In this document: positions 1 to 64,000 of the stretch, in pieces | Layout: the number at the start of each line of letters is the position of its first letter | Position numbering within the stretch: position 1 is the stretch's first letter | NCBI GenBank assembly: GCA_009840165.1 | Contig: VXOG01000034.1 | Location: 2,455 to 66,454 of the forward strand | Length of the DNA: 64,000 nt | From: Chloroflexota bacterium | GTDB taxonomy: Bacteria > Chloroflexota > Dehalococcoidia > Lucifugimonadales > UBA3495 | Reading direction: 5' to 3' | Translations under genes and position numbers: made by a program | The notes under the pieces: model-generated | Told to the model about the DNA's origin: nothing | Database searches by the model: none | The model's input: only the letters and a program-made list of their open reading frames with translations

Positions 1-546
1 ACGGGCGGCCTGGCCATCCTGCGCGGCAACCTCGCTCCCGACGGCGCGGTGATCAAGGTCGCCGGTCACCAGGAAAAGGTCTATGAAGGCCCGGCCCGGG
101 TTTTTGACCAGGAGGAGCCGGCCTTCCAGGCCGTCCAGCGCGGCGAAATTAAAGACGGCGACATCGTGGTCATCCGCTACGAAGGACCCAAGGGCGGCCC
201 CGGTATGCGCGAAATGCTGGCCGTAACCGGCGCGCTCATCGGCCAGGGCCTCGGCGACACCGTGGCGCTGGTAACCGACGGCCGATTCTCCGGCGCGTCC
301 CACGGGCCGATGGTCGGACACGTAGCGCCGGAAGCTATGAAAGGCGGACCCATCGGTATGCTGCGGGAAGGGGACATCATCACCTTGGACATCCCCAACC
401 GCCGCCTCGACGCCCGCATCACCGAAGAGGAAATGACCGACCGCCGGGCCGCCTGGCAACCCATGGAACCCAAGTACACCACCGGCGTCCTCGCCAAGTA
501 CGCCAAGCTGGTGTCCTCTGCCGCGGAGGGCGCGGTGACGCGATAG
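1..546 (+). CDS. ilvD: Dihydroxy-acid dehydratase, C-terminal part (5' end lies outside the window)
   Basis: Frame 1 is open from nt 1 ([22 protein letters not shown]...[20 protein letters not shown]), the conserved IlvD/Edd C-terminal region. Stop TAG at 544-546. Confidence 0.9.
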
Positions 547-588
547 CGCCCGCATACATTAGACACTGGAGAACGCAAGGCAGCAGGG

Positions 589-1398
589 GTGGCTACCATG
601 GCAGATCGTGTTTTGTTGGAACGAAAAGGCTCCCTGGCCGTAATCAGACTGAACCGTCCCGAGGCCCGCAACGCCCTGTCTCCCGACATGGTTTCCGAGT
701 TGGGCCAGGCATTGGCCACCGCCGCCGCCCGCGACGTTCGCGCCGTCATGCTCACCGGCACTGACGGCGCGTTCTGCGCCGGCGCGGACGTGCGGGACTT
801 TACCGCCCAGCTCGATGAAGGCGGCCCCGAAGGTCTGTCCGAACACCTCCGCAGCCTGGCGGACAACCTGCACAACGACGTCGTCATGGCCATCCGCAAA
901 CTGGACAAGCCCGTGGTCGCTGCGGTGAACGGCGTGGCGGCCGGCGCCGGCTTCAGTCTGGCATTGGCCTGCGACCTGCGTGTGGCATCGTCCGATGCGC
1001 GGTTTCTGCTGGCCTACGCCAACATCGGCTGCACCGCCGACGGCGGGTCAACCTACATGCTGCCACGCATTGTTGGCCAGGGCCGCGCCATGGACATCTA
1101 CCTTGCCCGGCAGCCAATCGGCGCCCAGTACGCTCTGGAACTGGGATTGGTCAGCCAGGTATTCGATGCGTCGCACTTCGAGCGTCACGCCATGGAAACC
1201 GCCGACCGCCTTGCCCAGGGCCCCACGCAGGCTTACGGCCAAGTCAAGGCCCTCTTCGACGGCAGTTGGGACTCCAATCTCGCCACCCAACTGGACGCCG
1301 AAACCGAAGCCATCGCCAACATCGGCCTGACCGGAGATTTCCAGGAAGGGATAAGGGCTTTCTCCCAAAAGCGCCAGGCGTGGTTCCAGGGCAGGTAG
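589..1398 (+). CDS. Enoyl-CoA hydratase/isomerase (crotonase family)
   Basis: 269 aa. Crotonase signatures: LNRPEARNAL, GTDGAFCAGADV, AAVNGVAAGAGFSLALACD. Confidence 0.85.
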   Translation: MATMADRVLLERKGSLAVIRLNRPEARNALSPDMVSELGQALATAAARDVRAVMLTGTDGAFCAGADVRDFTAQLDEGGPEGLSEHLRSLADNLHNDVVMAIRKLDKPVVAAVNGVAAGAGFSLALACDLRVASSDARFLLAYANIGCTADGGSTYMLPRIVGQGRAMDIYLARQPIGAQYALELGLVSQVFDASHFERHAMETADRLAQGPTQAYGQVKALFDGSWDSNLATQLDAETEAIANIGLTGDFQEGIRAFSQKRQAWFQGR

Positions 1399-1417
1399 TG
1401 AACCGCTAGGCACAAAT

Positions 1418-1660
1418 ATGAAACGATGGTTAGCCCTCAACCGGTGGCGGTTGTTGTGGGTGCTAATAGGCTCGGCCGCTTGTCGCGTTCTTCTGGCGAT
1501 AGCTTTCCGTCTGATCGGTAGCGAGGCAGCTATAGCGGGCACGGCGAAGCTGGTCCTCGCAACGGTATTTGACGTTGCGCTGCTGGGATTGGCGGTTGCC
1601 GTTCTGATCGCGTTTGTGCAGTACGGACGGATCTACAACGCGCGGATACCGACGGAGTAA
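1418..1660 (+). CDS. Hypothetical small membrane protein
   Basis: 80-aa ORF with two hydrophobic stretches. No recognisable family; coding status is uncertain. Confidence 0.35.
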   Translation: MKRWLALNRWRLLWVLIGSAACRVLLAIAFRLIGSEAAIAGTAKLVLATVFDVALLGLAVAVLIAFVQYGRIYNARIPTE

Positions 1661-1671
1661 TAGCGCCTTAT

Positions 1672-2088
1672 CTATGAGCCTGTAAAAGGGTTGAGCAGAT
1701 CGGCGCCCAACCCCTGAACATGGGAGATATTACGTGTCACCAGTGTCAGGTTATGGACTTTGGCTGTAGCGGCCAAGAGGCCATCAACGATAGGTACGTT
1801 GCGAATAGCGTACATTTCGCCCCATGCGTCGGCAATTACAGCGTCAATCGGCAGGATGCGATTACCGAAAACTTGAATCAAACTGCGCAGCCAGGCATCC
1901 AGGTTCTCCGCCTGTATGTAGTCCTGCCGACGGCGGCTCATAGCGATTCCCTTGCGAAGTTCTCCAAGCACCAGCGCGCTGATATACAGGTCGGTTATCG
2001 CAACGCTGGCCGACCAAGCAACGACTCCAGGGTCGCCTCGACGACCACGACGCGATTCCGAAACTACGTTGGTGTCGAGCAGGAACAC
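1672..2088 (-). CDS. vapC: PIN-domain toxin, VapC/FitB family
   Basis: MFLLDTNVVSE... N-terminus and C-terminal LVTRN motif typical of VapC. GTG start overlaps the antitoxin stop by 1 nt. Locally lower GC. Confidence 0.85.
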   Translation of the reverse strand: MFLLDTNVVSESRRGRRGDPGVVAWSASVAITDLYISALVLGELRKGIAMSRRRQDYIQAENLDAWLRSLIQVFGNRILPIDAVIADAWGEMYAIRNVPIVDGLLAATAKVHNLTLVTRNISHVQGLGADLLNPFTGS

Positions 2089-2315
2089 TACAATTCCATA
2101 TCACGCGGATATTCGGGTTCCCGGGTCAAGTCAAGGTCATCGATGGGGCAAGCCATCAGCATCTCTTTGAAGTTGAGACCGCTGTAGTCAATCAATGTTT
2201 TCCTGGGGTCCATGGCAATTATCTTTTTGCCGTGTTCAGTGACATCGACCATTTCCCCGTCCGGTAGTATCGAATGGCTGACGTGTTTATAGTTATTGTC
2301 AGTCATGGCGGACAC
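2088..2315 (-). CDS. vapB: Antitoxin partner of VapC (VapB/FitA-like)
   Basis: 75-aa ORF immediately upstream of vapC and overlapping it. C-terminal DLDLTREPEYPRD tail resembles toxin-binding tails of VapB-type antitoxins. Confidence 0.6.
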   Translation of the reverse strand: MSAMTDNNYKHVSHSILPDGEMVDVTEHGKKIIAMDPRKTLIDYSGLNFKEMLMACPIDDLDLTREPEYPRDMEL

Positions 2316-2463
2316 CTACATACCTTTTTGAGTAGGTAGATTATACCCCGCCGCTGTTCAGTTTGCAGTTCCCGTAGTCCACCCATATACTGCGCTCGTT
2401 GATCGCCAAGTCAACGCCCGCCGCCTGCAATATGCCGACCGTTCGCTATGAGGAGGATCCCCC

Positions 2464-3633
2464 ATGCCAAAGGATAATGTGGAAGTATTCTGGTTTTCCG
2501 AGCAGCCCTACGGCCACGTCACAGATGCAGATGTGGAGCAGTACGATTCGGGGCGGCTGGATTTCCCCAATTCCCACTTCGATCCCGAAAGGGCCCACGT
2601 GCTCTACAACCAGTACCACGAACAGTATGCGTGCGCCGACCAGAACGGCTTCGACGGCATCATGTCCAACGAGCACCACGCTTCGTACTGGTGCATGAAG
2701 CCGGCCGTCAACATCGACGCCGCCGTTATCTCCAAAGTCACTCGCAATACCAAGATCGCCATCCTGGGCAACGTTATTGCCATCAACGACCCCATCCGCA
2801 TGGCCGAAGAAATCGCCATGCTGGACTGCATCTCCGGCGGGCGGATCATATCCGGTTTCGTGCGCGGCACTGCGGTTGAGACTCTGCAAGGCGGAGTCGC
2901 TCCCCCGCAGAACCGGGACCGTTTCGAGGAAGCCCACGACCTCATCATCAAATGCTGGACCGAGCCGGGCCCGTTCCGATATGAGGGAGAGTATTACCAC
3001 TACCGTAAGGTGAACCCCTGGGTTCTCCCCATGCAGAAACCGCACCCGCCCATCTGGTTCCCCGGCTTCAGCAGCCCGGAATCGGTGGTGTGGGCAGCGA
3101 CCCACCGGCACCCCTATATGAACCTCGGCTCCCTGCTCGAACACACCCACCGCCTTCGCGACGTCTATATCGACACCGCCCGGGAGACGGGATTCCAGCC
3201 CGGGCCGGAACACTTCGGCTACCTGCTGCGCGTGTTCTGCGCAGACACCGATGAGAAGGCGCAGGAGTTGGGACGCGAGTTTCTGTGGACCCAGGAGCAC
3301 CGCAACCGCGGCCCCCGCGAGCACAACGACCCGCCCGGCTACCAGTCCCGCGAGGCGGTCAGCATCCAGCGGACGCTGCCCGGAGCCGGTGGGTTCGGGC
3401 GCATGATGACTTACGAGGAACTACAGGAAGCCAACAACATCATCGTGGGCAGCCCCGACACCGTGCGGGAAAAGCTGTCCATGATTATCGAACGCCTCAA
3501 TCCCGGCTACTTGCACATCTACGGAAACGAGGGCGCCATGGCCCACGAGGACGTGATGCGCTCCATCGAGCTGATCGGCCGCGAGGTAATTCCCGCCCTC
3601 CACGAAATCCCCCTGGTTGACCACTACGAGTAG
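2464..3633 (+). CDS. Luciferase-like (LLM) flavin-dependent monooxygenase
   Basis: 389 aa. LLM TIM-barrel pattern (SEQPY..., FDGIMSNEHH, AEEIAMLDCISGGRIISGF). GGAGGA RBS ahead of the ATG. Confidence 0.85.
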   Translation: MPKDNVEVFWFSEQPYGHVTDADVEQYDSGRLDFPNSHFDPERAHVLYNQYHEQYACADQNGFDGIMSNEHHASYWCMKPAVNIDAAVISKVTRNTKIAILGNVIAINDPIRMAEEIAMLDCISGGRIISGFVRGTAVETLQGGVAPPQNRDRFEEAHDLIIKCWTEPGPFRYEGEYYHYRKVNPWVLPMQKPHPPIWFPGFSSPESVVWAATHRHPYMNLGSLLEHTHRLRDVYIDTARETGFQPGPEHFGYLLRVFCADTDEKAQELGREFLWTQEHRNRGPREHNDPPGYQSREAVSIQRTLPGAGGFGRMMTYEELQEANNIIVGSPDTVREKLSMIIERLNPGYLHIYGNEGAMAHEDVMRSIELIGREVIPALHEIPLVDHYE

Positions 3634-3634
3634 G

Positions 3635-4063
3635 ATGCGCCTTTCAACAACTCGCGTCGTCGCCGTCGTGTGTCTATTGTTTGCGGCGAGTTGCGCGACC
3701 GGCGGCGACTTTGAGTGTCCCGAAGGGATGAACGCTTTCTTTGAGTTGAACGTGTATTTTGGTCAGGAAAAGGGCAATGGCGAAACGGTCAGCGAAGAGG
3801 AGTGGCAAGCCTTTTTGGCGAACGCCGTAACGCCGCGCTTCCCCGATGGATTGACGGTTCTGGACGCCCGTGGCCAGTGGTTTGATACTGACAACGGGCG
3901 GCTATATCGCGAGTCCACCAAGTTGCTGAACGTACTGGTTCCCGTTGACTCGGCGTCGTCCAGCGTTAGCGCGGTTCGTGACCTCTCCGACATCTACAAG
4001 GAACAGTTTGACCAGCAGGCAGTCTTTCACACAACATCGCCGGCGTGTGCCGAAGTGTATTGA
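3635..4063 (+). CDS. Lipoprotein, DUF3574-like
   Basis: Signal peptide with lipobox LFAASC. The FELNVYFGQ...VTPRFPDGLTVLDARGQW pattern matches what I recall of DUF3574. Preferred ATG is 3635; the track ORF starts at TTG 3617. Confidence 0.6.
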   Translation: MRLSTTRVVAVVCLLFAASCATGGDFECPEGMNAFFELNVYFGQEKGNGETVSEEEWQAFLANAVTPRFPDGLTVLDARGQWFDTDNGRLYRESTKLLNVLVPVDSASSSVSAVRDLSDIYKEQFDQQAVFHTTSPACAEVY

Positions 4064-4078
4064 CGGAGGTATTCGAGG

Positions 4079-5026
4079 ATGAGCGCGGAATTACCTGAGC
4101 GTCAAGCCTTCATCGGCGTCGGTACCATGGGCAGCCTGATGGCCGGCCGTCTGCTCGACGCCGGCGTAGATCTAACGGTGTTCGACATCCGGCGCGAGGC
4201 TGCGGATCCGCTGATCCAGCGCGGCGCGCGTTGGGCCGCCAGCGCGGAAAATGCGGCAAGCGGCTGCGAAGTGCTGTGGACTTCGCTCCCCGGGCCGGCT
4301 CAGGTCGAATCCGTCTTGCTCGGCAATGAGGCGGCGGTATTGTCGGCCTTGCCGGATGGGGCGGTATTGTCGGCCTTGCCGGATGGGGCGGTATTGTCGG
4401 CCTTGCCGGATGGGGCGGTATTGGTCGATACGACCACAAACGACCCCGATGTGGCTCGAAGGGTGGCAGATACCTGCGCTGGCCGTGGCATCGCAATGTT
4501 GGACGCTCCGGTCAGCGGCCGCCCACCTGCTATGACGATGATGGTGGGCGGCGACCCCTCGGTGTACGAAAAAGCATTGCCGTCGCTGGAAACGGTGGCC
4601 GCGCAGATCTTCTACGTCGGCCCGTCCGGCGCCGGCTGCGTAGCCAAGTTGGCAACCCAGTACATGGGCTACACCAACCTGATTGCCGCCATTGAGGGAA
4701 TGCTGATCGCCCGGATGGGTGGCGTGGACCCGGCGGTCCTGGCCAAGATCGTCCCGGTCAGCTCCGGCGCCAGCCGGGCATTCAACGCAATACCCAATTC
4801 CGTGCTGAACGGCTCATTTCAGGCCGGCGGCACCCTGGACATCGTAGCCAAGGACGTGGCTCTGGCTTGCGCGTTGGCCCAGCGGGAAAACGCCCCGGCA
4901 TCCACCGGGGAGGCGGCCAACACCCTCTATCGTCAGGCGCAGGAAGCGGGCTGGGGCAGCGAAGGCTACCCCATCGTCGCCCGCATCCTTGAGGCCATGG
5001 CGCACACGGAGTTGAGGAGCGAATAA
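4079..5026 (+). CDS. NAD(P)-dependent 3-hydroxyisobutyrate / 6-phosphogluconate dehydrogenase-family oxidoreductase
   Basis: N-terminal Rossmann motif FIGVGTMGSLMA; ...VDTTTNDP...LDAPVSG... typical of the HIBADH family. Contains an in-frame tandem repeat (next feature). Confidence 0.85.
   Translation: MSAELPERQAFIGVGTMGSLMAGRLLDAGVDLTVFDIRREAADPLIQRGARWAASAENAASGCEVLWTSLPGPAQVESVLLGNEAAVLSALPDGAVLSALPDGAVLSALPDGAVLVDTTTNDPDVARRVADTCAGRGIAMLDAPVSGRPPAMTMMVGGDPSVYEKALPSLETVAAQIFYVGPSGAGCVAKLATQYMGYTNLIAAIEGMLIARMGGVDPAVLAKIVPVSSGASRAFNAIPNSVLNGSFQAGGTLDIVAKDVALACALAQRENAPASTGEAANTLYRQAQEAGWGSEGYPIVARILEAMAHTELRSE
4334..4423. repeat. 27-bp perfect tandem repeat, about 3.3 copies, in frame inside the dehydrogenase gene
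   Basis: gcggtattgtcggccttgccggatggg at 4334-4360, 4361-4387 and 4388-4414, plus a partial copy. Encodes AVLSALPDG three times. Confidence 0.95.
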
Positions 5027-5090
5027 CGGCCTCACTTGACCGACGGTTGTGATACCATTTGCCAGCGCCAGTTGCGCCCGGAGGAAAATC

Positions 5091-6470
5091 ATGGCAATTA
5101 CGTTCCAACCCAGCGCCTACAGTGGGCTGGTTGACGATGACAATGGCATGGTCAGCCGGGAGATATTCGTCAATGCTGACATCTACGCCGAGGAGCAGGA
5201 GCGCATTTTCACCCGCGCTTGGCTTTTCGTCGGGCATGAGAGCCAGGTTGCCAAGCCCGGCGACTTCTTCGTCTCGTCCATGGGCGAGGAATCGGTCATC
5301 CTCTGCCGCGACCGTCAGGGTGAGATTCACGTCTTCCTCAACTCCTGCATGCACCGGGGCATGAAGGTGTGTCGCTACGACGAGGGCAACACGCCCATCT
5401 TCACCTGCCCCTACCACGGCTGGAGCTTCGCCACCGATGGCGCGCTGGTCGGCGTCCCGTTCTACAAAGACGCCTACCACGAGGAACTGGACAAGTCCCA
5501 GTGGAGCCTCATCCGCGTCCCCAAGATGGTCAACTACAAGGGCGGCATCTGGGCCACCTGGGACCCGAACGCCCCCGACTTCCTAGATTATATCGGCGGG
5601 TTCAAAACCTATCTTGACATCCTGTTCGACGGGTGGGACGGCTCCGAAGGCGGCACCGAAATCATCGGCGGCATCGAGAAGTGGATGGTGCCCAGCAACT
5701 GGAAGTTCCCCGCCGAAAACTTCATCGGCGACCGCTACCACAACATCAGCCACCGCTCCGTTGACCTGGTGGGCATCGGCCCGTCAGGACAGGGCCGCCG
5801 CGACAACAGCGAGCGCGAGGGCGCAAAGTCCCTGGACGTGTCCTTCCCCGAGCGCGGCCACGGCACCGTGATGTTCCTCAGGCCCGAGGACGCGCAGCCC
5901 GTTCCGTCGTACCAGAACGACCCCATCGTGTCCGATTACTTCTACCAGTGCGAAATCGCCCGCAAGGAGCGACAGGGACAGTTGTGGCGCATCCTGGCCG
6001 GGCCGGGAACGATCTTCCCCAACATGTCCTTCCTGCCCCGCCAGCCGCGCAGCATCGCCGTGTGGCACCCTCGAGGCCCCGACCAGACCGAAGTGTGGCG
6101 CTGGTTCCTGGTGGACAGCAGCGCGCCGCCGGAAGTCAAAGAATTCCTGCGCCAGTACTACATCCGCTACTCGGGCCCCGCCGGTTTGACTGAACAGGAC
6201 GACATGGAGAACTGGAACTACGCCCACGCCGCCAGCCGGGGCGCGATGGCCCGCCGGCACCACTACAACTACCAGATGGGCATGGGCTACGCGGTTACCG
6301 ATTTCGAGGACGGCGGCCTGAAACTCGACGGCACTGTGCTGGATACCACCAAGGCCCGCGCCGGCGAGCAGAATCAGCGCGGTTTCTACAGCCGCTGGCG
6401 GGAGTTCATGGCGGCGCGGGATTGGGACGAGCTGGCAACCTGGCGCAACGGCAACGGCGCGGCCTGTTAG
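5091..6470 (+). CDS. Rieske non-heme-iron ring-hydroxylating oxygenase, alpha subunit
   Basis: Rieske motif CMHRG...CPYHGW; mononuclear-iron region NFIGDRYHNISH. GGAGGA RBS 5 nt before ATG 5091 (track ORF starts at 5049). Confidence 0.9.
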   Translation: MAITFQPSAYSGLVDDDNGMVSREIFVNADIYAEEQERIFTRAWLFVGHESQVAKPGDFFVSSMGEESVILCRDRQGEIHVFLNSCMHRGMKVCRYDEGNTPIFTCPYHGWSFATDGALVGVPFYKDAYHEELDKSQWSLIRVPKMVNYKGGIWATWDPNAPDFLDYIGGFKTYLDILFDGWDGSEGGTEIIGGIEKWMVPSNWKFPAENFIGDRYHNISHRSVDLVGIGPSGQGRRDNSEREGAKSLDVSFPERGHGTVMFLRPEDAQPVPSYQNDPIVSDYFYQCEIARKERQGQLWRILAGPGTIFPNMSFLPRQPRSIAVWHPRGPDQTEVWRWFLVDSSAPPEVKEFLRQYYIRYSGPAGLTEQDDMENWNYAHAASRGAMARRHHYNYQMGMGYAVTDFEDGGLKLDGTVLDTTKARAGEQNQRGFYSRWREFMAARDWDELATWRNGNGAAC

Positions 6471-6478
6471 GTGGCGCT

Positions 6479-7024
6479 ATGGTAGTCGCCAACGATCCGC
6501 TGGCAATGCTGTTGCTCAAACAGGACGTGGAAGCGTTCCTGTACCACGAGGCCAACCTGCTGGACGACCGCCGCTACGAGGAGTGGCTGGATCTGCTCAC
6601 CGACGACGTTCGCTACTGGGTACCCATGCGACGCAACGTCAAGTTCGGCGAGCTGGAGCGCGAGTTCACCCGCGAAGGCCAGGACATCAACTGGTTCGAC
6701 GAGGGCAAGGCCACGCTCACGCAGCGGGTCAGGCAGATCCTCACCGGCGTCCACTGGGCCGAGGAGCCGTTGTCCCGCCTCTCCCACCTGGTCACCAACG
6801 TTGAAATACTGGACGCATCGCCAACTGCGGCGGACGCAGAGGAAGTGTCGTTGCGTTGCCGGTTCATCATCTATCGCAACCGTGTGGAAACCGAGACCGA
6901 CCTCCTGGTGGGCCGCCGGGAGGACTCCCTGCGTCGCGTGGATGGTGAATGGCAGATCGCCAAGCGCCAGGTGTTCCTGGATCAGAACGTTTTGCTCGCC
7001 AAGAACCTCACCTTCTTTTTCTGA
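6479..7024 (+). CDS. Ring-hydroxylating dioxygenase beta subunit (NTF2/SnoaL fold)
   Basis: VEAFLYHEANLLDDRRYEEWLDLLTDDVRYWVP is the classic beta-subunit N-terminus. Sits directly after the alpha subunit. Confidence 0.85.
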   Translation: MVVANDPLAMLLLKQDVEAFLYHEANLLDDRRYEEWLDLLTDDVRYWVPMRRNVKFGELEREFTREGQDINWFDEGKATLTQRVRQILTGVHWAEEPLSRLSHLVTNVEILDASPTAADAEEVSLRCRFIIYRNRVETETDLLVGRREDSLRRVDGEWQIAKRQVFLDQNVLLAKNLTFFF

Positions 7025-7087
7025 ACGCCAATTCCTCGTTCCCGCTTTACCACCGTCATTGCCATGAAAATAGAGTGTTCCACCGTA

Positions 7088-7110
7088 GGGGCAACCCTTG
7101 TGGTTGCCCC
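7088..7110 (+). terminator. GC-rich hairpin after the dioxygenase genes (REP-like, 'ggggc...gcccc' family)
   Basis: ggggcaacc-cttgt-ggttgcccc: 9-bp perfect stem. No clear U-tract. Confidence 0.45.
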
Positions 7111-7202
7111 GGTTCCACCGACGAAATTTTCATCCCTCAAACGTGGCTTGGCAAGGCCATGCGCAATTCTCGAGCAAGCCGGAATCCAGAGTGTCAAGAA
7201 CT

Positions 7203-7406
7203 ATGGCTGACATTGTGAATCTCTTTGAAGTGGAGCCGGGCCAGAAGGTGAAGCTCTACAGCGACGCCACCGCCGAGGTGGTATCCAATCCCAGGGACGG
7301 CGTGTGGCTGTTCGTCCGCTACCTCACCAGCCCGGAGGATCCTGACCAGGTGGGCGAAGAGGACATGGTCTTCGCCCAGGACGTGATCGAGTTGCTGGCG
7401 GATTGA
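7203..7406 (+). CDS. Hypothetical small acidic protein (67 aa)
   Basis: ATG 7203 within track ORF 7098-7406 (MADIVNLFEVEPGQKVKLY...). No family recognised. Confidence 0.4.
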   Translation: MADIVNLFEVEPGQKVKLYSDATAEVVSNPRDGVWLFVRYLTSPEDPDQVGEEDMVFAQDVIELLAD

Positions 7407-7642
7407 CCCCGATGGTTGCCCCCTCTACGGAAACCACCGGCTACTCGGTGCCCACCCACGAAGAGGTCCTGGCCGCCATTCGAGCCGGCTATCGTGCCAT
7501 CGACGACGGCTACGGTTTCTATCCCGGTTTCAACGGCTGGCTTGAATCCCTGGGCTATACGCGGCGAGAAGACGTTGACTGCACCTGTCCCGACCGCGGC
7601 TATCGCGGTCACCTGCCCGAATGCCGGTGGATGCGACCTTAA
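7403..7642 (+). CDS. Hypothetical small protein with a Cys/His-rich C-terminus
   Basis: 79-aa ORF overlapping the previous stop. C-terminal CTCPDRGYRGHLPEC. Alternative ATG at 7412. Confidence 0.35.
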   Translation: MTPMVAPSTETTGYSVPTHEEVLAAIRAGYRAIDDGYGFYPGFNGWLESLGYTRREDVDCTCPDRGYRGHLPECRWMRP

Positions 7643-7675
7643 CCCTGCGACCATTCCTGAGATAACCGTCTGCCG

Positions 7676-7787
7676 CACCACCACCGTCATTCCCGCACCA
7701 CCACCGTCATTCCCGCGAAAGCGGGAATCCAGGCCGCGGGGCGACACCCGCACATCAAGCTCCTGGATTCCGGCCCAAGGCCGGAAT
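7676..7787. repeat. Cluster of REP-like elements: 20-bp tandem duplication plus two hairpins
   Basis: caccaccaccgtcattcccg occurs twice in tandem (7676-7695, 7696-7715). Hairpin attcccgc-gaaa-gcgggaat at 7709-7728; hairpin attccggcc-caa-ggccggaat at 7767-7787. Confidence 0.85.
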
Positions 7788-7836
7788 GACGAATACAAAT
7801 GCCCGAAACAACGAATTTCATTGTGGAGTAGCAACG

Positions 7837-8646
7837 ATGTCCCAGCAAATGGTTGATTTGATGGAAGCGGTATGGCAGTCCATAGACGGCCTGTGCGCCA
7901 ACCTAACGCCTGAACAGTGGGCTTTGCCCACCGAATGCCCCGGCTGGGCGGTGCAGGACCAGGTATCCCACCTCGTGGGCAGCGAGTGCCGATTGCTGGG
8001 GCGCCCAGCGCCTGAGCACGAGCCGGATGATACCTCCCACGTGCGCAACGAGGTCGGGCAGAGCAACGAGGTGCTGGTTGACTACCGGCGCCGGTTCAAC
8101 GGCGTGGAGGTTCTGGCTGAGTTCAGGGAAATCACGGCCGAACGGCTGCGGGTGTTGCGCGGCATGACGGAAGGGGATTTCACCGTCGAAACCCCCAATC
8201 CGCTGGGCAGCGGCCCCTACACCGACCTGCTCGCGATACGCATCTACGACGCCTGGGTCCACGAGCAGGATATGCGTCGCACGCTGGGCATCCCTGGCCA
8301 CCTGGGCGGCCCGGTGGCCCAGCACTCTTATGGCCGCACCCAATCGGCTATGCCCTTCGTAGTGGGCCGCAAGGTAAGGCCCGACGACGGCACAACGGTG
8401 GTGTTCGAGATCACCGGCGAGGTGGGCGGCTCCATCGCCCTCAGCATGGAGGGCGGACGCGCCAACCGCATGGACGCCGCTCCCGATTCGCCAACAGTTC
8501 GCCTGACCATGGGCCTGGAACCCTTCAACGCTCTAGGCACCGGCCGGTGGACGGCAGAGCACGCACTCGCCAACGGGTCGGTGACCATTGACGGAGACCA
8601 GGCGCTGGGCGAGCGGATTGTGGCGGAGATGAACTTTATGATTTGA
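7837..8646 (+). CDS. DinB-like / maleylpyruvate-isomerase-family (mycothiol-dependent enzyme family) protein
   Basis: N-terminus ...LTPEQWALPTECPGWAVQDQVSHLVG typical of that family. Preferred ATG is 7837; the track ORF starts inside the REP cluster at 7786. Confidence 0.7.
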   Translation: MSQQMVDLMEAVWQSIDGLCANLTPEQWALPTECPGWAVQDQVSHLVGSECRLLGRPAPEHEPDDTSHVRNEVGQSNEVLVDYRRRFNGVEVLAEFREITAERLRVLRGMTEGDFTVETPNPLGSGPYTDLLAIRIYDAWVHEQDMRRTLGIPGHLGGPVAQHSYGRTQSAMPFVVGRKVRPDDGTTVVFEITGEVGGSIALSMEGGRANRMDAAPDSPTVRLTMGLEPFNALGTGRWTAEHALANGSVTIDGDQALGERIVAEMNFMI

Positions 8647-8687
8647 TAACGGGCGGGACAAGAAGGTCCTGATACGGGGGTTTAGCA

Positions 8688-8930
8688 GTGAATCGTTACA
8701 AGCTCTCTTTCATCATCCATGAGCCTAGCGAGGATATGAACGACAAGTTTATGGCTGAAATACCCGCTCTGCCGGGTTGCCGGGCCTGGGGGGATACCCC
8801 TGCCGAAACCCTGCACATCCTTGAAGGCGTGGCGGAAGCTTTTATACAGTCGTACCTGGAACGTGGACTCCCTTTGCCCGTTGGGATTGAAACAACCCCG
8901 GTGCTGACTGGTACAGACTACAATCCCTAA
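8688..8930 (+). CDS. hicB: HicB-family antitoxin
   Basis: 80 aa. ...FMAEIPALPGCRAWGDTPAETLHILEGVAEAFIQSYLERGLPLP matches the HicB/UPF0150 N-terminal domain. GTG start. Confidence 0.8.
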   Translation: MNRYKLSFIIHEPSEDMNDKFMAEIPALPGCRAWGDTPAETLHILEGVAEAFIQSYLERGLPLPVGIETTPVLTGTDYNP

Positions 8931-9018
8931 CTGGGGTGGCCGTGATCTAAGGACCGGCACCATCGGCGCGATACTCCGGGACTTGGGAATATCCCGAGAG
9001 GAACTCGATCAAGCGTAG
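8908..9018 (+). pseudogene. hicA: Remnant of a HicA toxin gene (C-terminal roughly 30 codons only)
   Basis: The frame opening at 8908 reads ...IPNWGGRDLRTGTIGAILRDLGISREELDQA*. This resembles the HicA C-terminus (IP.H.g.dL..GTl..IL.q.GiS.eEf). There is no start codon or N-terminal half; an in-frame stop lies at 8905. Confidence 0.5.
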
Positions 9019-9101
9019 GCGGCGAGAGGTATTCGACATCGTTATAATGGCCCCGACCATCACCCCGATGGCGGGGCTGTTGCATTTAAGGGAGGTTCAT
9101 T

Positions 9102-9986
9102 ATGGAAATTGGCGTTTCGGTTCCCATTGTAGAGATTGGCGACGACTTTGGCGCGCTGCGGGATTACATCCAGGCCGCTGAAGATTTGGGATACTCGCAC
9201 GTGCGCATCCTGGACCACGTGCTGGGCGCGGTGCCGGAGAAGCATCCGGAGGTTCCGCAGTTCCCTTATACGCACGAATCCTACATCCACGAGCCGTTCA
9301 CCCTGATGGCCTACCTGGCCGCCGTGACCAAGAAGATTGGGCTGACCACCGGCATCCTGATCCTGCCTCAGCGTCAGACGGCGTTGGTTGCCAAGCAGGC
9401 GGCGGAGGTTGACCTGCTGTCCGGAGGCCGGCTGCGATTGGGCATCGGCGTGGGCTGGAACTCGGTGGAGTACGAGGCGCTGGGCGTCGATTTCGCCACC
9501 CGGGGCAGCCGCTGCGATGAGCAGATCGAGGTACTGCGTCAACTGTGGACTGAGGAGGTCATCGACTTTCACGGCAAGTACCACGACATCACCCATGCCG
9601 GCATCAACCCGCTGCCGGTACAACAGCCCATTCCCATCTGGATCGGCGCCGGCCGCAGCACGTCGCCCACACCACCCAACGCAGCCATCCGACGCATCGG
9701 ACGGCTGGCTGACGGTTACTTCCCCATGTTCGCCCCCGACGCCGGGGGGCAGGCCATCCTGGGCCGCATCCGCGCCCAGGCCGAAGCGGTAGGCCGGGAT
9801 CCGTCGGAAGTCGGCTTCGAGGGCCGCATCACCATCACCGCCGACAACAACCCGGAAGACTGGCTCACCGAGCTGAAGTCATGGGAAGAAATCGGCGCAT
9901 CGCACATCGCCGCCGGCCTGCGCGGCGCTACGTCTCCGGACGCCCACATCGACGCCATCCGACGGCTGAAAGAGGCCACGGGGTAA
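9102..9986 (+). CDS. LLM-class F420-dependent oxidoreductase
   Basis: 294 aa. ...HVRILDHV..., AKQAAEVDLLSGGRLRLGIGVGW, WIGAG pattern of the short LLM/F420 class. Confidence 0.85.
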   Translation: MEIGVSVPIVEIGDDFGALRDYIQAAEDLGYSHVRILDHVLGAVPEKHPEVPQFPYTHESYIHEPFTLMAYLAAVTKKIGLTTGILILPQRQTALVAKQAAEVDLLSGGRLRLGIGVGWNSVEYEALGVDFATRGSRCDEQIEVLRQLWTEEVIDFHGKYHDITHAGINPLPVQQPIPIWIGAGRSTSPTPPNAAIRRIGRLADGYFPMFAPDAGGQAILGRIRAQAEAVGRDPSEVGFEGRITITADNNPEDWLTELKSWEEIGASHIAAGLRGATSPDAHIDAIRRLKEATG

Positions 9987-10000
9987 TTCGTGGGTTACGT

Positions 10001-10094
10001 TGTCATTGCGAGCGAAGCGTGGCAATCCCGTTCATTCAGCGGGATTGCCGCGTCACTGTACTCCTAGCGTGCCGAATAATTATTAGCCCCTACA
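10001..10094. repeat. Composite intergenic repeat: 'gtcattgcgagcg..ggcaatccc' element with hairpin, plus a half-copy of the 'cgaataattattNgcccctaca' element
   Basis: 10001-10032 matches 45263-45294 at 31/32 positions. Hairpin ggcaatcccg...cgggattgcc at 10021-10049. 10072-10094 matches the right half of the palindrome at 48207-48234. Confidence 0.8.
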
Positions 10095-10115
10095 ATCCCA
10101 CAAGGGAGAAAGTCA

Positions 10116-11051
10116 ATGAGTCAGCAAACCAACGGCAACCGTATCCGGCTGCGGGTAGCCTTCCGCAATATGTTCTACACCACAATTTACGCGGCGGTGG
10201 AGGGTGGGTTCCTGGCCGCTGAGGGTCTGGATATCGACTTTTCCCATATCCCAACGGGCCAGTCCAGCACCGACCTGCTCAAGTCCGGCGACATCGACAT
10301 CACGCAGAGCGGCATCAGCCGCAGCTTCATGGATCTGGATGCTGGCAGCGATGCCCCGCCCCTGCATATCGCCGAGATCAACCAGCGGGACGGGTTCTTC
10401 CTGCTGTCCAAGCGTCCAACCGACGGTTGGACGTGGGCAGACCTGGTTGGCGCAACGCTGATCCCGGTGGGATTCACGCCGGTTCCTTACACCACGTTGC
10501 AGGCCGCAATGCGCTGGCACGGGGTAGATCCGACCAGCATCAACCTGATGGGCGGACTGTCCGCCGAGGAAATGCTGGCCCGCTTCCGCAACGGCGACGC
10601 CGACTATCTGCAAGTTCCATATCCTTTTGCCGGGCAGTTGATTGATGAAGGCGCGGGCCACCTGGCGGTTACGCTGGGCAATGAGAGCGGTTACGTGTGC
10701 TACAGCAGCTTTGCGGCCACGCCGGAGTATGTGGCGCAAAATCCCGACACCGTGCAGCGGTTCGTCAACGGCTACGCCCGTGCCCAACAGTGGGTTGCAG
10801 ACAATGAACCCGCGGCCGTGGCCGAATGTATCACGCCGGTTTTCCCCGAATACGACAAGTCCTTGTTGTCTGATGGGGTGCGCCGCTACAAGCAGGCCGG
10901 CGTGTGGGCCACCAATCCGATGATCGGCCGCGAAGGTTTTGACCGGATGCGCGACGCCCTGATCAACGGCGGTTTGGTGCGGGAACCCCATCCTTACGAG
11001 AACATCGTCACGCCAGGGTTTGCGGAGCGTGCGATGGCGCGTTTGGCGTAA
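10116..11051 (+). CDS. NMT1/THI5-like (NitT/TauT-type) substrate-binding-fold protein with no evident signal peptide
   Basis: 311 aa. ...FYTTIYAAVEGGFLAAEGLDIDF... typical of NMT1-like SBPs. The N-terminus is hydrophilic. Confidence 0.7.
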   Translation: MSQQTNGNRIRLRVAFRNMFYTTIYAAVEGGFLAAEGLDIDFSHIPTGQSSTDLLKSGDIDITQSGISRSFMDLDAGSDAPPLHIAEINQRDGFFLLSKRPTDGWTWADLVGATLIPVGFTPVPYTTLQAAMRWHGVDPTSINLMGGLSAEEMLARFRNGDADYLQVPYPFAGQLIDEGAGHLAVTLGNESGYVCYSSFAATPEYVAQNPDTVQRFVNGYARAQQWVADNEPAAVAECITPVFPEYDKSLLSDGVRRYKQAGVWATNPMIGREGFDRMRDALINGGLVREPHPYENIVTPGFAERAMARLA

Positions 11052-11085
11052 GCGGCATGGTCAGCGTATGATGTAATAGGTCGGA

Positions 11086-11340
11086 TTGTTCCATTTCGGC
11101 GAAAGCGCCCAGAGGTTAATGGTGAGCGCGGCACGGATCAGCATTCTCTTTTTCGGGTTGGTAGCGATCCTGCTCCTAGGGACTTGGGGCTGGACTGCAT
11201 TAACCAACGCAGTGTACAGAGCCGAAGCCGGTGACATCATAATCGGATTGACGGTGTACGGAGTGGCGAGTCTAGTCTTTGCCGTTGTTGCCGGGTACAC
11301 GTACTTGGTGATTTGGTTCAAGGACGATGCTCCGGACTGA
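11086..11340 (+). CDS. Hypothetical small membrane protein
   Basis: 84 aa with two hydrophobic helices. Lower GC than its surroundings. Confidence 0.4.
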   Translation: MFHFGESAQRLMVSAARISILFFGLVAILLLGTWGWTALTNAVYRAEAGDIIIGLTVYGVASLVFAVVAGYTYLVIWFKDDAPD

Positions 11341-11650
11341 AACAGCTGGGTCAAAGCGATCATATGACCGGAATGTCGGTTGGTGCCGTTTCTGGGTGGG
11401 CGTCAGCTTGGCGATTGCTACGCTGACGTTCACGTTTGCCGTAGAGCGAGTGTTCGACCCTGCTACGGCTCTTAGAGGTTCGGCAGAAACGGAGAGCATA
11501 GGTCAAGTCGAAGTGATCAGCGTCGTCAGTATTGGTGTTGTATTTACACTCATCCTACTCTCGGCCGTTTGTGCAGTTCTCTCAGCTCGGTTCAGGACTC
11601 TGTACCGTCGCGACGATGCCGCACTCTCTTACACTGAGGGGAAAAACTAG
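11327..11650 (+). CDS. Hypothetical small membrane protein
   Basis: 107 aa with two hydrophobic helices. Overlaps the previous ORF by 14 nt. Confidence 0.4.
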   Translation: MLRTETAGSKRSYDRNVGWCRFWVGVSLAIATLTFTFAVERVFDPATALRGSAETESIGQVEVISVVSIGVVFTLILLSAVCAVLSARFRTLYRRDDAALSYTEGKN

Positions 11651-11661
11651 GAGGCCACACA

Positions 11662-12414
11662 ATGAGGCTGGAAGGCAAAGTCGCAATCATCACCGGCGGC
11701 GCGCGCGGACAGGGCGCCACCGAAGCCAGGATGTTTGCCCAGGAAGGCGCGAAGGTGGTCATCGGCGACGTGCGGGACGAACTCGGTATGCAGGTGGAAG
11801 CCGAGATTCGCGAACTGGGCGGCGAGGCGGTTTACCTGCACCTGGACGTGACCAACGCCGATGACTGACAAAACGCCGTGGATACCGCCGAGCAGCGATT
11901 TGGCAAGGTGGACGTGCTGGTGAACAACGCCGCCATCGTGCTGCGGAAGGACATCGAGGAAACCACCTCCGAAGACTGGGACAACATCATGGACGTCAAC
12001 GCCAAGGGCGTATTCCTGGGCACCAGGGCCGTGATACCCGCCATGCGTCGGGCCGGCGGTGGCAGCATCATCAATATCTCGTCGATCAGCGGTTTGGTGT
12101 CCATCGGCCCGCCGGCATACATCGCCACCAAGGGCGCGGTCCGCCTGTTCACCAAGTCCACTGCTATCCAGTACGCTGCGGAAAACATCCGCGCCAACTC
12201 CATTCACCCGGGCGCCGTGGACACTGATATGCGCCGCGGCGGGCTGGAAAATCAAACGGCCGAAGAGATCCAGGAGCGACTGAGTCAGATTCCCTTGGGC
12301 CGCGTGGGCACCACCGAGGATATATCGTACGGGGCACTGCTCCTGGCGTCCGAAGAGTCCTCGTTCATGACGGGCAGCGAACTGGTCATCGACGGCGGCT
12401 ATACCGCGAAGTGA
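11662..12414 (+). pseudogene. Short-chain dehydrogenase/reductase (SDR) interrupted by a single in-frame TGA (11866-11868)
   Basis: TGGARGQG cofactor motif, NNAAI, S...Y..TK catalytic residues. Track ORFs 11662-11868 and 11878-12414 share one frame: ...LDVTNADD[TGA]QNAVDTAEQRFGKVDVLVNNAAI. Confidence 0.8.
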
Positions 12415-12424
12415 AGCGCAGATA

Positions 12425-12787
12425 ATGCTGAACATCGCCGAAGAATTGCTGCTCCTGCTTATGGACGAAGACAGCGGGGAATATACCCCGGTTCCGGAAC
12501 GCACGCTCGGCTACGCGCTGACCGGGGCGACGTTAATTGAGCTGGAACTACGGCATCGCATTGACGTAGGCCCCGAGGCGCTGGTTGTAGCCGACCCAAC
12601 GCCAGTGGGTGATGACCTGCTGGACCCGGTTCTGGCCGATATGGTGTCGGTGTCGCGTAACGCTGCCCACAATGCTGAGTTCTGGGTTCGGCGAATAGCG
12701 CAAAGTTCGGATGAACTACTGACCCGGGCACTTGCGGGGCTGGCCGCCCAAGGCATGATCGAAGCCGATGAAAATCGAAGCCGATGA
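12425..12787 (+). CDS. GPP34/GOLPH3-like domain, N-terminal fragment (truncated by a frameshift)
   Basis: MLNIAEELLLLLMDEDSGEY... is the characteristic GPP34-family start. The ORF ends a few codons after the 16-bp duplication. Confidence 0.65.
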   Translation: MLNIAEELLLLLMDEDSGEYTPVPERTLGYALTGATLIELELRHRIDVGPEALVVADPTPVGDDLLDPVLADMVSVSRNAAHNAEFWVRRIAQSSDELLTRALAGLAAQGMIEADENRSR

Positions 12788-12789
12788 AA
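12758..12789. repeat. Perfect 16-bp tandem duplication causing a frameshift
   Basis: atcgaagccgatgaaa at 12758-12773 and again at 12774-12789. Removing one copy joins the two ORFs as ...GMIEADESGFFFLS... Confidence 0.95.
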
Positions 12790-14456
12790 GCGGCTTCTTC
12801 TTCCTGTCTCGCCGCGCCACTCTTGCCCGTCGCCATGCAGCGACTCAAAGCCAGCAAGCGGAGGAAACCCGTCAACGTATATTGCAGGCGATTTTCAGCG
12901 ACATCATCCCGGATACCAGGGACATAGTTATCATCAGCCTGGCCCATGCCTGCGACATATTCCAGCGGATATTGCCGACTGACGAGTACGAAGAGGCACG
13001 CGAGCGGATCGAACTAATTTCCCGTCTGGAGATGATAAGCCGGTCGGTCATCGACGGCATTCGCAACTTGACGCTGGCGGAAGCCTACGCCCGGCGTCGT
13101 GGCATACAGGAAAAGGGCGGCGGCTGGCCGCGTGCATCGGGGCATTTGCCCATCATCGGCCACGTGCTGCAATTCCGCAAAACGATAAACGGATTTCTAA
13201 CGGAACAGTACCGAAACCTGGGGCCGGTGTTTGAAGTATCGTTACTCGGCAAAAAGTGGCTGGTGCTGGCCGGGCCGGAAGCGAATCGCTTTCTAATGCG
13301 AGAAGGCCGGGATTGCCTGCATAACGATCATGTGGCGTGGCAGGGGTTCGCCCAACAATTCGGTGGTACCAGGTCCCTGGCCGGGATGGACGGCCCGGAG
13401 CACGTGCGTCTGCGGCGGCTCATGCGGGACGGCTACTCCCGCGGTCAGCTGGTGAAAGATATACCTCAGGCCGTGGCCATAGTAGAGAACGAGATGCGGC
13501 AATGGCCGGAAAATCGTCCAGTTTCAGTTTATCCCAGCGTACAGCGCATGGTCGTGGACCAACTGGGCACATTGATGTCCGGCATATCTCCCAAGGAACA
13601 CGTTGACGATATACTAACCTTTATCCACGCGCTGGAAATGGTCTATATGGCCAGGATGTACCCGAAGTTTATGGCATATACGCCGAAGGTTCGGCGAGCG
13701 CGCCGGCGTGTCGAAGCGCTCTTTGAGCAAGTGCTCGCCGCCCACGAGCCGACGCTGCGCTCCGAGGAAACGCCAAATCTCTCCGACATCCTGATGGAAA
13801 CGAGGCGTTCGGCGCCCGACTTTATCACGGATACCGACCTGTTCGTTGACTCCATAGGGCCGTATCTGGCCGGGGCGGACACCTCATCCTCAGCAACCTC
13901 CCTCATGCTCTACTCGCTGCTGAAGCATCCCGACGTGCTGGAGCGTGTGCGCGATGAGGCCGATCACCTGTTTGCCGATGGCGCGCCAACGGCGACCGGC
14001 CTGAATGATCTGCCGGTCACCCAGCGGGCGATTCAAGAAACGCTGCGACTGCATCCCATCGTCCCGGTAATGGTGCGCACGGTGGCGAACTCCTTTGAAT
14101 TCGCCGGCTACTGGATTCCCGCCGGGACGTCGGTGTGGGTGGCCATGCCGGTTTCGCATCATTTACCCGAGCTGTACCCTGATCCGGAGCGTTTTGACAT
14201 TGACCGCTTTTTGCCGGAGCGTCGGGAGCACGGGCAGCCGGGAGCTTACACGCCGTTCGGATTCGGGCCGCACAGTTGCCTCGGCCAGGGAGCGGCGCAG
14301 GCCCAAATGACCCTCATCATCGCAACAATCCTGCATCGAGCGGACATCGTCCTGGACCCGCCCGATTACCAGATGAAATTGGATTCCATACCCGTACCAT
14401 CACCGAACCGCAGTTTCAAAATCCGGCTGACGCAATGGCGTCAGAAGGGAGGATAG
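12768..14456 (+). CDS. Cytochrome P450 preceded by the continuation of the GPP34-like domain
   Basis: ExxR (ETLRL) and heme loop FGFGPHSCLGQG. The first roughly 95 aa are not P450-like and continue the upstream GPP34-like ORF. Confidence 0.85.
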   Translation: MKIEADESGFFFLSRRATLARRHAATQSQQAEETRQRILQAIFSDIIPDTRDIVIISLAHACDIFQRILPTDEYEEARERIELISRLEMISRSVIDGIRNLTLAEAYARRRGIQEKGGGWPRASGHLPIIGHVLQFRKTINGFLTEQYRNLGPVFEVSLLGKKWLVLAGPEANRFLMREGRDCLHNDHVAWQGFAQQFGGTRSLAGMDGPEHVRLRRLMRDGYSRGQLVKDIPQAVAIVENEMRQWPENRPVSVYPSVQRMVVDQLGTLMSGISPKEHVDDILTFIHALEMVYMARMYPKFMAYTPKVRRARRRVEALFEQVLAAHEPTLRSEETPNLSDILMETRRSAPDFITDTDLFVDSIGPYLAGADTSSSATSLMLYSLLKHPDVLERVRDEADHLFADGAPTATGLNDLPVTQRAIQETLRLHPIVPVMVRTVANSFEFAGYWIPAGTSVWVAMPVSHHLPELYPDPERFDIDRFLPERREHGQPGAYTPFGFGPHSCLGQGAAQAQMTLIIATILHRADIVLDPPDYQMKLDSIPVPSPNRSFKIRLTQWRQKGG

Positions 14457-14460
14457 AATC

Positions 14461-15723
14461 ATGGCGGCTTCCCCTCAACCCGCTCCGCGTTATCACGACC
14501 TCGACGCTTTGCGCGCCGTGGCTACGTTGCTTGGCATCGCGCTGCACGGCGCCTTCTTCGTGCTGCCCGAGCTGATTTACCCCTGGCCGGTGCATGACAA
14601 ATCCGTCGGCAACGACCCGACCTATCACATCATCCTTGACATCACCCACGGTTTGCGGACTCCGGTGTTTTACTTGCTCAGCGGCCTGTTCAGCGTATTA
14701 CTCTGGGAACGCCGAGGTCTGCACTCGCTGGGGATGCAGCGGCTCAAGCGCCTCGGTCTTCCGCTGGCCGTCGGGTGCTTCACGATAATTCCGCTCACTG
14801 CCCTGGCCATGGCCTTGACCTCGGGGAGGGAACATCCATACGACTTCCCATTCTGGGCCTTGCCGTTCATCTGGCTCTTCGCCACGATGCACCTGTGGTT
14901 CCTCTGGAACTTGCTGCTGATGGTTGGCGTCTTTATCATTCTGGCCAAACCTTCTATCGTTCTGGCGCCGCTGTTTGGCGTCCTGGCCCGGCTGGGGCTG
15001 CGCTTCGACGTGAGTAGGCTGGACCGGCTGGGAGTGCAATTCCGCAACCCGAAAATCTGGTTGCTGACCATTCCGATTTCAGCGGCGGCCTCTCTGCTGA
15101 TGCAGGAACCCATCTTTGGGGCCGACTCCCTGCAAAGCCTGATCCCCAAGCCGGCTACGTTTGTCTTCTACACCTGCTTCTTCTTTTTCGGCGCGTTTCT
15201 CTACCAGCAGGGCGTCGCGGTGCGCCGCTGGTGGACAATCGCCCTGCTGCCCGCGGCAGTCACCTTCTGCATTGGCTTCCTCTTGCTCCGGGAGTATGCC
15301 GCGGAGGCCAAGCCTTTCACTCACGGGGAGTTGCCCGAACTCGTTTGGATGTTCAGCAACCGGCTAACGGCGATCAGCGCTCTGGCTGAAACGGCCTTTG
15401 CCTGGCTGACGTGTTTCGGCATGATGGGACTGTTCCGCTGGCTGCTTTCCCGCCCCAGCTTCACGGTGCGATACCTCTCCGACGCCAGTTATTGGATCTA
15501 CCTGGCGCATCTTCCGCTGATTATTGTGGCTCACTGGCTGGTCGTCGATTGGCCCATCAGCTACCACCTGAAGTACGTCCTGGCCTGTGTCGGCGTCACC
15601 GTAGTGCTGGTGATTTCCTATCAACTCTTCATCCGCTACACGTTCATCGGCAACGTTTTGAACGGCCCCCGGACCCGGCGGAAGTCGCAGCCGCGTCCGG
15701 CGGCAACGCAAAGCGCGTCATGA
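14461..15723 (+). CDS. Acyltransferase family 3 integral membrane protein
   Basis: 420 aa, about 10 TM segments. N-terminal YHDLDALRAVATLLGIALH motif of acyltransferase_3. Starts 5 nt after the P450 stop, with a GGAGGA RBS. Confidence 0.85.
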   Translation: MAASPQPAPRYHDLDALRAVATLLGIALHGAFFVLPELIYPWPVHDKSVGNDPTYHIILDITHGLRTPVFYLLSGLFSVLLWERRGLHSLGMQRLKRLGLPLAVGCFTIIPLTALAMALTSGREHPYDFPFWALPFIWLFATMHLWFLWNLLLMVGVFIILAKPSIVLAPLFGVLARLGLRFDVSRLDRLGVQFRNPKIWLLTIPISAAASLLMQEPIFGADSLQSLIPKPATFVFYTCFFFFGAFLYQQGVAVRRWWTIALLPAAVTFCIGFLLLREYAAEAKPFTHGELPELVWMFSNRLTAISALAETAFAWLTCFGMMGLFRWLLSRPSFTVRYLSDASYWIYLAHLPLIIVAHWLVVDWPISYHLKYVLACVGVTVVLVISYQLFIRYTFIGNVLNGPRTRRKSQPRPAATQSAS

Positions 15724-15861
15724 TTTTGCGACACCACGCAGGCAGGTTCAATCAAGCGAGGACTGACCGATGACCACCTTGCCCCAAAAAGCCCTGGCCA
15801 CCCTCAGCGGCGAGGCCGGCGTCCCCAGCATCCACGCTGCCATTGCGCCGGGCGGATAGTC

Positions 15862-16389
15862 TTGGCTCGTTTCAGGGCATGCGCCGACTGCGGGCGGCGC
15901 ATACGTGGCAGATTCTTTCGTTGCCATCGATGTAACCAACGTCGCCGCAGGGGTCGCTGGCACGACCCCGAGCATCTGGACGGTTTGGAAAAGCGCGACG
16001 CGGAACTCGGCCGGACCGCGTTTTACGTTTACGTGCTGGACACTGATTATGGCCTTTACGTGGGCCACACCGCCAATGTGGGCGCCAGGGTGGGTGCCCA
16101 CGTTGCTGACGCGGTGGAGTCTACTGCCGGCGGCCAAGCCGAGTTGCTTTGGACTTCGTACCCGTTTCGCACCCGCCGAGAATCGGCGAGATTTGAAGCT
16201 GCACTGAAGTCCTTAAGGGACCAGCGTTCAGAACGATTCACAGAAATCACTGGCCTGGAACCCATTCCATTCGAGCCGGTTCCCAACGACGCCTCGCGTA
16301 CGCCGGCCGAACGACGCGGCTTCGGCCGTGGGCTGTTGAGTGTAATAGCGATGAGCGTAGTCCGCCTCTGGCGGATGGCAATTCGATGA
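15862..16389 (+). CDS. GIY-YIG nuclease-domain protein with an N-terminal zinc-ribbon-like CxxC...CxxC
   Basis: FYVYVLDTDYGLYVGHTANVGARVGAH fits GIY-(x)-YVG...R..H. N-terminus has CADCG...CHRCN. TTG start is uncertain. Confidence 0.6.
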   Translation: MARFRACADCGRRIRGRFFRCHRCNQRRRRGRWHDPEHLDGLEKRDAELGRTAFYVYVLDTDYGLYVGHTANVGARVGAHVADAVESTAGGQAELLWTSYPFRTRRESARFEAALKSLRDQRSERFTEITGLEPIPFEPVPNDASRTPAERRGFGRGLLSVIAMSVVRLWRMAIR

Positions 16390-16669
16390 CACTTCCTCCC
16401 TTGCCCCCACGCTTCCCTCGCCTCTACCATTTAACAATCGAATCTCCACATCTACCTGCCACCTGAACCTCGAGCCATCTTGCCCACGTCCCAACGCCCA
16501 ACACCACGCTTCCAACGCCGTTCCTCCAAACCCTCCCACCAACCCGCCAAGCGCCCTACTCAAATGATAGGAAATGAGCGGATATAAGCGGGTTTCCCCA
16601 AAAATCCCACCATCCCAATCCTATCCATCCTGTCCATCGATGTAAAAAACTCCCCCTCGAGGTACTCCC

Positions 16670-17023
16670 ATGACCATCTCCCAACTCCGCCGCCGCATCG
16701 ACGCCCTCAAACGCAAATTGGCTCGCGAACTCACCATCATCAAGCTCCGCCGCCTCGCCGAAGACATCTCCGACGAGTGGGGCACCTCCCAACCCCCGGA
16801 GCCGCCCGTCGTCATCCAGCGTATCGCCAAAGCCGGCTTCCGCCTGCCCACCTTCGTCCGTCTCCACTGCTACCTCGAGGACGTCCAACGGAGAGGCGAA
16901 GTCCCCGTCCCCAACACCATGGTGCTCAGTCTGCTGCCCTGGGCCGAAAACGACCGCTACGCCCGGCTGCTCCGCTTTGACCTTCCGCCTCAGTCCGGTA
17001 GTCGCCCGCATTTGCTGTTTTAG
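16670..17023 (+). CDS. Hypothetical protein (117 aa)
   Basis: ATG-initiated ORF after a roughly 280-nt G-poor spacer. No family recognised. Confidence 0.4.
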   Translation: MTISQLRRRIDALKRKLARELTIIKLRRLAEDISDEWGTSQPPEPPVVIQRIAKAGFRLPTFVRLHCYLEDVQRRGEVPVPNTMVLSLLPWAENDRYARLLRFDLPPQSGSRPHLLF

Positions 17024-17061
17024 ACCGATAATCGAAAGGCCCTGGGCGGAGGCTGTGGCTA

Positions 17062-18732
17062 TTGAGTGGGCTGGCAATCTGCGCTACCGTTGTAGCGACT
17101 ACCCTCGCGCTCGTAATTTTTGTAGGAGTTTCTAAAATGGCCGCCTACCACGCCGATACCGTTATCCGACGCGCCAACGTCATCACAATCGACTCGGCGC
17201 TGCCGCGCGCCAGCGCCGTTGCCATGCGCGACGGCCGGTTCATTGGAGTGGGCAGCGATACCGATGTGGAAACTCTTATCGGCCCGAACACCAAAGTCCT
17301 GGACCTGGCCGGCAAGACCGTGCTACCGGGCTTCATCGACGCGCACATCCACGTGCTCAGCAGCGGCACGCGGCACGTGATGGCGGCCGACTGTTCGCTG
17401 CCAAGCATCGGCGACATCCAAACGGCGCTGCGCGAACGGGTTGCGACAACACCGGCCGGTGAATGGGTCCAGGGTTTCAAGTTCGACGACACCAAAACCG
17501 CCGAAAACCGATTCCTGCGCCGGGAAGATCTCGACGCCGTCAGCACAGATCATCCCATACTGGTATCCCACCGGGCGGGGCATGTGTACTTCGGCAACAC
17601 GCTGGCGCTGGAGCGCGCCGGCTACAACGACGAGTCGCCGGACCCGCCGGGCGGTCGCCTCGGACGCAATCCCGACACCGGACGTCTCGATGGCGTGATT
17701 TACGAACGCGCCGCCGATGATCTACGCGAAAATCAGCTGCCGGTTGAATCCGCCGAAACCCGGCGCGAGGGCCTCCGCGTCATCTGCGAGATGCTGAACC
17801 GCGCCGGCCTTACCAGCGTTCACGACGCGCGGGTCACCGACTACGAACTTGTCACCTATCAGGAAGGCCGTGACGCCGGAGACCTCAGCCTGCGGGTGTA
17901 TGCCATCATGTGGTATCGCTACTTCCCGGCGCTGCGTGAAGCCGGCATCCGCTCGGGCATGGGCGACGACCGCCTGCGCATCGGCGGCATCAAGATGGTC
18001 GCCGACGGCGCCATCGCCTCACGGACCGCCTATCTGTCGGAACCCTATGTAGGCAGTTGCTGCGACCACGGCATCCTCACCATGACCAGCGACGAGATCA
18101 TGGAGAATGTCCTGCAAATGCACGCGGCAGGTTTCCAGGTGTGCATCCACGCCAACGGCGACTCTACCATTGACCTGGTGCTCAAAGCTTACGAAGCGGC
18201 GCAGGCGGCAGACCCACGTCCCGACCCACGCCATCGGGTTGAGCACTGCACGCTGGTCAATCCCGACCTGTTGACCCGGATGAACCGCTTGGGAACGGTT
18301 GCCACTCCCTTCTGTACCTACGTCTATTACCACGGGGAGAAGATGCAGTTCTACGGCGAAGAGCGGCTGCAATGGATGTTCGCCCAACGTTCCTTCATGG
18401 ACTACAACGTGATGTCCACCGGCGCTACCGACTACCCGCCGGGCCCCTTCGAGCCGCTCATGGGAATCCAGAGTTGCGTTACCCGTACCGACAGCGAAGG
18501 GCGAGAGTGGGGTACCAACCAACGCATTTCGGTGGAAGATGCCCTGCGCATCTACACCCAGAACGGCGCTTACGCGGGTTTCGAGGAAAACCTCAAGGGA
18601 AGCATCGAGGTCGGCAAATTGGCTGATCTGGTGGTGCTATCCGCTGATCCCACCGCCGCCGATCCGTACACCATAAAAGACATCCCCGTGGAGCGAACGA
18701 TAGTGGGCGGGCAGACGGTGTACGAAGGCTAG
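17062..18732 (+). CDS. Amidohydrolase-family metallohydrolase (Amidohydro_3 / YtcJ-like)
   Basis: GFIDAHIHV metal motif; later HANGD and HC..V. A possible N-terminal TM anchor applies if the TTG 17062 start is used; alternative ATG at 17137. Confidence 0.85.
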   Translation: MSGLAICATVVATTLALVIFVGVSKMAAYHADTVIRRANVITIDSALPRASAVAMRDGRFIGVGSDTDVETLIGPNTKVLDLAGKTVLPGFIDAHIHVLSSGTRHVMAADCSLPSIGDIQTALRERVATTPAGEWVQGFKFDDTKTAENRFLRREDLDAVSTDHPILVSHRAGHVYFGNTLALERAGYNDESPDPPGGRLGRNPDTGRLDGVIYERAADDLRENQLPVESAETRREGLRVICEMLNRAGLTSVHDARVTDYELVTYQEGRDAGDLSLRVYAIMWYRYFPALREAGIRSGMGDDRLRIGGIKMVADGAIASRTAYLSEPYVGSCCDHGILTMTSDEIMENVLQMHAAGFQVCIHANGDSTIDLVLKAYEAAQAADPRPDPRHRVEHCTLVNPDLLTRMNRLGTVATPFCTYVYYHGEKMQFYGEERLQWMFAQRSFMDYNVMSTGATDYPPGPFEPLMGIQSCVTRTDSEGREWGTNQRISVEDALRIYTQNGAYAGFEENLKGSIEVGKLADLVVLSADPTAADPYTIKDIPVERTIVGGQTVYEG

Positions 18733-18744
18733 ACTGAGCGGAAA

Positions 18745-19944
18745 CTAACCACCAGAGTCGCCGCCAAGGTTTTGCATTTGACGGTACTGCCCGTCTGCCC
18801 CGATGGCCGTGAGGAACACCGCATCCGAACCCTGGTTGTCGCCCGGACCATATTTCAGACGCATGCCGTCAATGTCTATCAAACTCGCATCGCGCAACGC
18901 ATTCAGAAAGCATTGCCGGCTGAGTTCGCGGCCACAAACTTCCAACCCTGCGATAGCCAGCCGCCCCGCCAGGTAGCCCTCCAGCGAAATAAACCCCGGT
19001 TCGGCTTCAGAGTCATATTCCGCCAGCGCGGCGTGGTATCGAGCGACCACCGGGATGTTGGCATCGTAGGGCAGCGGCACCACCTGCGTAACGTAAACGC
19101 CTTCGGTTTCATCGCCCAATTCCTCAGCCAGCGCACTGCTGCCAACGAACGACACTGCCATGAAGATCGGATCCACGTCGCGCCGCAGCAACTCAATAGC
19201 CCGTGCCACGGGAGCATAAGAGCCAATCATGATGACCGCCTCCGGGTCGGCTTGCGCTATTTTGAGGGTAGCCGCCTTGACGGCGATGGTATTTCGCGGG
19301 TAATGCCAGAGTGCCACCGGCTCCAGATTACGGCGTTGGAGCGCCAACCTGGTACCCTCAAGACCGTTCTGACCGAAGGAGTCGTCCTGGTAAAACACCG
19401 CAATCCGCGTGATGCCCAGATCTTCGGTAAGCCGGGCAACCATTTCCTCCGTTTCCTGGTAGTAAGATGCCCGCAGGTTAATGACGGTTTCCAGTTCAGG
19501 ATCGCGCAGGAGTTCCGCTCCGGTGAAAGGAGCGATAAAAGGCACGCCGGCCGCGTCCGCCACCGGGGCCGCCACTCGTGAAGTGGGAGTCCCAACAGCG
19601 CCGACCAGCCCGAAGACCCCACTTTTTTCTATGAGGTTGTGAGTGTTAGAAAGGGCAAAGTCCGCCTCGTATGAGTCATTGAGCGCCTCAAGCTCCAGCG
19701 TGCGCCCGTGGACGCCCCCATCCCGGTTTGCCTCGTGAAATGCGGCCTGAATGCCCAAGCGCATAGCGTTGCCCAGGCCCCCGGCCGGTCCGGTGAAGGC
19801 CGCCGATTGTCCAAACAGCACATGGCCGTCGGATATCCCAGGATCACCCGGTCTTCCCTCTGGCATCGCTCCGGCAGTTGCAGAATCCGCACCTACTTCA
19901 CCTGACGTTGCATCGTCTGCGGCGGGCTCTGCGCGCTGGCGCAC
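18745..19944 (-). CDS. Periplasmic binding protein, type I (LivJ/AmiC-like, Peripla_BP_6), mature domain only
   Basis: ...LFGQSAAFTGPAGGLGNAMRLGIQAAFHEANRDGGVHGR... typical of branched-chain-amino-acid/amide binding proteins. This frame has no signal peptide (next feature). Confidence 0.8.
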   Translation of the reverse strand: MRQRAEPAADDATSGEVGADSATAGAMPEGRPGDPGISDGHVLFGQSAAFTGPAGGLGNAMRLGIQAAFHEANRDGGVHGRTLELEALNDSYEADFALSNTHNLIEKSGVFGLVGAVGTPTSRVAAPVADAAGVPFIAPFTGAELLRDPELETVINLRASYYQETEEMVARLTEDLGITRIAVFYQDDSFGQNGLEGTRLALQRRNLEPVALWHYPRNTIAVKAATLKIAQADPEAVIMIGSYAPVARAIELLRRDVDPIFMAVSFVGSSALAEELGDETEGVYVTQVVPLPYDANIPVVARYHAALAEYDSEAEPGFISLEGYLAGRLAIAGLEVCGRELSRQCFLNALRDASLIDIDGMRLKYGPGDNQGSDAVFLTAIGADGQYRQMQNLGGDSGG

Positions 19945-20027
19945 GCCGCAGACGATGCAACGGCGAACAACCCCAATGCCATCACCACGGCGGCGATGCG
20001 GACAACCAACCCGTTGGCTAGCTTCAT
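19893..20027 (-). other. 44-codon ORF encoding a signal peptide/lipobox, out of frame with the binding-protein gene
   Basis: MKLANGLVVRIAAVVMALGLFAVASSAAC|ASAQ... then stop. The mature domain lies in the -1 frame relative to it. Confidence 0.55.
19906..19962. repeat. Perfect 19-bp inverted repeat with a 19-nt spacer at the signal-peptide/mature-domain junction
   Basis: cgttgcatcgtctgcggcg (19906-19924) and its exact reverse complement cgccgcagacgatgcaacg (19944-19962). Confidence 0.95.
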
Positions 20028-20060
20028 TACCGTATCGGAGCGAAGAAAAGGTCGGTGGCG

Positions 20061-21494
20061 CTACAGTGCCGGCGGAAGCCGCTTATGCCACGGGGTGGCC
20101 TGCTCGTAGGCGTACGCTGCGCGGAATATGGCAGCTTCACCCAAGTGCGGCCCGGCAATCTGCATCGCCAGAGGCAACGCCCCCTCGCCGTCGCCGGTGA
20201 AACCACACGGGATGCTCAACGCCGGGCATCCGCTCAAACTGTATAAGCCTCGGAAGCTCCCTTCCCTCAAGGCGGCCGCGGCCATTTCCTTGCTGCTGAC
20301 CACAGGCGGTTCATCCGACAGCAGCCCGGCCGGTCCGGTCGATGTCGGCTGAATCAGCAGGTCCACTTCTCGGAACGCCTCAATCACCTGGCGGCGTACC
20401 AGGGCGCGAAGTTTCACCGCCTTGTAATACACCTGCCCCGGTATCAGGTTGCCCGTGGCAAAGGCAACCCGCGTGTTGGGGTGATAGTCCTCGAATCGCT
20501 CCCGCAGCCATTCGGGATTCAGGCTGACCCGCTCGGTGCTGGTGATGGTGCGGACAATCGGCCCGGTGTACTGCGCCATGGGCAGGCTGACCGGTACGAC
20601 CTCCGCGCCCAGCTCACGGAGCACTTCGGCGGCAGCGGCCACCGCGTCGCGGCTGCGGTCGTCAAGCCTCAATCCGTGTCCGCCCATCAGCTCCTGCACT
20701 ACGCCGATGCGCATGCCGGCCACGCCACCATCCAAACCGTCCAGGTAGTCGGGCACGGGTTCCGTGCGGCTGTAGCGGTCTTTGGGGTCATGGCCGGCGA
20801 TGACGCTCAACGTCAGCGCGCAGTCCTCGACCGTGCGGGATATGGGGCCGATGGTGTCCGTGGACCAGCTGGCGCCATCTACGCCGGCCCGGCTTACCCG
20901 GCCCCAGGTGGGCCGGATGCCCACCAGCCCGCAGTTGGCCGCCGGCCCTCGAATTGAGCCGCCGGTGTCCTCGCCCAAGGAGGTGGCGCAGAGGAACCCA
21001 GCCGTGGCCGAGCCGCTGCCGGTGCTGGAAGTTCCGGGATTACGCGCCGTGTCCCAGGGGTTGCGAGCCGGCCCGGAGAAGCTGCTGATGGGGTCGCCCA
21101 GCGCGAACTCGCTCATGTTGGTCTTGCCGATGATAACCGCGCCGGCATCCTTGAGTTTGGATACTACCGTTGCGTCATAATCCGGCACGAAATCGGCTCG
21201 GATTTTGGAGGCGTCGGTGGTGCGGACGCCAGCCGTGTAAATCTGGTCCTTGACGCCGACCGGAACGCCGTGCAATGGCCCGCGAAAGTTGCCAGATGCC
21301 GCTTCGTCATCCAGTCGTTTCGCGTCGGCGCGGGCCTCGTCGGCGCACACGGTGATGTAGGCATTCAGCTTATCGCCAACCGCGTCGATACGATCAAGGT
21401 AAGCGTCCGCCGCTTCGGCGGCGGAAATTTCACGCGCACGGATGACGGTGGCCAACTCGGAGGCGGACAGGAATGGAATTTCATTGGGAGTCAT
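20061..21494 (-). CDS. Amidase-signature enzyme (GatA/AtzE-like)
   Basis: 477 aa. GVPVGVKD and GGSSSGS-like (GTSSTGSGSA) amidase-signature motifs; GGSIRGPA. Confidence 0.9.
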   Translation of the reverse strand: MTPNEIPFLSASELATVIRAREISAAEAADAYLDRIDAVGDKLNAYITVCADEARADAKRLDDEAASGNFRGPLHGVPVGVKDQIYTAGVRTTDASKIRADFVPDYDATVVSKLKDAGAVIIGKTNMSEFALGDPISSFSGPARNPWDTARNPGTSSTGSGSATAGFLCATSLGEDTGGSIRGPAANCGLVGIRPTWGRVSRAGVDGASWSTDTIGPISRTVEDCALTLSVIAGHDPKDRYSRTEPVPDYLDGLDGGVAGMRIGVVQELMGGHGLRLDDRSRDAVAAAAEVLRELGAEVVPVSLPMAQYTGPIVRTITSTERVSLNPEWLRERFEDYHPNTRVAFATGNLIPGQVYYKAVKLRALVRRQVIEAFREVDLLIQPTSTGPAGLLSDEPPVVSSKEMAAAALREGSFRGLYSLSGCPALSIPCGFTGDGEGALPLAMQIAGPHLGEAAIFRAAYAYEQATPWHKRLPPAL

Positions 21495-21688
21495 TCTGAC
21501 ACCTCCATATCGGCCGGCAGGGTAACGGCAACATACTCTTCCAAGTTGAAACCCGGAGGATTGATGGCAGCCATCTCCTCCAGCATAGCGTTCAGGCTAT
21601 GGGCAACTTGCGTCAACTCCGGTTCCGCAAGCGTCAACCCAACCGCTTTGGCCAGGGCCTGGATTTCATCGTTATTCAGATCGCTCAT
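21491..21688 (-). CDS. Small GatC/AtzG-like subunit
   Basis: 65 aa (MSDLNNDEIQALAKAVGLTLAEPELTQVAHSLNAMLEEM...), resembling the GatC N-terminus. ATGA overlaps with both the amidase (downstream) and vapC (upstream). Confidence 0.6.
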   Translation of the reverse strand: MSDLNNDEIQALAKAVGLTLAEPELTQVAHSLNAMLEEMAAINPPGFNLEEYVAVTLPADMEVSE

Positions 21689-22131
21689 TCCGGCTCCGTG
21701 TACTGTAGTGGGTCTATAATTTCAACAAATGGAAAGCGGCGGAAGTCGCTGTCCAAGGTGCAGATTTGGCTGATGCCATGTTCCCGCATCAGCACGGCGG
21801 TGTGCATATCGTGAATCCGATTTCCGCGTATGTCCGGCAGTTCTGTCGTTACCCGGTACAACTCGGACAAGTGATTTGGCGTCGGCAACAAAAGGTCAAA
21901 ACCGGGTGATTCCAACAATCCGGCGATAAAATTCCGCCCTTCGGCTATTGACCAGTGGTTAGGCAATACCTGTGGATGCGTAGTAACTCTGAGGAATTCG
22001 TAACAGATATTCCAAGTAAGGAATGCGGGAGTTCGCCCCGTTCGTGCCTCTTGCAAGCGTCGAAAGCAAGGCTGATAAAACTCCGACTGTTCGTGTACAG
22101 AGTACACGAGCACATTAGTATCGAAAACCAT
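21685..22131 (-). CDS. vapC: PIN-domain toxin, VapC family
   Basis: MVFDTNVLVYSV... with acidic PIN residues. Lower GC. Confidence 0.85.
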   Translation of the reverse strand: MVFDTNVLVYSVHEQSEFYQPCFRRLQEARTGRTPAFLTWNICYEFLRVTTHPQVLPNHWSIAEGRNFIAGLLESPGFDLLLPTPNHLSELYRVTTELPDIRGNRIHDMHTAVLMREHGISQICTLDSDFRRFPFVEIIDPLQYTEPE

Positions 22132-22378
22132 CGTATTCGTCCATCACTCGGTAGAGTTCTTCGCGGTTGGCGATGTCAACCAGGATGGGCCCCGGCGGCA
22201 ATTTGGGCAGATCTGGCAGTGACTCAATAGGAACACTTTCGGGCGTCGGTAGCGGCTCCTCGTCAAGTATTTGGAGAATCCCGGCCTCCGCCAATGCCGA
22301 CGCCGTGGTGCCGCGCCGCTTGGCTTCCGCGTACAGTCTCTGTACGATGTTCTCGCTGATGTTGAGTGTAGTTTGCAT
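22115..22378 (-). CDS. vapB: Ribbon-helix-helix-type antitoxin (VapB-like)
   Basis: 87 aa (MQTTLNISENIVQRLYAEAKRRGTTASALAEAGI...), RHH/CopG-like. Overlaps vapC by 17 nt. Confidence 0.65.
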   Translation of the reverse strand: MQTTLNISENIVQRLYAEAKRRGTTASALAEAGILQILDEEPLPTPESVPIESLPDLPKLPPGPILVDIANREELYRVMDEYDGFRY

Positions 22379-22410
22379 AGTGCTAAACCTGACGCCCGTT
22401 CTACGTTAGA

Positions 22411-23745
22411 TTACACCGTCTGCCCCGTGAAACGCCAACTTTCCAGCAGGGCCGCTGGCACGTGCATGGCTACGCCGGCCTCGTTCAGGTTCAGGCGAGC
22501 CGTGTCGGATAGGGCCTGGCAGCCGGCGAGCGCATCTACGTAGCTTTGCGTGAACCGCAGATTTTTCACTGGCGCAGTGAGTTCGCCGTTTTCGATCAAA
22601 AACGTTCCGTCCCGCGTCATGCCGGTCATCACGCAGCCGCGATTGTGCGCCAGCCGCGTGTAGTAGAAACGGGTTACGTAGAGGCCACGATCCACAGAGG
22701 CAATCAGCTCCTCGGTAGTCCGGTCGCCGGGACGCATGAACAGATTGGTGGCCGTCGGTCCTCCGGTGGCTCCGCGCTGGTGTCCGGTGGAGGCAACGCC
22801 GTTTTTGGCGGCGGTATAGCTGTTGTAAACCGGCCCCTGCACCACGCCGTCGGTCACGATTTCCACGCGCTGCCTGGGGACGCCCTCCGCGTCAAAGGGA
22901 ACCGGCCATCCGGAGGAGTCCAGGCCGTCATCCCAAATGGACACCAGCTGGCTCATCGCCGGCTGGCCCAGCAAGTCGCACATCCAGCTGCGCCCATCCT
23001 GCACCATCTGCGCGCCCATGCCGTAGAAACTCAAGGCCTCCAGCATATCGTCAACGGCGTAGTGTTCCAGCACGACGGGGTAATCGCCCGGTTCCAGATC
23101 CTTCGGGTTGCGACCACGGATCGCCTTGCCGATGGCCTCGTCCGCCAACGCCTCGGCATCGATTTCACCCATGCGCCAACCTCCGCCCTTGGACCAACCG
23201 GCGGAGTCGTCGCTGCGGGCGGTGATGAGCAGGCCGGCGAAAGTGCCAGCGTGGTAGGAGTAACGAGGTCCCCGGGTATTGAAAACCGCCAGCTCGGTTA
23301 CGCCGGTGCGGTAGAAGCCGGCGGCTTCCAGCCGGGCGTCGGCCGCCTTGCGGCAAACCGTGCCGACGACGGCAGCGCGATGTTCCGGGCCGGCGTTTGC
23401 CGTCGCCTCGTCATAGGCGTCAACCGACGCGGCTTGCGGCGCTTTGGGAAGGCCGGGAAAGTCGGGGTCTTCGGGCATGAGGCCGGCATGTTCCCTGGCT
23501 TGCAAAACCGCGGCGCGCAATCCGTCGGACGACAGATTGTTGGTTACGGCGCGCCCCTGGCGTTTCTGGTAAGCGATACGGATGTGCGCCACCGCGTCGT
23601 CATGGTACACGTTCTGGTGGATACGGTTGTTGGCAAAGCGGGTGAGGGCCTGCGTGGTGGCAGTCAGATAGATATCGGCATCCCCCAGATGGAGGTTGCG
23701 CAGGGCATCTCGCAGCAGCGACTGAATGCGGTCTGGACCTAGCAT
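22411..23745 (-). CDS. pmbA: TldD/PmbA-family metalloprotease component (PmbA/TldE-like)
   Basis: Preferred start is the ATG at 23745 (MLGPDRIQSLL...), which overlaps the tldD stop by 1 nt (TGATG). Family-typical C-terminal region. Confidence 0.85.
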   Translation of the reverse strand: MLGPDRIQSLLRDALRNLHLGDADIYLTATTQALTRFANNRIHQNVYHDDAVAHIRIAYQKRQGRAVTNNLSSDGLRAAVLQAREHAGLMPEDPDFPGLPKAPQAASVDAYDEATANAGPEHRAAVVGTVCRKAADARLEAAGFYRTGVTELAVFNTRGPRYSYHAGTFAGLLITARSDDSAGWSKGGGWRMGEIDAEALADEAIGKAIRGRNPKDLEPGDYPVVLEHYAVDDMLEALSFYGMGAQMVQDGRSWMCDLLGQPAMSQLVSIWDDGLDSSGWPVPFDAEGVPRQRVEIVTDGVVQGPVYNSYTAAKNGVASTGHQRGATGGPTATNLFMRPGDRTTEELIASVDRGLYVTRFYYTRLAHNRGCVMTGMTRDGTFLIENGELTAPVKNLRFTQSYVDALAGCQALSDTARLNLNEAGVAMHVPAALLESWRFTGQTV

Positions 23746-25202
23746 CACCGCATCACGCCGACCCGGATGTTGCGGAACCGCGAGGGACTGGCGCCGTGGC
23801 TGGTGTGGGCAATCTGGCCCGGCTGTCCCTTGCCGCACCGGGGCGTTCCCCAAAGTTGCCAAAGCTCCGGCCCGCATACGGCGTCGCAGCTGCGCCAGAA
23901 CTCAGGCGTGATGCCGGTGTAGGTGGAGTTGCGCAGCAGGCGTCCCAATTTCCCGTTCTTGATCTCGCGCCCCACTTCCGTGCCGAACTGAAAGTTGTAG
24001 CGGCGATCGTCAATGGACCAGGAGCGGTTCGTTTCCAGGTATATGCCGTCATCCGTGTCGGCGATCAGGTCATCCAGCGTCCACCGACCAGGCTGAAGGC
24101 TGACGTTGGTCATGCGAATCAGCGGAATACGATTCCAGGATGACGCCCGCATACAGCCATTGGACGGCAGGCCCAGCCGTGTCGCCGACTCGCGGGACAT
24201 CAGGTAGCCCACGAATTGACCGCTGCGAATGATGTCAGTCGATTGGGCCGGCAGCCCCTCATCATCCCAGCCAAAGGTGCCGAGGCCGGTGGCGCTGGTG
24301 CTGTCGGCAGTGATGTTGACCTGGTCGGAACCGTACTGGAAGTTCTTCAGCAGATCCGGCGTCAGGAATGACGTGCCGGCGAACGCTGCCTCGTCGCCCA
24401 AGGCCCGGTCCAGCTCCACGGCATGACCACAGGACTCGTGAATCTGCAACGCAAGCTGGCTGCTGTCTATGATCAGGTCGGTGGTGATGCCCACCGGACA
24501 AGGCTCGGCAGTAAGCAACTCCGCCGCTTCCTCTGCGATGCGACGAGCGTTGCCGGCCAGGTCCATTTCGACAACATACTCCCAGCCGGCGCACCCCTGC
24601 TGCCGCCCGTGGGACTGCGGATACGAACGCCGCTGCGTCTCGCCATTGCCAACTGCGGTGGCCTGCACGCCGCCGCCGGACTCGTAAATGGTCTGGCTGA
24701 CGTGCGTGCCCTCGGTATTGGCGAAAGTGCGCTCCTCACGGATGAACACCAGGTTGGCCATACGCGCGCTGACTTGCGGCACGGCGGCCATTTCCGCATC
24801 AGCGGCCAGCAGCAGAGCCAGCTTATCCTCAAGGGCTACGGTGAACGGGTCGATGCCGATGGGAGTGACGTAGCTGCCCCGGCTGGTCACCGCCGCGCCA
24901 AGCAGTTGAGCCGCTGACAATCCGGCGCCGTTCTGACCGGCCGAGGCGCGGGCAATCTGCACCGCCTGGCCGGCGGCCTGGTCGGCGCCGGCGTTGGTCA
25001 ACTCGCGTGTGGAAGCGAACCCCCATGCGCCGTTGTAGAGCGCGCGAATGCCCAAACCGACGGATTCATCAGCGGTCATGGTCTCCACCACGCCGTTGCG
25101 CACCACGATGCGCTGCTCCCTGTTGGATACCAGGCGCACATCGGCATATTCCGCTCCGCGCTGGCGGGCGGAGTTAAGGGCGGTGGCGATAATTGGGTCC
25201 AT
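23745..25202 (-). CDS. tldD: TldD-family metalloprotease
   Basis: ...RGAEYADVRLV...; HESCGHAVELD metal-binding motif (HExxxH). Confidence 0.9.
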   Translation of the reverse strand: MDPIIATALNSARQRGAEYADVRLVSNREQRIVVRNGVVETMTADESVGLGIRALYNGAWGFASTRELTNAGADQAAGQAVQIARASAGQNGAGLSAAQLLGAAVTSRGSYVTPIGIDPFTVALEDKLALLLAADAEMAAVPQVSARMANLVFIREERTFANTEGTHVSQTIYESGGGVQATAVGNGETQRRSYPQSHGRQQGCAGWEYVVEMDLAGNARRIAEEAAELLTAEPCPVGITTDLIIDSSQLALQIHESCGHAVELDRALGDEAAFAGTSFLTPDLLKNFQYGSDQVNITADSTSATGLGTFGWDDEGLPAQSTDIIRSGQFVGYLMSRESATRLGLPSNGCMRASSWNRIPLIRMTNVSLQPGRWTLDDLIADTDDGIYLETNRSWSIDDRRYNFQFGTEVGREIKNGKLGRLLRNSTYTGITPEFWRSCDAVCGPELWQLWGTPRCGKGQPGQIAHTSHGASPSRFRNIRVGVMR

Positions 25203-25217
25203 CTTTCGACTGCCAGA

Positions 25218-26294
25218 TCACAAATCGGATAGTTCCCTCAGGGCGGTGCATAGCCGGTGGGTTAGCACGTCTTTTTGTTCCACAAAAGCGTCCGAATTGA
25301 CCGCCCACCCTTCACCCCACTTACCATTGTTGGAGGATACGAACTCGTCACCGATGAACTGACCTATGTACTCTTTCTGGAACGTCCGCAATTCTTCGGG
25401 AAGTCCATCAATGTAATCGATTGTAAACTCGAACCGGCCTCCGTCTGATACATAAAACCGGGCCAGATATAGTGGACGCTGCCACTTGGAACAGCGTCCC
25501 CTGACTGTGATAGCGGTTCTCCTGTAGCGTAACTGTCCACCAGCATTCGTGACCGCGTCAATTAACGGAAGCATCGCATCTCGCACATCCGGACGGAATG
25601 CGTCGAGCAATTCATCGGGTCTCAAGTTAAGACTTCTGGAGTTACCACTGCGAGGCGCGTTCACCTGTCCGATTACCCGCGAAACCAGTGCTTGACCAAA
25701 CTGCGAGGGATATTGCTTGACTTCAACAGCCAACACCTCAAGATTATCGCGGGTTTGTTCGTTGAGGAACTTGACGACTCGCTCCAGCTCAGCGGGAATC
25801 TCGTCCGCTACGAAAAGCAGCCGGAGCCGATTGGCGGCCAAATTCGTGGCTACCTCTTCCCAAAAATCGTTGATATCGGGTTCTTCATCCCTCTGCAATA
25901 GAATGCCGATTTCACCGTCAGGGTCATCCGAACTCTCCTCAAAAATCCTACGCATATCACGCTCCGACCAAACGTTGGCAGCCGTGGCCGCGTAGTCCAG
26001 CATTTGCCCGACTATGTTACGTCGGATTTCCCGATTGGCGCCGCGTTTCACCTCCACCAAGGTTGGCCGTGAGTGTTGATCAATCAGCAGGTGGTCAAGT
26101 GCCCAACCCTCAATCGGCATCTCGCGCTTGATCAGAATCCAGCGCAACGGATCGTCGGGACGCATTTGGTCGCCGGCCAGCAGTTCGGGATGCTGCCCAA
26201 TCAACCGCTGGAGCAGATCTTCCGTCTCGAAACGCTCTTCAGTCAGAGGCTCCAGCTCGCCGCTGGCATTGCGGATGTAGATTTTCTCGGCCAT
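25218..26294 (-). CDS. PD-(D/E)XK nuclease-like protein (NucS/DUF91-like core) with an uncharacterised C-terminal domain
   Basis: 358 aa. ...GWALDHLLIDQHSRPTLVEVKRGAN... fits D...(D/E)xK. Markedly lower GC than its neighbours. Confidence 0.55.
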   Translation of the reverse strand: MAEKIYIRNASGELEPLTEERFETEDLLQRLIGQHPELLAGDQMRPDDPLRWILIKREMPIEGWALDHLLIDQHSRPTLVEVKRGANREIRRNIVGQMLDYAATAANVWSERDMRRIFEESSDDPDGEIGILLQRDEEPDINDFWEEVATNLAANRLRLLFVADEIPAELERVVKFLNEQTRDNLEVLAVEVKQYPSQFGQALVSRVIGQVNAPRSGNSRSLNLRPDELLDAFRPDVRDAMLPLIDAVTNAGGQLRYRRTAITVRGRCSKWQRPLYLARFYVSDGGRFEFTIDYIDGLPEELRTFQKEYIGQFIGDEFVSSNNGKWGEGWAVNSDAFVEQKDVLTHRLCTALRELSDL

Positions 26295-26304
26295 TCAGAC
26301 CGCC

Positions 26305-26865
26305 TTAAACGGGCAAAAACGGCTCGTCCGACTGCGGCGGAAGTTGCTCGAAGGCGTTGATGTTGAACGCCAGCACCGAGTAGTAGCCCATCAGGTTGGT
26401 CAACTCAATCAGGCCGCGGTCTCCGAACTCGGCGCGGGCGGCGTCGAAGGTCGCTTGGGACACCCGACGGGTGCGGAAAAACTCTCGCCCGTAGTTGATG
26501 ACGGCGGATTCGGCGGATGAGAGTTCCGGCAGGTCCTGCTTGTCGCGCAGGCTGTCCACCAGGGCGTCGCTGAGGCCGGCGCGGCGGCCGGCGGCGGCGT
26601 GGGCGTGCCAGATGAACTGGCAATCCAGCTCGCGGGCGGTGGTCAGCATGGCGAGTTCCGCTACGTTGTCGGATAGGGTCGAACCTCCGGCACGCAGATA
26701 GTCCCGCAGAACCTCGCCACGCTGGGCAATTTCCGGCACGTGCAGTTGCACGGCGACAGGCCCCATTTCGGGCACAACGTTGTTGCGGGAGGACACAATG
26801 GCGTCGAAAGCGGCTACCTGTTCCTGTGGTACTGAGTCTCGGCTGGCGGCTGGAAAGCGTGGCAT
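26305..26865 (-). CDS. Carboxymuconolactone decarboxylase (AhpD-like) family protein
   Basis: 186 aa. ...AELAMLTTARELDCQFIWHAHAAAGRRAG... Paralogue of 35754-36320. Confidence 0.8.
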   Translation of the reverse strand: MPRFPAASRDSVPQEQVAAFDAIVSSRNNVVPEMGPVAVQLHVPEIAQRGEVLRDYLRAGGSTLSDNVAELAMLTTARELDCQFIWHAHAAAGRRAGLSDALVDSLRDKQDLPELSSAESAVINYGREFFRTRRVSQATFDAARAEFGDRGLIELTNLMGYYSVLAFNINAFEQLPPQSDEPFLPV

Positions 26866-26902
26866 GGCTGGTTCTCCTGTTAGCTGCAGTTGGATGGGTA
26901 GG

Positions 26903-27913
26903 TTATTGGCAATTTGGAATCACTGCTTCGCCGAATAGCTGGATGGCCTCCATGATGCGCTCGTGGGGAGGCCCGCCGGAGTGAGCGTGCCGCAGGCGGA
27001 GCAAGAAGTATTCGGCGCCGGTCGCCTCGCTCCAGCGGTGGAACTCATCCACCACTTCCTGCGGTTCACCCAGAATCAGGCGGTCGGGGCCGAGGTTGTC
27101 GATGTTGATTTGGGACTCCTCGGTGTACCGGCGAAACTCGTTGAGGCCATTGCGCCAGTAATACTTGTAGGCATCAATGACCTCCGGCCCGTAAACTCGT
27201 TCCGCTTCCGCGCGGGTGGGCGCGACCCAGGCATCGCGCATCAGGCAGGTGACCGGCTCTCGACCGGCGTGTTCGGCAGCTTGCTGATACGCCGAAGTCA
27301 GCGTAACCGTACTCTCTAAGTCCGTGCTTGGCCCCGCCACAAATCCGTCGGCAATGCGGCCGGCCCGGCGCGCCCCTGGGACACGGCTGGCGCCAATCCA
27401 CAGCGGCGGCGACGGGTCGGAATAGGGCCGCGGTGTAATGGTAATATCTTCCAAGTTGAAATGCTCGCCCGAAAAATCGAACCGTTCACCCGACCAACAT
27501 TGCCGAATGATCTCTATCTCTTCCTCGAAGCGGCTCACCCGCTGATCGATGGGAATATCAAACGTTCGGAAGTCCACCGGCTGGTACCCCAGCCCTACGC
27601 CCAGGATGAAGCGGCCCCGCGAAACGATGTCCAGCGTTATGACATCCTCAGCCATCTTTACCGGATGATGCAGAGGCAACAGAATTACCGACGTGCCCAG
27701 GTTCAACGTGGTGGTTTGGGCAGCAACGGCGGCGGATACAATCAGCGGCGACGGCAGGAATCCATCCTTGTCCTGGTGATGCTCGCCGAAGAAGCACGAA
27801 TCGAACCCCACCGATTCGGCGAGTTTCGCCTCCTCCACTACTTCCTCGACCCGCAGGGCGAGGTTCTCACCGGCCGGCGGGTCTGCGATGGAACTGTATA
27901 TGCCAAACTTCAT
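26903..27913 (-). CDS. LLM-class flavin-dependent oxidoreductase
   Basis: MKFGIYSS... start preferred (track ORF extends to 27931). FFGEHH; MAEDVITLDIVSRGRFILGVGLGY. Confidence 0.85.
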   Translation of the reverse strand: MKFGIYSSIADPPAGENLALRVEEVVEEAKLAESVGFDSCFFGEHHQDKDGFLPSPLIVSAAVAAQTTTLNLGTSVILLPLHHPVKMAEDVITLDIVSRGRFILGVGLGYQPVDFRTFDIPIDQRVSRFEEEIEIIRQCWSGERFDFSGEHFNLEDITITPRPYSDPSPPLWIGASRVPGARRAGRIADGFVAGPSTDLESTVTLTSAYQQAAEHAGREPVTCLMRDAWVAPTRAEAERVYGPEVIDAYKYYWRNGLNEFRRYTEESQINIDNLGPDRLILGEPQEVVDEFHRWSEATGAEYFLLRLRHAHSGGPPHERIMEAIQLFGEAVIPNCQ

Positions 27914-27939
27914 AGGTAAATCCTCTATCAACTTATCGG

Positions 27940-28473
27940 CTATTGCGGATTCCGGCCATTCTGGATAATTGCATCAGTGAGCCTGTTCAACGCTTCCAAA
28001 AATGCCTGACGCTCCACTGCGGCCTGTCGGCGTTCTTCGATAGCGCGTTCTTCAGCTTGGCGGCGTTCTTCGATGGCGCGTTCCTCAGCTTGACGGCGTT
28101 CCTCGACGATCTGGCGGCGCTGCTCCGCCGCCTCCTCCAGAAACGCCTTCATCATCTCCATCATCTGGTCGTTGCGCTGCCTTTCCTGATTGGTGCGCCG
28201 TCTTTCTTGCAGAAACAGCATGATGTCAGAACCTCCCGTAATGGTGATGGCGATACCGGAATGGACGATGCAATCGCGCAATACGGCAGTTGATACGTAG
28301 CTCGAGAGCCAGGCAGGCCGGCACATTAGCTCAATCGCGTTTTCCGGTGTGCAAGGTATGGTGGTGTAGAACCAAACCAGCCAAGTGGCGGCTGCCATCA
28401 GAGTTCCGGCGAGCAAGGGAGCCCACAGGGCAAGCGCCAATGTTTTGACTCCCGACCCCATTATAGCCGCCAC
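27940..28473 (-). CDS. Hypothetical membrane-anchored protein with a charged coiled-coil tail
   Basis: 177 aa. Hydrophobic N-terminal half, then ...GGSDIMLFLQERRRTNQERQR... and the repeated EERRQAEERAIE. Resembles 38810-39319. Confidence 0.5.
   Translation of the reverse strand: MAAIMGSGVKTLALALWAPLLAGTLMAAATWLVWFYTTIPCTPENAIELMCRPAWLSSYVSTAVLRDCIVHSGIAITITGGSDIMLFLQERRRTNQERQRNDQMMEMMKAFLEEAAEQRRQIVEERRQAEERAIEERRQAEERAIEERRQAAVERQAFLEALNRLTDAIIQNGRNPQ
28028..28110. repeat. 33-bp tandem repeat, about 2.5 copies with 3 mismatches, inside the coiled-coil gene
   Basis: cggcgttcttcgatagcgcgttcttcagcttgg at 28028-28060, a near-identical copy at 28061-28093, then a partial copy. Confidence 0.85.
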
Positions 28474-28486
28474 CGCCGACTGTACG

Positions 28487-29461
28487 TTACTTGAATTGCG
28501 TCAGCACCCGGTTGGAAAACATCTCCATCTGCCGGAAGTAGTCATCCGTATTTCCCGCCAGGAATCCGAACACGAAATCCCGAACGCCGGCATCAATGCG
28601 CTCCTGAATCGCCCCCACGCAATCCTCGGCGTTCCCGGTAACGCAGAGCGCCCGGGCGATGTCCTCGGCGCTGCGGTCCGGAGTGACGTAGCGTTGTCCG
28701 ATGTGGGCAACGGCGGTTTCCAGAGCCTTGTCGGGGTCATCGTCAATGGCGGTGGGCTGATTCAGCCCCCAATTGAAGCCGCTGAGGTCGCGGCCCGAGT
28801 GTTCGGCCATCTCGCGCACGCTGGCGTTAGACCGCCGGATCCGGTTTACGGTGAACAGGTACGGGTACCACCCATCGCCGGCTATCGCCGCCCGGCGTAT
28901 TGCCGCGTCGCTGCGACCGGCCACCCAGATTGGCGGGTAAGGTTGCTGCATCGGCTTTGGCAACAGCGTTACGTCGTCGAAATTGAAAAACCGCCCGTGA
29001 TGGGAAACTTTCTCGGAGGTCCACAGGTCCTTCATCACCCGCAACATCTCGTCGGTGCGGCGACCACGCGTGTTAACCGGAATTTCCAGCGCCTCAAACT
29101 CGGCACGGGTATCCCGCTGGCCACTGATCCCGATGCCGAAATCCAGTCGTCCATCGGAGATTTGGTCCAGGATCGACACCATTTTCGCCAGCATCACCGG
29201 ATGATACAGCGGAGCGATTACGATTCCGGTCAGCACCCGTATGGTGGACGTAGCCCCCGCCGCCGCCGCCATCGCCGGTATGCCCATCATCGTGGGACGC
29301 GGCGGGTTCCCGTCCATGATATGCTCGCCGACGGTGACCCGGTCGAAACCCAGAGCCTCCGCCCGCCGTGCAAATTCTCCTACATCCCAGTACTCATCAA
29401 CAGTGAGATTGCAACCGAATGTGATTGTGCCTTCAGGCATTCTTCTTACCTTCCCTGTCAT
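28487..29461 (-). CDS. LLM-class F420-dependent oxidoreductase
   Basis: 324 aa. ...FDRVTVGEHI..., LAKMVSILDQISDGRLDFGIGISG. Confidence 0.85.
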   Translation of the reverse strand: MTGKVRRMPEGTITFGCNLTVDEYWDVGEFARRAEALGFDRVTVGEHIMDGNPPRPTMMGIPAMAAAAGATSTIRVLTGIVIAPLYHPVMLAKMVSILDQISDGRLDFGIGISGQRDTRAEFEALEIPVNTRGRRTDEMLRVMKDLWTSEKVSHHGRFFNFDDVTLLPKPMQQPYPPIWVAGRSDAAIRRAAIAGDGWYPYLFTVNRIRRSNASVREMAEHSGRDLSGFNWGLNQPTAIDDDPDKALETAVAHIGQRYVTPDRSAEDIARALCVTGNAEDCVGAIQERIDAGVRDFVFGFLAGNTDDYFRQMEMFSNRVLTQFK

Positions 29462-29470
29462 TTCGTTGCG

Positions 29471-30061
29471 TTATTGGGCAAGCATCTCTTCCGTAATCTC
29501 GGCCAATTTCTCGCCGTTCAAAACACCCTGCCATTTGCGGTGCAGGCTGCCATCCTCGTTGATAAAGAACGTCGCCGGCAACCCGGTCACACCCAACTCC
29601 GGCAGCACTCCGGCGTCGTCGGTATAGCCGGCCGGATACGTTACTGACAGCTCGTTCAGCAGTTGCAGGGCGTTCTCCTGGCTGCCCAGGCTGAAAAACT
29701 GTCCCAGATCCACGCCAATTACCAGCGTTCGGCCCGCGTATTCGTCGGCAAAGTGCTGAAACTCCGGCATCTCCGCACGACAGGGCGGACACAGTCCCGC
29801 CCAAAAATTCAGTACAACCGGTTGTCCCTGCAAATCAGACAACAATAGAGTCTCTCCTCCGACGACATCCTGACCCTGGTAAAAATTAATCGGGAAGTCA
29901 TAGATGGCATTCGCCGCAGGGTTGGCCACTGTCGAGGCGCCTGATTCGGAGCCACAGGCGCTTGTTCCAAAAACCAAAAGCGTGACAGCAACCGCCACTA
30001 CCAAACTCACCGCCGGAAAGGTGGCGCGCGCATCGCGTAGAGAGTGCAACATGCTTTTCAT
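29471..30061 (-). CDS. TlpA-like thiol:disulfide oxidoreductase (thioredoxin fold), secreted or anchored
   Basis: Signal peptide/TM; WAGLCPPCRAEMP CxxC motif. Confidence 0.85.
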   Translation of the reverse strand: MKSMLHSLRDARATFPAVSLVVAVAVTLLVFGTSACGSESGASTVANPAANAIYDFPINFYQGQDVVGGETLLLSDLQGQPVVLNFWAGLCPPCRAEMPEFQHFADEYAGRTLVIGVDLGQFFSLGSQENALQLLNELSVTYPAGYTDDAGVLPELGVTGLPATFFINEDGSLHRKWQGVLNGEKLAEITEEMLAQ

Positions 30062-30152
30062 CGCGGGCAGATTAGCATAGGCGCCGGGGATTGTTAAGCA
30101 ATCTCAATCCTGATAGTCTGGCACGGTATTCGTTCCGGATCATACGGTAGCC

Positions 30153-31310
30153 ATGCCAGAATTGACACCCCGCGCCCAACGTCGTCTGCGATTGTCATTG
30201 TCGGTGTTGCTCGCGGTCGCTTTGGTAGTCATTGTTTGGCAACTGCTCAGCATACTGCTGCCCTTTTTACTCAGCGCGGTCATTGCGTATCTCCTGCTTC
30301 CCCTGGTCAAGCTGGGCGACCGGGTTCCTCTGGCGCAGCGATGGCCCGGTGCGGTTCGCGCAGCCACGGCAGGTTTCGCCACCCTGGCAGTAATCTTGGC
30401 GGTGGTCCTCGTGCTGGCGCTAGGCGCGTTCCGACTGGTCGATGGCTCGATGACGCTGGCCGAACGCGCCCCGGGCATTATCGCCGAAGGCGAGGCCGTT
30501 TGGGAGGAAGTACAGTACCTGTACCGCAATCGCGTGCCCGCGAACATCCAGGAAATTGTCGATCCTCGGCTAACTGAAATGCGGGCGGCGCTGTTCAACG
30601 CCTCCATCGCCGCGCTGCAAAGGGTGTCCCGCGTGGCCCAAAGCGGTATATCCCAGGTGGTTGGGTTGGCGGCCTCTCCGATCATACTGTTCTACCTGCT
30701 ATTCCAGCCGGAAACAATCGGCGCCGGCGTGAGGAGGATTTTACCCGGCCCGTTACGGGAAGACCTGACGGAAATAGGAAGGCTGGCCGGCGAGTCCATC
30801 GGCGCCTATATCCGTATGCAGCTTTTCTTGGGCGCGATGGTCGGCGTGGTGGTATCGCTGTCTCTATGGGTTTTGGGGGTTCCGCTGGCGCTTCCGCTTG
30901 GTCTGCTGGCCGGCCTGTCAGAGTTGGTGCCAATAGTCGGGCCGATTATGTTTGTGGTCACAGCCAGCATCGTGATCGCGCTGGTGGATTTCACCAAGCT
31001 CCCGTTCGTTCTGGGCGTGTATTTGATCGTGCAAGTTCTACAGAATACCCTGGTCACGCCACGGATGCAGGGGCAAGCGTTGGGATTGCATCCCCTGGCC
31101 GTAATCCTGGCGCTGGCGATATTCGGCCTCTTATTCGGGTTCCTGGGGACCCTGCTGGCCGCGCCGCTAACCGCCGCCGGCTACCGGGTTTTAACTTACA
31201 CCCGCCGAGAATGGGCATCGGCAAGTATAGTCCGACTTGAGGATGACACGTTGGTTGTCATGGCGAACGATGAATCTAACGGGTCGGGTGACGCTCCGGG
31301 CGGCGCGTAG
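30153..31310 (+). CDS. AI-2E family transporter (PerM/UPF0118)
   Basis: 385 aa, multi-TM. ...LSELVPIVGPIM... family motif. Confidence 0.85.
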   Translation: MPELTPRAQRRLRLSLSVLLAVALVVIVWQLLSILLPFLLSAVIAYLLLPLVKLGDRVPLAQRWPGAVRAATAGFATLAVILAVVLVLALGAFRLVDGSMTLAERAPGIIAEGEAVWEEVQYLYRNRVPANIQEIVDPRLTEMRAALFNASIAALQRVSRVAQSGISQVVGLAASPIILFYLLFQPETIGAGVRRILPGPLREDLTEIGRLAGESIGAYIRMQLFLGAMVGVVVSLSLWVLGVPLALPLGLLAGLSELVPIVGPIMFVVTASIVIALVDFTKLPFVLGVYLIVQVLQNTLVTPRMQGQALGLHPLAVILALAIFGLLFGFLGTLLAAPLTAAGYRVLTYTRREWASASIVRLEDDTLVVMANDESNGSGDAPGGA

Positions 31311-31381
31311 TCTATTCGTACTGCTTGGTGTACAATCGGGACGATTATGGACACCACGCTGCCGCAACAGGGGGACTTCCG

Positions 31382-32683
31382 ATGCGCATTCTGCTGATTG
31401 CCACCAATCGCCACAACCGGGTCATGAGCCGTATGCGCGCCCAGCCCATCCCGATCGGACTCGCCTACGTCGCCGGACATATCGACCGCTCACGCCACGA
31501 GGTCAAGTTGGTTGACTTGATGTTCGCCAGCGAGAACTATCTGGATGAAATCGAGCAAACGGTGCGGGACTTCAACCCCGAACTGGTCGGAATCTCCATA
31601 CGCAACCTGAGCAATCACAGCTACGTGGACCCGCAGTGGCAGTTGCCCATCACAAAGAGCGTGATCGAGCGCGTCCGTTCCGTTTCCGATGCGACCATCG
31701 TGTGCGGAGGGCCGGCGTTCAGTATCATGCCCACGCAGGTCTTTGAATACGTGCAGCCCGACTTTGGCTTGGCGGGCGACGCCGGTGAAAGTTTCGCCGA
31801 CCTCGCCGGCCGTATCGAAATTGGCGAGCCCGACTACCGGGGCATGACCGGACTGCTGTACCGCGAAAACGGCGAGTTGGTTTACAACGGGATGCGCTGC
31901 TCGTCCGATTTCATCGAACGTCCAAGCCTTGACGACCTGGACATGCCCAAATACGCCAAGGCGGGATTTGGCGTCAGCGTCCTCACCAAGCTGGGCGGAT
32001 TTTACTATCCCACCTCCGCCGACGACATCCGCACGCCCGAAGGCGCCTGGCGCGTCATTCGCCCCATCGACGAGGTTGTTGAGGAAGTCGCGGAGGTAAC
32101 CGAGCGGTACGGGCTGAAGAAGATATTCTTCGTGGACAACTGCTTCAACGTACCTCTGGAGCACGCCAAAGAGTTGTGCAACGCGCTCATGGAAGCCGAG
32201 GTCAAGGTACGCTGGAACACCTGCCTGGCGCCCTACGCCTGCGACGCCGAACTGATCGGCTTGATGAAGCAGGCGGGTTGCGGGCTGGTGATGATGGGCG
32301 GAACTCGCGGCGGCGACCCCCACGAAGGCGACAACGACACCTCACGGTACTCATCCCTGAAGGAAACCACCGACCTGTGCGAAGCCGGCGACCTGCACTA
32401 CACCATCTCGCAGCAATTCGGCGAGCCAGGCGAAACCCGCCAGTCCGTCGAGAACAAGTTGGAGTTCCTGCGTGGCCTGAAGCCGTCGCTGGCCAACCTC
32501 CGCGTCGGCGTCAGCGTCATGCCGGGCACCGACGTGGCAACGCGCTGCATTGATGAAGGCATCATCGCCGACGAGTCCGAATTGATCGCGCCAACCTTCT
32601 ACATGGCGGAAGCAGTGCGCCCCTGGCTCGTCGATTACCTCCGCGAACTGGTGGACGCCAACCCCCGCTGGAACCTGATGTAG
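31382..32683 (+). CDS. B12-binding-domain / radical-SAM-like protein lacking the CxxxCxxC cluster motif
   Basis: MRILLIATNRHN...PIGLAYVAGHI...LVGISIRN...IVCGGP is the class-B radical-SAM N-terminal domain. Where RGCxxxCxxC is expected the sequence reads TKLGGFYYPTSADD. None of the 9 Cys form CxxxCxxC. Confidence 0.8.
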   Translation: MRILLIATNRHNRVMSRMRAQPIPIGLAYVAGHIDRSRHEVKLVDLMFASENYLDEIEQTVRDFNPELVGISIRNLSNHSYVDPQWQLPITKSVIERVRSVSDATIVCGGPAFSIMPTQVFEYVQPDFGLAGDAGESFADLAGRIEIGEPDYRGMTGLLYRENGELVYNGMRCSSDFIERPSLDDLDMPKYAKAGFGVSVLTKLGGFYYPTSADDIRTPEGAWRVIRPIDEVVEEVAEVTERYGLKKIFFVDNCFNVPLEHAKELCNALMEAEVKVRWNTCLAPYACDAELIGLMKQAGCGLVMMGGTRGGDPHEGDNDTSRYSSLKETTDLCEAGDLHYTISQQFGEPGETRQSVENKLEFLRGLKPSLANLRVGVSVMPGTDVATRCIDEGIIADESELIAPTFYMAEAVRPWLVDYLRELVDANPRWNLM

Positions 32684-32696
32684 AGCATAGGTTGCC

Positions 32697-32864
32697 ATGC
32701 ACAAGTCGCTAATTCTTGCCGGCATATTGGTAGTAGTTGCTGCTGCCGTCAGCTACCCATTCTGGCCCGATACCGTGACCGCGGGGCCGCTGGGAGCAAG
32801 CCTTTTGATGGGTGGATCCGGGGTTGCGATTATTGCCGCAGGCGCTTACGCGATTGCAAAATGA
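32697..32864 (+). CDS. Hypothetical 55-aa membrane protein (below the ORF-track size cutoff)
   Basis: ATG 32697, 14 nt after the previous stop: MHKSLILAGILVVVAAAVSYPFWPD...GGSGVAIIAAGAYAIAK. Its stop overlaps the next start (ATGA). Confidence 0.4.
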   Translation: MHKSLILAGILVVVAAAVSYPFWPDTVTAGPLGASLLMGGSGVAIIAAGAYAIAK

Positions 32865-33169
32865 TGCGAAATTGGCTGCTAGCAAGCATCCTGATCGCTG
32901 CCTTCCCAGTGCTGACTTGGCAATTGCTCTTGAGAGGTTACGCCGACGTTTTGGCTGGCCTGCTCGCAGTGCTCATGGCCACATCCGGCATTTGGCTATC
33001 CGCAAAGGGTATGACCCAACTGAAACAGCATGAAACCGAACCCATTTCGGATAGGGCGCTGGAAACCGCTTACCGCTACCGCAACGCTGGTTTAGCTTTT
33101 GGCCTGACCGGTTCCGGTCCACTGGTATTATCATGGGAAACATTCCTGGGCCGTTTTATCAGGGCTTGA
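32861..33169 (+). CDS. Hypothetical 102-aa membrane protein
   Basis: Two to three hydrophobic helices. Translationally coupled to the preceding sORF. Confidence 0.5.
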   Translation: MMRNWLLASILIAAFPVLTWQLLLRGYADVLAGLLAVLMATSGIWLSAKGMTQLKQHETEPISDRALETAYRYRNAGLAFGLTGSGPLVLSWETFLGRFIRA

Positions 33170-33197
33170 CCATTTCAGAGTGCAAAGGAAAACGACG

Positions 33198-34649
33198 ATG
33201 ACCTTGACCAACCAGGCGTTGGCAGACGCCGGCAGAATTACAGTCACGGATTCCGAAACCGCGCGCATCGCTCATCTGCTGCGACGCGCCGGCTTTGCCC
33301 CCACTCGCGCCGAAATCGACCGGGCGGTTGCCCAAGGCTACGAAGCCACCGTTGAGGAGCTGCTGCATCCCGAGCTACAGCCGGATCTGGAGATCGAAGA
33401 CCTCATCCGTCGCTACCACACCGACCAGAACAGCCTGATGCTGCTGGAGAGTAGCCAGGGCTATTGGCTGTATCGCATCATCAATTCCCGCCGCCCGCTC
33501 GAAGAGAAAATGGCCCTGTTCTGGCACGGCCTGTTCGCCACCGCCTACGGCAAGCTCAACCACGCCAAAGCCGTGGTCAACCAGACCCATACTTTCCGGC
33601 GGCACGGGCTGGCCAAGTTTGCCGACATCCTTTTGGAGCTCTCCAGCGACCCGGCTATGATCTTCTGGCTGGACAACAAGGACAACCATAAGGACGCCCC
33701 CAACGAGAACTACGGGCGCGAATTGCTCGAACTGTTCTCCATGGGGATCGGCAACTACACCGAGGACGACGTGAAGGCCGCCGCCCGGTCGTTCACCGGG
33801 TGGACGATTGACAACGCGGAGTACATGAGCATCCGCGCCAGCCGGGACTCCTTCTGGCCGTATGGACGCATTGACTGGCAGTTCCGCTACCGTGACGACG
33901 ACCATGACGATACGGAAAAAACTTTCCTTGGCCACACCGGAACCTTCAACGGACAGGAAGTTATCGACATCATCGTTCGTCACCCCGCGACTGCTCACTA
34001 CATCGCAAGCAAGCTCTACAACTTCTTCGTGTCCGACCGACCGGACGAAGACGCTACCGGCATCCTGGCCAATGAATTCGCCCGCAGCGGAGGTGATATA
34101 CGGTCGGTCATGCGCTGTTTGCTCCTGTCCGATTTCTTCTCGGACGAGTCAGTCCGCCTGGGACGGGTCAAAAGCCCCGCCGAACTGGTTGGAGGCACGG
34201 CCCGTCTGGCCGGCAGCCACCGCACGCCGGAATGGACCATTTGCAACCTGGCGATGGACGTCAACTTCATGGGCCAGGAAATCCTCAACCCACCCACCGT
34301 TGAAGGTTGGCACACCGGCGTGGAATGGATTGATACCGGCAACCTGGTGGAGCGAATCAACGCCGCCGGTGCGGAGATGCGCGATATGACCCGGCCGGGG
34401 GTGTCCGCAATTGTGAATCGAGTGCTGTCAGCCGGGGATGTCCTGTCGCCACGTGAACTGACGGAAGCCTGCCTCGACGCGGTGGGGATGTTTGAGGTCT
34501 CGGAGACCACCCTGGACAGTCTCATCTCGCTGGCCACGCCATGGGGAGAAATTCGTTTCGACCAGGATGACACCGTCGCCTGCTCGAAAGAACGGATAGT
34601 TGAAATGTTGCAGCTAATCGTCGCCTCCAGGGAGTACCAACTCGCATGA
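33198..34649 (+). CDS. DUF1800 domain protein
   Basis: ...AHLLRRAGFAPTRAEID..., MALFWHGLFAT, YGRELLELFSMG, PPTVEGWHTG: hallmark DUF1800 blocks. No signal peptide. ATG 33198 preferred over GTG 33180. Confidence 0.8.
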   Translation: MTLTNQALADAGRITVTDSETARIAHLLRRAGFAPTRAEIDRAVAQGYEATVEELLHPELQPDLEIEDLIRRYHTDQNSLMLLESSQGYWLYRIINSRRPLEEKMALFWHGLFATAYGKLNHAKAVVNQTHTFRRHGLAKFADILLELSSDPAMIFWLDNKDNHKDAPNENYGRELLELFSMGIGNYTEDDVKAAARSFTGWTIDNAEYMSIRASRDSFWPYGRIDWQFRYRDDDHDDTEKTFLGHTGTFNGQEVIDIIVRHPATAHYIASKLYNFFVSDRPDEDATGILANEFARSGGDIRSVMRCLLLSDFFSDESVRLGRVKSPAELVGGTARLAGSHRTPEWTICNLAMDVNFMGQEILNPPTVEGWHTGVEWIDTGNLVERINAAGAEMRDMTRPGVSAIVNRVLSAGDVLSPRELTEACLDAVGMFEVSETTLDSLISLATPWGEIRFDQDDTVACSKERIVEMLQLIVASREYQLA

Positions 34650-35668
34650 CCACAACGACAGCGAGATTCGAGTACAGCCACACGGTAGGCTTTCTCGCCT
34701 ACCGGGGACGCGGCTTCATCCATCCCATCGCCATCACGCTGGGGCACGACGGCGTGATGTATGTCCTGAATCGGGGCGGCCCCGAATCCGTCGGACGCCT
34801 GGAACACAAGCGCGTGTGCGTCTGCACAGTTGACGAGGGCTATATCGGCGAATGGGGAACCGGCGGAACCGAAGATGGGCAGTTCTGGTGGCCCAGCGAC
34901 ATCGCCCGCGCTGCCGACGGCCGAATCTTCGTTACCGACGAGGCGTTGCAACGAGTCAATATATTCGACCCGACCGGGAATTTTATCCGACACTGGGGCG
35001 ATGTTGGCGACTCGCCTGGTCAATTCAACCGACCCGCTGGGATAACTGCGGCCCCCGACGGAACGCTGCTGATCAGCGACGGCCTGAATCATCGCATCCA
35101 GCGATTCACCACCGAAGGAGATTTCTTGGACGGCTGGGGCCAGTATGGCGCCCAATCCGGACAGTTCAACACTCCGTGGGGTCTGACGTGCGATGCCGAT
35201 GGAAACGTCTTCGTCGCGGACTGGCGCAACGACCGCGTCCAGGCGTTCACCCCCAACGGCCGCTTTATCGGCCAGTGGGGAACCAGCGGAGATGGCAAAA
35301 GCCAGCTGAATCGTCCCGCATCGGTAGCGGTGGACGCAGAGGGACATATCTACGTCGCCGACTGGGGCAACGAGCGGGTGCAGATTTTCGCGCCGGATGG
35401 GGAAGTGGCCGGCATCCTGCTGGGCGACGCCACGGTATCCACGTGGGCAGCAGATTACCTGGCGGCAAACCCCGACGAGCAGCGGGCCAGGACTGAAGCG
35501 AACCTCGCGCCGGCGGTGGACCCGTGGCGCGACCATCACCGGGAGACTTCCGCCAGGATCGAATCGCGGTTCTGGGGCCCGACCTCCGTGGCCGTAGATT
35601 CGGAGGGCCGCATCTACGTGGTGGACTCATGCCGCCACCGAGTGCAGATTTATCGCAAGTCGGTTTAA
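34646..35668 (+). CDS. NHL-repeat six-bladed beta-propeller protein, no signal peptide
   Basis: Repeated ...G.FN.P.G(I/L/V)..D..G...V.D..N.R(V/I)Q.F... units, about six in total. ATGA overlap with the DUF1800 stop. Confidence 0.85.
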   Translation: MTTTTARFEYSHTVGFLAYRGRGFIHPIAITLGHDGVMYVLNRGGPESVGRLEHKRVCVCTVDEGYIGEWGTGGTEDGQFWWPSDIARAADGRIFVTDEALQRVNIFDPTGNFIRHWGDVGDSPGQFNRPAGITAAPDGTLLISDGLNHRIQRFTTEGDFLDGWGQYGAQSGQFNTPWGLTCDADGNVFVADWRNDRVQAFTPNGRFIGQWGTSGDGKSQLNRPASVAVDAEGHIYVADWGNERVQIFAPDGEVAGILLGDATVSTWAADYLAANPDEQRARTEANLAPAVDPWRDHHRETSARIESRFWGPTSVAVDSEGRIYVVDSCRHRVQIYRKSV

Positions 35669-35690
35669 TAGCGTGCCGGAAACAATCGGG

Positions 35691-35731
35691 CACTTTGTAG
35701 GGGCGGGTTTGAAACCCGCCCCTACAAAGTG
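35691..35731. terminator. 41-nt perfect palindrome between convergent genes (bidirectional terminator / REP-like)
   Basis: cactttgtaggggcgggttt-g-aaacccgcccctacaaagtg. Confidence 0.7.
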
Positions 35732-35753
35732 TTGAATCAGCCCCGATGTGCGG

Positions 35754-36320
35754 CTATCCGGGAATCCTCTGCAACAGCGGCTCCGTCCGGTTCGGCAGCA
35801 GGTCGGTCTCGAAAGTGTTGATGAGCATTCCCAGCATGGTGTAGTTGCCCAACACCAGCGTCAACTCGATGGTGCCCTGCTGCCCGAAAATTTCGAGCGC
35901 GCTCTGGTAGCCGCCCCGGCTGACCTGGTGGTTGCGCAGGATTTCGCGCCCCAACTGAATCACCGCGGATTCGTCGGGCGCCAGGTCGGGCAGGGGCGTG
36001 TTGTCGCGGATGGCGTCCACCACGGCGGCCGGCACGCCGGCGTCGCGGGCGGATGCAGCGTGGGCGTTCCAGATGTGCTGACAGTCCATCTCACGGGCCG
36101 CAACGAGCATGGCCAACTCGGCCGCCTTCATCGGCAAGCTGGCATCGTTGCGCAGGTACTGATTCAAGGCCGTGGCGTGCTTGCTCGCCTCCGGCACGTG
36201 GACCATCACCGAGCCGGGCCCGTAGGGCGGTACCGCCGTGCCGTTCTGCGTTATCTCGTCAAAGGTGGCCTCCTGGCCGGCGGGTACAGTATCGCGGGTT
36301 GCTGCGGGTAGTCGCGCCAT
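35754..36320 (-). CDS. Carboxymuconolactone decarboxylase (AhpD-like) family protein
   Basis: 188 aa. Clear paralogue of 26305-26865 (MARLPAATRDTVP... versus MPRFPAASRDSVP...). Confidence 0.8.
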   Translation of the reverse strand: MARLPAATRDTVPAGQEATFDEITQNGTAVPPYGPGSVMVHVPEASKHATALNQYLRNDASLPMKAAELAMLVAAREMDCQHIWNAHAASARDAGVPAAVVDAIRDNTPLPDLAPDESAVIQLGREILRNHQVSRGGYQSALEIFGQQGTIELTLVLGNYTMLGMLINTFETDLLPNRTEPLLQRIPG

Positions 36321-36423
36321 TTCAGTTCTCCTTTGTACTTACGGGTAAGGCAGTTGCCTATCCCTTGACGGGATAGGGCCAGGGTGAGGGTGAACCTTTA
36401 GAGCCTAGGGTGAGAGTGAGAGT

Positions 36424-37158
36424 CTAACGGTAAGGTTTCTTCCCCGTTTTTTCCTCAAACAGTTTCCAGGTGTTTTCGTTGAAGGGATAGTATTTCCCAG
36501 GCGAACACTGCTCGATTTCCAGCTGGGCCTTGATGACGCCCTCAACCTCTTCCCGCTGGTGTGCGATGTTGATGACCTCTTGCGCGGCACTGGCCGGCAC
36601 CACTACCACTCCGTCATCGTCGCCCACGATAGCATCGCCGGGCCGAACCAGCACGCCGCCACACTGGATGCAATCGTTGACCTGCCACGGCCAGAACTCA
36701 GCCGGGCCCTGTTTGGCGGTGGCGTTGGCCGCATAGACGGGGAATCCGTACTCTTTCAGGGTATTGGTGTCGCGCACCGCTCCGTCGGTTACCAAGCCGC
36801 CGACACCGCGCTGGTACAGGCGAAAGAACTTGATGTCGCCCCCGATGCTGCTGAACGGCCACCGCATAGCATCGATGACCAGCACCTCGCCGGGGCCACA
36901 CAACTCAAAGGCAACGTATTCGGCGGAGTCGGCAGCCTTGGGCTTGTCGGCGGCGAGGTCGGGCCGGTGGGGTACGAACCGCAGCGTAACCGCGCGGCCG
37001 GCCATGTGCTGGCCGGGCTGGAGCGGTTTCGCGCCCTCGATCATGCTCATGGGCCAGCCCATCACCCACAAGCCGTCAATCAGCGTCTGAGTCGGAATAG
37101 TTTTCAGGGTCGCCAGCGTTTCGTCGGAAACGAACGTAGTGGATTCGGTGGTAGTCAT
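36424..37158 (-). CDS. RraA-family protein (4-hydroxy-4-methyl-2-oxoglutarate aldolase / oxaloacetate decarboxylase-like)
   Basis: 244 aa. ...GGLVTDGAVRD... and GD.IVGDDDGVVVVP motifs of the RraA/aldolase family. Confidence 0.8.
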   Translation of the reverse strand: MTTTESTTFVSDETLATLKTIPTQTLIDGLWVMGWPMSMIEGAKPLQPGQHMAGRAVTLRFVPHRPDLAADKPKAADSAEYVAFELCGPGEVLVIDAMRWPFSSIGGDIKFFRLYQRGVGGLVTDGAVRDTNTLKEYGFPVYAANATAKQGPAEFWPWQVNDCIQCGGVLVRPGDAIVGDDDGVVVVPASAAQEVINIAHQREEVEGVIKAQLEIEQCSPGKYYPFNENTWKLFEEKTGKKPYR

Positions 37159-37226
37159 TGCGTAACGGTTCCTACGCTTGCCAATGAGGATTGCGGCAAG
37201 CCGCCGGCATTGTAACAGAGTTGTCA

Positions 37227-37327
37227 GAATCAGGATTTGCCGGATTTAGGGATTATCAGGATTGAGGCCATTCCTACGTAAGGAGCCTCCAATCCGGTAA
37301 ATCCTCTAATCCGGAAAATCCCGATTC
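37227..37327. repeat. Roughly 100-nt imperfect palindromic element (41/42-nt arms built from 'aatccgg/ggatt' submotifs)
   Basis: Left arm 37227-37267 (gaatcaggatttgccggatttagggattatcaggattgagg). Right arm 37286-37327 is its approximate reverse complement. Confidence 0.75.
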
Positions 37328-37329
37328 AG

Positions 37330-37358
37330 AAAAAAGGCGGCCCCTTTCGGAACCGCCT
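37330..37358 (-). terminator. Intrinsic terminator after proX
   Basis: Minus strand: aggcggttccgaaaggggccgcc followed by tttttt. Confidence 0.6.
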
Positions 37359-37383
37359 CATTTGCGCTCGTTGAGTATCCGCT

Positions 37384-38595
37384 TTATTCGGATGGCCAGC
37401 CGTCGGCTTCCTCGCCGGCGGTCAGCGCTGCCTGAATGCCTTCAGCGGCCTCGTCAGTCACCCAGCCGCTCCAGATGTCGGCGTTGTTGTTGAGCCACCA
37501 GACGGCGGTGGCCTTAACGTCCGCGTCAGGATTTTCGCGTTGCCAGCGGGCGACAGACTTATAGATTTCAATGTTGAAATCCCAACTGCGCAGCATCTCA
37601 ACCACGTCCGGAGCCCGTCCGGGCAGGTTAGGGTTCACGGCGATAAGAATCGTAGCATCCTGATACGCGCAGGGCTTCACGTCTTCACTGGCCCAACACG
37701 CCGCGCTGTACGGGGGCTCTTCCAAGCGAACCAAGTCCAGGATCAACGCCGGATCGTTGGTGCCCCATTGGTAGCCAAGCCATGGCTCTTCACGCTCATA
37801 CGCGCCATAAAGGTCCGCATTGAGAGCGGCCCCATCGCCGGGGTTGATGACCTCTACGTGTTCTTCCAGACCATAGCCTTTGATCTGCGCCGCATTGACG
37901 TTCTCGCAGGCCCAACCGATGATACAGGACACCAGGCGAGCCTTGTCGCCGGTCTCCGCGGTCGTGAACAGGTCCTTGTACTGCTGTTCCTTCAGGTCGT
38001 CCACGTGGTCCAGGTCGGGGTACTGCTCTTGCAGGTACGCCGGGATCACGAACGCGGACTGCCAATCCTTGCCCAGGCTCTGGCCGACGGAAAGCACGGC
38101 CCCTTCTTCACGGGCGGCGTTCCAGGCTTCATCCTGGTTCGGGAGCCAGATCTCCATGGTGACATCGGTGTCGCCATTCTTCAGACCCTGGAACAGGGGC
38201 AGCGTGGCGCCGAACTTCACCTCGGTGGGATAGCCGTAACCCTTTTCGACAATGTACTGGGCGATCCGGTTTTGGAGCAGGGCGCTGGACCAGTTGAGGT
38301 CGCCGAAAATGATGGCTTCTTTGGGTCCCTCGGGGGCCATCACTTCAACTTCCTTGATGACCTCGACTTCCTTCACCACCTCTACTTCTTTGACAACCTC
38401 AACGGGCTTTTCGACAACCTTTTCGACTTCCTTGACGACTTCGACAGGCTTCTCAACCTCGACAACCCTTTCAACTTCAACCTCACGGGTAACCTCGATG
38501 GTCTGAGGCTCGGCCGGCGAACAGGCCACGACGGCGATGGCCGTTACAATGGCCAACACCATCGTTAGAGCCAAGAATTTGTACTTCGTGAACAA
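37384..38595 (-). CDS. proX: Glycine betaine/proline-betaine-type ABC transporter substrate-binding lipoprotein
   Basis: Lipobox AVVAC. A long (V/E/K)-rich linker, then ...FGDLNWSSALLQNRIAQYIVEKGYGYP..., typical of ProX/OpuAC. Confidence 0.85.
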   Translation of the reverse strand: MFTKYKFLALTMVLAIVTAIAVVACSPAEPQTIEVTREVEVERVVEVEKPVEVVKEVEKVVEKPVEVVKEVEVVKEVEVIKEVEVMAPEGPKEAIIFGDLNWSSALLQNRIAQYIVEKGYGYPTEVKFGATLPLFQGLKNGDTDVTMEIWLPNQDEAWNAAREEGAVLSVGQSLGKDWQSAFVIPAYLQEQYPDLDHVDDLKEQQYKDLFTTAETGDKARLVSCIIGWACENVNAAQIKGYGLEEHVEVINPGDGAALNADLYGAYEREEPWLGYQWGTNDPALILDLVRLEEPPYSAACWASEDVKPCAYQDATILIAVNPNLPGRAPDVVEMLRSWDFNIEIYKSVARWQRENPDADVKATAVWWLNNNADIWSGWVTDEAAEGIQAALTAGEEADGWPSE

Positions 38596-38809
38596 AATTA
38601 TTCCCTCCAGTTTGGGCGGTCAGCCGGAATTTCCCGGTACGGCAATTTGGTAGTTGGCGATTATCACAGCGTTGATAATCGTTGTCAATCAAACCAATAA
38701 AGCAGGATTCGGATTACATAATGAATCGTTTTCGTATCCGGGCGCACCGGGCCAAGCTAGCAACATAGACCAGAATCGTTGGGTGGGAGATCGCATCCGT
38801 ACCGGAGGG

Positions 38810-39319
38810 CTAGTCCTGGTCGTCTTCCAGCTCGTCAAGAAGCCGCTGCACGTCCGGGTTGTTTTCCGAAATCTGGCGGAGGAGTTCTCGCATCTTCTCG
38901 CGTTCTTCCACACGCCCCTCGGCTCGTCCCTCAGCTCGCCCCTTTGCTCGTTCTTTCTTCTGCCGTTCTCGCGCCCATTGCCTGGCGGCTTCCGTGGCTC
39001 CAAACATCAAGTCAACTCCTGCCGGCGGCCCGAACGAGATTAACCCGGCCAGCGCCACCATGTCCGTTATCCGACCCGGCGATTCCCGCAGCGCCTCCCG
39101 TACCATGCCCATCGCTATCGGCTTTGGCAGCAGGTCAATTATATCCCAAACCACATAGCCGACTCCGGCGACGCTCAACAACAGGAACAACCCGCCGCCG
39201 ATGTACTTCCATCTGCTCCAACTGTACCAATGCCGGCCGCCTTGCGATGGGCCGGATTTTAATTCCTTATCCGGTCCATCGCAGTTTTCGTCGTCGCCAC
39301 GTGGTTGACGCTCCGCCAT
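38810..39319 (-). CDS. Hypothetical membrane-anchored protein with a charged C-terminal helix, inserted between proW and proX
   Basis: 169 aa. One or two TM segments, then ...PAGVDLMFGATEAARQWARERQKKERAKGRAEGRAEGRVEE... Resembles 27940-28473. Confidence 0.5.
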   Translation of the reverse strand: MAERQPRGDDENCDGPDKELKSGPSQGGRHWYSWSRWKYIGGGLFLLLSVAGVGYVVWDIIDLLPKPIAMGMVREALRESPGRITDMVALAGLISFGPPAGVDLMFGATEAARQWARERQKKERAKGRAEGRAEGRVEEREKMRELLRQISENNPDVQRLLDELEDDQD

Positions 39320-39330
39320 GTACCTCCGCC

Positions 39331-40419
39331 CTAATGCCCGGCGCTCAGGGCTTCCTGTCGCCCACGCGCCACGGCCTGAGTCAGACGGTCAATGACGATT
39401 GCCATGAACACGATGGCCAGACCGGCGATCACACCGTTGCCCACCTCGTTCTTCTGGATCGCCCGGAGCACGTTGTCGCCGAGACCCCCGGCGGCCACCA
39501 TGCTGGCGATTGTGACCATGGCCAGGGCCATCATGGTCGTCTGGTTGATTCCGGCCATGATGGTCGGCAACGCCATGGGTATCTGCACCTTGGTCAGCAG
39601 CTGCAATGGCGAAGCGCCGAAGGAACGCGCCGCTTCCACCGTCTCCGGAGAAACCTGCCGGATGCCCAGATTGGTCAGGCGGATCACCGGGGGCACCGCG
39701 TAGATGATCGTGGCGAAAATGCCGGCCGGTTTGCCCAGTCCGAAGAACAGGATGCCCGGCAACAGGTACACAAAGCTGGGCATGGTCTGCATGCCGTCCA
39801 GGATGGGCCGCATGATGCGGTCAGCGGTCTGGTTCCGCGCTCCGAACACGCCCAGCGGCAGACCGATCCCCACTGACAGAACTACCGCCACCACCATCAG
39901 AGCCACGGTGTCGATAGTATTCTCCCACAGGTCCATAAACCCGATGAACAGCATGGCGAAGGCCGTAAACGCCATCAGTCCCCACCGCCCAACTGCAAAT
40001 GCAGCCAGCACCAATGCTAGCACCAGCGCCGGCCACGGCAGCCACTTCAAACCGTCTTCAATGTAGTTCAAAGCATAGGTGATGGCGTTCTTGATGCCAT
40101 CGAACAACCAGTCGCCTTTGGTAGTCAACCATTTGGTTCCCGTGTCGATGGCGTCGCCGGTCACGTCGCGCAGCGACTTGGGGAAACTGGTAGTTCCGTC
40201 GCTGGACTGGACGTGGGCGACGGTGGTGGGGTATTCCATGCCGGGACCCCCGATCCACAAGCTCACTCCCAACACGATCAGCACCGCGGCGATTCCCGCT
40301 CCCCACCAATAAATTGAGGGCAAGCTCCCCAGGGCGGCGCGGGCGGTTTGGGCGCCGTTCTGTGATTCCGTTGACGCCGGGGTGGTAGCGTCAGTTCGTT
40401 CTCCGGTGATTGCAGCCAT
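39331..40419 (-). CDS. proW: Glycine betaine-type ABC transporter permease
   Basis: 362 aa. BPD_transp_1 core (...SFGASPLQLLTKVQIPMALPTIMAGINQ...). Confidence 0.9.
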   Translation of the reverse strand: MAAITGERTDATTPASTESQNGAQTARAALGSLPSIYWWGAGIAAVLIVLGVSLWIGGPGMEYPTTVAHVQSSDGTTSFPKSLRDVTGDAIDTGTKWLTTKGDWLFDGIKNAITYALNYIEDGLKWLPWPALVLALVLAAFAVGRWGLMAFTAFAMLFIGFMDLWENTIDTVALMVVAVVLSVGIGLPLGVFGARNQTADRIMRPILDGMQTMPSFVYLLPGILFFGLGKPAGIFATIIYAVPPVIRLTNLGIRQVSPETVEAARSFGASPLQLLTKVQIPMALPTIMAGINQTTMMALAMVTIASMVAAGGLGDNVLRAIQKNEVGNGVIAGLAIVFMAIVIDRLTQAVARGRQEALSAGH

Positions 40420-40501
40420 GACACTCTCCTTCCTGATGGAGGGACTTGTCGCCGGGTGATCGGACGGCCCGACGGGAGGGGGCGACTCTTGCCGGTTGCG
40501 C

Positions 40502-41806
40502 CTACTGGCCAGCCAGCGCCGCGTTTTCGGCGGCGTTGGCTTCGTAGTCGGTGTTGGGATTGGAGGTTTCCGCGATGGCCTCAGCCAGCGCGCTGCGATG
40601 CACTTCGCCGACCAGGACGTTGTCTTCGTCGCAACATGGAATCGGGAAGTTGCTGCTCATGGCCATCGGGATCAGTTCGTCGAACGTAGTTGCCGGCAAG
40701 ACGGCCTGGTATTCTCGATCTACGTATTCCCAGGCTTCATCAATCCGCTTGACGCCGGCGCGGAGGGCGCGTTCCGCATCAGTGATGGAGAGCATCCCGA
40801 TGTAATGCTCCCGCATGTCCACCACCCAGGCGGCGTCGCCGTCGCTGTTGCCGATGGTGTGCAGCGCGGCCCGTGGCCCCTGGTGTCCCATGACGGTTGC
40901 CTTGGGCGTCACCATCACCTTGCTGGCGGTTAGGACGCTTTCCAGGCGCACGTCCTGGGTGAAATCGCCGACGTATTCGTCCTCGGGACGCAGCACGATG
41001 TCTTCGGGGGAACCGATCTGCGCCACCTGGCCGTCGTGCATGATGGCGATGCGGTCGCCGAGTTTCAACGCCTCGTTGAGGTCGTGAGTGATGAACACGA
41101 TGGTTTTGTGCAGGTCAGTTTGCAAGCGCAGCAGTTCATCCTGCATCTGGCGTCGAATCAATGGGTCCAGGCCGCTGAAGGGTTCGTCCATGAGCAGGAT
41201 GTCCGTGTCAACCGCCAGGGCCCTCGCCAGTCCGACGCGCTGCTGCATGCCGCCGGAAAGTTGTCTCGGGTAGGCATCTTCCCATCCGCCCAACCCCACC
41301 AGTTCCAACACTTCCTTGGTGCGGGCATAGCGTTCCTGCTTGCTCACGCCCTGCACTTCCAGTCCCCAACTGGCGTTGTCCAGCACGTTGCGGTGCGGTT
41401 GCAGGCCATAGTGCTGGAACACCATGGCAATTTTGTCGCGGCGAAACTCCATCAACTCTTTGTCGGACATACCGGTGATGTGCTCCCCGTCGATTACGAT
41501 GTCCCCGGCGGTCGGCTCGATGAGGCGGATGAGACACCGCACCATGGTGGATTTGCCACTGCCCGACAGGCCCATAATGACGAAAGTCTCGCCACGGTTC
41601 ACCGCGAACGAGACATCCTGTAGCCCTACCACGTTGCCGAATTCGCTCTGAAAGTACGACTTATCGTGCCCGGCATACTGTGGGTCCAATACGCGCTCCG
41701 GGTTCCTGCCGAACACCTTCCACACGGAACTGACCCGGATAAAGGGCTGGTCTTCGTGCTCCGATACGTAGGCGCTGTTGATTGCTGTTTCTTCGTGGGC
41801 AGCCAT
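40502..41806 (-). CDS. proV: Glycine betaine-type ABC transporter ATPase with C-terminal CBS domains
   Basis: Walker A GLSGSGKST, signature LSGGMQQRVGLARAL, Walker B ILLMDEPFS. Preferred ATG 41806 (MAAHEE...); the track ORF extends to 41977. Confidence 0.9.
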   Translation of the reverse strand: MAAHEETAINSAYVSEHEDQPFIRVSSVWKVFGRNPERVLDPQYAGHDKSYFQSEFGNVVGLQDVSFAVNRGETFVIMGLSGSGKSTMVRCLIRLIEPTAGDIVIDGEHITGMSDKELMEFRRDKIAMVFQHYGLQPHRNVLDNASWGLEVQGVSKQERYARTKEVLELVGLGGWEDAYPRQLSGGMQQRVGLARALAVDTDILLMDEPFSGLDPLIRRQMQDELLRLQTDLHKTIVFITHDLNEALKLGDRIAIMHDGQVAQIGSPEDIVLRPEDEYVGDFTQDVRLESVLTASKVMVTPKATVMGHQGPRAALHTIGNSDGDAAWVVDMREHYIGMLSITDAERALRAGVKRIDEAWEYVDREYQAVLPATTFDELIPMAMSSNFPIPCCDEDNVLVGEVHRSALAEAIAETSNPNTDYEANAAENAALAGQ

Positions 41807-42500
41807 GGTTAGACACCCCCGTGCTTGCGGCAAGCGACGCAATGTTATTTGGTTCGGAGGCTCACCGTAGGCCCGGCTGCAAAGGTTTGTCAACCCTACC
41901 CAGAACTCGCGCGTACTTGGTTTCAATTGAGCGGGCGTTGAAAGAGAATTACAGCCAATTCCCCAAAACGGTGACACCCGCCCGTTGACCCAACCGGAAC
42001 GCCGGTTCTATCATAGTCTCATCACGTGAAAGACCAGCTGGTCTCGGCAAATCCCATCCCCATCCCAAACCTGCCAGAGGTGAACCTAACCATTCGGTCG
42101 TAACGGCCAGTCAGTAAAAATCGCATACGTCCGGCAAGACCTCGTTCGGCCAATACCTCACCGAGCGGACCGGTCCCAACGGACACCGCAGTGACCGGAC
42201 TGCGGGTGGCCTGCCTCCTCGGATGCAGTCCCGAAACCTAACGCGGATAAACCCTTGCGTAAAACCCCCGGCCGTGGGCTGACAGCGACCATCGGAAACC
42301 CTCACCTCTGGCAGGCAAAGGAGAACCCCAAACCCCGATCCCCCGCTCTTCCTGAGCCCTTCGCCTGAGCCCTTCCAAGGATCAAACCCAAAGGAGAACA
42401 CCAATCGAAACATTACACCGACTAAACGACCAACCATAACCAGGCATCGCCATGCGAAACCCCGTTTGCGGCGGAACGCTCCTGCTCCGCTCCAGGCGGA

Positions 42501-42529
42501 ATGACAGGGTGGGCGCAACCCGCTATAAT
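42501..42529 (+). promoter_or_regulatory. Candidate sigma70-type promoter for the acyl-CoA dehydrogenase pair
   Basis: ATGACA, 17-nt spacer, TATAAT (42524-42529), about 50 nt upstream of ATG 42579. Confidence 0.45.
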
Positions 42530-42578
42530 TGCACGCCGTACAATCAAGGGATCAACCCTCGAGTAAGGCGGCTTTGTT

Positions 42579-43781
42579 ATGGAATTCGCATTCACCCCGG
42601 AACAGGAAGCCCTTCGCTCCGAAGTCCAGCAATTCATCGCAGAAAACGTTACCCCGGAGATCGTGGCGGAGCTGGAGAGCACCGGCATCCGCCGCCGCGG
42701 GCCCAAGACCCGCGAGATGTACCAGCAGATCGCCGAACGGGGTTGGATCGGCATTTCCTGGCCCAGGGAATACGGCGGACAGGCCGGAAGCCGCATCGAC
42801 CAGTACATCGTCGAAGAGGAATTCGCCCGCGTCGGCATCACCGTCGGCGGCGCCGGTTCCGGCGCGCCGGCCATCCTGGCCGCCGGCACCGAGGAGCAGA
42901 AGCAGGAGTTCCTGCCCGGCATCATCCGCGGCGAAATCTCCTTCGCGCTGGGATTCACCGAACCCCAGGCCGGCGCCGACCTGGCCGGTTTGCAGTGCCG
43001 CGCCGTCCGCGACGGCGACGAGTACGTGATCAACGGCCAGAAGATGTACACCACCGCGGCCCATTACGCCACGCACATCTACCTGATGGCGCGCACCGAC
43101 CCTGACGCTCCGCGACACCGGGGAATCAGCATCTTCCTCATTCCCATGGACACGCCCGGCATCACGGTACGTCCCCTGTGGACCATCCAGAACGACCCGC
43201 CGGCTCCCCTGGGCACCACCTACGGCGACAACCGCACCAACGAAACCTTCTTCGAGAATGTGCGCGTTCCCGCCTCCTGCATGTTGGGCGAGGAAAACCA
43301 GGGCTGGTACGTGGGCGCGATGGGCCTGAACTTGGACCGGGTTGGCGCGTCCCGCTACCTCATTTCCATCCAGCGCGACGAAGACATCGTGAACTGGGTC
43401 AAGGGCAACGAAATCGAAGGCGTCGCCATGCGCGAAGACCCCACGATGCGCGATCGTTTGGCGGATATGTGGATCGAGGGGCAGGTTTGCCGCCTGATGA
43501 CCATGCGCAGCATGTCCATCGTTGAGCACGACGGGACCTTTACCTACGAGGGTTCCGCCGAGAAAGTTTTTGCGCCTGAGCATGGCGTCCGCACTACCGA
43601 AACCATCGCCCAGATGCTCGGCCCCTACGGTCAACTGCTGAACGGCTCCGAAGACGCGGTTGAGAGCGGCGTGTTCGCCCACAACCTCATGGGCGCTTTC
43701 CAGAGCGGCATCAACCACGGCAGCGTGCAGGTGATGCGCGACCAGGTAGCCCGCCGCGGCCTAGGCATGCCTCGGGTGTAA
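42579..43781 (+). CDS. Acyl-CoA dehydrogenase family protein
   Basis: 400 aa. ...WIGISWPREYGG..., GFTEPQAGADL, ...INGQKMYTT... ACAD blocks. Confidence 0.85.
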   Translation: MEFAFTPEQEALRSEVQQFIAENVTPEIVAELESTGIRRRGPKTREMYQQIAERGWIGISWPREYGGQAGSRIDQYIVEEEFARVGITVGGAGSGAPAILAAGTEEQKQEFLPGIIRGEISFALGFTEPQAGADLAGLQCRAVRDGDEYVINGQKMYTTAAHYATHIYLMARTDPDAPRHRGISIFLIPMDTPGITVRPLWTIQNDPPAPLGTTYGDNRTNETFFENVRVPASCMLGEENQGWYVGAMGLNLDRVGASRYLISIQRDEDIVNWVKGNEIEGVAMREDPTMRDRLADMWIEGQVCRLMTMRSMSIVEHDGTFTYEGSAEKVFAPEHGVRTTETIAQMLGPYGQLLNGSEDAVESGVFAHNLMGAFQSGINHGSVQVMRDQVARRGLGMPRV

Positions 43782-43832
43782 TAGCGTCAAACGGCAGTTT
43801 CCCATCCAAATGATCCAATCAACCGAGGCACG

Positions 43833-45008
43833 ATGAACGTATTACCCAACGAAGAAGAGTTGATGGTTAAGAACGCCGCCAGAGAATTCCTGGCGGCGGA
43901 ATGCCCTCCCAGCCTGCCCCGGGCCATTGAGCAGGATGAGCGCGGTTACTCGGTGGAACTGTGGGAAAAGATGGCGGCCCTGGGCTGGTTCGGCATATCT
44001 TTGCCCGAATCCCACGGCGGGGGCGGACTTCCCGTTACGTACCTGGGTCTCATCCTGGAAGAATGCGGCCGAGCCATCGCGCCGGTGCCTTTCCACAGCA
44101 CGGCGACGGCGGCCCTCGCGGTAGCGCGGCACGGCTCTGCCGAACAGCAACAAGCCATTTTGCCCAGAGCGGCGCGCGGCGACTTGATCATGACCTGGGC
44201 AGTGCAGGAGCAGGATCCCCGCCTTCGTCCAGACGCCATCCAGTGCCGGGCCGAGGTGGATGGCGACAGTCTGGTAATCAACGGCATCAAGCACTTCGTG
44301 GACAATTTCTCCGCCGCCGAGTTCGTGGTCACGGCGGTGCGAACAGGTTCGCCGAGCGATGACAACGCCGGCATCAGCCTGGTGATCGTGCCGACCAACA
44401 GCGCCGGCATCACCGAGACCAGGCTGACTACATTGGCCAAAGACTCTCAGAGCAAGCTCGCGCTGGATGGCGTGCGCGTTCCGCTGAGCAACGTCATCGG
44501 CGAGGTCAACCAGGGTTGGCCGGCCACCTCGGACATGCTCGACGTGGGCACCGCCCTGCTGTGCGCCCAGATCACCGGCGCGGCCCGCAAGGACGCGGAG
44601 ATGGCCATTGACTACGCCAAGAATCGCGTCGCCTTCGGCCGCCCTATAGCCGGATTCCAATCCATTCAACACCTGTGCGCCGACATGATCGTGTGGACGG
44701 ACGGGGCGCAATTGCTGACCTACGAAGCGTTGTGGAAGCTGGACGCCGGCCTCCCCTTTGGCGTGGAAGTGTCGCAGGCCAAAGCGTTCACTAACGACAA
44801 GTGCCAGGCCACCGTGCGCTCTTCCCAGCAAATCCACGGCGGAATCGGGTTCATGATGGAGTTCGACCTGCACCTGTGGTACCGCCGGGTTACGGCGTGG
44901 ACGATGCGCCTGGGAACCAGCTTCGAGCACCGGGCCCGGGTAGCCCGAGCGCTGCTTGATCAGCCCGGCGAAGTGAGGCTGGGCATGAACCTTCATCCAG
45001 TAGGCTGA
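43833..45008 (+). CDS. Acyl-CoA dehydrogenase family protein (second, tandem)
   Basis: 391 aa. ...WFGISLPESHGG..., ...INGIKHFV..., QIHGGIGFMMEFDLHLWYRR. Confidence 0.85.
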   Translation: MNVLPNEEELMVKNAAREFLAAECPPSLPRAIEQDERGYSVELWEKMAALGWFGISLPESHGGGGLPVTYLGLILEECGRAIAPVPFHSTATAALAVARHGSAEQQQAILPRAARGDLIMTWAVQEQDPRLRPDAIQCRAEVDGDSLVINGIKHFVDNFSAAEFVVTAVRTGSPSDDNAGISLVIVPTNSAGITETRLTTLAKDSQSKLALDGVRVPLSNVIGEVNQGWPATSDMLDVGTALLCAQITGAARKDAEMAIDYAKNRVAFGRPIAGFQSIQHLCADMIVWTDGAQLLTYEALWKLDAGLPFGVEVSQAKAFTNDKCQATVRSSQQIHGGIGFMMEFDLHLWYRRVTAWTMRLGTSFEHRARVARALLDQPGEVRLGMNLHPVG

Positions 45009-45046
45009 ACAGCTCTCAGAAAATAATCAATCGGAGGAGACCAACA

Positions 45047-45256
45047 ATGCCCGCTGATCCCATCTGTCCCGTCTGCAAGACCGTGATCAACGAGGACAGC
45101 GCTCGCGCCACCACCGGCCAGACCATGCACGGCGCCAACGAAGTGGACCCCAACGCCGGAACCCGCAGTTTCTTCAACGGCGAGTGGTACTATTTTTGCA
45201 CCTTGCAGTGCCGCACCCAGTTCCTGACGGCGCCCAACACCTACATCGAAAACTAA
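45047..45256 (+). CDS. YHS/TRASH-type small metal-binding-domain protein
   Basis: 69 aa. DPICPVC...NGEWYYFCTLQCRTQFLTAPNTY matches the YHS-domain pattern. Confidence 0.65.
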   Translation: MPADPICPVCKTVINEDSARATTGQTMHGANEVDPNAGTRSFFNGEWYYFCTLQCRTQFLTAPNTYIEN

Positions 45257-45262
45257 CCCTTT

Positions 45263-45294
45263 TGTCATTGCGAGCGCAGCGTGGCAATCCCGTT
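45263..45294. repeat. Second copy of the 'tgtcattgcgagcg..gcgtggcaatcccgtt' intergenic element (5' half only)
   Basis: 31/32 identical to 10001-10032. The 3' hairpin arm is missing here. Confidence 0.8.
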
Positions 45295-45340
45295 GCCCGC
45301 TCCGCAGACTTAACACGAACATACTCCCCGGAGGACCATC

Positions 45341-46426
45341 ATGCAGCACGTCGGTCTGGTAATGGAGTGCGATTACCGGGAGGGACGCACGCAGGACGAA
45401 GCATTCGATGAAGCTTTCACCGTAGCCCAGCTGGCGGACGAAGCCGGAATCGACGGCGTGTGGCTGGCCGAACGGCATTTCGCCGCCCCGCGAACTCCGA
45501 CCGACCCCGGCGGAGCCGGAATCCCATCCGTGTCGTCGGTGCCGCTTATGATGGCCGGCATCATCGCCGCGCGCACCGAGCGGGTGCGCGTGGGAACGGG
45601 CGTCAGCGTATTGCCGCTGGCCCACCCCATCCGGCTGGCCGAAGAAGCGGCCACCGTGGACAACATTTCCAAGGGCCGCTTGGACTTTGGCATCGGGCGC
45701 AGCAGTTTCCCCCGCTCCTACCAGGGCTATGACGTGCCTTACGACGAGAGCCGCGAGCGGTTCGCCGAAGCGCTGGAGATAATCCTCAAAGCCTGGAACA
45801 ACTACCGATTCGACCACCACGGCCATTACTACAACATGGATGATGTGGTAGTGACGCCGCGACCGTATCAGCAACCGCACCCGCCCATCCGCATCGCCGC
45901 GAACTCCATTGACACCTTTGGCATTGTTGGACAACTGGGTTTCCCGCTGGTGACGGGAGTTCGTGGGCAGGGGCTGAAACAGGTTGCAAACAACTTGGAT
46001 CTCTACCGCGCCGCCGCGAAAGAAAGCGGCCACGATGTGGACGACGCCTATGTGCGAATGCCTATCTACGTGGCGGAGTCCATGGAGCAGGTGCGGGCCG
46101 ATACGGAGGAGAGCACCATGCGGGCTTTCCGCCGCACTGCCGATACCTACATACGAACGGTGGAAGCAGAGGGCGAAAACGCCTCAGCCGAACGTCGGCA
46201 GAGGGCTGAGCAACTGCTGAACACCACCTATGACGATCTGTTGGTTGACCGGGTCGCCTATGGATCACCGGACCAAGTGGCGGAACGTCTCGTTGAGATT
46301 CGGGATGAACTCGGCATCACAGGCGTGATCATGGAACCAAACCTGGGCGGCACGGTGCCCGCCGAGCGAGTGCAGAACTCAATCCGCCTCTACGCGGAAG
46401 AAGTAGCGCCAGCGATTCGCTCCTGA
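45341..46426 (+). CDS. LLM-class flavin-dependent oxidoreductase
   Basis: 361 aa. ...GVWLAERHF..., LAEEAATVDNISKGRLDFGIGRS. Confidence 0.85.
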   Translation: MQHVGLVMECDYREGRTQDEAFDEAFTVAQLADEAGIDGVWLAERHFAAPRTPTDPGGAGIPSVSSVPLMMAGIIAARTERVRVGTGVSVLPLAHPIRLAEEAATVDNISKGRLDFGIGRSSFPRSYQGYDVPYDESRERFAEALEIILKAWNNYRFDHHGHYYNMDDVVVTPRPYQQPHPPIRIAANSIDTFGIVGQLGFPLVTGVRGQGLKQVANNLDLYRAAAKESGHDVDDAYVRMPIYVAESMEQVRADTEESTMRAFRRTADTYIRTVEAEGENASAERRQRAEQLLNTTYDDLLVDRVAYGSPDQVAERLVEIRDELGITGVIMEPNLGGTVPAERVQNSIRLYAEEVAPAIRS

Positions 46427-46452
46427 AGACAAAGCCGCTCCTAGCAGCAATG

Positions 46453-46478
46453 GCCCCGCCCTCCGGCGGGGCTTTTTT
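46453..46478 (+). terminator. Intrinsic terminator
   Basis: gccccgcc-ctcc-ggcggggc followed by tttttt. Confidence 0.75.
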
Positions 46479-46500
46479 GCATGGGAGCGCAGTTGGATCG

Positions 46501-46914
46501 CTAGCCAGCTTGCTGTGTTTGGTGGCGGCGCAATTCTGACAACAGGAAGGGTATATCGTCAGTGGCGGATTCCCAAACGATTCCAGGATCCACGTCCCAA
46601 GGGCGATGAACCAAGAAAGTCCGCAAGCCTGACAATGCTCTCCAGTAAATGCCAATCGTGCGAGTACGGGCTTCATCACCAAGTCCTTTGGCGGTGTCGG
46701 CGATCAAACCCATAACGTGATAAATTGCCCAGCGTGTTCTGAGGTCGCCGTCAGCGTATTCGGTGGAATACTGCTGGCATAGCCAGCCGACAGTCTCGCA
46801 CCAGAACTCCACCAGCCGAATCCTGTCATCGGGTTTCGGACCTCGCTCATCCTCCGGCGTAAATAACATCGCGTCCATCCAGCCGTTCCCGTGCCCCATC
46901 CGCCCCGTCCTCAA
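46501..46914 (-). CDS. HepT-like (DUF86, HEPN) toxin
   Basis: ...LSGLRTFLVHRPWDVDPGIVWE... carries the Rx4H HEPN motif in the usual DUF86 context. Start is uncertain because the 5' 68 nt overlap the upstream gene. Confidence 0.6.
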   Translation of the reverse strand: MRTGRMGHGNGWMDAMLFTPEDERGPKPDDRIRLVEFWCETVGWLCQQYSTEYADGDLRTRWAIYHVMGLIADTAKGLGDEARTRTIGIYWRALSGLRTFLVHRPWDVDPGIVWESATDDIPFLLSELRRHQTQQAG

Positions 46915-47320
46915 TGTTCATCTCAAGCATGTCTTTGTCCATGATCCAAACGTGGCAACCCAGCAGGCTGTACAAGTCATCGACCACGTCGAAGTGATGC
47001 TTCTTAAATCCCCAGCTTCGTTTGCCGGGACCAAAATCTCCAATTAAGTAAAGATCAACCTCTGCGAATGGGTTTTTTTCCATCACATAATCAGGGTCTG
47101 GCGGCGGGCGCGTTTCACTGGGATCAACGGCCAGTTCATGCACTCCCCAACGCCGGCAAATTTCGGCAATGGCATCCAGCGGGAGATCATCGCGAGTCAG
47201 CAGGGGTTTGGATTCAGGAGTAGTCACAGCAAACTCCAGAGCGGCAGCGGAAGTCGGCCTAGCCGCCACTTTCAGAATAGCATCTTTCGGATTAACTGCC
47301 GATTTCACCCAGGAAAGCAA
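46847..47320 (-). CDS. MntA-like nucleotidyltransferase-fold partner, degenerate motifs
   Basis: Sits upstream of and overlapping the DUF86 gene. ...ICRRWGVHELAV[DPS]...FAEVDLYLIGDF...LLGCHVWIM parallels ...LFGS..G....SD(V/I)DLLV...VDLV. The GS and DxD motifs are not conserved. Start is uncertain. Confidence 0.45.
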   Translation of the reverse strand: MLSWVKSAVNPKDAILKVAARPTSAAALEFAVTTPESKPLLTRDDLPLDAIAEICRRWGVHELAVDPSETRPPPDPDYVMEKNPFAEVDLYLIGDFGPGKRSWGFKKHHFDVVDDLYSLLGCHVWIMDKDMLEMNIEDGADGARERLDGRDVIYAGG

Positions 47321-48182
47321 GCAGGGCGGCGTTTACCTCATCGGGCTTCTCTTCGTGGAGGAAGTGTCCGCCCCCGGGGATGAATTGAGTCCGCAGGTTG
47401 GAAGCGGCTCGTTTCCACGTTTCTTCCGGGTCTTGCTCGTTGGCGGAGGAAGTGCGCTGACGCCGCTCGCCCCACAGGTACAGAACGGGAATGTCCAGCA
47501 CGCGGTCGGCGTCTGCTCGCCAGTCGGGCGGGTCCTCATAGGCGGCGGCACGGTAGTAGGAGAAGCCTCCTCGCAGCGCGCCGGGTTGAGAGTACGCCTT
47601 AGCGTACACCGCCACCTCCTCATCGGACATCATCGCCTGGTTCACCGACCAGTTGCGGTAGAAATGGCGCAGGTACGCCTCCTCGTTGCCACGCACCAGG
47701 TGCTCCGCCAGGTCGGGAATCTGGTGGAAATACGAATGCCACCGTTCCCGCACGCCGGCGGGAGTCTGCGGGCCCAATTGCTCCAGGGGATGAGTGCCGT
47801 CGAGCAAGGCCAGGCGGTCAACCTCGGCTTCGTGGTCCAGGCAGTAGCGGTAGGATACGCGCACGCCGATGTCGTGGCCCACGATGGCGACCCGGTCGTG
47901 TCCCAGGTGCCGCGCCAGTTCGTAAATGTCCGTAGCGGCCGTGCGGGTTCGGTAGTCATGCAGGGGTTTTTCCGACGCGCCGAAGCCACGCATGTCGGGC
48001 ACGATTACTTGGTAATGCTCCGACAACACGGGAATCTGTTTGCGCCACGAAAACCACATCTCCGGCCACCCGTGCAACAGAATCACAGGAAATCCGTCTC
48101 CCTCAATAACGTAGTGGATGTTGACGCCGTTGACTCGCGCGGTGCGGTGGTTGAAATTCCAATTGGACATAGTATTCACCAT
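47292..48182 (-). CDS. Alpha/beta hydrolase, epoxide hydrolase / haloalkane dehalogenase-like
   Basis: HGWPE oxyanion motif, GHDIG nucleophile elbow (Asp nucleophile), C-terminal GGHFLHEE. Confidence 0.85.
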   Translation of the reverse strand: MVNTMSNWNFNHRTARVNGVNIHYVIEGDGFPVILLHGWPEMWFSWRKQIPVLSEHYQVIVPDMRGFGASEKPLHDYRTRTAATDIYELARHLGHDRVAIVGHDIGVRVSYRYCLDHEAEVDRLALLDGTHPLEQLGPQTPAGVRERWHSYFHQIPDLAEHLVRGNEEAYLRHFYRNWSVNQAMMSDEEVAVYAKAYSQPGALRGGFSYYRAAAYEDPPDWRADADRVLDIPVLYLWGERRQRTSSANEQDPEETWKRAASNLRTQFIPGGGHFLHEEKPDEVNAALLAFLGEIGS

Positions 48183-48206
48183 ATAGCAATCATTCGGTCA
48201 AAACCC

Positions 48207-48234
48207 GTAGGGGCGAATAATTATTCGCCCCTAC
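48207..48234. repeat. 28-nt perfect palindrome (REP-like / terminator)
   Basis: gtaggggcgaataa|ttattcgcccctac. Half-copy at 10072-10094. Confidence 0.85.
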
Positions 48235-48256
48235 ATCGCGATTCTTTCGGCCGGGT

Positions 48257-48673
48257 TTAAAGGTTCATAGCGTCCAAGCCGACGCGGGAAAGGTCTTCGT
48301 CAGCCTGACCACTGGGGTAGCCGCCCACGCCGATGCCGCCCAGGATCACGCCGTCCTTCATAATCACCAACCCGCCCTGGCCGTGCGTGAACCTGGGGTC
48401 CCCGAGGTCGGCGATGTTGCGGCCCTGGGCGTGGAGGCCAGCAGCGTGTTCGCCGGAGTCCCGACCCATCACCGCTGAGGTGTACGCCTTGCGCAGGGCG
48501 TGACGGCGGCTGAATATCCGCAGGTTATCCATGGTGAGATAAGCCACCAGCTCGCCGCCGGCATCGACGATTGCCATTGCCACGGGCGCGTCGGGGGTCT
48601 CGTTGGCTTTGGTGAGCATCGCGCTCATTGCGGCGGTGACTTGTTCAGTGGTCAACGCGGGTTTGGTTGCCAT
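48257..48673 (-). CDS. GlcG/HbpS-like (DUF336) heme-binding-family protein
   Basis: ...PVAMAIVDAGGELVAY..., GGLVIMKDGVILGGIGVGG pattern. GGAGG RBS favours ATG 48673 over 48697. Confidence 0.8.
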   Translation of the reverse strand: MATKPALTTEQVTAAMSAMLTKANETPDAPVAMAIVDAGGELVAYLTMDNLRIFSRRHALRKAYTSAVMGRDSGEHAAGLHAQGRNIADLGDPRFTHGQGGLVIMKDGVILGGIGVGGYPSGQADEDLSRVGLDAMNL

Positions 48674-48814
48674 GAGAATTCCTCCTGATACTTTCAACTG
48701 AAATCCAACGGGATGATACCACGCTGTTTGTGGGTTATAATCTGCGCAATTCGCGCCGCCGGAGCCTTTGCCGCGTCAAAATAGCCTCCGGCAGCGTCAC
48801 ATAGGAGATGGTTA

Positions 48815-49282
48815 ATGCCAGGCCAAATTGGCGACGTTGCCCCAGATTTCACCCTGCCATCGCCGCATCACGGCGATGTTTCGTTGAACACCTACCGCGG
48901 GAGCCACACCGTAGTGTTGTCGTTCCACGTCCTGGATTTCACCGGTGGTTGAACGGATCAGGCGACTTCGTTCCGCCGTTTCAACGGACGGTTCGAAGAG
49001 TTGAATGCCCAGGTGCTGGGCATCAGTTGCGACCATGTTGCCGCGCATCGCGCCTGGACGACTTCCATGGGCGGGTTGCCGTACCCAGAGTTGTCGGACT
49101 GGCACCCTAAGGGTCAGGTGACAACCGCGTATGACCTCTGGAACGACGAGCGGGGCGCAGGAACCCGCGCCGTGATCATCGTGGACCCGGAGGGGGTGAT
49201 TCGCTACCGGGAAACCTACGAACCGGGCACACTTCCCGACCCGGAGACGATTCTTGCTGCGGTGGAAAACATCGGCACGTAA
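48815..49282 (+). CDS. Peroxiredoxin (PrxQ/BCP-like) with an in-frame TGA at the peroxidatic Cys position: candidate selenoprotein, otherwise a pseudogene
   Basis: AGGAGA RBS. MPGQIGDVAPDFTLP...VVLSFHVLDFTGG[TGA 48950-48952]TDQATSFRR...AQVLGISCD... The track shows only the distal part (49001-49282), which is in the same frame. Confidence 0.7.
48966..48998 (+). promoter_or_regulatory. SECIS-like hairpin 13 nt downstream of the in-frame TGA
   Basis: cttcg-tt-ccg-ccg-tttcaa-cgg-a-cgg-tt-cgaag: 5+3+3 bp stem with a UU/UU internal loop, a bulged A and a 6-nt apical loop. Confidence 0.45.
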
Positions 49283-49292
49283 GCAACTAGAA

Positions 49293-49314
49293 GGGGCGAC
49301 CTAAAGGTCGCCCC
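49293..49314 (+). terminator. Hairpin after the peroxiredoxin gene
   Basis: ggggcgacc-taaa-ggtcgcccc, between convergent genes. Confidence 0.6.
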
Positions 49315-49353
49315 CCAAATTTCCGGTCCGGATTCCGATTAGTCGGGTCTATT

Positions 49354-50208
49354 TTATTCGCCGATTCCCTCGATGCGATATTGCACGGCTCCGCGGGGAG
49401 TGGCGATTGTCAACTCTTCGCCGACGCTGCGGCCCATGAGAGCCTGGCCAATGGGCGAGACCGTCGATATTTTGCCTGCCGAAACATCAGCCTCGCGGAC
49501 ATCCACCAGCGTGAAAGCCCGCTGCTGCTGAGTATCCAGGTCATGGAGCGTGACGCGAGAACCGATGCTGACTTTCTCAGTGTCCGCGTTGGCAGCGTCA
49601 ACGATCTCCACACGGGCCAGGTCATTTTCAAGCTGTCGGATACGCCGTTCCACCAGTTGCTGCTGTTCGCGTGCGGCGTCCAGAGGAGCGTTTTCCCGCA
49701 CGTCGCCGTCGCTGCGGGCCAAGCGGATGGTCTCTCGGATTTGAGGAACCTCAGCCCTGAGCCTGTGCAGTTCTTCCTGCAATTCGTCGTGGCGTTCCTG
49801 GCTGAGCCTGGCGGTGGGAGTGCTGCCCCCGGTGGCCTGGTCGTTGTTCTGGAAGCGGCGCCGATTGCGGCGAGGGGCGGTAGCGTAGCGGGCGAGGCTG
49901 ATCTGGGTCCAACCATTGCGGTTGGCGAAAGTCAGGAATTTTTTGACCGGATCGAGGCGGGAAGCCGGGTTTTCCACATTTTCGGTGGTCCAGCGGGCGT
50001 ATTCTCCGACTTCAATAGCGTGCAGAGTTGAAATCGTTTTGTCCTTGCCAATCCTGGCTTGGAAGCGCAGCAATTCCTGCTGGCCTTGCATGGTTTGGCG
50101 TGCTTCCTTAAGGTGAGCCACAAAGATGTCAATGGCTTGAGATATCGAGAGGTGCGGTTCGTTGGTCAACTTGTATCCCTCCAGTCCGGTCGCAATCTCA
50201 CGCCGCAT
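49354..50208 (-). CDS. GreA/GreB-family transcript-cleavage-factor domain with a roughly 130-aa N-terminal extension
   Basis: The C-terminal roughly 150 aa (...ARSDGDVRENAPLDAAREQQQLVERRIRQLE...IGSRVTL...ISTVSPIGQALMGRSVGEE...) is GreA-like. The N-terminal part is unrelated. Confidence 0.75.
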   Translation of the reverse strand: MRREIATGLEGYKLTNEPHLSISQAIDIFVAHLKEARQTMQGQQELLRFQARIGKDKTISTLHAIEVGEYARWTTENVENPASRLDPVKKFLTFANRNGWTQISLARYATAPRRNRRRFQNNDQATGGSTPTARLSQERHDELQEELHRLRAEVPQIRETIRLARSDGDVRENAPLDAAREQQQLVERRIRQLENDLARVEIVDAANADTEKVSIGSRVTLHDLDTQQQRAFTLVDVREADVSAGKISTVSPIGQALMGRSVGEELTIATPRGAVQYRIEGIGE

Positions 50209-50347
50209 ATTGTCTCAATAATAGCATTTTGATTGTGGCATGGGCAATTATGTTGAATTCGTCGGGTTGTGGGGCGCGGGTCTTGTTGTGCTATTCTACT
50301 GGTCCTGAGCCCATTGGCTCTGAGCCCATGGCAGGAGGATGGTGGAT

Positions 50348-51313
50348 ATGAAAGCAGTGCAAATCACGGAGTATGGCGGTCCGGAGGTGCTCCAGTACGT
50401 GGACCTGCCCGACCTCAACGCCGGAGCCGATCAGGCTGTGGTTGAAATCCAGGCGGTGGGCGTCAACTTCACGGACATCTACAGCCGCATGGGCGTAAAT
50501 CCACCGGGACTGCCCTGGGTGGCCGGCGTAGAAGGCGCCGGCGTGGTTCGGGAAGTCGGACCGGGGGTCAACAACGTGGCGGTAGGCGACACCGTGGCCT
50601 ATTGCAGCCATCCGGGTTCGTATGCCGAACAGGCGTTGGTGCCGGCATGGCGTCTCATCAAAATGCCGGAGGGCCTGTCGGCACAGGATGGAGCGGCAGC
50701 CATGCTGCAAGGCATGACGGCTCACTACCTCTGCTACGACACATACCGGGTGCAAGCAGGCGACCGGGTGCTGGTGCATTCCGGGGCCGGCGGCGTGGGG
50801 CTGCTGCTGATCCAGATGTGCAAGGCGTTGGGGGCTTACGTTTATTCAACGGTGTCCACCGAAGCCAAAGCCGAGCTGGCGCGGGGCGCCGGAGCCGATC
50901 ACGTAATCCTGTACACCGAGCAGGATTTCGCCGCCGAAATCCACAAGGCAACCGATGGCGCAGGGTTGCAAGCGGTGTACGACGCTGTGGGCAAGGATAC
51001 GTTCGACGGCAGCGTCGCGTGCCTGGCTCCCCGGGGCTATATGGTGCTGTACGGACAGGCCAGCGGCGCGGTGCCGGCGATGGATCCTCGAGTATTGGGC
51101 AACGGTTCAAAGTTCCTCACCCGCCCGGGATTGGGAGACTATACTGCAAACCGCGAGGAGTTGGAGCAGCGCGCCGGCGCAGTATTGGGCTGGGTGCAAT
51201 CGGGTGAGCTTAAGTTGAGGGTGGAGCACCACTTCGCTTTGTCGGACGCTGACGAGGCGCACCGGCAACTGGCCGGTCGCGCCACCACCGGCAAAATCAT
51301 CCTGACGCCGTAG
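50348..51313 (+). CDS. NADPH:quinone oxidoreductase (zeta-crystallin/MDR family)
   Basis: MKAVQITEYGGPEVLQYVD...; GAGGVGLLLIQMCKALGA Rossmann motif. Confidence 0.85.
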   Translation: MKAVQITEYGGPEVLQYVDLPDLNAGADQAVVEIQAVGVNFTDIYSRMGVNPPGLPWVAGVEGAGVVREVGPGVNNVAVGDTVAYCSHPGSYAEQALVPAWRLIKMPEGLSAQDGAAAMLQGMTAHYLCYDTYRVQAGDRVLVHSGAGGVGLLLIQMCKALGAYVYSTVSTEAKAELARGAGADHVILYTEQDFAAEIHKATDGAGLQAVYDAVGKDTFDGSVACLAPRGYMVLYGQASGAVPAMDPRVLGNGSKFLTRPGLGDYTANREELEQRAGAVLGWVQSGELKLRVEHHFALSDADEAHRQLAGRATTGKIILTP

Positions 51314-51399
51314 CGCAGATGCTAACGCCGGTTGTCAATAAAGCCGGAACCGGCTCTGCCGATGGCCGGCGTTCCCCTCCACCCGCGCCGAAGGGGATA

Positions 51400-51768
51400 A
51401 TGTTGAGCGACCTGGAGTGGGTTAAAAGGGTCGCTCAACAATACCGGATGGAAAATTTGGACCTCACCGCCGGCTCGGTTGTTTTGGAACGAACCGTGTC
51501 GGCCGGTGGGCGTTGTTTCTGCTATCCGGACGGCTCCTGGTTGATTGGGTTGTCGCTGCCCAGGCTGCAACGCTGCGGGCGGAACGGGATGGAGGGTATT
51601 CTGGCCCACGAATTGCTGCACGCGTGGTTGTGGTCGCGCTATGGCTACGCCGGACACGGACGGTTGTTTGGCGACCACGCCTCGGTGCGAGGCATACCCA
51701 GATGGTGCTCGGACGTCCACGAAGCGCTTCGGCAGGGGCCACAGCAATTGCTGCTGTTCGACACGTGA
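51400..51768 (+). CDS. SprT-like zinc metallopeptidase-domain protein
   Basis: HELLHAW (HExxH). Start is uncertain; the track ORF begins at 51319. Confidence 0.5.
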   Translation: MLSDLEWVKRVAQQYRMENLDLTAGSVVLERTVSAGGRCFCYPDGSWLIGLSLPRLQRCGRNGMEGILAHELLHAWLWSRYGYAGHGRLFGDHASVRGIPRWCSDVHEALRQGPQQLLLFDT

Positions 51769-52016
51769 TCGGGGTATGGCGTACCGTCCGAGAGTTGTGC
51801 TGTTGCCGTACCGGAAGCCGGCGGATTAATCGGGCTGCGGCGATCAACGACAACGGATGTCGAAGCGAATAGAATCAGCGTCTGGTTATTCCGTCGCGCT
51901 TTGGATACCCGGTGTGGCGAAACAACCAGACCGGGTATTGTCAATAGATTTTATTGCAATTTTCACAAAAAATAGCCAACTTTTGGGCTATCCGTGCTTA
52001 CCGGGGCGGTTTAAAT

Positions 52017-52045
52017 TTGACACGCATACTTTATGAGGCTAAACT
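52017..52045 (+). promoter_or_regulatory. Strong sigma70-type promoter candidate
   Basis: TTGACA (52017-52022), 17-nt spacer, TAAACT (52040-52045), preceded by an AT-rich tract that is unusual for this window. Confidence 0.55.
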
Positions 52046-52049
52046 GCAG

Positions 52050-52498
52050 GGCAGCATAAGCAGGTCTGCACGCCCATTTAACCTGCCCTTAAACAAGGAG
52101 GCCACATGAGTGCAGCCGCGCCGAAAGCGCACCGGAAATCGCCGGATCCCGACTCTACGCAGCCCCGCATGCTGCGGGGAGAATCCATCGGGCAATCCGG
52201 ACGAGCAGCCTACCGGCAGAGGCAGATCGAGCCTCTGCGGGGACGTGGCAGCCACCAGCTTCCTTGCGAGCCTTAGCTGCTCCAAGCCTAAATGGGCGGC
52301 GGGATTAGCGCCCCGCACGACGCCCAGCCAGTTACTCGGGTCCTTGCCGCAACGACGGCAGCGGGTGTGAGCCTCGCTCCAAACTATGCCCGTAAGCACA
52401 CTTGTGCCAGTGCCGCCCGCGACGGCTTATATGTCGGTCAATACTGACTGCGATCCAAACCTCCAACTTCGGTTGGAATACACACACGAGGAGAAAAC
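52050..52498 (+). promoter_or_regulatory. Long, highly structured 5' leader of panD (candidate riboregulator, possibly pan-motif-like)
   Basis: Roughly 450 nt with no convincing CDS. Strong local hairpins include ccccgca-tgc-tgcgggg, gcagaggc-agatcga-gcctctgc, tgccg-caacga-cggca and ccaac-ttcg-gttgg. Contains a 56-codon sORF (52106-52276) with an AAGGAGG RBS. Confidence 0.45.
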
Positions 52499-52885
52499 AT
52501 GAGGGAGATTTTAAGGTCCAAGATTCACCGCTGTTGGATAACCGGAGCCAATCTGGGTTACGTTGGCAGCATTCTCATCGACCGCGACTTGATGGAAATG
52601 TCGGACATCGTTGCGTTCGAAAAGGTCCAGGTCGTGAACTGCAACAACGGGGCCCGGTTTGAAACCTACGTGCTGCCCGGTGAGCGCGGCAGCGGTGTCA
52701 TCTCAGTGCAGGGCGCGGCTGCCCGGCTCTGCCAGCTCGGAGACTGCGCGATCATCATGGCTTTTGAGGTAACCGACAAGCCGGTTGACCAACGCATGAT
52801 CCTGGTGGACGAAAACAACAAATTCCTCGAATGGATCGAGGGGTCTATGTACACCGCTGAGCCGGAGCCCGTCGCGCTTTTCTAA
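52499..52885 (+). CDS. panD: Aspartate 1-decarboxylase (pyruvoyl-dependent)
   Basis: [28 protein letters not shown]... with the Gly-Ser self-processing site. Confidence 0.9.
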
Positions 52886-53000
52886 AAGCAACACCGCGGC
52901 ATACTACGACGCTGGGGATGCCCTCTACCGTTCCTTCCGGAATGCAGAGGGCAACCTTCACTGTGGCGTGTTTGAAATTACCAACGCAAAAGGAGCAACT

Positions 53001-53852
53001 ATGGTAACGGAAGCCGGGCACCGGTTTTCCGAACAGGAAACCGAAGAGTACTACGATGCCGAGGACGTAATCTACCGCTCGGTATGGGACGCTGACGGCA
53101 GCGTGCATTGGGGCGTCTTCGACGGCAATGTCAACGGCGACACCATCCGCGAGCAATTCCTCGCGGCCGGTATCCGTCTCAATGAGTTGATGGTGGAATA
53201 TGCCAGCATCGGCGAGAACTCAAAAGTACTCGACGTCGGCTGCGGAAACGGCAACGCGGCCATCTGGTTGTCCCGCAACAGCGGCGCTCACGTAACGGGC
53301 GTTGACCTCAGCGGCGTTCGCGTGGCCAACGCCGTGGAGTCTCTGCAAAACGTGCCCGAACTGGCCGGGAAACTGGCTTTTGAAAAAGCCTCGGCAACCG
53401 AGTTGCCATTTGACGAAGGGACCTTCACCCATTTCTGGAGCCAGGCGACCGTTTATCACGTGCCGGACAAGGTGAAGGTGCTTGAGGAGGCCTATCGAGT
53501 GCTGGAGCCCGGTGGCATGATGATTTTCGACGATCTCATCAAGCCGCGGACCAACATCAGCGAGTCGGCGCGCAAATTCGTGTACGAACGTTTGTTGTTC
53601 GATACCGACTTCAGCTTCTATTCATACATGGAGGCGTTGCGCGACACCGGTTTCAAAGTGTTGCAGGCCCGGGACCTGTCATCCCATTTGGCCCAGAGCT
53701 ACACCTACCTGTCACAACTGGCCTCCATTGCGGTAGGCCCCGAGGGTTACCAGGACCGGTTCGACTACCTTGCCGACGCCTATATGAAGACGGTTGAGGC
53801 AATCAACAACGACGAACTGGGTTGGGCCCAGTACCTCTGCGTCAAGCCTTAG
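53001..53852 (+). CDS. Class I SAM-dependent methyltransferase (sarcosine/dimethylglycine-, tocopherol-, GPP-C-methyltransferase-like subgroup)
   Basis: EEYYDAEDVIYRSVWDADGSVHWGVF... plus motif I VLDVGCGNG and ...LEPGGMMIFDD. AAAGGAG RBS before ATG 53001. Confidence 0.8.
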   Translation: MVTEAGHRFSEQETEEYYDAEDVIYRSVWDADGSVHWGVFDGNVNGDTIREQFLAAGIRLNELMVEYASIGENSKVLDVGCGNGNAAIWLSRNSGAHVTGVDLSGVRVANAVESLQNVPELAGKLAFEKASATELPFDEGTFTHFWSQATVYHVPDKVKVLEEAYRVLEPGGMMIFDDLIKPRTNISESARKFVYERLLFDTDFSFYSYMEALRDTGFKVLQARDLSSHLAQSYTYLSQLASIAVGPEGYQDRFDYLADAYMKTVEAINNDELGWAQYLCVKP

Positions 53853-53899
53853 CCCTACTGCCACGACAGTATCCAAGTCCAGAACGGAGCGGGAGAACA

Positions 53900-54544
53900 A
53901 TGCCTGAAGCCGGAAACATTGACTCGGAACAACGAGTCCAATGGGTCTATTCGTCCACCAACAACCAGGAACTCGCCGAACGGTATGACGAATGGGCGAA
54001 AGAATATGACGACGACCTGGAAAACACCTTTGTTTGGCTGGCCCCACGCATGGGGGCAGAAACGCTGGCCGGCCACGTTGCCAAAGACGCCAGGATTCTG
54101 GACGCCGGCGCTGGCACCGGATTGGCGGGAGTCGAGCTCCAACGGCTGGGCTACGGCGACATCTGCGCCATGGACCTATCAGAGGGTATGCTGGAAGTAG
54201 CCCGCGAGAAAGGCTGCTACAACGACTTCCGGCAAATGGCTCTGGGCGGACGCCTGGATTTTGACACGAACGCCTACGACGCTGTGATCAGCATCGGCGT
54301 TTTCACCCCCGGCCATGCGCCGCCCAGCTCTTTCGTGGACTTGTGTCGGGTCACCAGGCCGGGCGGACACATCGTGTTCAGCATGCGTCCGGATACCCAC
54401 CTTGACCTGGGCTTCAAGGAGCAGCAGGACTCCCTGGTCGATAGCGGCGCTTGGAGCTTGGTAGAAGTCACCGAACCGTTCCAGCCTTTGCCCAAGGGTG
54501 AGCCGGAAGTGACTCACCAGATCTGGGTGTACCGGGTGAACTGA
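53900..54544 (+). CDS. Class I SAM-dependent methyltransferase (second)
   Basis: ERYDEWAKEYDDDL..., motif I ILDAGAGTG, ...RPGGHIVFS. ATG 53900 preferred. Confidence 0.8.
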   Translation: MPEAGNIDSEQRVQWVYSSTNNQELAERYDEWAKEYDDDLENTFVWLAPRMGAETLAGHVAKDARILDAGAGTGLAGVELQRLGYGDICAMDLSEGMLEVAREKGCYNDFRQMALGGRLDFDTNAYDAVISIGVFTPGHAPPSSFVDLCRVTRPGGHIVFSMRPDTHLDLGFKEQQDSLVDSGAWSLVEVTEPFQPLPKGEPEVTHQIWVYRVN

Positions 54545-54574
54545 CGACACCGACCGGCACAGCGCAAAAAGCAG

Positions 54575-54601
54575 CAGGGGCGGGTCTGAGACCCGCCCCT
54601 G
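54575..54601. terminator. Palindromic hairpin between convergent genes ('ggggcggg...cccgcccc' family)
   Basis: caggggcgggtc-tga-gacccgcccctg. Confidence 0.65.
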
Positions 54602-54624
54602 CGTAAATTTGTTAAACCGGCTGA

Positions 54625-55023
54625 TTACTCGCGGGTTTCCATGGGGAGGCCCTGGTCGTGGACTTCCAGGACACATTCGGGGCAGCGCTGCCAGTTTTCG
54701 TGGCCGGTGGCCGGCCAGATGTCGTCGCCCTTGACGCCGCATAGGAAGAAGGGTTCCACTTCTTCTATGCCCAGGCTTTCCAGGTAGTGGACCACGCCTT
54801 CCTTGCGGGGGTTGTCATACCACCACGGCGTGAGTGAACGAGCCAGGGCGTGGATATTTTCCTTGAAATCGTCGGAGTATTCCTCCGCGTTTTCCGGGAT
54901 GTCCACCATCCAGCGCGAACCATCCTTGGTGGCTTGCAACTTCCCGTCGCGTACGTCTTTACGGATGACGCTCTGGGAGACGTTCAATATGCGGGAAGCT
55001 TCCTGGATAGTGACGCGGGGCAT
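54625..55023 (-). CDS. Excisionase-family helix-turn-helix DNA-binding protein with an extra C-terminal domain
   Basis: MPRVTIQEASRILNVSQSVIRKDVRDGKLQATKDGSRWMV matches the excisionase/MerR-type HTH. The C-terminal roughly 80 aa contains ...QRCPECVLEVHD. Confidence 0.65.
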   Translation of the reverse strand: MPRVTIQEASRILNVSQSVIRKDVRDGKLQATKDGSRWMVDIPENAEEYSDDFKENIHALARSLTPWWYDNPRKEGVVHYLESLGIEEVEPFFLCGVKGDDIWPATGHENWQRCPECVLEVHDQGLPMETRE

Positions 55024-55101
55024 ACGGCACCTCTATCGACGATTTTCGTTGAATGTCAAGGGTATTTCTATCACTAAACGCTGCGGTGCGGCAAGTCGCC
55101 A

Positions 55102-56796
55102 TCAATTTGCTGCCAGGGCGGTCCGAGGGTCTTCGATAGTGTCGGCAAGTGACCCGCCGGGCGGCACCATCGGGAACACGTTGGTTTCCTGCTCAACGAC
55201 GAACTCAATTAGGAACGGGCCGTCGTAGTCCTGGGCTTGCCGGAGAGCGTCGGCGACATCCTCTTGATGCTCCACCCTGAGCGCGGGGATGTCATAAGCG
55301 GCGGCGAGTTTGACGTAATCCGGGCCGGGCATGGGAACTTCCTTGATGTGCCCCTCAAAGAACATTTCCTGCCATTGGCGCACCATGCCCAGGTAGCCGT
55401 TGTTGAACAGGGCAATCTTGATGGGCAGTTTCTCCTGCACGGCGGTGACCAGTTCCTGCAACGTCATCTGGAATCCCCCGTCGCCGGCCACTGACCAGAC
55501 CGTCGCCCCCGGCCGTCCCATCTGCGCGCCCAACGCTGCCGGAACCTCAAACCCCATTGCTCCCAACCCGCCTGAAGTAACGAACGAATTGGGCTGGTTG
55601 AGGAAGAGGTACTGTGCCGCCCACATTTGATGCTGGCCCACTCCCGTTACGACCACCGCGTCGTCATCCTTCTGTATGGCCTCGTTGAGTTGCGCCAACA
55701 CCTGCTGAGGCATCAGCGCATCGGAGGACGGTATAGCCAGCGACGGGTGTTCCGATTTAAGGTGGCCGATGGAGGCCATCCATTCGGGTCGCTCGGCCCA
55801 TTCCACCAAGGGAACGAGGGCCTGCAAGATGGGGCGCGCGTCGCCCACCAGCGGCACCTCCGCCGGCACGATTCTGCCCACCTGGCTGGCCTCGATATCC
55901 AGGTGAATGACGCGGGCGTGGGGCGCGAAGCCGGAAACGCGGCCGGTTACGCGGTCGTCAAAGCGCATCCCCAGGCCGATGAGGACGTCGGCCTGGTCCA
56001 CCACCATGTTGCACCAGTACATGCCGTGCATCCCCAGCATCCCCAGGCTCTGGGGATGGTTGCGCGGGAAACCGCTGAGACCCAGGAGCGTGTTGATCAC
56101 CGGGATGCCCGTGGCTTCGGCCAACTGGCGGAGTTCCTCGTAAGCGCCGGAGTGAACGATGCCGTGCCCGGCGATGATTACGGGACGCTCGGCTTCGTTG
56201 ATCAGCGTTGCCGCCTTGCGAACGTTCTCCATAACCTCATCGGACAACGCCGGAGCGGCCGGCTGGCTGATTTCAGGGTATTCAAACTCGGCCTCTTCCA
56301 GCTGCACGTCGCGGGGCACGTCGATCAGCACCGGGCCGGGCCGGCCCTCCTGGGCCACGCGGAAAGCCTCGTGAATCGTGCGGGACAGGTCGGCGGCGGA
56401 CATCACCAGGTAGGTGCGCTTGGTGCATACGGAAGCGATGCTACAGATGTCGCACTCCTGGAACGCTTCAGTGCCCATAACCGCGCGGGCCACCTGGCCG
56501 GTGATGGCGACCATGGGGATGCTGTCGGCCTTGGCACCCATGATGCCGGTGATGAGGTTGGTGGCACCGGGGCCGGAGGTGGCGACGCACACGCCGGGTT
56601 TGCCGGTAACGCGGGCGTAGCCGTCGGCGGCGTGGGCGGCGGATTGTTCGTGCCGCACCAGGACGTGGCGCAGTTGAGGGTAGGCCCACAGCGCGTCGTA
56701 GAACGGGAGGATGGCTCCGCCGGGGTGTCCGAACATTACGTCCACACCCTCTCGGAGCAAACTTTCGCAGATGATTTCTGAGCCTTTGAGCTTCAC
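55102..56796 (-). CDS. ilvB: Acetolactate synthase (acetohydroxyacid synthase) large subunit
   Basis: VKLKGSEIICESLLREGVDVMFGHPGGAILPFYDAL...; ThDP motif GDGGFQM...NN. GTG 56796 with a GGAGA RBS. The track ORF (to 57135) runs into the leader. Confidence 0.9.
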   Translation of the reverse strand: MKLKGSEIICESLLREGVDVMFGHPGGAILPFYDALWAYPQLRHVLVRHEQSAAHAADGYARVTGKPGVCVATSGPGATNLITGIMGAKADSIPMVAITGQVARAVMGTEAFQECDICSIASVCTKRTYLVMSAADLSRTIHEAFRVAQEGRPGPVLIDVPRDVQLEEAEFEYPEISQPAAPALSDEVMENVRKAATLINEAERPVIIAGHGIVHSGAYEELRQLAEATGIPVINTLLGLSGFPRNHPQSLGMLGMHGMYWCNMVVDQADVLIGLGMRFDDRVTGRVSGFAPHARVIHLDIEASQVGRIVPAEVPLVGDARPILQALVPLVEWAERPEWMASIGHLKSEHPSLAIPSSDALMPQQVLAQLNEAIQKDDDAVVVTGVGQHQMWAAQYLFLNQPNSFVTSGGLGAMGFEVPAALGAQMGRPGATVWSVAGDGGFQMTLQELVTAVQEKLPIKIALFNNGYLGMVRQWQEMFFEGHIKEVPMPGPDYVKLAAAYDIPALRVEHQEDVADALRQAQDYDGPFLIEFVVEQETNVFPMVPPGGSLADTIEDPRTALAAN

Positions 56797-56861
56797 GGCG
56801 TATCTCCGTAGTCGGTTGTCGTTTCCGCCTGCCAGCCCGTGATGACGGTAAGGCGGGGCAC

Positions 56862-57139
56862 AAAAAAACCCGTCCCGATAGGGACGGGCCGTAACCCGCG
56901 GTACCACCCTATTTGCCATCGGCGCCACCGGGGCGGCGCATGACCACTCTAGCAGGACACCATCATGTCCCGTCGCTTCTAACGGGCAACGAACCCGGCC
57001 TGGGCTTAGTGGCCGCCGGAATCGGGCGGCGGCTTTCAGCCGGCAACTCCGGAGTGATTTTGGGCGGGTTCGGCGCGTCTGCTTCCACCGTACCAGACTC
57101 GCTAGGGCGCGTGCGGCCCGCTTACTCGTCTCCATCGCA
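56862..57139 (-). promoter_or_regulatory. T-box riboswitch leader (candidate Ile specifier AUC) with terminator
   Basis: Minus strand carries the T-box sequence AAAUAGGGUGGUACCGCG (about 56895-56913). Terminator is CCCGUCCC-UAUC-GGGACGGG plus U7 (56862-56888). Stem I has a GA/K-turn region, AGUA, an AGCGA bulge and a specifier loop ...CAAAAUCA... closed by GGAG:CUCC. Confidence 0.85.
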
Positions 57140-57163
57140 GTCTTTCGTCAGGAAATTTATCAC

Positions 57164-57193
57164 GTAGCCGCCCGCAGCGTCAATTGAGATAGC
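57164..57193 (-). promoter_or_regulatory. Candidate promoter for the T-box/ilvB transcript
   Basis: Minus strand: TTGACG (57193-57188), 18-nt spacer, TAAATT (57169-57164), with TG two nt upstream. Confidence 0.4.
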
Positions 57194-57340
57194 TACGGTT
57201 AACGATGCTTTCCAGCCGCAACGACGACCGAATCAAAGAACCATCCAACTGCCACGGCCCGAACGAAGCATCCATGCAACGCTTTTATCTGCATTGCTGA
57301 CGGACATCGACTGATGATTTTTGATTGCCCCAAATTGCGT

Positions 57341-57370
57341 TTGACAAAGACTGCTACGTATCGTTAGTAT
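57341..57370 (+). promoter_or_regulatory. Candidate promoter for the peptide-type ABC operon
   Basis: TTGACA (57341-57346), 18-nt spacer, TAGTAT (57365-57370). Confidence 0.45.
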
Positions 57371-57438
57371 GCCGACACTTTGGCTTGCCATTTTCTGGTA
57401 GGCCCAACATCTTTACCCAAAGGAGGGATACGAAAATT

Positions 57439-59418
57439 ATGAGACGAATACGCATACCGCGATTGCGCTTTTACCAGCTGCTGGTTCCGGCGGCGGTAGT
57501 CGCGCTCATCGTCGGCGTGGCGTGCGGCGGTGCAGAGCAAACGGCCCCGGCGCCTTCCACCGGCGACAGCAGCGCGGGCAGCGCGGCCCCGGCAGCCACC
57601 TCACCGCCGGCGGCGGCGGCCCAGGTCGGAGCGACCGCCACACCACTGCCTACGCAAGAACCGGCGGCAATGATGGACTCCGGTGAAGGCCGGAGGCTCG
57701 TAGTGCTGACCGAGTCTTTCGGAAACGAAGTGTGGGACCCCAAGTACGAGAGCGGGGACAAGCACGTGTGGAAGTTCCCCATGCACTCGCACTTGATGAC
57801 TACCGATGACCAGCTGAACTACACCAAGGACGGCCTGGCCACCGACTGGTCGGTTTCACCTGACGGGCTGAGCCTCTCGTGGACCCTGCGCGAAGATGCC
57901 GTGTTCCATAACGGAGACCCGGTGACGGCGGAAGACGCCGCCTGGTATCTGCGTTACATCTGGGACGACGCGGCCCGCTCCGTGGTCCGCATCCGCATCT
58001 GGCGCATCGTCGAGGCTGACGGCGAAAACGCCGAATACGAAGGCGACAACACCGCCAATGAGAAGGAAGGCCACGCTCACGTTACCGGGCCCAATGAAGT
58101 AACCATCACCTTCAAGCAGCCGGCGCTGAACTTCTTCTCTGACGTCAGCGAAGTTGGCGGCGGCACGGGCGGCTCCATTATGTCCCAGGCACACTTCATG
58201 AGCCTGGGCTCCGATGACCAGTCCCGTTCCGACGGCCTGATTGCCAATCCGAACCCCGGCTCTTCCGGTCCCTTTGACCGGGTATCCTTCACTTCGGGCT
58301 CTCAAGTTGTCTATGAGAAGCGGGACGACCACTTCATCCTGGAAAAGCGCCCGTACCCCTTCGACGAGTTGGAAATCAACCTAGTTGCCGAGGCGGCCAC
58401 CCGCAAGGCGGCCCTGCTCAGCGGCTCGGCTGACATCTCCCCCATCGACCTGGACTCCCGCGAGGAGCTGGAGGCGGCCGGCCTACAGTACCGCTTCGGA
58501 CCCGAATCCACGGTAATCTGGATCAACGCCTGGAACTGCAGCGTGGACGCTCCGCAGACCTTGGGCCACGACGCTTCCCGAGAGCAGGACGATCAGGGCA
58601 ACTACATTGGCGACCCGGTGGGGACGCCGCTGATGTGCTCGGACAAGCGCGTCCGCCACGCCCTGGACTACGCCATCGACAAGGAAGCCATTCAGGAATT
58701 GGTAGGCGGCCCTGACGTGTTCCACATCGCCGGCACCGCTGCCTCTTCCCCCTCCGGCGTGGGCTACAAGGCAGGCGGTGAGCTTGACCCGTTCCCCTTC
58801 GATCCGGCCAAGGCCCGCGAGTTGTTCGTGGAAGCCGGCTACAACGTGCCAGAAGCCACGACTCCTGACGGAACCACCCTACCGGCCGTGACCAACCTCA
58901 AGGATCCGGTCATGCCCGGCGGCGGCGACGAGTGGAACGTCTGGACCTGGGAAGCCGGCGCCACGGTGCCGAAGATGCTGCAAATCGTCGAGTTCGTCTG
59001 CGACGACTGGAGCACCTACCTGGGCCTGAACTGCAAGGTCAACGTTGGTGAAGAAGCGGCGATCAAGGACCGGCAGTACGGCGGTGAGATTCCGGGGCAG
59101 TACCTGGTGCGCTCCAACGAACACTCCTTCGACACCGGCTCCAAGCTGGTGGGGCGCTTCGGCGACTCTGAAGGTTCGTACATCAGCTACGACCCGCTGG
59201 TTGATCCATTGGTGAAGACCGCCCTGGCCGCCACCACAGAGGAAGCGCGGCAGGAAGCCTACTTCGCGGCCCTATCCCAGGCCCATGAAGGCCACTGGGA
59301 CTTCGCGCCTGGCTACCTGGACGCGCCCTACGCGATCAGCGCTCGGATCGACGACTGGCGGCCACGCCCGCTGCGCCCGTCGCCCAGCGCCCTGTGGACG
59401 ATCCGTTGGGCTAATTAA
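57439..59418 (+). CDS. ABC transporter substrate-binding lipoprotein, family 5 (peptide/nickel/opine type)
   Basis: AAAGGAGGG RBS. Signal peptide with lipobox VGVAC and a low-complexity A/P/S linker. SBP_bac_5-like body (659 aa from ATG 57439). Confidence 0.85.
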   Translation: MRRIRIPRLRFYQLLVPAAVVALIVGVACGGAEQTAPAPSTGDSSAGSAAPAATSPPAAAAQVGATATPLPTQEPAAMMDSGEGRRLVVLTESFGNEVWDPKYESGDKHVWKFPMHSHLMTTDDQLNYTKDGLATDWSVSPDGLSLSWTLREDAVFHNGDPVTAEDAAWYLRYIWDDAARSVVRIRIWRIVEADGENAEYEGDNTANEKEGHAHVTGPNEVTITFKQPALNFFSDVSEVGGGTGGSIMSQAHFMSLGSDDQSRSDGLIANPNPGSSGPFDRVSFTSGSQVVYEKRDDHFILEKRPYPFDELEINLVAEAATRKAALLSGSADISPIDLDSREELEAAGLQYRFGPESTVIWINAWNCSVDAPQTLGHDASREQDDQGNYIGDPVGTPLMCSDKRVRHALDYAIDKEAIQELVGGPDVFHIAGTAASSPSGVGYKAGGELDPFPFDPAKARELFVEAGYNVPEATTPDGTTLPAVTNLKDPVMPGGGDEWNVWTWEAGATVPKMLQIVEFVCDDWSTYLGLNCKVNVGEEAAIKDRQYGGEIPGQYLVRSNEHSFDTGSKLVGRFGDSEGSYISYDPLVDPLVKTALAATTEEARQEAYFAALSQAHEGHWDFAPGYLDAPYAISARIDDWRPRPLRPSPSALWTIRWAN

Positions 59419-59448
59419 TCGCCCTGGCGAATCGACCGGAACGCACCC

Positions 59449-59485
59449 GGCGGGGGTGGGCTTCGCGCCCGCCCCCGCCTGTTTT
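59449..59485 (+). terminator. Strong GC hairpin plus a short U-tract between the SBP and permease genes (attenuating terminator)
   Basis: ggcgggggtgggc-ttcg(c)-gcccgcccccgcc then tgtttt. Confidence 0.55.
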
Positions 59486-59565
59486 GTGGTTATGGAGACC
59501 CTTGCGGCCCACGTTTTTCTGATATAATCCCGCAACCCACACGTTAGGAGAGGGAGGCGACCGGT

Positions 59566-60489
59566 TTGGCACGCTTCATCTTGTTTAGAATCATTCAAGC
59601 GATCGCCACATTGGTGGTGTTGAGCGCGGCGGTATTCTTCGGCACCGACCTGACCGGCGACGCTGCCCTGGCGATGGCTCCCGGCGACGCCAAGCCGTCG
59701 GAGATCGAGGCCATCCGCAGGAACCTGGGGCTGGACCGCCCTGTGGTCATACGCTACTTCGACTATCTGGGCGGCCTGTTCATAGGCGATTTCGGAAGGT
59801 CGTACAACAAGCGCCAGCCGGCCTTTGACGTGGTTGTTGAGCGGATTCCCAACACAATACAGTTGGCCCTGTCCGCCCTGGTCATCGCCATCGTCATCGG
59901 CATACCGTTAGGTATTTTATCGGCGGTCAAGCGAGACAGTTTCATGGACCGACTGGGCAAAGGCTTTGCCATTCTGGGCATGTCGATGCCCCAGTTCTGG
60001 CTGGCGATCATCTTGATGTGGATATTTGCCGTAGAGTTCCGATTGCTGCCGACCTTCGGCAAAGAAGGACTGGATCCGCGTTACTTCATCATTCCGGCAT
60101 TCTCCATCGCCGTGTTCACCATGGCGGGCTTTATGCGCCTCACCCGGTCGGCGATGCTGGAGGTGCTGGACAGTGAATACGTGAAATTCGCGCGCATCAA
60201 GGGTCTGGCGGAGCAGTTGGTGATCTTCAAGCACGCGCTGAAAAACGCGGTAATACCGGTGCTGACCTTCGGCGGCATCAGCTTTGCCGGCCTGCTCAAC
60301 GGGTCCATCGTGGTGGAGGTCATCTTCTCGTGGCCCGGGCTGGGCCTGTTGATGCTGGAAGGGATACGGACGCGGGACGTGCCGATCATCGAGGCGACGA
60401 TCCTGACGTCGGGCTTCCTCTACATCCTGATGTCCACCATTGTTGACATCGTTTACGCTTACGTTGACCCGCGCATCCGGTTCGGTTAG
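59566..60489 (+). CDS. ABC transporter permease (DppB/OppB-like)
   Basis: 307 aa. MARFILFRIIQAI... typical N-terminus and BPD_transp_1 core. TTG start. Confidence 0.85.
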   Translation: MARFILFRIIQAIATLVVLSAAVFFGTDLTGDAALAMAPGDAKPSEIEAIRRNLGLDRPVVIRYFDYLGGLFIGDFGRSYNKRQPAFDVVVERIPNTIQLALSALVIAIVIGIPLGILSAVKRDSFMDRLGKGFAILGMSMPQFWLAIILMWIFAVEFRLLPTFGKEGLDPRYFIIPAFSIAVFTMAGFMRLTRSAMLEVLDSEYVKFARIKGLAEQLVIFKHALKNAVIPVLTFGGISFAGLLNGSIVVEVIFSWPGLGLLMLEGIRTRDVPIIEATILTSGFLYILMSTIVDIVYAYVDPRIRFG

Positions 60490-60527
60490 GCCGAGCGCGG
60501 GAACCACAGTCTGAGGAGACCATCACC

Positions 60528-61418
60528 TTGGCGACGCAAGACCTGGCAACCCCACTGCCGCAGCCAAACACGGCCACCCGCGCCTGGCGGAAGGCGCGGG
60601 AACTGAAATTGCCGTGGATTCCCATTTTTGTACTGGTGGTGCTCATGGTTGCGGCCATATTCGCGCCGTTGCTGGCGCCGCACAACCCTGAGCAGTTGAA
60701 CAAGCGGGACCGGGAAGTGCCTCCCTTCGAGACCAGCAAGTTCCTGCTGGGCACCGACAAATCAGGCAAAGACATCCTGAGCCGGTTGATTTACGGCGCG
60801 CGGACGTCGGTGTTCATCAGCCTGGTAGCGTTGGGCACCGGAGCGGTGGTGGGAAGCGCCCTCGGCGTGATGTCGGGCTACTTCGGCGGTCGGGTGGATA
60901 TCGTGCTGATGCGGCTGGTTGACGCCGTGCTGGGGTTCCCCACGGTGCTGTTAGCGTTGATTATCGTGGCGATTGCCGGCGGGGCCGGCATCGGCAACGT
61001 GATTGTGGCGGTGGCGGCGACGGTGTGGGCGAGATTCGCGCGGCAGGCGCGCGGCGAAGTGCTGAGCATCAAGGAGCGTGACTTCGTGACGCTGGCCATC
61101 GTGGCCGGCGTGTCCGCGCCGGTGATCATGTGGCGCCACATATTCCCCAACGTGATCAACACCGTGCTCATCGTAATCAGCCTGCTGGTGGGGCAGACCA
61201 TCCTGCTGGAGGCTTCGTTGAGCTTCCTGGGCGTTGGCGTGCCGCCGGGAGACCCGGCCTGGGGCATCATGGTTTCCGAGGGCCGCGACCAGATCTTTGA
61301 AATCTGGTGGCTGGCGCTGTTCCCCGGCATCGCAATTACCGTGGTGGTGATGGCAATGAACTTCTTCGGCGACTGGCTGCGGGACACGCTGGACCCGCGT
61401 TTGCGACGGACGCGGTAG
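60528..61418 (+). CDS. ABC transporter permease (DppC/OppC-like)
   Basis: 296 aa. ...LGTDKSGKDILSRLIYGAR... family motif. Confidence 0.85.
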   Translation: MATQDLATPLPQPNTATRAWRKARELKLPWIPIFVLVVLMVAAIFAPLLAPHNPEQLNKRDREVPPFETSKFLLGTDKSGKDILSRLIYGARTSVFISLVALGTGAVVGSALGVMSGYFGGRVDIVLMRLVDAVLGFPTVLLALIIVAIAGGAGIGNVIVAVAATVWARFARQARGEVLSIKERDFVTLAIVAGVSAPVIMWRHIFPNVINTVLIVISLLVGQTILLEASLSFLGVGVPPGDPAWGIMVSEGRDQIFEIWWLALFPGIAITVVVMAMNFFGDWLRDTLDPRLRRTR

Positions 61419-61444
61419 GGTCTCGCCGGCACAGGAAAAAGTTT

Positions 61445-61470
61445 GTCACTCCGGCTTTCGCCGGAGTGAC
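61445..61470 (+). terminator. Hairpin after the permease genes
   Basis: gtcactccggc-tttc-gccggagtgac: 11-bp stem, no clear U-tract. Confidence 0.5.
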
Positions 61471-61520
61471 AGCTTAACGGCAAGGGGGTTTTGAGCCGGG
61501 CTACGGCTGCGGGTTCCGTA

Positions 61521-61549
61521 TTGACACCCGGCGCTACCGGCGATACGAT
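61521..61549 (+). promoter_or_regulatory. Candidate promoter for the DUF1800/DUF1501 pair
   Basis: TTGACA (61521-61526), 17-nt spacer, TACGAT (61544-61549). Confidence 0.4.
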
Positions 61550-61692
61550 TATAAACTGATAACGGTTCGGCCGATTATTCGGGATAACCCATGCCCGGAT
61601 ATTGCGGAAAACAGGGCCGTAGGCTATATTCTTGGCACGAAAAATCACCCCATCAGGACTATCGAAGTTCGGGAGTAAAAAAGGAGGAACCA

Positions 61693-63117
61693 ATGGCAGG
61701 AAGCAACGACATCGCATTGATGGCTCACCTTCTGCGCCGGGCCGGCTTCAGCGCCAGCCGCGACGAGATTGAAGCCGCCGCTGCGAAAGGCTACGACACC
61801 GTGGTGGAGGAACTCTTGAATCCGGGCGAGTCGTCCGGCGTTGAAGACGACCTTATGCTGCGCTACCACCCGACGTATAACCACGCCGGGGCCATCGAGA
61901 TCAACATCCAGAACTGGGTGTATCGCATGGTGAACACCGAGTACCAGCTCAAGGAAAAGATGGCGCTGTTCTGGCACATGATCTTCTGCGCGGGCCACTC
62001 AAAGATCGACTCCGGCGAAGAAATGGGCCGGATGATCCAGATGTTCCGGGACAAGGGCATGGGCAACTTCCAGGAACTGCTGCTGGAACTGTCCACCAGC
62101 CCCGCGATGATGTACTACCTGGACAACACGGAGAGCCACAAGGTCGCCATCAACGAGAACTATGGCCGCGAACTGCTGGAACTGTTCTCCATGGGCGTCG
62201 GCATGAACGAAGATTTCAACTACAGCGAGGATGACGTGAAGGCGTGCGCCCGCGCGTTCACCGGCTGGAACATCGCGCCGCCGTACCCTCCGTTCCCCTA
62301 TGGACGCAGCCCGTGGGAGTTCCGGTATGATCCGGCCGACCACGACCAGGACGACAAGACCTTCCTGGGCCAGACCGGCAACTGGAACGGCGATGACATC
62401 CTGAACATGATCGCCGCGAACCAGGCCACCGCCCGGTTCATCTCGCGCCACATGTACAACTTCTTCGTGGCCGACGAGGTGCCCGTTCCCAGCTGGCGGC
62501 AGACCCCGCCGAAGGACGAGGGCCTGCTGGCGGACTTGGAGCAGACCTACTTCGACAGCGGCTACGACATCACCGCGATGCTGAACACGCTGTTCAACTC
62601 CGAGTCTTTCAAGAATGCCCAGTACGCCAAGGTGAAGAACCCGGCCGAGATGGTGGCGGGCACCCTGCGCATGGTGGGCGACCACCGGGACGAGATCAAG
62701 CCCGGCATGTTCGAGCTGAGCCAGGAGCCCAAGTACATGGGCATGGACCTGATGAACCCGCCGACGGTTGAGGGCTGGCACACCGGCCACGAGTGGATCG
62801 ACTCGGGCACCCTGGTAGAGCGGATCAACTTCGCCGCGGACTACCTGGGCCGCACGGAACTCCCCGGCGTCCAGAGCATGATCACCAGGCTGATGGCCCA
62901 GGGCGACAGCCTGAGCCCCGAGCAGTTCGTGGACTCCTGCGCCGACCTGGTGGGCTGCCTGAACCTGACCGAGGACACCCGGGATCAGTTGATTGCCCAC
63001 GCCGGCCGCGGCGGCAACCTGACCCACGGTTCCGATGCCGAGCGCGCGGAGTTCACCCGCCGCTCCGGTGAGATGTTCCAGATCATCGCGTCCACCTCGG
63101 AGTTCCAGTTCGAGTAA
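61693..63117 (+). CDS. DUF1800 domain protein (second paralogue)
   Basis: AAAAGGAGGA RBS. MAGSNDIALMAHLLRRAGFSASRDEIE..., MALFWHMIF, YGRELLELFSMG, PPTVEGWHTG. Confidence 0.85.
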   Translation: MAGSNDIALMAHLLRRAGFSASRDEIEAAAAKGYDTVVEELLNPGESSGVEDDLMLRYHPTYNHAGAIEINIQNWVYRMVNTEYQLKEKMALFWHMIFCAGHSKIDSGEEMGRMIQMFRDKGMGNFQELLLELSTSPAMMYYLDNTESHKVAINENYGRELLELFSMGVGMNEDFNYSEDDVKACARAFTGWNIAPPYPPFPYGRSPWEFRYDPADHDQDDKTFLGQTGNWNGDDILNMIAANQATARFISRHMYNFFVADEVPVPSWRQTPPKDEGLLADLEQTYFDSGYDITAMLNTLFNSESFKNAQYAKVKNPAEMVAGTLRMVGDHRDEIKPGMFELSQEPKYMGMDLMNPPTVEGWHTGHEWIDSGTLVERINFAADYLGRTELPGVQSMITRLMAQGDSLSPEQFVDSCADLVGCLNLTEDTRDQLIAHAGRGGNLTHGSDAERAEFTRRSGEMFQIIASTSEFQFE

Positions 63118-63216
63118 TCGGAAAGCAACCACAACGCAGCCGGGAGACAGCCTTTCAGTTGGCCGCTCCCGGCCGGCAATCACGAACATCAAGCAAGCAC
63201 AATGGAGGACTATCAA

Positions 63217-64000
63217 ATGGTCTCTACCAACAAAGACAACGTTCTGGTGGTGCTTTCCCTCTCCGGCGGGAACGACGGCCTGAACACTGTCATCCCTTAC
63301 AATGACGGTCACTACCGTGACTATCGCCCGGCGCTCGGCGTCCCCGCCGAAGCCGTCCTGGACCTGAACGGCGAGATTGGCCTGCACCCCACCATGGGTC
63401 CGCTGAAGAAGTACTGGGACGAGGGCAAGCTCGCCATCTTCCTGGGCATCGGCTACGCCAATCCTTCCTACAGCCACTTCCGCAGCATGGACATCTGGCA
63501 CACCTGCGAGCCGGACACCATCGGCACCGAGGGCTGGCTAGGCCAGGTCATCCACGAGCTGGATCCCAATGCTGAAGGCCAGGGAATCACCGGCGTGAAC
63601 TTCGGCCGCGGCCTCCCGCGCGCCCTGGCCAAGGAAGGCGTTCCGGTCGCCTCCGTGGGCAACCTTGAGACCTACGGCCTGCTCACCGGCATCGAGGGCG
63701 ATGACCAGCGCGCCGAGGCTCTGGACCTGTTCAGCAAGATCTACGCGCCCACCGTGGGCCAGGGCTTCGTGAGCGACTACCTGCGCTCCACCGGCACCTA
63801 CGCCCGGATCGGCGCCGACATTCTGGCCACCGCGCCGCCGAAGTACACCTCCAACGTGGAGTACTCCGCGACCACCGTCGGCCAGTACATGAAGAACATC
63901 GCGCAGACCCACCTGGCCGACCTGGGCACCCGCGTGCTGTTCACCACCAGCCCCTACAACGGCTTCGACACCCACGCCAACCAGGCGTCCGACCACGCCC
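63217..64000 (+). CDS. DUF1501 domain protein (sulfatase/alkaline-phosphatase superfamily), 3' end outside the window
   Basis: Open frame from ATG 63217 to the window end: ...VLVVLSLSGGNDGLNTVIPY...GYANPSYSHFRSMDIWHT...FDTHANQ, hallmark DUF1501 blocks. No twin-arginine signal at the N-terminus. Confidence 0.85.
   Translation, partial: MVSTNKDNVLVVLSLSGGNDGLNTVIPYNDGHYRDYRPALGVPAEAVLDLNGEIGLHPTMGPLKKYWDEGKLAIFLGIGYANPSYSHFRSMDIWHTCEPDTIGTEGWLGQVIHELDPNAEGQGITGVNFGRGLPRALAKEGVPVASVGNLETYGLLTGIEGDDQRAEALDLFSKIYAPTVGQGFVSDYLRSTGTYARIGADILATAPPKYTSNVEYSATTVGQYMKNIAQTHLADLGTRVLFTTSPYNGFDTHANQASDHA

Follow-up and report, generated by a model that had tools for sequence, protein, structure and literature searches.

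Why would a bacterium place a GPP34 domain, the fold of eukaryotic GOLPH3 and Vps74, in front of a cytochrome P450? The question is raised by a locus in a 64,000-nucleotide stretch of contig VXOG01000034.1 from a Chloroflexota bacterium (hereafter the window). In an initial annotation two overlapping reading frames at this locus were joined into one fusion gene, and a P450 carrying this domain was implied to be novel. The novelty is not borne out, as Ferreira et al. 2025 (Microbiome 13:4, PMC11706023, published in January 2025) described 656 proteins that combine GPP34 and cytochrome P450 domains ("GPP34_L"). These were reported only in sponge symbionts, from many phyla and with in situ expression, and were proposed to be secreted effectors that bind phosphatidylinositol-4-phosphate (PI4P); a Rieske domain and an ABC ATPase were reported as other fusion partners of GPP34. 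The architecture is therefore already known, and the window holds a frameshifted copy of the GPP34_L family. It is important to note that the fusion ranks among the most widely distributed gene families that have been reported to be sponge-symbiont-specific, and that the effector model, a hypothesis, is the only published explanation for it. PMC11706023 contains no secretion data. It does not look at which genes lie next to the long form, and neither genes for acyltransferases, sulfotransferases, MFS proteins or efflux nor the residues of the PI4P pocket are mentioned in it. The features of the locus are as follows.

11662..12414, + strand: short-chain dehydrogenase (SDR) gene, immediately upstream of the fusion
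12425..14456, + strand: GPP34-cytochrome P450 fusion gene (GPP34_L family), two overlapping ORFs as sequenced
12425..12787, + strand: ORF1, 120 aa, N-terminal half of the GPP34 domain (Pfam, family HMM)
12434..13049, + strand: GPP34 (GOLPH3/Vps74-like) domain, reconstructed residues 4-203 (Pfam PF05719)
12758..12789, no strand: perfect 16-bp tandem duplication, ATCGAAGCCGATGAAA x2 (sequence read directly)
12768..14456, + strand: ORF2, 562 aa, C-terminal GPP34 half, linker and complete P450 (Pfam)
12777..12797, no strand: inverted repeat GAAGCCG-ATGAAAG-CGGCTTC, overlapping the second 16-bp repeat copy
13137..14360, + strand: cytochrome P450 domain, reconstructed residues 233-640 (Pfam PF00067)
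14037-14048, + strand: ExxR (ETLR), motif in the sequence
14256-14285, + strand: heme loop FGFGPHSCLG, Cys at 14277-14279
14448..14453, + strand: GGAGGA ribosome-binding site of the acyltransferase gene, inside the last P450 codons, 7 nt before the ATG
14454-14456, + strand: TAG stop of the fusion gene (sequence read directly)
14461..15723, + strand: acyltransferase-3 integral membrane protein, 420 aa, intact (Pfam PF01757)

One gene interrupted by a 16-bp duplication

The two ORFs lie on the same strand in different frames. ORF1, in which a GPP34 signature had been recognized, covers positions 1-111 of the 201 in the Pfam GPP34 profile (E 8.7e-24) and aligns with the family HMM at positions 1-116; it ends in 5 out-of-frame residues (NRSR plus stop). 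The beginning of ORF2 continues the domain as annotated, with positions 119-194 of the same profile, and is followed by the P450 (E 1.2e-69). When one copy of ATCGAAGCCGATGAAA is deleted, a 2016-nt ORF of 671 codons results, and the frame shift caused by the duplication falls on residues 112-116, within the first strand of the beta hairpin of GPP34 (DSSP of the model). The duplication is absent from the syntenic relatives L001, L082 and L089 (~90% nucleotide identity), and in L001, with its matching gene order, the fusion gene is intact. Two uninterrupted orthologues of 671 aa, P0001 and P0002, share 95% identity with the reconstruction. All orthologues found, from at least 120 protein clusters with identities from 95% down to 42%, combine GPP34 and P450 in one polypeptide of ~660-680 aa encoded by a single ORF; none is encoded as two separate genes, an arrangement that would have spoken against the initial annotation, and the proposal of one broken 671-codon gene thus stands. 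Its statements on the sequence were all checked and found to be correct.

A natural functional split, either into two subunits or through a programmed frameshift, is highly improbable. The ATG of ORF2 lies 20 nt before the stop of ORF1, which makes coupled re-initiation conceivable, but the break occurs in the middle of GPP34, within a beta strand and away from the domain linker. Moreover, its cause is an exact repeat not present in the three relatives, and the intact orthologues are all single ORFs. The start codon of ORF2, located within the first repeat copy, is fortuitous. The inverted repeat at 12777..12797 is a possible hairpin that may have promoted slippage. Close orthologues at NCBI are already named 'cytochrome P450 [Chloroflexota bacterium]'. 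Automatic annotation would mis-call the broken or mis-assembled window copy as two genes.

The window copy of the fusion is either inactivated or mis-assembled. A second lesion is found in the SDR gene, where an in-frame TGA (11866-11868) replaces the TGG (Trp) of the relatives; synteny of this gene with the fusion is limited to the closest relatives (L001, L008, L082 and L089). Judging from substitution patterns, an overall dN/dS of 0.07 (P450 part 0.037, GPP34 part 0.116, intact neighbours 0.05-0.07) shows no long-term decay of the fusion gene. Since the genes are under strong purifying selection, both lesions are very recent or assembly errors. It is quite conceivable, if not the reading we would back first, that frameshift and nonsense codon stem from errors in assembly or sequencing, or represent minority variants, and that the SDR-GPP34/P450-AT3 operon is intact in the organism itself. 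Apart from the unrelaxed constraint, this would fit with evident mistakes in related assemblies, namely a garbled poly-G run in L082, whose contig name indicates 4x coverage, and split ABC-transporter and NMT1 genes in L001, and with several more perfect short tandem duplications elsewhere in the window. On the other hand, read errors do not typically take the form of a perfect 16-bp duplication or of a TGG-to-TGA substitution, and the two affected genes are neighbours in one apparent operon, with ~12 other shared genes left intact. In addition, the fusion is also broken, by a 1-bp insertion, in a syntenic relative with a contig name that points to a 93x circular genome, and therefore real inactivation may occur in the clade. 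With the fusion broken in the window, the gene set discussed below may be entirely non-functional in this organism. The explanation by errors or variants touches only the state of the window copy and is compatible with a functional cassette.

The GPP34 and P450 domains

In the reconstruction, the N-terminal region, for which failure to match GPP34 models had been named as a possible refutation, gives a significant match to PF05719 over profile positions 1-194 of 201 (E 4.8e-36, 125 bits, cut-off 29.1). With the GPP34_L family profile, Vps74 (E 6e-10) and GOLPH3 (E 1.2e-9) were retrieved from the PDB. The suggested structure prediction was run (pLDDT 83.6, pTM 0.76) and has the helical core and projecting beta3/beta4 hairpin of GOLPH3/Vps74 (PDB 3KN1, 2ZIH, 9QPQ), with strands 112-114 and 120-122 located between helices (DSSP). 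The model of a short GPP34 homologue (48% identical) superimposes on GOLPH3 with a TM of 0.72 (E 5e-8), and GOLPH3/Vps74 are its sole structure matches at E<=0.001. The bacterial domain differs from these proteins in its low identity (~17-19%), in lacking the N-terminal disordered region, and in being fused to an enzyme in organisms without Golgi or COPI.

Another difference concerns the PI4P pocket, which has been defined experimentally as W88/R97/K178/R181 in Vps74 and W81/R90/R171/R174 in GOLPH3. At these four positions the window copy has P24, T33, D96 and L99, and the family (n=42) has Pro (40/42), Ala (35/42), Asp/Glu (31/42) and Arg (34/42), corresponding to changes of W to P, R to A/T and K/R to D/E. 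Three of the four pocket residues were thus not found in the family and none of the four in the window copy, in a profile alignment at ~17-19% identity that is still compatible with lipid binding via another surface. The short GPP34 forms likewise have three of the four replaced. Phosphoinositide binding, as expected from the GOLPH3 analogy, is therefore not backed by conservation of the pocket residues, and their absence from the family appears to be a new observation. The hairpin and a neighbouring Arg-Arg-Tyr (RRY) patch, in contrast, are conserved in the family.

The annotation of a complete P450 with ETLR and heme loop is confirmed by the PF00067 match (E 2.1e-69, 235 bits) and by direct reading of the motifs, which also include the I-helix AGADTSS, with its acid-alcohol pair, and PERF. 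Cys613, E533/R536 (ExxR), G478 (I-helix) and the PERF residues are invariant among 42 members, and T481 of the I-helix is kept in at least 90% of them. The closest solved structures (TM 0.84-0.85) are CYP120A1, the retinoic acid hydroxylase of Synechocystis (2VE3, E 1e-43), and the sterol 14-alpha-demethylase CYP51 (e.g. of Methylococcus, 6MI0/7JJ1; E 6e-41). The domain shares with them the E-class fold and a Pro-rich N-terminal hinge, and, with CYP51, a His at the second position ahead of the Cys ligand. The general CYP51 I-helix signature contains a His; the fusion has AGADTSS at this site compared with AGHHTSS in Methylococcus CYP51. As identity reaches only 27-28% to CYP120A1 and 25-26% to CYP51, against the usual 40% rule, the domain belongs to neither family and a separate CYP family is indicated. 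Both of the closest structures have lipophilic substrates, retinoic acid for CYP120A1 and sterols for CYP51.

Partner genes of the fusion

The acyltransferase gene starts 5 nt past the P450 stop (ATG at 14461, 4-nt spacer) and has its own GGAGGA ribosome-binding site, in agreement with the initial annotation. Its product matches Acyl_transf_3 (PF01757) over residues 12-386 (E 4e-23, 82 bits, cut-off 31), gives only a weak match to MdoC/OpgC below the threshold, and is 98% identical at the amino acid level to the L001 acyltransferase. The window thus has a P450 gene directly beside a same-strand transferase for hydroxyl groups. Synteny, proposed earlier as a check, holds in the window's clade, where an acyltransferase-3 gene is the next downstream same-strand gene in 15 of 17 members (window counted).

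When 82 loci were compared, a same-strand partner within 1 kb of the fusion was detected in 60, namely an acyltransferase-3 in 22 (window included), a sulfotransferase in 24, and an EcKL-type kinase and/or a DHA2 efflux pump in 14; in the other 22, no partner of these three types is present. Beside the fusion the density of partner genes is 0.153 per kb, versus 0.008 per kb in the remaining flanks, a ~19-fold enrichment in which the background rate may be underestimated, because the neighbour HMMs were built from the 82 loci themselves. The partner type tracks the fusion clade, the fusion clades cross phyla, and the MFS partner is of the DHA2 efflux type. This linkage of the fusion to partner genes appears to be new. 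The comparison of gene orders lends strong support to the earlier suggestion of an oxidise-then-acylate, or membrane-targeted, module, with a sulfotransferase, or a kinase plus efflux pump, as the putative counterpart in sister clades. A comparable arrangement is the cyp128-stf3 operon of M. tuberculosis (sulfomenaquinone S881), in which the P450 is proposed to hydroxylate a menaquinone, a membrane isoprenoid lipid, and the sulfotransferase then sulfates the product. The adjacency of P450 and sulfotransferase is the same, and the sulfotransferase-linked fusion clades may follow a similar logic, with acylation as the likely equivalent in the window. However, CYP128 lacks GPP34, its sequence kinship is at the superfamily level only, and the window partner is an AT3.

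Related loci number at least 518 among GTDB species genomes and cover >10 bacterial lineages. The nearest relatives of the window are Dehalococcoidia/Chloroflexota MAGs, and the taxonomic spread equals that of GPP34_L, for which Chloroflexota/Dehalococcoidia are among the richest carriers (PMC11706023). Our family also shares with GPP34_L the order of domains (N-terminal GPP34, PF05719, then cytochrome P450, PF00067) and the length of ~660-680 aa; the window copy differs in its interruption by the 16-bp duplication. The operon context, however, disagrees with the effector function proposed in that study, according to which GPP34 binds PI4P of the host phagosome and blocks maturation, the P450 being an accessory. 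This model is favoured by the family's reported confinement to sponge symbionts, which belong to many phyla, and by its expression in situ. Furthermore, all 80 genome loci examined are from MAGs, several with isolate prefixes resembling those of sponge-MAG series, the fold is truly GOLPH3/Vps74-like, and short GPP34 genes occur alone in variable contexts. Yet we consider the model decidedly unlikely. Three of the four pocket residues are replaced in both long and short forms, neither a signal peptide nor an N-terminal extension was found (the invariant start is Met1 of the GPP34 helix), the fused P450 requires heme and a redox chain, and operons with a membrane acyltransferase, sulfotransferases, kinases and efflux pumps are typical of small-molecule metabolism. 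Given the lack of a signal peptide, the dependence on heme and redox partners, and the intracellular, cofactor-dependent nature of the Rieske and ABC ATPase partners, a location in the cytoplasm or at the membrane rather than secretion is the best reading.

On balance, we favour a membrane-docked monooxygenase that acts in a hydroxylate-conjugate cassette, with export in some clades, and is co-transcribed with AT3. GPP34_L would be a cytoplasmic E-class P450 with an N-terminal GPP34 where microsomal P450s have a transmembrane anchor, and the fusion and the acyltransferase-3 would be co-transcribed and probably translationally coupled. By means of the beta hairpin and the Arg-Arg-Tyr patch, GPP34 may dock the enzyme on the cytoplasmic membrane face without using the eukaryotic PI4P pocket. 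The P450, supplied with electrons by redox partners presumably encoded elsewhere, could then hydroxylate a hydrophobic substrate that partitions into the membrane and probably resembles an isoprenoid or sterol, and the AT3 neighbour to which it is linked would O-acylate the new hydroxyl. In sister clades a sulfotransferase, or an EcKL/APH-type kinase followed by a DHA2-type MFS efflux pump, would take the place of acylation. The alternative partners in sister clades suggest that the unit is a horizontally mobile 'hydroxylate, conjugate, export' cassette. More tentatively, bacterial GPP34 may be a peripheral docking domain that replaces the P450 anchor, and GPP34_L the phase-I enzyme of horizontally exchanged cassettes for hydroxylation, then acylation, sulfation or phosphorylation, and then export, with which sponge symbionts of diverse taxa would modify lipids of the host or holobiont (sterols/terpenoids), a metabolic trait rather than a PI4P phagosome effector. 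The make-up of the operons, along with the PI4P residues that are missing, provides a directly testable alternative to the effector model, i.e. membrane-lipid hydroxylation followed by acylation, sulfation or phosphorylation, with export in some clades. If true, it would link symbiont genomes to modified sponge lipids and define a novel mode of membrane attachment for P450s.

Rather than as an anchor, GPP34 could serve the P450 as a module for oligomerisation, regulation or the recruitment of substrates or partners, but this we regard as rather unlikely. Vps74-like tetramerisation through the hairpin and binding of client protein tails are examples of such roles. The Vps74/GOLPH3 hairpin indeed drives oligomerisation, the family binds client tails, and the pTM of 0.76 may point to a defined inter-domain arrangement. 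Short forms act without a P450: three short stand-alone GPP34 genes, close kin of the fused domain, have no P450 beside them, which means that the domain has a function for which a P450 is not strictly required. Nevertheless, a single protein client is unlikely given the diversity of the partners, which include a membrane AT3, a soluble sulfotransferase and a kinase. The N-terminal placement is that of microsomal P450 anchors, and the conserved basic and aromatic patch beside the hairpin fits a membrane surface. The fusion would resemble the microsomal anchor in having a predicted membrane-targeting element immediately ahead of the Pro-rich hinge in an E-class P450, albeit with a peripheral folded domain of ~200 aa instead of a single transmembrane helix. 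P450 BM3 and the Methylococcus CYP51-ferredoxin also unite a P450 and a second functional domain in one polypeptide, but GPP34 is N-terminal and has neither a cofactor motif nor an electron-transfer role.

A GPP34-cytochrome P450 gene split by a 16-bp duplication

The fusion gene of the window is distributed over two overlapping reading frames:

12425-12787, + strand: ORF1, 120 aa, N-terminal half of the GPP34 profile
12768-14456, + strand: ORF2, 562 aa, other half of the GPP34 profile and cytochrome P450

The two ORFs lie in different frames, overlap by 20 nt, and divide the halves of the GPP34 profile between them in both Pfam and family HMM searches. At 12758-12789 the 16-mer ATCGAAGCCGATGAAA occurs twice as a perfect tandem repeat. 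When one copy is deleted, a single ORF of 671 codons results, in which Pfam recognizes GPP34 (PF05719, residues 4-203, profile positions 1-194 of 201, E = 4.8e-36) and p450 (PF00067, residues 233-640, E = 2.1e-69). A search of a 5.8-billion-protein collection returned at least 120 orthologue clusters, nearly all of 650-690 aa with both domains, at identities from 95% (P0001 and P0002, intact orthologues of exactly 671 aa) down to 42%. Intact relatives are single ORFs carrying both domains, not two separate genes. The reconstruction and these orthologues bear out the initial annotation, which had proposed one 671-codon gene, GPP34-like at its N-terminus and split by the duplication. The motifs that it had read in the sequence (ETLR, the heme loop FGFGPHSCLG, a GGAGGA ribosome binding site and an ATG 5 nt past the TAG stop) are all in place, and the downstream gene (14461-15723), taken for an acyltransferase, indeed encodes an Acyl_transf_3 protein (PF01757 type, E = 4e-23).

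According to the predicted model and the profile matches, the duplication hits the beta hairpin of GPP34 in its first strand and not the domain linker, hence the split represents a lesion rather than a natural two-gene arrangement. The exact repeat is also missing from three of three syntenic close relatives (L001, L082 and L089). With a break in mid-domain and no such repeat in the relatives, we rejected a natural split or a programmed frameshift. The duplication overlaps with an inverted repeat (GAAGCCG-N7-CGGCTTC, 12777-12797) that may have promoted slippage. L001, the contig that encodes P0002, is about 90% identical to window positions 11649-16263 on the DNA level and shares the gene order NMT1, small ORF, short-chain dehydrogenase (SDR), fusion, acyltransferase, 177-aa ORF and amidohydrolase.

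A second disruptive lesion is located in the SDR gene (11662-12414) immediately upstream of the broken fusion, where an in-frame TGA (11866-11868) replaces the TGG for tryptophan (...NADDWQNAV...) of three close relatives. Recoding of TGA to Trp was rejected, as the acyltransferase gene ends with TGA at the same length as in the relatives. In the window, only these two neighbouring genes are broken along the roughly 20 kb that it has in common with L001 and L082. Compared with L001, dN/dS of the fusion is 0.07 (0.116 for the GPP34 part and 0.037 for the P450 part), and the neighbouring genes gave 0.067 (acyltransferase), 0.05 (SDR) and 0.066 (amidohydrolase). By this comparison we found no relaxed selection in the broken fusion; since its value matches those of its neighbours, both lesions are either very recent or artefactual. 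On balance, we favour a real lesion over an assembly artefact.

Frame breaks were also found in the fusion genes of two relatives. In L082 the break is a garbled poly-G run (about 5837-5887), which is probably an error, given the 4x coverage stated in the contig name. The L089 gene is interrupted by a 1-bp insertion of G (about 6232-6287), and this break may be real, as the name of the contig suggests a circular 4.09-Mb genome at 93x. The independent breaks in the same gene may point to recurrent inactivation in the clade.

Features of the GPP34 and P450 domains

The initial annotation had implied that the domain architecture was new. This does not hold, because GPP34 + P450 long forms have already been described (Ferreira et al. 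2025, Microbiome 13:4; PMC11706023), and the window gene is a broken member of this GPP34_L family. In that study, bacterial GPP34 proteins were divided into short (GPP34_S) and long (GPP34_L) forms; 656 of the 663 long forms combine GPP34 with a cytochrome P450. Long forms were reported only from sponge symbionts, in many phyla, and from about 80% of sponge-associated Dehalococcoidia genomes. The authors hypothesized that the protein is a secreted effector which binds PI4P and blocks the maturation of phagosomes.

A whole-protein single-sequence search of the PDB yielded P450s only and no GOLPH3 or Vps74 match, and Foldseek with the full-length model likewise gave P450 structures only among the best 50 matches listed. 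The link to GOLPH3/Vps74 was obtained by comparing the family profile with the PDB (Vps74, E = 6e-10; GOLPH3, E = 1.2e-9). Furthermore, the predicted model (pLDDT 90) of a short homologue that shares 48% identity with the window GPP34 domain has significant structural matches to GOLPH3 and Vps74 only, with TM scores up to 0.72. Structure and mutagenesis had assigned the PI4P pocket to W81/R90/R171/R174 of GOLPH3 and W88/R97/K178/R181 of Vps74 (Wood et al. 2009). In an HMM alignment the window protein has P24, T33, D96 and L99 at these positions, and the fusions have Pro (40/42), Ala (35/42), Asp/Glu (31/42) and Arg (34/42), a pattern shared by 74 short forms. As three of the four pocket residues are replaced in fusions and short forms alike, the canonical PI4P pocket is, as far as can be read from the alignment, absent from the fusion family. 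Conservation is instead seen in the hairpin (112-122) and, shortly behind it, in an Arg-Arg-Tyr patch (130-132), which reads RRH in the window. In the family alignment the first GPP34 helix starts with an invariant Met1, and consequently the family has no signal peptide or other export signal.

The P450 domain shows no variation across the family at the heme-ligand Cys, ExxR, PERF or the I-helix Gly, and at least 90% of members have the I-helix Thr. Purifying selection acts on the family, which has retained its catalytic residues. The nearest solved structures are CYP120A1 (E = 1.4e-43, 27-28% identity, TM 0.84) and CYP51 (E = 6e-41, 25-26% identity, TM 0.85), followed by CYP3A. Membership in CYP120 was rejected on identity, and membership in CYP51 on identity and the I-helix signature, which reads AGADTSS in the fusion and AGHHTSS in aligned CYP51. 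The low identities together with the differing I-helix point to a CYP family of its own. NCBIfam gave only sub-threshold matches, to terpene oxygenases. The full-length AlphaFold model (pLDDT 83.6, pTM 0.76) predicts that the Pro-rich P450 hinge is preceded by a long helix (residues 201-225) and by a linker of low confidence (235-243). The 64-kb window contains no second GPP34, second P450 or redox partner (including a 4Fe-4S ferredoxin motif), and a promoter and terminator scan of it performed no better than on shuffled sequence.

Conjugating enzymes beside the fusion genes

We surveyed the neighbourhoods of the fusion in 81 loci and the window by calling and clustering ORFs, assigning Pfam domains to representatives and re-searching with cluster HMMs. 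Genes on the same strand within 1 kb of the fusion (1.6 kb for MFS genes) were counted as partners.

Partner genes of the fusion in 82 loci
Sulfotransfer_3 sulfotransferase: 24/82
Acyl_transf_3 protein: 22/82
EcKL/APH-type kinase, then DHA2-type MFS efflux pump: 12/82
Kinase or MFS, one only: 2/82
None of these types: 22/82

Hydroxyl-conjugating enzymes show tight linkage to the fusion, as do efflux pumps in one clade. Acyltransferase, sulfotransferase and kinase genes amount to 0.153 per kb beside the fusion versus 0.008 per kb elsewhere in the flanks (1.1 Mb). Some of the 22 partnerless loci have an APH kinase, ICMT-type methyltransferase, acyl-CoA synthetase or other MFS gene nearby. In a neighbour-joining tree, partner type tracks the fusion clade while the clades mix phyla, which indicates that the genes were transferred as a cassette. 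In the Dehalococcoidia/Chloroflexota clade of the window, the acyltransferase gene starts at -4 to +58 nt after the fusion in all members except L008 and L013. SDR, NMT1, GIY-YIG-like and amidohydrolase genes keep their synteny only among the nearest relatives and were therefore rejected as family-level partners. At L019, L038, L039, L049 and L051 the fusion comes with PhyH-type (phytanoyl-CoA dioxygenase family) genes and tandem sulfotransferase copies, and at L053 and L070 a sulfatase gene lies near it.

P450s make hydroxyls, and hydroxyls are the acceptors of the groups transferred by the acyltransferase, sulfotransferase and kinase classes. The cassettes would follow the same logic of a P450 and a hydroxyl-conjugating enzyme as the cyp128-stf3 operon of Mycobacterium tuberculosis, for which menaquinone hydroxylation and subsequent sulfation have been proposed. 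In our reading, the GPP34 domain would dock the P450 on the cytoplasmic face of the membrane, in the position taken by the transmembrane anchor in microsomal relatives; the P450 would hydroxylate a membrane-partitioned lipid, and the product might then be acylated by the Acyl_transf_3 protein. Other published GPP34 fusions, with Rieske or ABC ATPase proteins (PMC11706023), likewise involve intracellular, cofactor-dependent partners, for which docking fits better than secretion. Against this reading speak the 22 partnerless loci and the short GPP34 genes, which stand alone, with no P450 gene beside them in the three loci examined. Together, the cassette pattern and the pocket analysis offer a concrete alternative to the published effector hypothesis. 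The neighbourhood pattern is apparently new; PMC11706023 makes no mention of acyltransferases, sulfotransferases, MFS, efflux, sterols or signal peptides.

Searching one genome for each GTDB species yielded at least 518 related stretches, the 80 best of which are all from MAGs and span Dehalococcoidia, SAR202, Anaerolineales, Caldilineaceae, Gemmatimonadota, Binatia, Latescibacterota, Acidobacteriota, Alpha- and Gammaproteobacteria, Spirochaetia, Rhodothermaceae and Bacteroidota, some genomes having two or three copies. Such paralogues belong to different clades (L014, L016 and L040 of one Gemmatimonadetes MAG; L018 and L042; L024 and L029). Because partners differ among L014, L016 and L040 (acyltransferase, acyltransferase and sulfotransferase, respectively), several parallel cassettes per symbiont are suggested.

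Further observations in the window

Exact short duplications (16, 27, 20 and 13 bp) are unusually many in the window, which could reflect mutational bias or assembly artefact. A perfect, in-frame 27-bp repeat of 3.4 copies (4333-4423) divides the Pfam Rossmann match of an NAD_binding_2/3-hydroxyisobutyrate-dehydrogenase-like gene (4079-5026) in two. Perfect tandem duplications also occur at 7673-7716 (20 bp x 2.2), followed by the hairpin ATTCCCGC GAAA GCGGGAAT, and at 42351-42375 (13 bp x 1.9).

The upstream region is rich in oxygenase-type genes (2464-3633, 5049-7024, 7786-8646 and 9102-9986), a set comprising two luciferase-like monooxygenases, the alpha and beta subunits of a Rieske ring-hydroxylating dioxygenase and a DinB/MDMPI protein with an SCP2 domain. 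In the relatives, a gene for a 650-aa ABC transporter with fused membrane and ATPase domains (L001, 5697-7650; L082, 1063-3015; L089, 595-2547) separates the luciferase-like monooxygenase gene from the NMT1-like gene; it is missing from the window (9986-10116). Downstream of the acyltransferase lies a fast-evolving ORF of 175 aa (15862-16389) that matches GIY-YIG weakly; it shares only about 72% identity with the L001 and L082 counterparts, against 94-98% for the genes on either side.

Follow-up and report, generated by a model that had tools for sequence, protein, structure and literature searches.

The five co-directional genes at positions 31382-35668 of a 64,000-nucleotide stretch of Chloroflexota DNA (hereafter the window) probably represent a lineage-specific juxtaposition on the SAR202/Dehalococcoidia chromosome, a reading to which we assign a probability of about 0.6. 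It places next to each other a stand-alone B12 protein devoid of an iron-sulfur cluster (protein 1), a dispensable cassette and a gene pair encoding a DUF1800 protein and an NHL propeller. This arrangement is confined to a single branch of the marine SAR202 bacteria.

Anatomy of the locus

All five ORFs exist on the plus strand with the ends given in the original prediction. The distances between them are 13, -4, 28 and -4 nt, so that the last three values agree with those reported earlier and the first is 13 instead of 14 nt; both overlaps have the sequence ATGA. PADLOC and PHROGs returned nothing meaningful with regard to a defence-system or phage origin, and at gathering thresholds neither a cobalamin riboswitch nor any other Rfam family was detected in the window. 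As anticipated, literature and family searches yielded no described function for any part of the cluster; a search of the literature for the Cys-less class-B family, for TIGR04072 and for the function of DUF1800 found nothing.

Protein 1 has lost its iron-sulfur site

The first gene (31382-32683, plus strand) encodes a protein of 433 amino acids without hydrophobic segments (hydropathy), composed of an N-terminal cobalamin-binding Rossmann domain and a radical-SAM-type partial TIM barrel that lacks [4Fe-4S] ligands. In Pfam, the B12-binding domain PF02310 is matched by residues 22-141 with 58.4 bits (cutoff 32.1), and Radical_SAM PF04055 scores 18.5 bits, below its cutoff of 29.5. The best PDB match is TsrM, both by profile (6wte, E = 3e-26) and by fold (Foldseek with the AF2 model, TMq 0.68-0.76). 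The model is of moderate quality (pLDDT 70.9) and worst in the invariant loops; it displays a partial (β/α)6 TIM-barrel core similar to those of TsrM, AprD4, CysS, TokK, OxsB and MgmA (Foldseek probability 1.00, TMq 0.57-0.76). The class-B layout, an N-terminal Rossmann-type B12 domain followed by the radical SAM core, is present and aligns with the cobalamin domain of TsrM including Arg69, to which Arg74 of protein 1 corresponds in the HMM alignment. Since Cys-bearing neighbours also have Arg74, this residue is inherited and not diagnostic.

The former cluster-binding loop (31979-32026, plus strand; residues 200-215) reads VLTKLGGFYYPTSADD, and none of the nine cysteines of protein 1 takes part in a CxxxCxxC motif. 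According to the HMM alignment, Cys227, Cys231 and Cys234 of TsrM are replaced by Phe207, Thr211 and Asp214, and the position of TsrM Glu273, against which the residue numbering was cross-checked (PMC8992657), is occupied by Cys254 in the window protein and by Gly in most family members. The CxxxCxxC motif is missing from all 23 aligned members, in which other residues occupy the positions of the three cluster cysteines and of Glu273, whereas 120 of the 127 full-length out-group representatives carry the triad at the homologous position. On the evidence of the family, TsrM and out-group comparisons, the loss of the Cys triad described in the original prediction is real and constitutes a family trait rather than the oddity of one gene. 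The further claim that protein 1 is not a canonical radical SAM enzyme likewise stands: the triad is absent and the Pfam score lies under the cutoff, with the barrel fold retained. In addition, the strand motif DSGS(E) of Cys-bearing relatives is changed to GGTRGGD, and SAM may therefore no longer bind.

The protein 1 family is large and unnamed, has a length of about 431 amino acids and maintains more than 60% identity across SAR202 Chloroflexota. Cys266, Cys287, Cys300 and Cys333 are invariant, as are dozens of polar residues whose loops border the active site in homologues. These many invariant polar residues, together with a mean column identity of 77% in the 23-member alignment, argue for a constrained active site.

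A dispensable cassette of small membrane proteins

Small ORF 1 (32697-32864, plus strand; 55 amino acids) and small ORF 2 (32861-33169, plus strand; 102 amino acids) each feature two hydrophobic segments in the hydropathy profile. Small ORF 1, for which Pfam and NCBIfam gave no meaningful family match, is intact in most insert-bearing relatives and conserves the motif YPFWPD. Small ORF 2 is conserved in 18 of 52 close loci, frameshifted in a few, and characterized by the C-terminal motif SAKGM..LK...AYRYRNAG.ALG.TGSG.L.FSW..FL.RFI; its homologues amount to 99 protein clusters in total, and the two distant matches whose context was examined occupy the same genomic position. Conservation of the ORFs and their motifs in most insert-bearing loci rules out that they are non-coding artefacts. 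A 61-residue ORF after the L083 homologue does not correspond to small ORF 1, as it is acidic and not hydrophobic.

Both small ORFs are absent in the other 34 of the 52 close relatives, including loci as similar as 98% (L065) and 97% (L001), and protein 1 and DUF1800 are there separated by a gap of 6-110 nt. The distribution of the cassette requires at least 11 gain or loss changes on the tree. Where the insert is lacking, the short gap between the genes shows neither a mobile-element remnant nor a recognisable repeat. We propose that the two genes form a dispensable unit of small membrane proteins, which would have been repeatedly lost or exchanged.

The DUF1800-NHL pair

The fourth gene (33198-34649, plus strand; 483 amino acids) matches the complete DUF1800 profile PF08811 (positions 1-419 of 419; 348.9 bits, cutoff 26.1). 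Its product is soluble and mostly α-helical, with no hydrophobic segment; the AF2 model (pLDDT 67.5, pTM 0.73) has no PDB relative by profile or by fold (best Foldseek E = 0.78). The fifth gene (34646-35668, plus strand; 340 amino acids; Pfam NHL) codes for an NHL-repeat β-propeller that matches the NHL domains of TRIM71, Thin and TRIM2 in the PDB down to E = 5e-64, and is free of a signal peptide, a PEP-CTERM motif, hydrophobic N- or C-terminal segments and any other domain.

The pairing of DUF1800 with an NHL propeller instead of DUF1501, pointed out in the original prediction, is consistent for this type of locus: the two genes are adjacent in 59 of the 59 loci that carry both, 12 of which have unrelated genes inserted between them. 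In the loci L086 and L087, DUF1800 and NHL are kept together with CMD, RraA and OpuAC genes, and the upstream genes differ. The pair can be regarded as a putative unit that travels with the convergent CMD/RraA/OpuAC block; because this block accompanies it, the adjacency of DUF1800 and NHL could itself be block synteny.

A canonical DUF1800/DUF1501 pair had also been reported for the window. The second DUF1800 (61591-63117; 43% identical to protein 4) is indeed present, but the ORF that it precedes runs off the end of the window and has only a weak, below-cutoff match to DUF1501. The lack of a signal peptide in the DUF1800 and NHL proteins, which agrees with the missing hydrophobic segments, is no special feature of this locus, as no signal or Tat leader is present in the second DUF1800 or in the DUF1501-like protein next to it either.

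A gene-end hairpin closes the string

The NHL and CMD-family genes converge on a hairpin (35691-35731, no strand) of two perfectly complementary 20-nt arms and one central base, with an MFE of -47 kcal/mol and z = -6. The 41-nt palindrome described earlier is therefore present and perfect, but it is not specific to the cluster: four further perfect examples of the class (GTA)GGGGCG...CGCCCC(TAC) occur in the window, five in all, at gene ends. At the same site in relatives, the inner stems differ yet stay self-complementary, that is, they show compensatory stem variation. Neither strand has a T-run, and the terminator scan made no call there. The hairpin is a member of a genome-wide class of gene-end hairpins.

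Gene order across SAR202

The 52 close Dehalococcoidia/SAR202 relatives (84-98% identity) remain collinear over the string and the three genes on either side of it. As the unrelated flanking genes on both sides take part in this collinearity, it reflects a gene order common to the clade. Among homologues of 60-64% identity, protein 1 is a lone gene, mostly located between opposite-strand genes and neighboured by DUF1385, L21/L27, DegV, RecG, P450 or CoA-transferase genes; the conserved synteny by which the original prediction was to be judged is absent from these homologues. Its gene context offers no clue to the function of protein 1, as the neighbours vary by lineage and serve housekeeping or general catabolic roles. 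In 25 more distant SAR202 loci the gene has no linkage to DUF1800-NHL, and one 3.08-Mb contig (L086 and L061) bears the pair and the protein 1 homologue at a distance of about 0.94 Mb. At 67% identity (L050-L052), protein 1 and DUF1800-NHL are found within 0.1-3 kb, and a loose functional link between them could exist in the larger clade that includes this tier. Both junctions carry unrelated inserted genes in some genomes, among them opposite-strand genes, a methyltransferase-like gene pair, a transposase and a phosphofructokinase-like gene. Divergent Cys-less relatives of protein 1 have no partner gene in common. Adjacency beyond close genomes, the mark of a conserved cluster, is seen for DUF1800-NHL only and not for protein 1 or the small ORFs.

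These data bear directly on the proposal that the five genes form one operon-encoded system of a B12-dependent enzyme, membrane proteins, DUF1800 and an NHL propeller. The tight spacing with two ATGA overlaps in the window, the narrow gap between protein 1 and DUF1800 in cassette-less relatives and their proximity in the 67% tier are in its favour, as is a scan that gave no convincing internal terminator, but a common function is hard to reconcile with a cassette that is gone from 34 of the 52 close relatives, with the separation of protein 1 from DUF1800-NHL in distant SAR202, with foreign genes at the junctions, with flanks that are just as collinear and with Cys-less relatives that share no partner. 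We consider a single system highly unlikely; the synteny data largely refute it. In the juxtaposition that we favour, the units of this clade are close enough for co-transcription and may be co-transcribed, with the transcript probably ending at the ordinary gene-end hairpin.

Proposed chemistry of protein 1

Protein 1 appears to be an enzyme that uses cobalamin without radical chemistry, and in all likelihood a methyltransferase. Built on a class-B radical SAM scaffold, it has shed the [4Fe-4S]/SAM radical machinery but not the cobalamin domain. By analogy with TsrM, it would still bind cobalamin in the base-off state with Arg74 beneath the corrin, and would then perform polar chemistry via cob(I)/methyl-cob(III)alamin, with methyl transfer as the most likely reaction. 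In TsrM, Arg69 bars access to cobalamin from below and promotes cob(I) and nucleophilic chemistry (PMC13331322; PMC8992657), and this enzyme is proof that the class-B scaffold can methylate without radical chemistry (PMC8992657). More tentatively, protein 1 may stand for an undescribed class of cobalamin-dependent enzymes, in which a radical-SAM scaffold without Fe-S cluster relies on B12 chemistry alone, be it polar methyl transfer or an AdoCbl-type radical reaction.

Two other roles have to be weighed against polar methyl transfer. Protein 1 might draw radicals from adenosylcobalamin and catalyse a rearrangement or hydrogen abstraction without SAM or cluster. AdoCbl-dependent mutases likewise combine a B12 Rossmann domain with a barrel, the parent lineage works by radical chemistry, and the altered DSGS(E) motif may mean that SAM is no longer a co-substrate. 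We nevertheless regard this as quite unlikely, because protein 1 lacks the His-on motif DxHxxG, the Arg positioned below the corrin in TsrM and QueG promotes four-coordinate cob(I)/cob(II) and nucleophilic reactions, and AdoCbl enzymes are missing from the top matches by sequence or by fold. It also seems unlikely that protein 1 is non-catalytic, either as a cobalamin-binding carrier, sensor or chaperone or as a pseudoenzyme with a structural role: although the catalytic cluster is gone, the gene stands alone without pathway partners and neither a riboswitch nor a regulator is nearby, conservation is very high in the barrel as well as in the B12 domain, with dozens of invariant polar loop residues, which exceeds the needs of simple cofactor binding.

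SAR202 is an abundant bacterial group of the deep ocean, noted for the degradation of recalcitrant organic matter and for its place in marine B12 economies. If protein 1 acts as proposed, a cobalamin-dependent function would be added to this group, and a large conserved family with a cobalamin domain but without cluster ligands would provide a natural experiment on the parts of the scaffold that B12 chemistry needs. The DUF1800-NHL pairing gives DUF1800 a second, cytoplasmic context. For annotation, the locus holds two warnings: clade-level collinearity and ATGA overlaps can be misread as a system, and proteins such as protein 1 can be misnamed radical SAM enzymes.

Comparison with known systems

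The tryptophan 2-C-methyltransferase TsrM (PDB 6wte/6wtf) resembles protein 1 in the succession of a B12 Rossmann domain and a radical-SAM barrel, in an Arg that follows strand 3 (Arg69 in TsrM, Arg74 in protein 1) and in the retained LTK.G, D..FN and HAK motifs. Whereas TsrM has a CX3CX2C motif and a [4Fe-4S] cluster capped by Glu273, protein 1 has F, T, D and C/G at those four positions; it is also about 130 residues shorter, is only about 20% identical and reaches 76 bits on the TsrM model TIGR04428, far from the cutoff of 500.

The best NCBIfam match, nearly full length, is TIGR04072 (lipid biosynthesis B12-binding/radical SAM protein, ladderane-cluster type), on which protein 1 scores 194 bits and the family representative P0121 188 bits, below the cutoff of 360. 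The nearest Cys-bearing representatives attain 289-352 bits, and TIGR04072-type proteins are for this reason taken as the parent branch of protein 1. Compared with these relatives, protein 1 has lost the triad, GEGE is altered to GDAGE and DSGS(E) to GGTRGGD, and the lipid-biosynthesis genes are absent from its context; relative to Cys-bearing proteins it furthermore contains a 5-residue insertion in an N-terminal loop.

The NHL protein finds its best NCBIfam match in ScyF (NF035926; 160.5 bits, cutoff 350) but is devoid of PEP-CTERM, and its likeness to ScyF and to TRIM-type six-bladed NHL propellers is that of a generic scaffold, uninformative on function. With the DUF1800/DUF1501 pairs (PF08811/PF07394), protein 4 shares a full-length DUF1800, but the gene after it encodes an NHL propeller in each of the 59 loci.

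Gene order at the five-ORF locus

As originally predicted, five co-directional ORFs lie on the + strand: protein 1, a 433-aa B12-binding/radical-SAM-like protein (31382-32683); small ORFs 1 and 2 (55 and 102 aa; 32697-32864 and 32861-33169), neither with a family match; protein 4, a full-length DUF1800 protein (33198-34649; 349 bits, Pfam); and protein 5, a generic six-bladed NHL propeller (34646-35668). Consecutive ORFs are spaced by 13, -4, 28 and -4 nt, so that only the first gap departs from the earlier figure, which was 14 nt, with ATGA at each overlap. Two hydrophobic segments occur in either small protein and none in proteins 1, 4 and 5.

The string is composed of three units, namely protein 1, the small-ORF cassette and the DUF1800-NHL pair, united in one branch. 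That the five genes form a single uncharacterised system, as had been proposed, is not supported, since the cassette is absent from 34 of 52 close loci and distant protein 1 homologues are unlinked from DUF1800-NHL. These results come from tblastn, queried with all five proteins plus three neighbouring genes per side, against 80 related loci, the nearest of which are Dehalococcoidia/Chloroflexota MAGs, some labelled SAR202, with protein 1 identity up to 98%. In the 52 close relatives (protein 1 identity 84-98%) the full stretch is collinear, in the order luciferase-like oxidoreductase, TlpA-like redoxin, AI-2E transporter, protein 1, DUF1800, NHL, CMD-family, RraA-like and OpuAC. This collinearity includes unrelated genes on both strands; it reflects clade-level gene order and is no evidence of a unit.

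In the distant relatives (25 loci, 60-64% identity), protein 1 is mostly flanked by opposite-strand genes. Two neighbourhoods occur in this tier, one with DUF1385, L21/L27, DAK2/DegV, RecG, HerA-like, P450 or CoA-transferase genes, the other with amidohydrolases and an aldolase/SDR fusion. On a single 3.08-Mb contig, the DUF1800 orthologue P0343 is found at 1.657-1.678 Mb and the homologue of protein 1 at 0.72-0.73 Mb. At the P0343 locus and in the related locus L087, the order DUF1800, NHL, CMD, RraA, OpuAC is retained and the upstream genes differ. Neither DUF1800/NHL nor a common partner was found near protein 1 homologues from contigs that carry an Alphaproteobacteria or Nitrospinae label, or near four more divergent Cys-less relatives. 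At 67% identity (L050-L052) protein 1 still lies 0.1-3 kb from DUF1800. A phosphofructokinase-like gene separates the two in L050 (8390-10948) and L052 (8372-9562), and L050 also has an IS-type transposase between them.

Loci L081 and L083, labelled Alphaproteobacteria and Nitrospinae respectively, have the same protein 1 neighbours, with two AXE1 esterases upstream and BtpA nearby. Such common surroundings in contigs assigned to different phyla suggest mis-binning or recent transfer, and the apparent multi-phylum spread of the protein 1 family therefore needs caution.

The small-ORF cassette

Across the 52 close loci the distance from protein 1 to DUF1800 falls into two classes, 540-600 nt in the 18 with both small ORFs and 6-110 nt in the other 34. 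A tree of proteins 1, 4 and 5 requires at least 11 gains or losses of the cassette. Both ORFs are intact in the insert-bearing loci apart from a few frameshifted copies, and they have motifs in common despite low overall identity: YPFWPD in small ORF 1 and SAKGM..LK...AYRYRNAG.ALG.TGSG.L.FSW..FL.RFI in small ORF 2. Judged by sequence, both are genes. The 102-aa family comprises only 99 clusters, and two distant matches examined for context both sit at the same position as the window copy; this copy matches a 'hypothetical protein [Chloroflexi bacterium]' from a 157-kb contig at 100% identity.

The window carries the cassette at 32684-33197, and its two closest relatives, L065 and L001 (protein 1 identity 98% and 97%), are among the loci without it. 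This distribution implies a very recent loss or recombinational exchange. In genomes that lack the cassette, no recognisable trace of it was present in the short intergenic stretches.

The DUF1800-NHL pair

The neighbourhood survey bore out one association, that of DUF1800 and NHL, which are adjacent in all 59 loci with both genes (-4 to +29 nt apart in 45), but protein 1 and the small ORFs are not constant companions. Within SAR202 the two genes stay paired. A functional link between them is likely rather than certain, given that the downstream block travels with the pair.

Twelve loci have 0.2-2.6 kb inserted at the DUF1800-NHL junction. A recurrent opposite-strand gene of ~195-199 aa lies exactly between the two genes in L015, L019, L026, L029/L030, L046 and L048; its product is conserved at the N-terminus (..NE..FFDEAGIYISQ.RF..) and carries hydrophobic stretches mid-protein. 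The 2.6-kb insert of L040 (~10351-12945) is restriction-modification-like, with an apparent DNA methyltransferase and a partner gene, and the inserts of L052 and L053 hold a DinB-like gene and a 303-aa membrane protein, respectively.

Protein 4 shares 43% identity with the second DUF1800 protein of the window, and neither profile nor fold comparison gave it a PDB relative. DUF1501 proteins have often been regarded as Tat-exported. Neither the second DUF1800 (61591-63117) nor its DUF1501-like neighbour (~63200-64000, start MEDYQMVSTNKDNVLVVLSLSGGNDG) has a signal or twin-arginine leader. The description of the DUF1800-NHL pair as cytoplasmic is not special to it, because this second pair is leaderless too.

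Gene-end hairpins

The perfect palindrome at 35691-35731 was verified as 20+20 complementary bases around a single central base, with a fold of -47 kcal/mol (z = -6) and no U-tract. It encloses one (35700-35722) of five perfect GC-rich hairpins in the window, of the form (GTA)GGGGCG...CGCCCC(TAC) with a variable middle and no U-tracts; the others are at 7088-7110, 48207-48234, 49293-49314 and 54574-54602, and in the ORF list all five map to gene 3' ends or close by. At the NHL/CMD site about half of the relatives have a hairpin whose outer arms are unchanged and whose inner stem varies in a compensatory way, remaining self-complementary. The NHL/CMD hairpin is genuine but unremarkable as a gene-end element, and the class could be a lineage-specific terminator or REP-like one. 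No riboswitch, defence or phage signal was detected.

Protein 1 and its relation to TsrM

In Pfam, protein 1 scores above the cutoff for the B12-binding domain (58.4 versus 32.1 bits) and below it for Radical_SAM (18.5 versus 29.5 bits). Residues 200-215 read VLTKLGGFYYPTSADD, and the sharpest of the earlier observations, that none of the nine cysteines form CxxxCxxC in a class-B radical-SAM-like protein, is correct and extends to a conserved family: the motif is absent from all 23 aligned members (mean column identity 77%), where AGFG...LTKL..F.YP replaces it. Cys266, 287, 300 and 333 are invariant across the Cys-less family; in the alignment segments inspected, Cys287 and Cys333 appear specific to it and Cys300 is common to Cys-bearing relatives.

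A word-indexed search returned >1000 protein clusters at E <= 0.001, the best 120 of which are ~431 aa and >60% identical; source names go no further than 'cobalamin-dependent protein' or similar. When 1.84 billion representatives were searched exhaustively with the profile, a single representative dominated for the family (755 bits), followed by a few Cys-less ones of greater divergence (494, 445, 354 and 338 bits) and, below these, a continuum of true class-B enzymes; CxxxCxxC stands at the homologous position in 120 of 127 full-length representatives. On TIGR04072 (cutoff 360 bits), scores are 289-352 bits for the nearest relatives with the Cys triad and 145-194 bits for the Cys-less proteins tested, the window protein and the representative of the core family lying at 188-194; the TIGR04072-type proteins are the parent branch. 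Our literature search found no paper describing such a Cys-less class-B family, and this unnamed family merits biochemical study.

TsrM heads the solved structures in both the profile (E = 3e-26) and the fold comparison (TMq 0.68-0.76), followed by AprD4, CysS, TokK, OxsB and MgmA. The scaffold is that of class-B radical SAM enzymes and conservation within the family is very high, with invariant loops at residues 10-22, 77-90 and 205-224; the B12 domain is intact by sequence and the cluster ligands are lost throughout. We infer that protein 1 would bind cobalamin base-off above Arg74 and, like TsrM, would perform polar cob(I)/methylcobalamin chemistry, but without the cluster. Rival readings of protein 1 are an AdoCbl-driven radical enzyme and a non-catalytic cobalamin binder. 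The polar reading draws on Arg74, the counterpart of TsrM Arg69, which blocks the cobalamin lower face and favours cob(I)/nucleophilic chemistry (PMC13331322; PMC8992657); Arg74 is, however, inherited from Cys-bearing ancestors and so is not diagnostic.

In the alignment, whose TsrM numbering agrees with the published Glu273, protein 1 keeps the LTK.G, D..FN and HAK motifs of TsrM. The family differs from its Cys-bearing relatives by five inserted residues in the invariant N-terminal loop, by GDAGE in place of GEGE and by GGTRGGD in place of DSGS(E); with this last strand motif altered, SAM may no longer be bound. Cys227, Cys231 and Cys234 of TsrM align with Phe207, Thr211 and Asp214 of protein 1, and TsrM Glu273, which ligates the unique iron, is matched by Cys254, or by Gly in most family members.

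What the first reader, a model, noticed from the sequence alone, without database searches (positions are those of the whole stretch)
48815..49282. Peroxiredoxin with TGA at the peroxidatic cysteine position plus a downstream hairpin: candidate selenoprotein missed by ORF calling
Starting from ATG 48815 (AGGAGA RBS), the frame reads ...VVLSFHVLDFTGG[TGA]TDQATSFRR...AQVLGISCD... The same frame continues into track ORF 49001-49282. In PrxQ/BCP-type peroxiredoxins the equivalent block is DFT(P/G)GCT.EA..F, so the TGA (48950-48952) falls exactly on the catalytic Cys. Thirteen nt downstream lies a 33-nt bulged hairpin (48966-48998), the geometry expected of a bacterial SECIS element. Sec-containing Prx-like proteins have been reported in bacterial selenoproteome surveys, so the family is not new. 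The gene would nonetheless be annotated as truncated or absent.
Basis: partly seen in the sequence, partly recalled or inferred. Interest (0 to 1): 0.62.

Follow-up and report, generated by a model that had tools for sequence, protein, structure and literature searches.

The report
Selenocysteine peroxiredoxin gene split by callers
This is one intact 155-codon antioxidant-enzyme gene (an AhpE-like peroxiredoxin) of a sponge-associated Dehalococcoidia bacterium whose internal TGA almost certainly encodes selenocysteine at the catalytic site; such selenoproteins are already known, so the main gain is a corrected annotation.

Summary
ATG 48815 opens a 155-codon AhpC/TSA peroxiredoxin. Its only in-frame stop, TGA 48950-52 (codon 46), aligns with the peroxidatic Cys45 of M. 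tuberculosis AhpE. A 33-nt hairpin starts 13 nt downstream.

Evidence that the TGA is a selenocysteine codon:
- All 80 closest orthologues, each from a different species (Dehalococcoidia/SAR202, Entotheonella; 70-97% identity), carry TGA at that codon, never TGG or TGC.
- More distant orthologues carry TGC or TGT.
- The 45 codons upstream evolve as coding sequence.
- The hairpin shows compensatory changes at synonymous sites and decays in four of the five Cys forms checked.
- TGA is otherwise a normal stop in this window.
- A second in-frame TGA in the window (an SDR gene) is TGG in all close relatives, a useful contrast.
- Strain variants in other sponge metagenomes and metatranscriptomes keep the TGA.

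The motif T-G-G-U puts it in the catalogued selenoprotein family "Prx, TxxU". The fold is AhpE-like, not PrxQ/BCP and not PrxU.

Minor oddities: Val replaces the near-universal active-site Pro, Cys72 is near-invariant, and a second, fully conserved GUN-loop hairpin lies 57 nt downstream.

Verdict: real, ordinary, mis-annotated.

The parts
48713..48741 (+). Promoter-like site (ATGATA, 17 nt, TATAAT; 10 of 12), about 74 nt upstream of the start codon
   Evidence: Consensus scan. It is a pattern match only. RNA contigs of runs X3 and X6 cover this point (from 48600 and 48685), but no transcript start is shown.
48803..48808 (+). Ribosome-binding site AGGAGA, 6 nt before the ATG
   Evidence: Sequence. 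All 81 orthologous genes start with ATG at the same codon, preceded by GGAG-type motifs.
48815..49282 (+). Complete 155-codon AhpE-like peroxiredoxin gene (stop TAA 49280-49282) with one UGA-encoded selenocysteine
   Evidence: Pfam PF00578 E 4.6e-34. AhpE structures E 1e-25. Model pLDDT 94.3, TM 0.93 to 1XXU.
48929..48931 (+). Codon 39, GTC (Val), where peroxiredoxins have the Pro of PxxxTxxC (Pro38 of AhpE)
   Evidence: Alignment to AhpE. V39 is invariant in 28 of 28 family members.
48941..48943 (+). Codon 43, ACC (catalytic Thr of the TxxU motif)
   Evidence: T43 is invariant. It aligns with the Thr of FTGIC in AhpE.
48950..48952 (+). TGA, codon 46: predicted selenocysteine at the peroxidatic position
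   Evidence: TGA in 80 of 80 orthologous loci. TGC or TGT in the Cys forms L081 and L083-L086. Aligns with Cys45 of AhpE. Unchanged in strain variants from other sponge DNA and RNA runs.
48966..48998 (+). Hairpin 1, the probable SECIS element: outer stem 48966-70/48994-98, inner stem 48973-77/48987-91, apical loop beginning about 25-27 nt after the UGA
   Evidence: Fold. Pair counts: pair 27-39 is G:C in 28 and C:G in 27 sequences; pair 18-48 is C:G in 46 and U:A in 11. Both pairs join third codon positions. Third-position entropy is 0.88 in this zone against 1.29 further downstream. Only 4-8 of 10 pairs are kept in Cys forms.
49007..49021 (+). Hairpin 2: GCCCAG-GUG-CUGGGC, a 6-bp stem with a GUN loop, 57 nt after the UGA; role uncertain
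   Evidence: All six pairs are kept in 75 of 75 distinct sequences, including G:C to A:U double changes at two pairs, while the third-position loop base varies freely. It is also largely kept in Cys forms (4-6 of 6 pairs), so it is not Sec-specific.
49028..49030 (+). Codon 72, TGC (Cys72 in ISCD, directly after strand beta-4): possible resolving cysteine
   Evidence: Near-invariant in the family. The strand ends at residue 71 in the model. AhpE has Val here. The resolving role is inferred, not tested.
49166..49168 (+). Codon 118, CGC (catalytic Arg, equivalent to Arg116 of AhpE)
   Evidence: R118 is invariant. Alignment. The PDB entry 4XIH is titled as the R116A mutant of AhpE.
49293..49314 (.). 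Perfect 9-bp G+C-rich palindrome (GGGGCGACC-TAAA-GGTCGCCCC) between the convergent peroxiredoxin and GreA-like genes; probable bidirectional terminator
   Evidence: Sequence. Unique in the window. There is no long U tract, so the simple terminator scan did not list it.

Best explanation
Window 48815-49282 is a single gene for a 155-residue AhpE-like peroxiredoxin. Codon 46 (UGA) is decoded as selenocysteine, which gives a selenol in place of the peroxidatic thiol (motif T43-G-G-U46, with Arg118). During translation the mRNA hairpin that starts 13 nt after the UGA (48966-48998) would recruit SelB.GTP.Sec-tRNA(Sec) to the ribosome, so the UGA is read through instead of terminating. The enzyme would reduce peroxides through a selenenic acid intermediate. 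That intermediate would then be resolved either by an external thiol, as in 1-Cys AhpE, or by the near-invariant Cys72.

Shown here: the gene structure, the Sec/Cys correspondence, conservation of the UGA, coding constraint on both sides, the conserved and covarying hairpin, the fold, and apparent transcription (contigs of metatranscriptome runs) across the UGA.

Inferred: SelB dependence, actual selenium insertion, the peroxidase chemistry, and the resolving step.
For: - The read-through product is a full-length AhpC/TSA domain (PF00578, 117.5 bits against a cut-off of 26). The model has pLDDT 94.3 and superposes on M. tuberculosis AhpE at TM 0.93-0.94, rmsd 1.3 A. Residue 46 lies in the first turn of helix 44-62, where the peroxidatic Cys sits.
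- U46 aligns with Cys45 of AhpE, and R118 with Arg116.
- 80 of 80 closest loci, each from a different GTDB species, have TGA at this codon and no other in-frame stop.
- Database homologues that show W at this position are TGA read by code 4.
- True Cys orthologues with TGC or TGT exist, one of them in the same gene neighbourhood next to the GreA-like gene.
- Codon-position entropy upstream of the UGA is 0.48/0.30/1.25, the same pattern as downstream.
- Hairpin 1: 82% of cells are paired. The covariation score is 0.206 against 0.100 in shuffles (0 of 500 reach it) and at most 0.099 when slid. Two pairs show compensatory flips between third codon positions. Synonymous variability is reduced in codons 47-68. 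The hairpin decays in four of five Cys forms (4, 4, 5 and 7 of 10 pairs, against 9 of 10 in the window and 8 of 10 in the closest Cys form).
- TGA ends 32 of 84 long ORFs in the window, so it is a normal stop here.
- The window's other in-frame TGA, in an SDR gene, is TGG in every close orthologue. TGA and TGG are therefore not interchangeable in this lineage.
- Contigs from an independent sponge metagenome (X2) and two metatranscriptomes (X3, X6) span the site. They carry many strain differences but none at 48950-52.
- The TxxU peroxiredoxin is a catalogued selenoprotein family (PMC1088965, PMC2398784, PMC1794560, PMC13188914). Dehalococcoidia MAGs are listed among the most selenoprotein-rich bacteria (PMC13326102).
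Against:
- None of these genes lies in the 64-kb window or within 10 kb of the orthologous gene in 80 relatives.
- Rfam has no matching model.
- The window's hairpin alone is not thermodynamically exceptional (z = -1.65).
- RNAalifold returned no consensus structure, because subgroups use shifted registers for the outer stem.
- 12 of 65 distinct sequences have no G in the apical loop of hairpin 1. A G there is a usual feature of bacterial SECIS elements.
- There is no protein-level evidence of selenium.
Confidence: 0.93

Rival explanations
1. The gene is a pseudogene, or the TGA is an assembly error: a TGC/TGT-to-TGA change killed a Cys peroxiredoxin, and only fragments or nothing are made.
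For: Standard gene calling gives two fragments. The same window does hold one apparently private nonsense change, the SDR TGA at 11866.
Against: TGA is present in 80 of 80 orthologues of different species down to 70% identity. Each has no other stop and no frameshift, and both halves are under purifying selection. Independent DNA and RNA assemblies carry the same TGA.
Confidence: 0.01
2. The UGA is read through, but not as selenocysteine. Either the lineage reads UGA as Trp or Gly, or near-cognate Trp/Cys/Arg tRNAs suppress it at this site, helped by the downstream hairpins.
For: Some pipelines translated these genes with code 4 and obtained W. The Sec machinery was not verified in this genome.
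Against: TGA terminates 32 of the 84 long ORFs in the window. None of 80 orthologues has TGG at codon 46. None of the SDR orthologues has TGA at its Trp codon, so TGA and TGG are not synonymous here. Trp or Gly at the peroxidatic position would inactivate an otherwise strongly conserved active site. The only alternative residue seen at this position is Cys, the signature of a Sec/Cys pair.
Confidence: 0.04
3. Only the annotated downstream ORF (TTG 49001-49282, 93 aa) is the real product, and the upstream 45 codons are an unrelated leader peptide or untranslated region.
For: That is how public collections store most members, as fragments of 85-105 aa.
Against: The fragment lacks strands beta-1 to beta-3, the Thr and the peroxidatic residue, and could not form the fold. 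The upstream codons show third-position variation typical of coding sequence, with an invariant ATG and a Shine-Dalgarno motif. The full-length sequence aligns end to end with AhpE.
Confidence: 0.01

Closest known systems
Bacterial selenoprotein family 'Peroxiredoxin (Prx)', PF00578/COG1225, motif T/SxxU (Sargasso Sea and GOS selenoproteomes, PMC1088965, PMC2398784; bacterial genomes, PMC1794560; review PMC13188914)
   Same: AhpC/TSA domain. UGA at the peroxidatic Cys position. T-x-x-U motif. Cys-containing homologues. A downstream stem-loop inside the coding sequence. Marine origin.
   Different: This clade is AhpE-like in sequence and fold. It has Val instead of the Pro of the PxxxTxxU motif described for Sec-peroxiredoxins (PMC13188914). 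It also carries a near-invariant Cys72.
PrxU of Eubacterium acidaminophilum, the experimentally shown Sec-peroxiredoxin (Sohling et al. 2001, cited in PMC13188914; NCBIfam NF040737)
   Same: Selenocysteine at the peroxidatic position of a peroxiredoxin.
   Different: Not an equivalog: 61 bits against a cut-off of 270, over part of a 233-residue model. Different subfamily, size and host lineage.
AhpE of Mycobacterium tuberculosis (Rv2238c; PDB 1XXU, 1XVW, 4X0X), a 1-Cys, mycoredoxin-dependent peroxiredoxin
   Same: Same length (153 against 155 aa). 34% identity. TM 0.93-0.94, rmsd 1.3 A. The Thr, the peroxidatic position and the Arg all align.
   Different: Cys45 becomes Sec46, Pro38 becomes Val39, Phe37 becomes His38, and a Val becomes Cys72. 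The reductant is unknown, and mycothiol/mycoredoxin is not expected in Chloroflexota (my own knowledge, not tested).
BCP/PrxQ peroxiredoxins
   Same: Small monomeric or dimeric AhpC/TSA-fold peroxidases with an FT.GC-type active-site block.
   Different: The BCP model scores 46 bits against a cut-off of 140, and the PrxQ model 44 against 260. The solved BCP-type chains found score 47 and 59 bits, against 93 for AhpE. There is no CxxxxC resolving Cys.

Membership tests
Peroxiredoxin (AhpC/TSA, PF00578) | Domain match above the curated threshold | tested here: met
   117.5 bits against a gathering score of 26, residues 5-131, model positions 1-123 of 124.
Peroxiredoxin (AhpC/TSA, PF00578) | Thioredoxin-type fold with the peroxidatic residue in the first turn of helix alpha-2 | tested here: met
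   Model pLDDT 94.3 with helix 44-62. TM 0.93 to AhpE 1XXU.
Peroxiredoxin (AhpC/TSA, PF00578) | Catalytic Thr three residues before the peroxidatic residue, and the conserved Arg | tested here: met
   T43 and R118 are invariant in the family and align with the Thr and Arg116 of AhpE.
Peroxiredoxin (AhpC/TSA, PF00578) | Pro of the PxxxTxxC motif | tested here: not met
   Val39 is invariant in 28 of 28 family members, in both Sec and Cys forms. It aligns with Pro38 of AhpE.
Sec-containing Prx selenoprotein family (T/SxxU) | In-frame UGA aligned with the peroxidatic Cys of Cys-containing homologues, within a T/SxxU motif | tested here: met
   T43-G-G-U46. TGC or TGT in L081 and L083-L086 at the same column. 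TGA in 80 of 80 orthologues.
Sec-containing Prx selenoprotein family (T/SxxU) | Sequence conservation on both sides of the UGA (SECIS-independent criterion) | tested here: met
   Codon-position entropies are 0.48/0.30/1.25 upstream and 0.37/0.25/1.20 downstream.
Sec-containing Prx selenoprotein family (T/SxxU) | Bacterial SECIS: a stem-loop shortly downstream of the UGA, conserved as structure | tested here: met
   Hairpin 48966-48998, with its apical loop about 25-27 nt after the UGA. Compensatory changes beat both the shuffle and the slide controls. The hairpin decays in Cys forms.
Sec-containing Prx selenoprotein family (T/SxxU) | Conserved G in the SECIS apical loop (PMC1794560 figure legend; the bSECISearch rule as I recall it) | tested here: inconclusive
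   A G lies within the first two loop bases in 53 of 65 distinct sequences, and 12 have no G in the loop. In the window it depends on which of two near-equal folds is taken.
Sec-containing Prx selenoprotein family (T/SxxU) | Sec-decoding trait in the same genome (selA, selB, selD, tRNA-Sec) | not testable with these tools
There are no tRNA genes and no Rfam hits in the window. Nothing was found within 10 kb of the gene in 80 relatives. Only unverified leads exist: notes e1-4843678 and e1-4843667.
Sec-containing Prx selenoprotein family (T/SxxU) | Selenium actually present in the protein | not testable with these tools
   Needs 75Se labelling or mass spectrometry.
PrxU (NCBIfam NF040737, equivalog) | Score at or above the curated cut-off | tested here: not met
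   61.2 bits against 270.
BCP / PrxQ (NF006960, NF053650) | Score at or above the curated cut-off | tested here: not met
   46.1 bits against 140, and 43.9 against 260.
AhpE subfamily (1-Cys peroxiredoxin) | Closest sequence and fold relative is AhpE, with the same length and architecture | tested here: met
   The top seven PDB sequence hits are all AhpE (E 1.5e-25 to 1.9e-23). The top twelve fold hits are all AhpE.
AhpE subfamily (1-Cys peroxiredoxin) | No resolving cysteine (1-Cys mechanism) | tested here: inconclusive
   A second, near-invariant Cys (C72) is present. Whether it can reach residue 46 could not be measured, because model coordinates are not exposed.

The most novel reading that the evidence does not exclude
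The Dehalococcoidia/Entotheonella AhpE-like clade may be a mechanistically distinct Sec-peroxiredoxin. It has dropped the near-universal active-site Pro (invariant Val39, preceded by His38). It may resolve the selenenic acid through an intramolecular Se-S bond with the near-invariant Cys72 rather than through an external thiol as in 1-Cys AhpE. Its recoding signal may be a two-hairpin module, in which the perfectly conserved GUN-loop hairpin 57 nt downstream (49007-49021) cooperates with the variable-loop hairpin at the canonical distance.
Probability: 0.2. Interest if true: 0.45.

Novelty: new member of a known kind. Interest (0 to 1): 0.2.

Why it matters
The practical value is annotation. 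This gene, and hundreds of its relatives in public protein collections, are stored as 85-105-aa fragments or with a spurious Trp at the catalytic position. As a result the antioxidant capacity and selenium dependence of sponge-associated and marine Dehalococcoidia are under-counted. Biologically it adds one more case to a lineage already listed among the most selenoprotein-rich bacteria (PMC13326102). The selenoprotein kind itself has been known since 2001-2005, so a specialist would not be surprised. The only points of moderate interest are the Pro-to-Val active site, the conserved Cys72 and the second conserved hairpin. All three could be tested with simple mutants.

Tried and rejected
- Genome-wide search for tRNA-Sec, SelA and SelB, and laying the genome in the Python box.
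- Looking for sel genes near the gene. Nothing was found. There was no positive control, and these genes are not expected to be linked, so this is uninformative.
- Rfam at gathering thresholds over the window gave no hit.
- RNAalifold on 81 sequences gave an empty consensus, because subgroups pair the outer stem in shifted registers. The named-structure pair count was used instead.
- Scans for further selenoprotein genes in the window and in the flanks, using coding score plus redox motifs, returned only the peroxiredoxin, the SDR nonsense codon and antisense-frame noise typical of a 61% G+C genome.
- Hairpin 2 as the Sec-specific element: rejected as the sole SECIS because Cys forms keep it. 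A helper role is not excluded.
- PrxQ/BCP and PrxU membership: rejected on curated cut-offs.
- Measuring the distance between residue 46 and Cys72 in the model was not possible, because coordinates are not exposed.

Full report
**Observation.**
- AGGAGA (48803-48808) precedes ATG 48815.
- The frame runs 155 codons to TAA 49280-49282. Its single in-frame stop is TGA 48950-48952, codon 46, in the context ...SFHVLDFTGG-TGA-TDQATSFRR....
- Table-11 ORF listing splits it into 48815-48952 and 49001-49282, in the same frame.
- Thirteen nucleotides after the TGA, a 33-nt hairpin (48966-48998) folds with a bulged A and a UUCA loop.
- Taken alone, that fold is unremarkable (z = -1.65; 13 of 200 shuffles fold as well). 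Its weight has to come from comparison.

**What the protein is.**
- Read through, the product matches Pfam AhpC-TSA over almost the whole model (E 4.6e-34).
- No NCBIfam equivalog reaches its cut-off: PrxU 61 against 270, BCP 46 against 140, PrxQ 44 against 260.
- The closest solved structures by sequence are all M. tuberculosis AhpE (E about 1e-25).
- An AlphaFold model built on 28 family members (pLDDT 94.3, pTM 0.91) superposes on AhpE 1XXU at TM 0.93-0.94 and rmsd 1.3 A. The twelve best fold hits are all AhpE.
- In the pairwise alignment, residue 46 falls on Cys45 of AhpE. That this is the peroxidatic Cys is my own knowledge of the family; the entries are titled '1-Cys peroxiredoxin'.
- T43 falls on the active-site Thr, and R118 on Arg116, whose R116A mutant is entry 4XIH.
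- The Pro of the PxxxTxxC motif is replaced by Val39, which is invariant in the family in both Sec and Cys forms.
- A second cysteine, Cys72 in ISCD directly after strand beta-4, is near-invariant. AhpE has Val there.

**Is the TGA a sense codon?** A scan of one genome per prokaryote species returned 342 relatives. The 80 closest were kept, each from a different species: Dehalococcoidia/SAR202 MAGs, many of them complete chromosomes, plus three Candidatus Entotheonella. None is the window's own genome; the best nucleotide identity is 88.7%.
- All 80 have TGA at codon 46, ATG at the same start, and no other in-frame stop.
- In the large protein collection, most relatives are fragments of 85-105 residues that begin just after the TGA. 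Several 'full-length' entries show W at position 46. One of these was checked and translates to its record only with TGA=W, so these are code-4 calling artefacts.
- Five relatives at 49-67% identity have real TGC or TGT at the same column. One of them (L081) sits in the same neighbourhood, convergent with the GreA-like gene.
- Together these make a classical Sec/Cys pair.
- The 45 codons upstream of the TGA vary mainly at third positions (entropy 0.48/0.30/1.25), just like the downstream part (0.37/0.25/1.20). The N-terminal part is therefore translated in this frame.

**Controls on the genetic code.**
- TGA closes 32 of the 84 stop-to-stop frames of 200 codons or more in the window. These include the well-delimited luciferase-like monooxygenase and SDR genes.
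- The window holds a second in-frame TGA, inside an otherwise intact SDR gene (11866-11868).
- At that codon, 69 of the 80 related loci have TGG, including every close, same-length orthologue listed. None has TGA.
- So TGA and TGG are not interchangeable in this lineage. A private nonsense change looks quite different from the peroxiredoxin's universally conserved TGA.
- Contigs from another sponge metagenome (X2) and two sponge metatranscriptomes (X3, X6) span the site. They carry many strain differences but none at 48950-48952. The RNA contigs run uninterrupted from upstream of the start codon through both hairpins.

**The recoding signal: hairpin 1.**
- Its covariation score is 0.206, against 0.100 in column shuffles (0 of 500 reach it) and at most 0.099 when partners are slid by 1-3 columns.
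- Pair 27-39 is G:C in 28 sequences and C:G in 27. Pair 18-48 is C:G in 46 and U:A in 11.
- By my mapping, both pairs join third codon positions (codons 54 and 58; 51 and 61). Protein constraint cannot explain these changes.
- Third-position entropy falls to 0.88 in codons 47-68, against 1.29 further downstream.
- In the window one pair (C27.A39) is broken, and an alternative register with a bulged A is used.
- In the five Cys forms only 8, 4, 4, 7 and 5 of the 10 pairs survive. This is the expected decay of a SECIS once the UGA is lost, although the sample is small.
- The apical loop starts about 25-27 nt after the UGA.
- A G lies in the first two loop bases in 53 of 65 distinct sequences; 12 have no G in the loop. 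The fit to the usual bacterial SECIS description is therefore good but not perfect.
- RNAalifold gave no consensus, because subgroups pair the outer stem in shifted registers.

**The recoding signal: hairpin 2.** A second hairpin, GCCCAG-GUN-CUGGGC at 49007-49021, lies 57 nt after the UGA.
- It is paired in all 450 cells of 75 distinct sequences, with G:C to A:U double changes at two pairs.
- Only pair-compatible bases occur at its synonymous sites, while the third-position loop base varies freely.
- It is also largely retained in the Cys forms, so it is not specific to Sec decoding.
- An earlier agent's idea that this is the true SelB site (note e1-1539567) is therefore not favoured, but a helper role is open.

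- The window has no tRNA gene and no Rfam hit.
- No sel gene lies within 10 kb of the orthologue in 80 relatives. That search had no positive control, and linkage is not expected anyway.
- Indirect support comes from the literature. Dehalococcoidia MAGs with 46-49 predicted selenoproteins are listed among the richest bacteria in BSepDB (PMC13326102). tRNA-Sec species are described in Chloroflexi (PMC5389517).
- Two unverified notes of this scan report a SelA-like gene and a DUF3179 selenoprotein on another piece of the same genome. I treat these as leads only.

**Comparison with what is known.**
- The motif T43-x-x-U46 in a PF00578 domain is exactly the definition of the 'Peroxiredoxin (Prx), TxxU' selenoprotein family. 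That family had 43 sequences in the Sargasso Sea and 253 in GOS, and occurs in many bacterial genomes (PMC1088965, PMC2398784, PMC1794560).
- The experimentally shown member is PrxU of Eubacterium acidaminophilum (cited in PMC13188914). This gene is not its equivalog.
- Other agents of this scan have reached the same reading for orthologues in other genomes. That is not independent evidence, but it shows how common the case is.

**Verdict.** This is a real, intact, transcribed selenoprotein gene of a known kind that is mis-split by gene callers. Confidence is 0.93 that codon 46 is selenocysteine. Novelty is a new member of a known kind, and interest is low (0.2). The residual curiosity lies in the Val-for-Pro active site, the conserved Cys72 and the two-hairpin arrangement.

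Noticed in passing
window 11662-12414 (+), TGA at 11866-11868: An otherwise complete classical SDR (adh_short_C2, E 5.9e-65 when read through) has an in-frame TGA at a conserved Trp. 69 of 80 related loci have TGG there, including every close orthologue listed, and none has TGA. This is a private TGG-to-TGA change: a nonsense mutation, a young pseudogene or an assembly error, not recoding.
   Followed up: yes
window 49354-50208 (-): A GreA/GreB-type factor of 284 aa carries an N-terminal extension of about 130 residues with no Pfam match. It lies convergent with the peroxiredoxin. The same pairing is seen next to the Cys-form orthologue L081 and the Sec-form L082.
   Followed up: partly
window 49293-49314: A perfect 9-bp G+C-rich palindrome with a TAAA loop lies between the two convergent genes. 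It is unique in the window. Other sponge samples show a 1-nt indel at 49310/49311 in its 3' arm.
   Followed up: partly
window 49003-49033 and run X1: The 31 nt around hairpin 2 recur with one mismatch on a different 3.4-kb contig of the same sponge metagenome, with unrelated flanks. This is presumably another peroxiredoxin gene. This short stretch seems to be conserved at the nucleotide level beyond the clade studied.
   Followed up: no
loci L062, L071, L073 (Candidatus Entotheonella) against the Dehalococcoidia loci: The same Sec-peroxiredoxin, at about 70% identity and with the TGA and both hairpins, occurs in Entotheonella and in SAR202-type Dehalococcoidia. Both were recovered largely from sponges, so gene transfer between co-resident symbionts is possible.
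   Followed up: no
window 46501-46914 (-): A HepT-like (HEPN) ribonuclease toxin ORF lies 2 kb upstream of the peroxiredoxin, next to a luciferase-like monooxygenase gene.
   Followed up: no
protein collection hits P0002-P0121: Most public entries for this family are 85-105-aa C-terminal fragments, or full-length calls with W at the catalytic position. Names include 'redoxin domain-containing protein' and 'Alkyl hydroperoxide reductase E'.
   Followed up: partly
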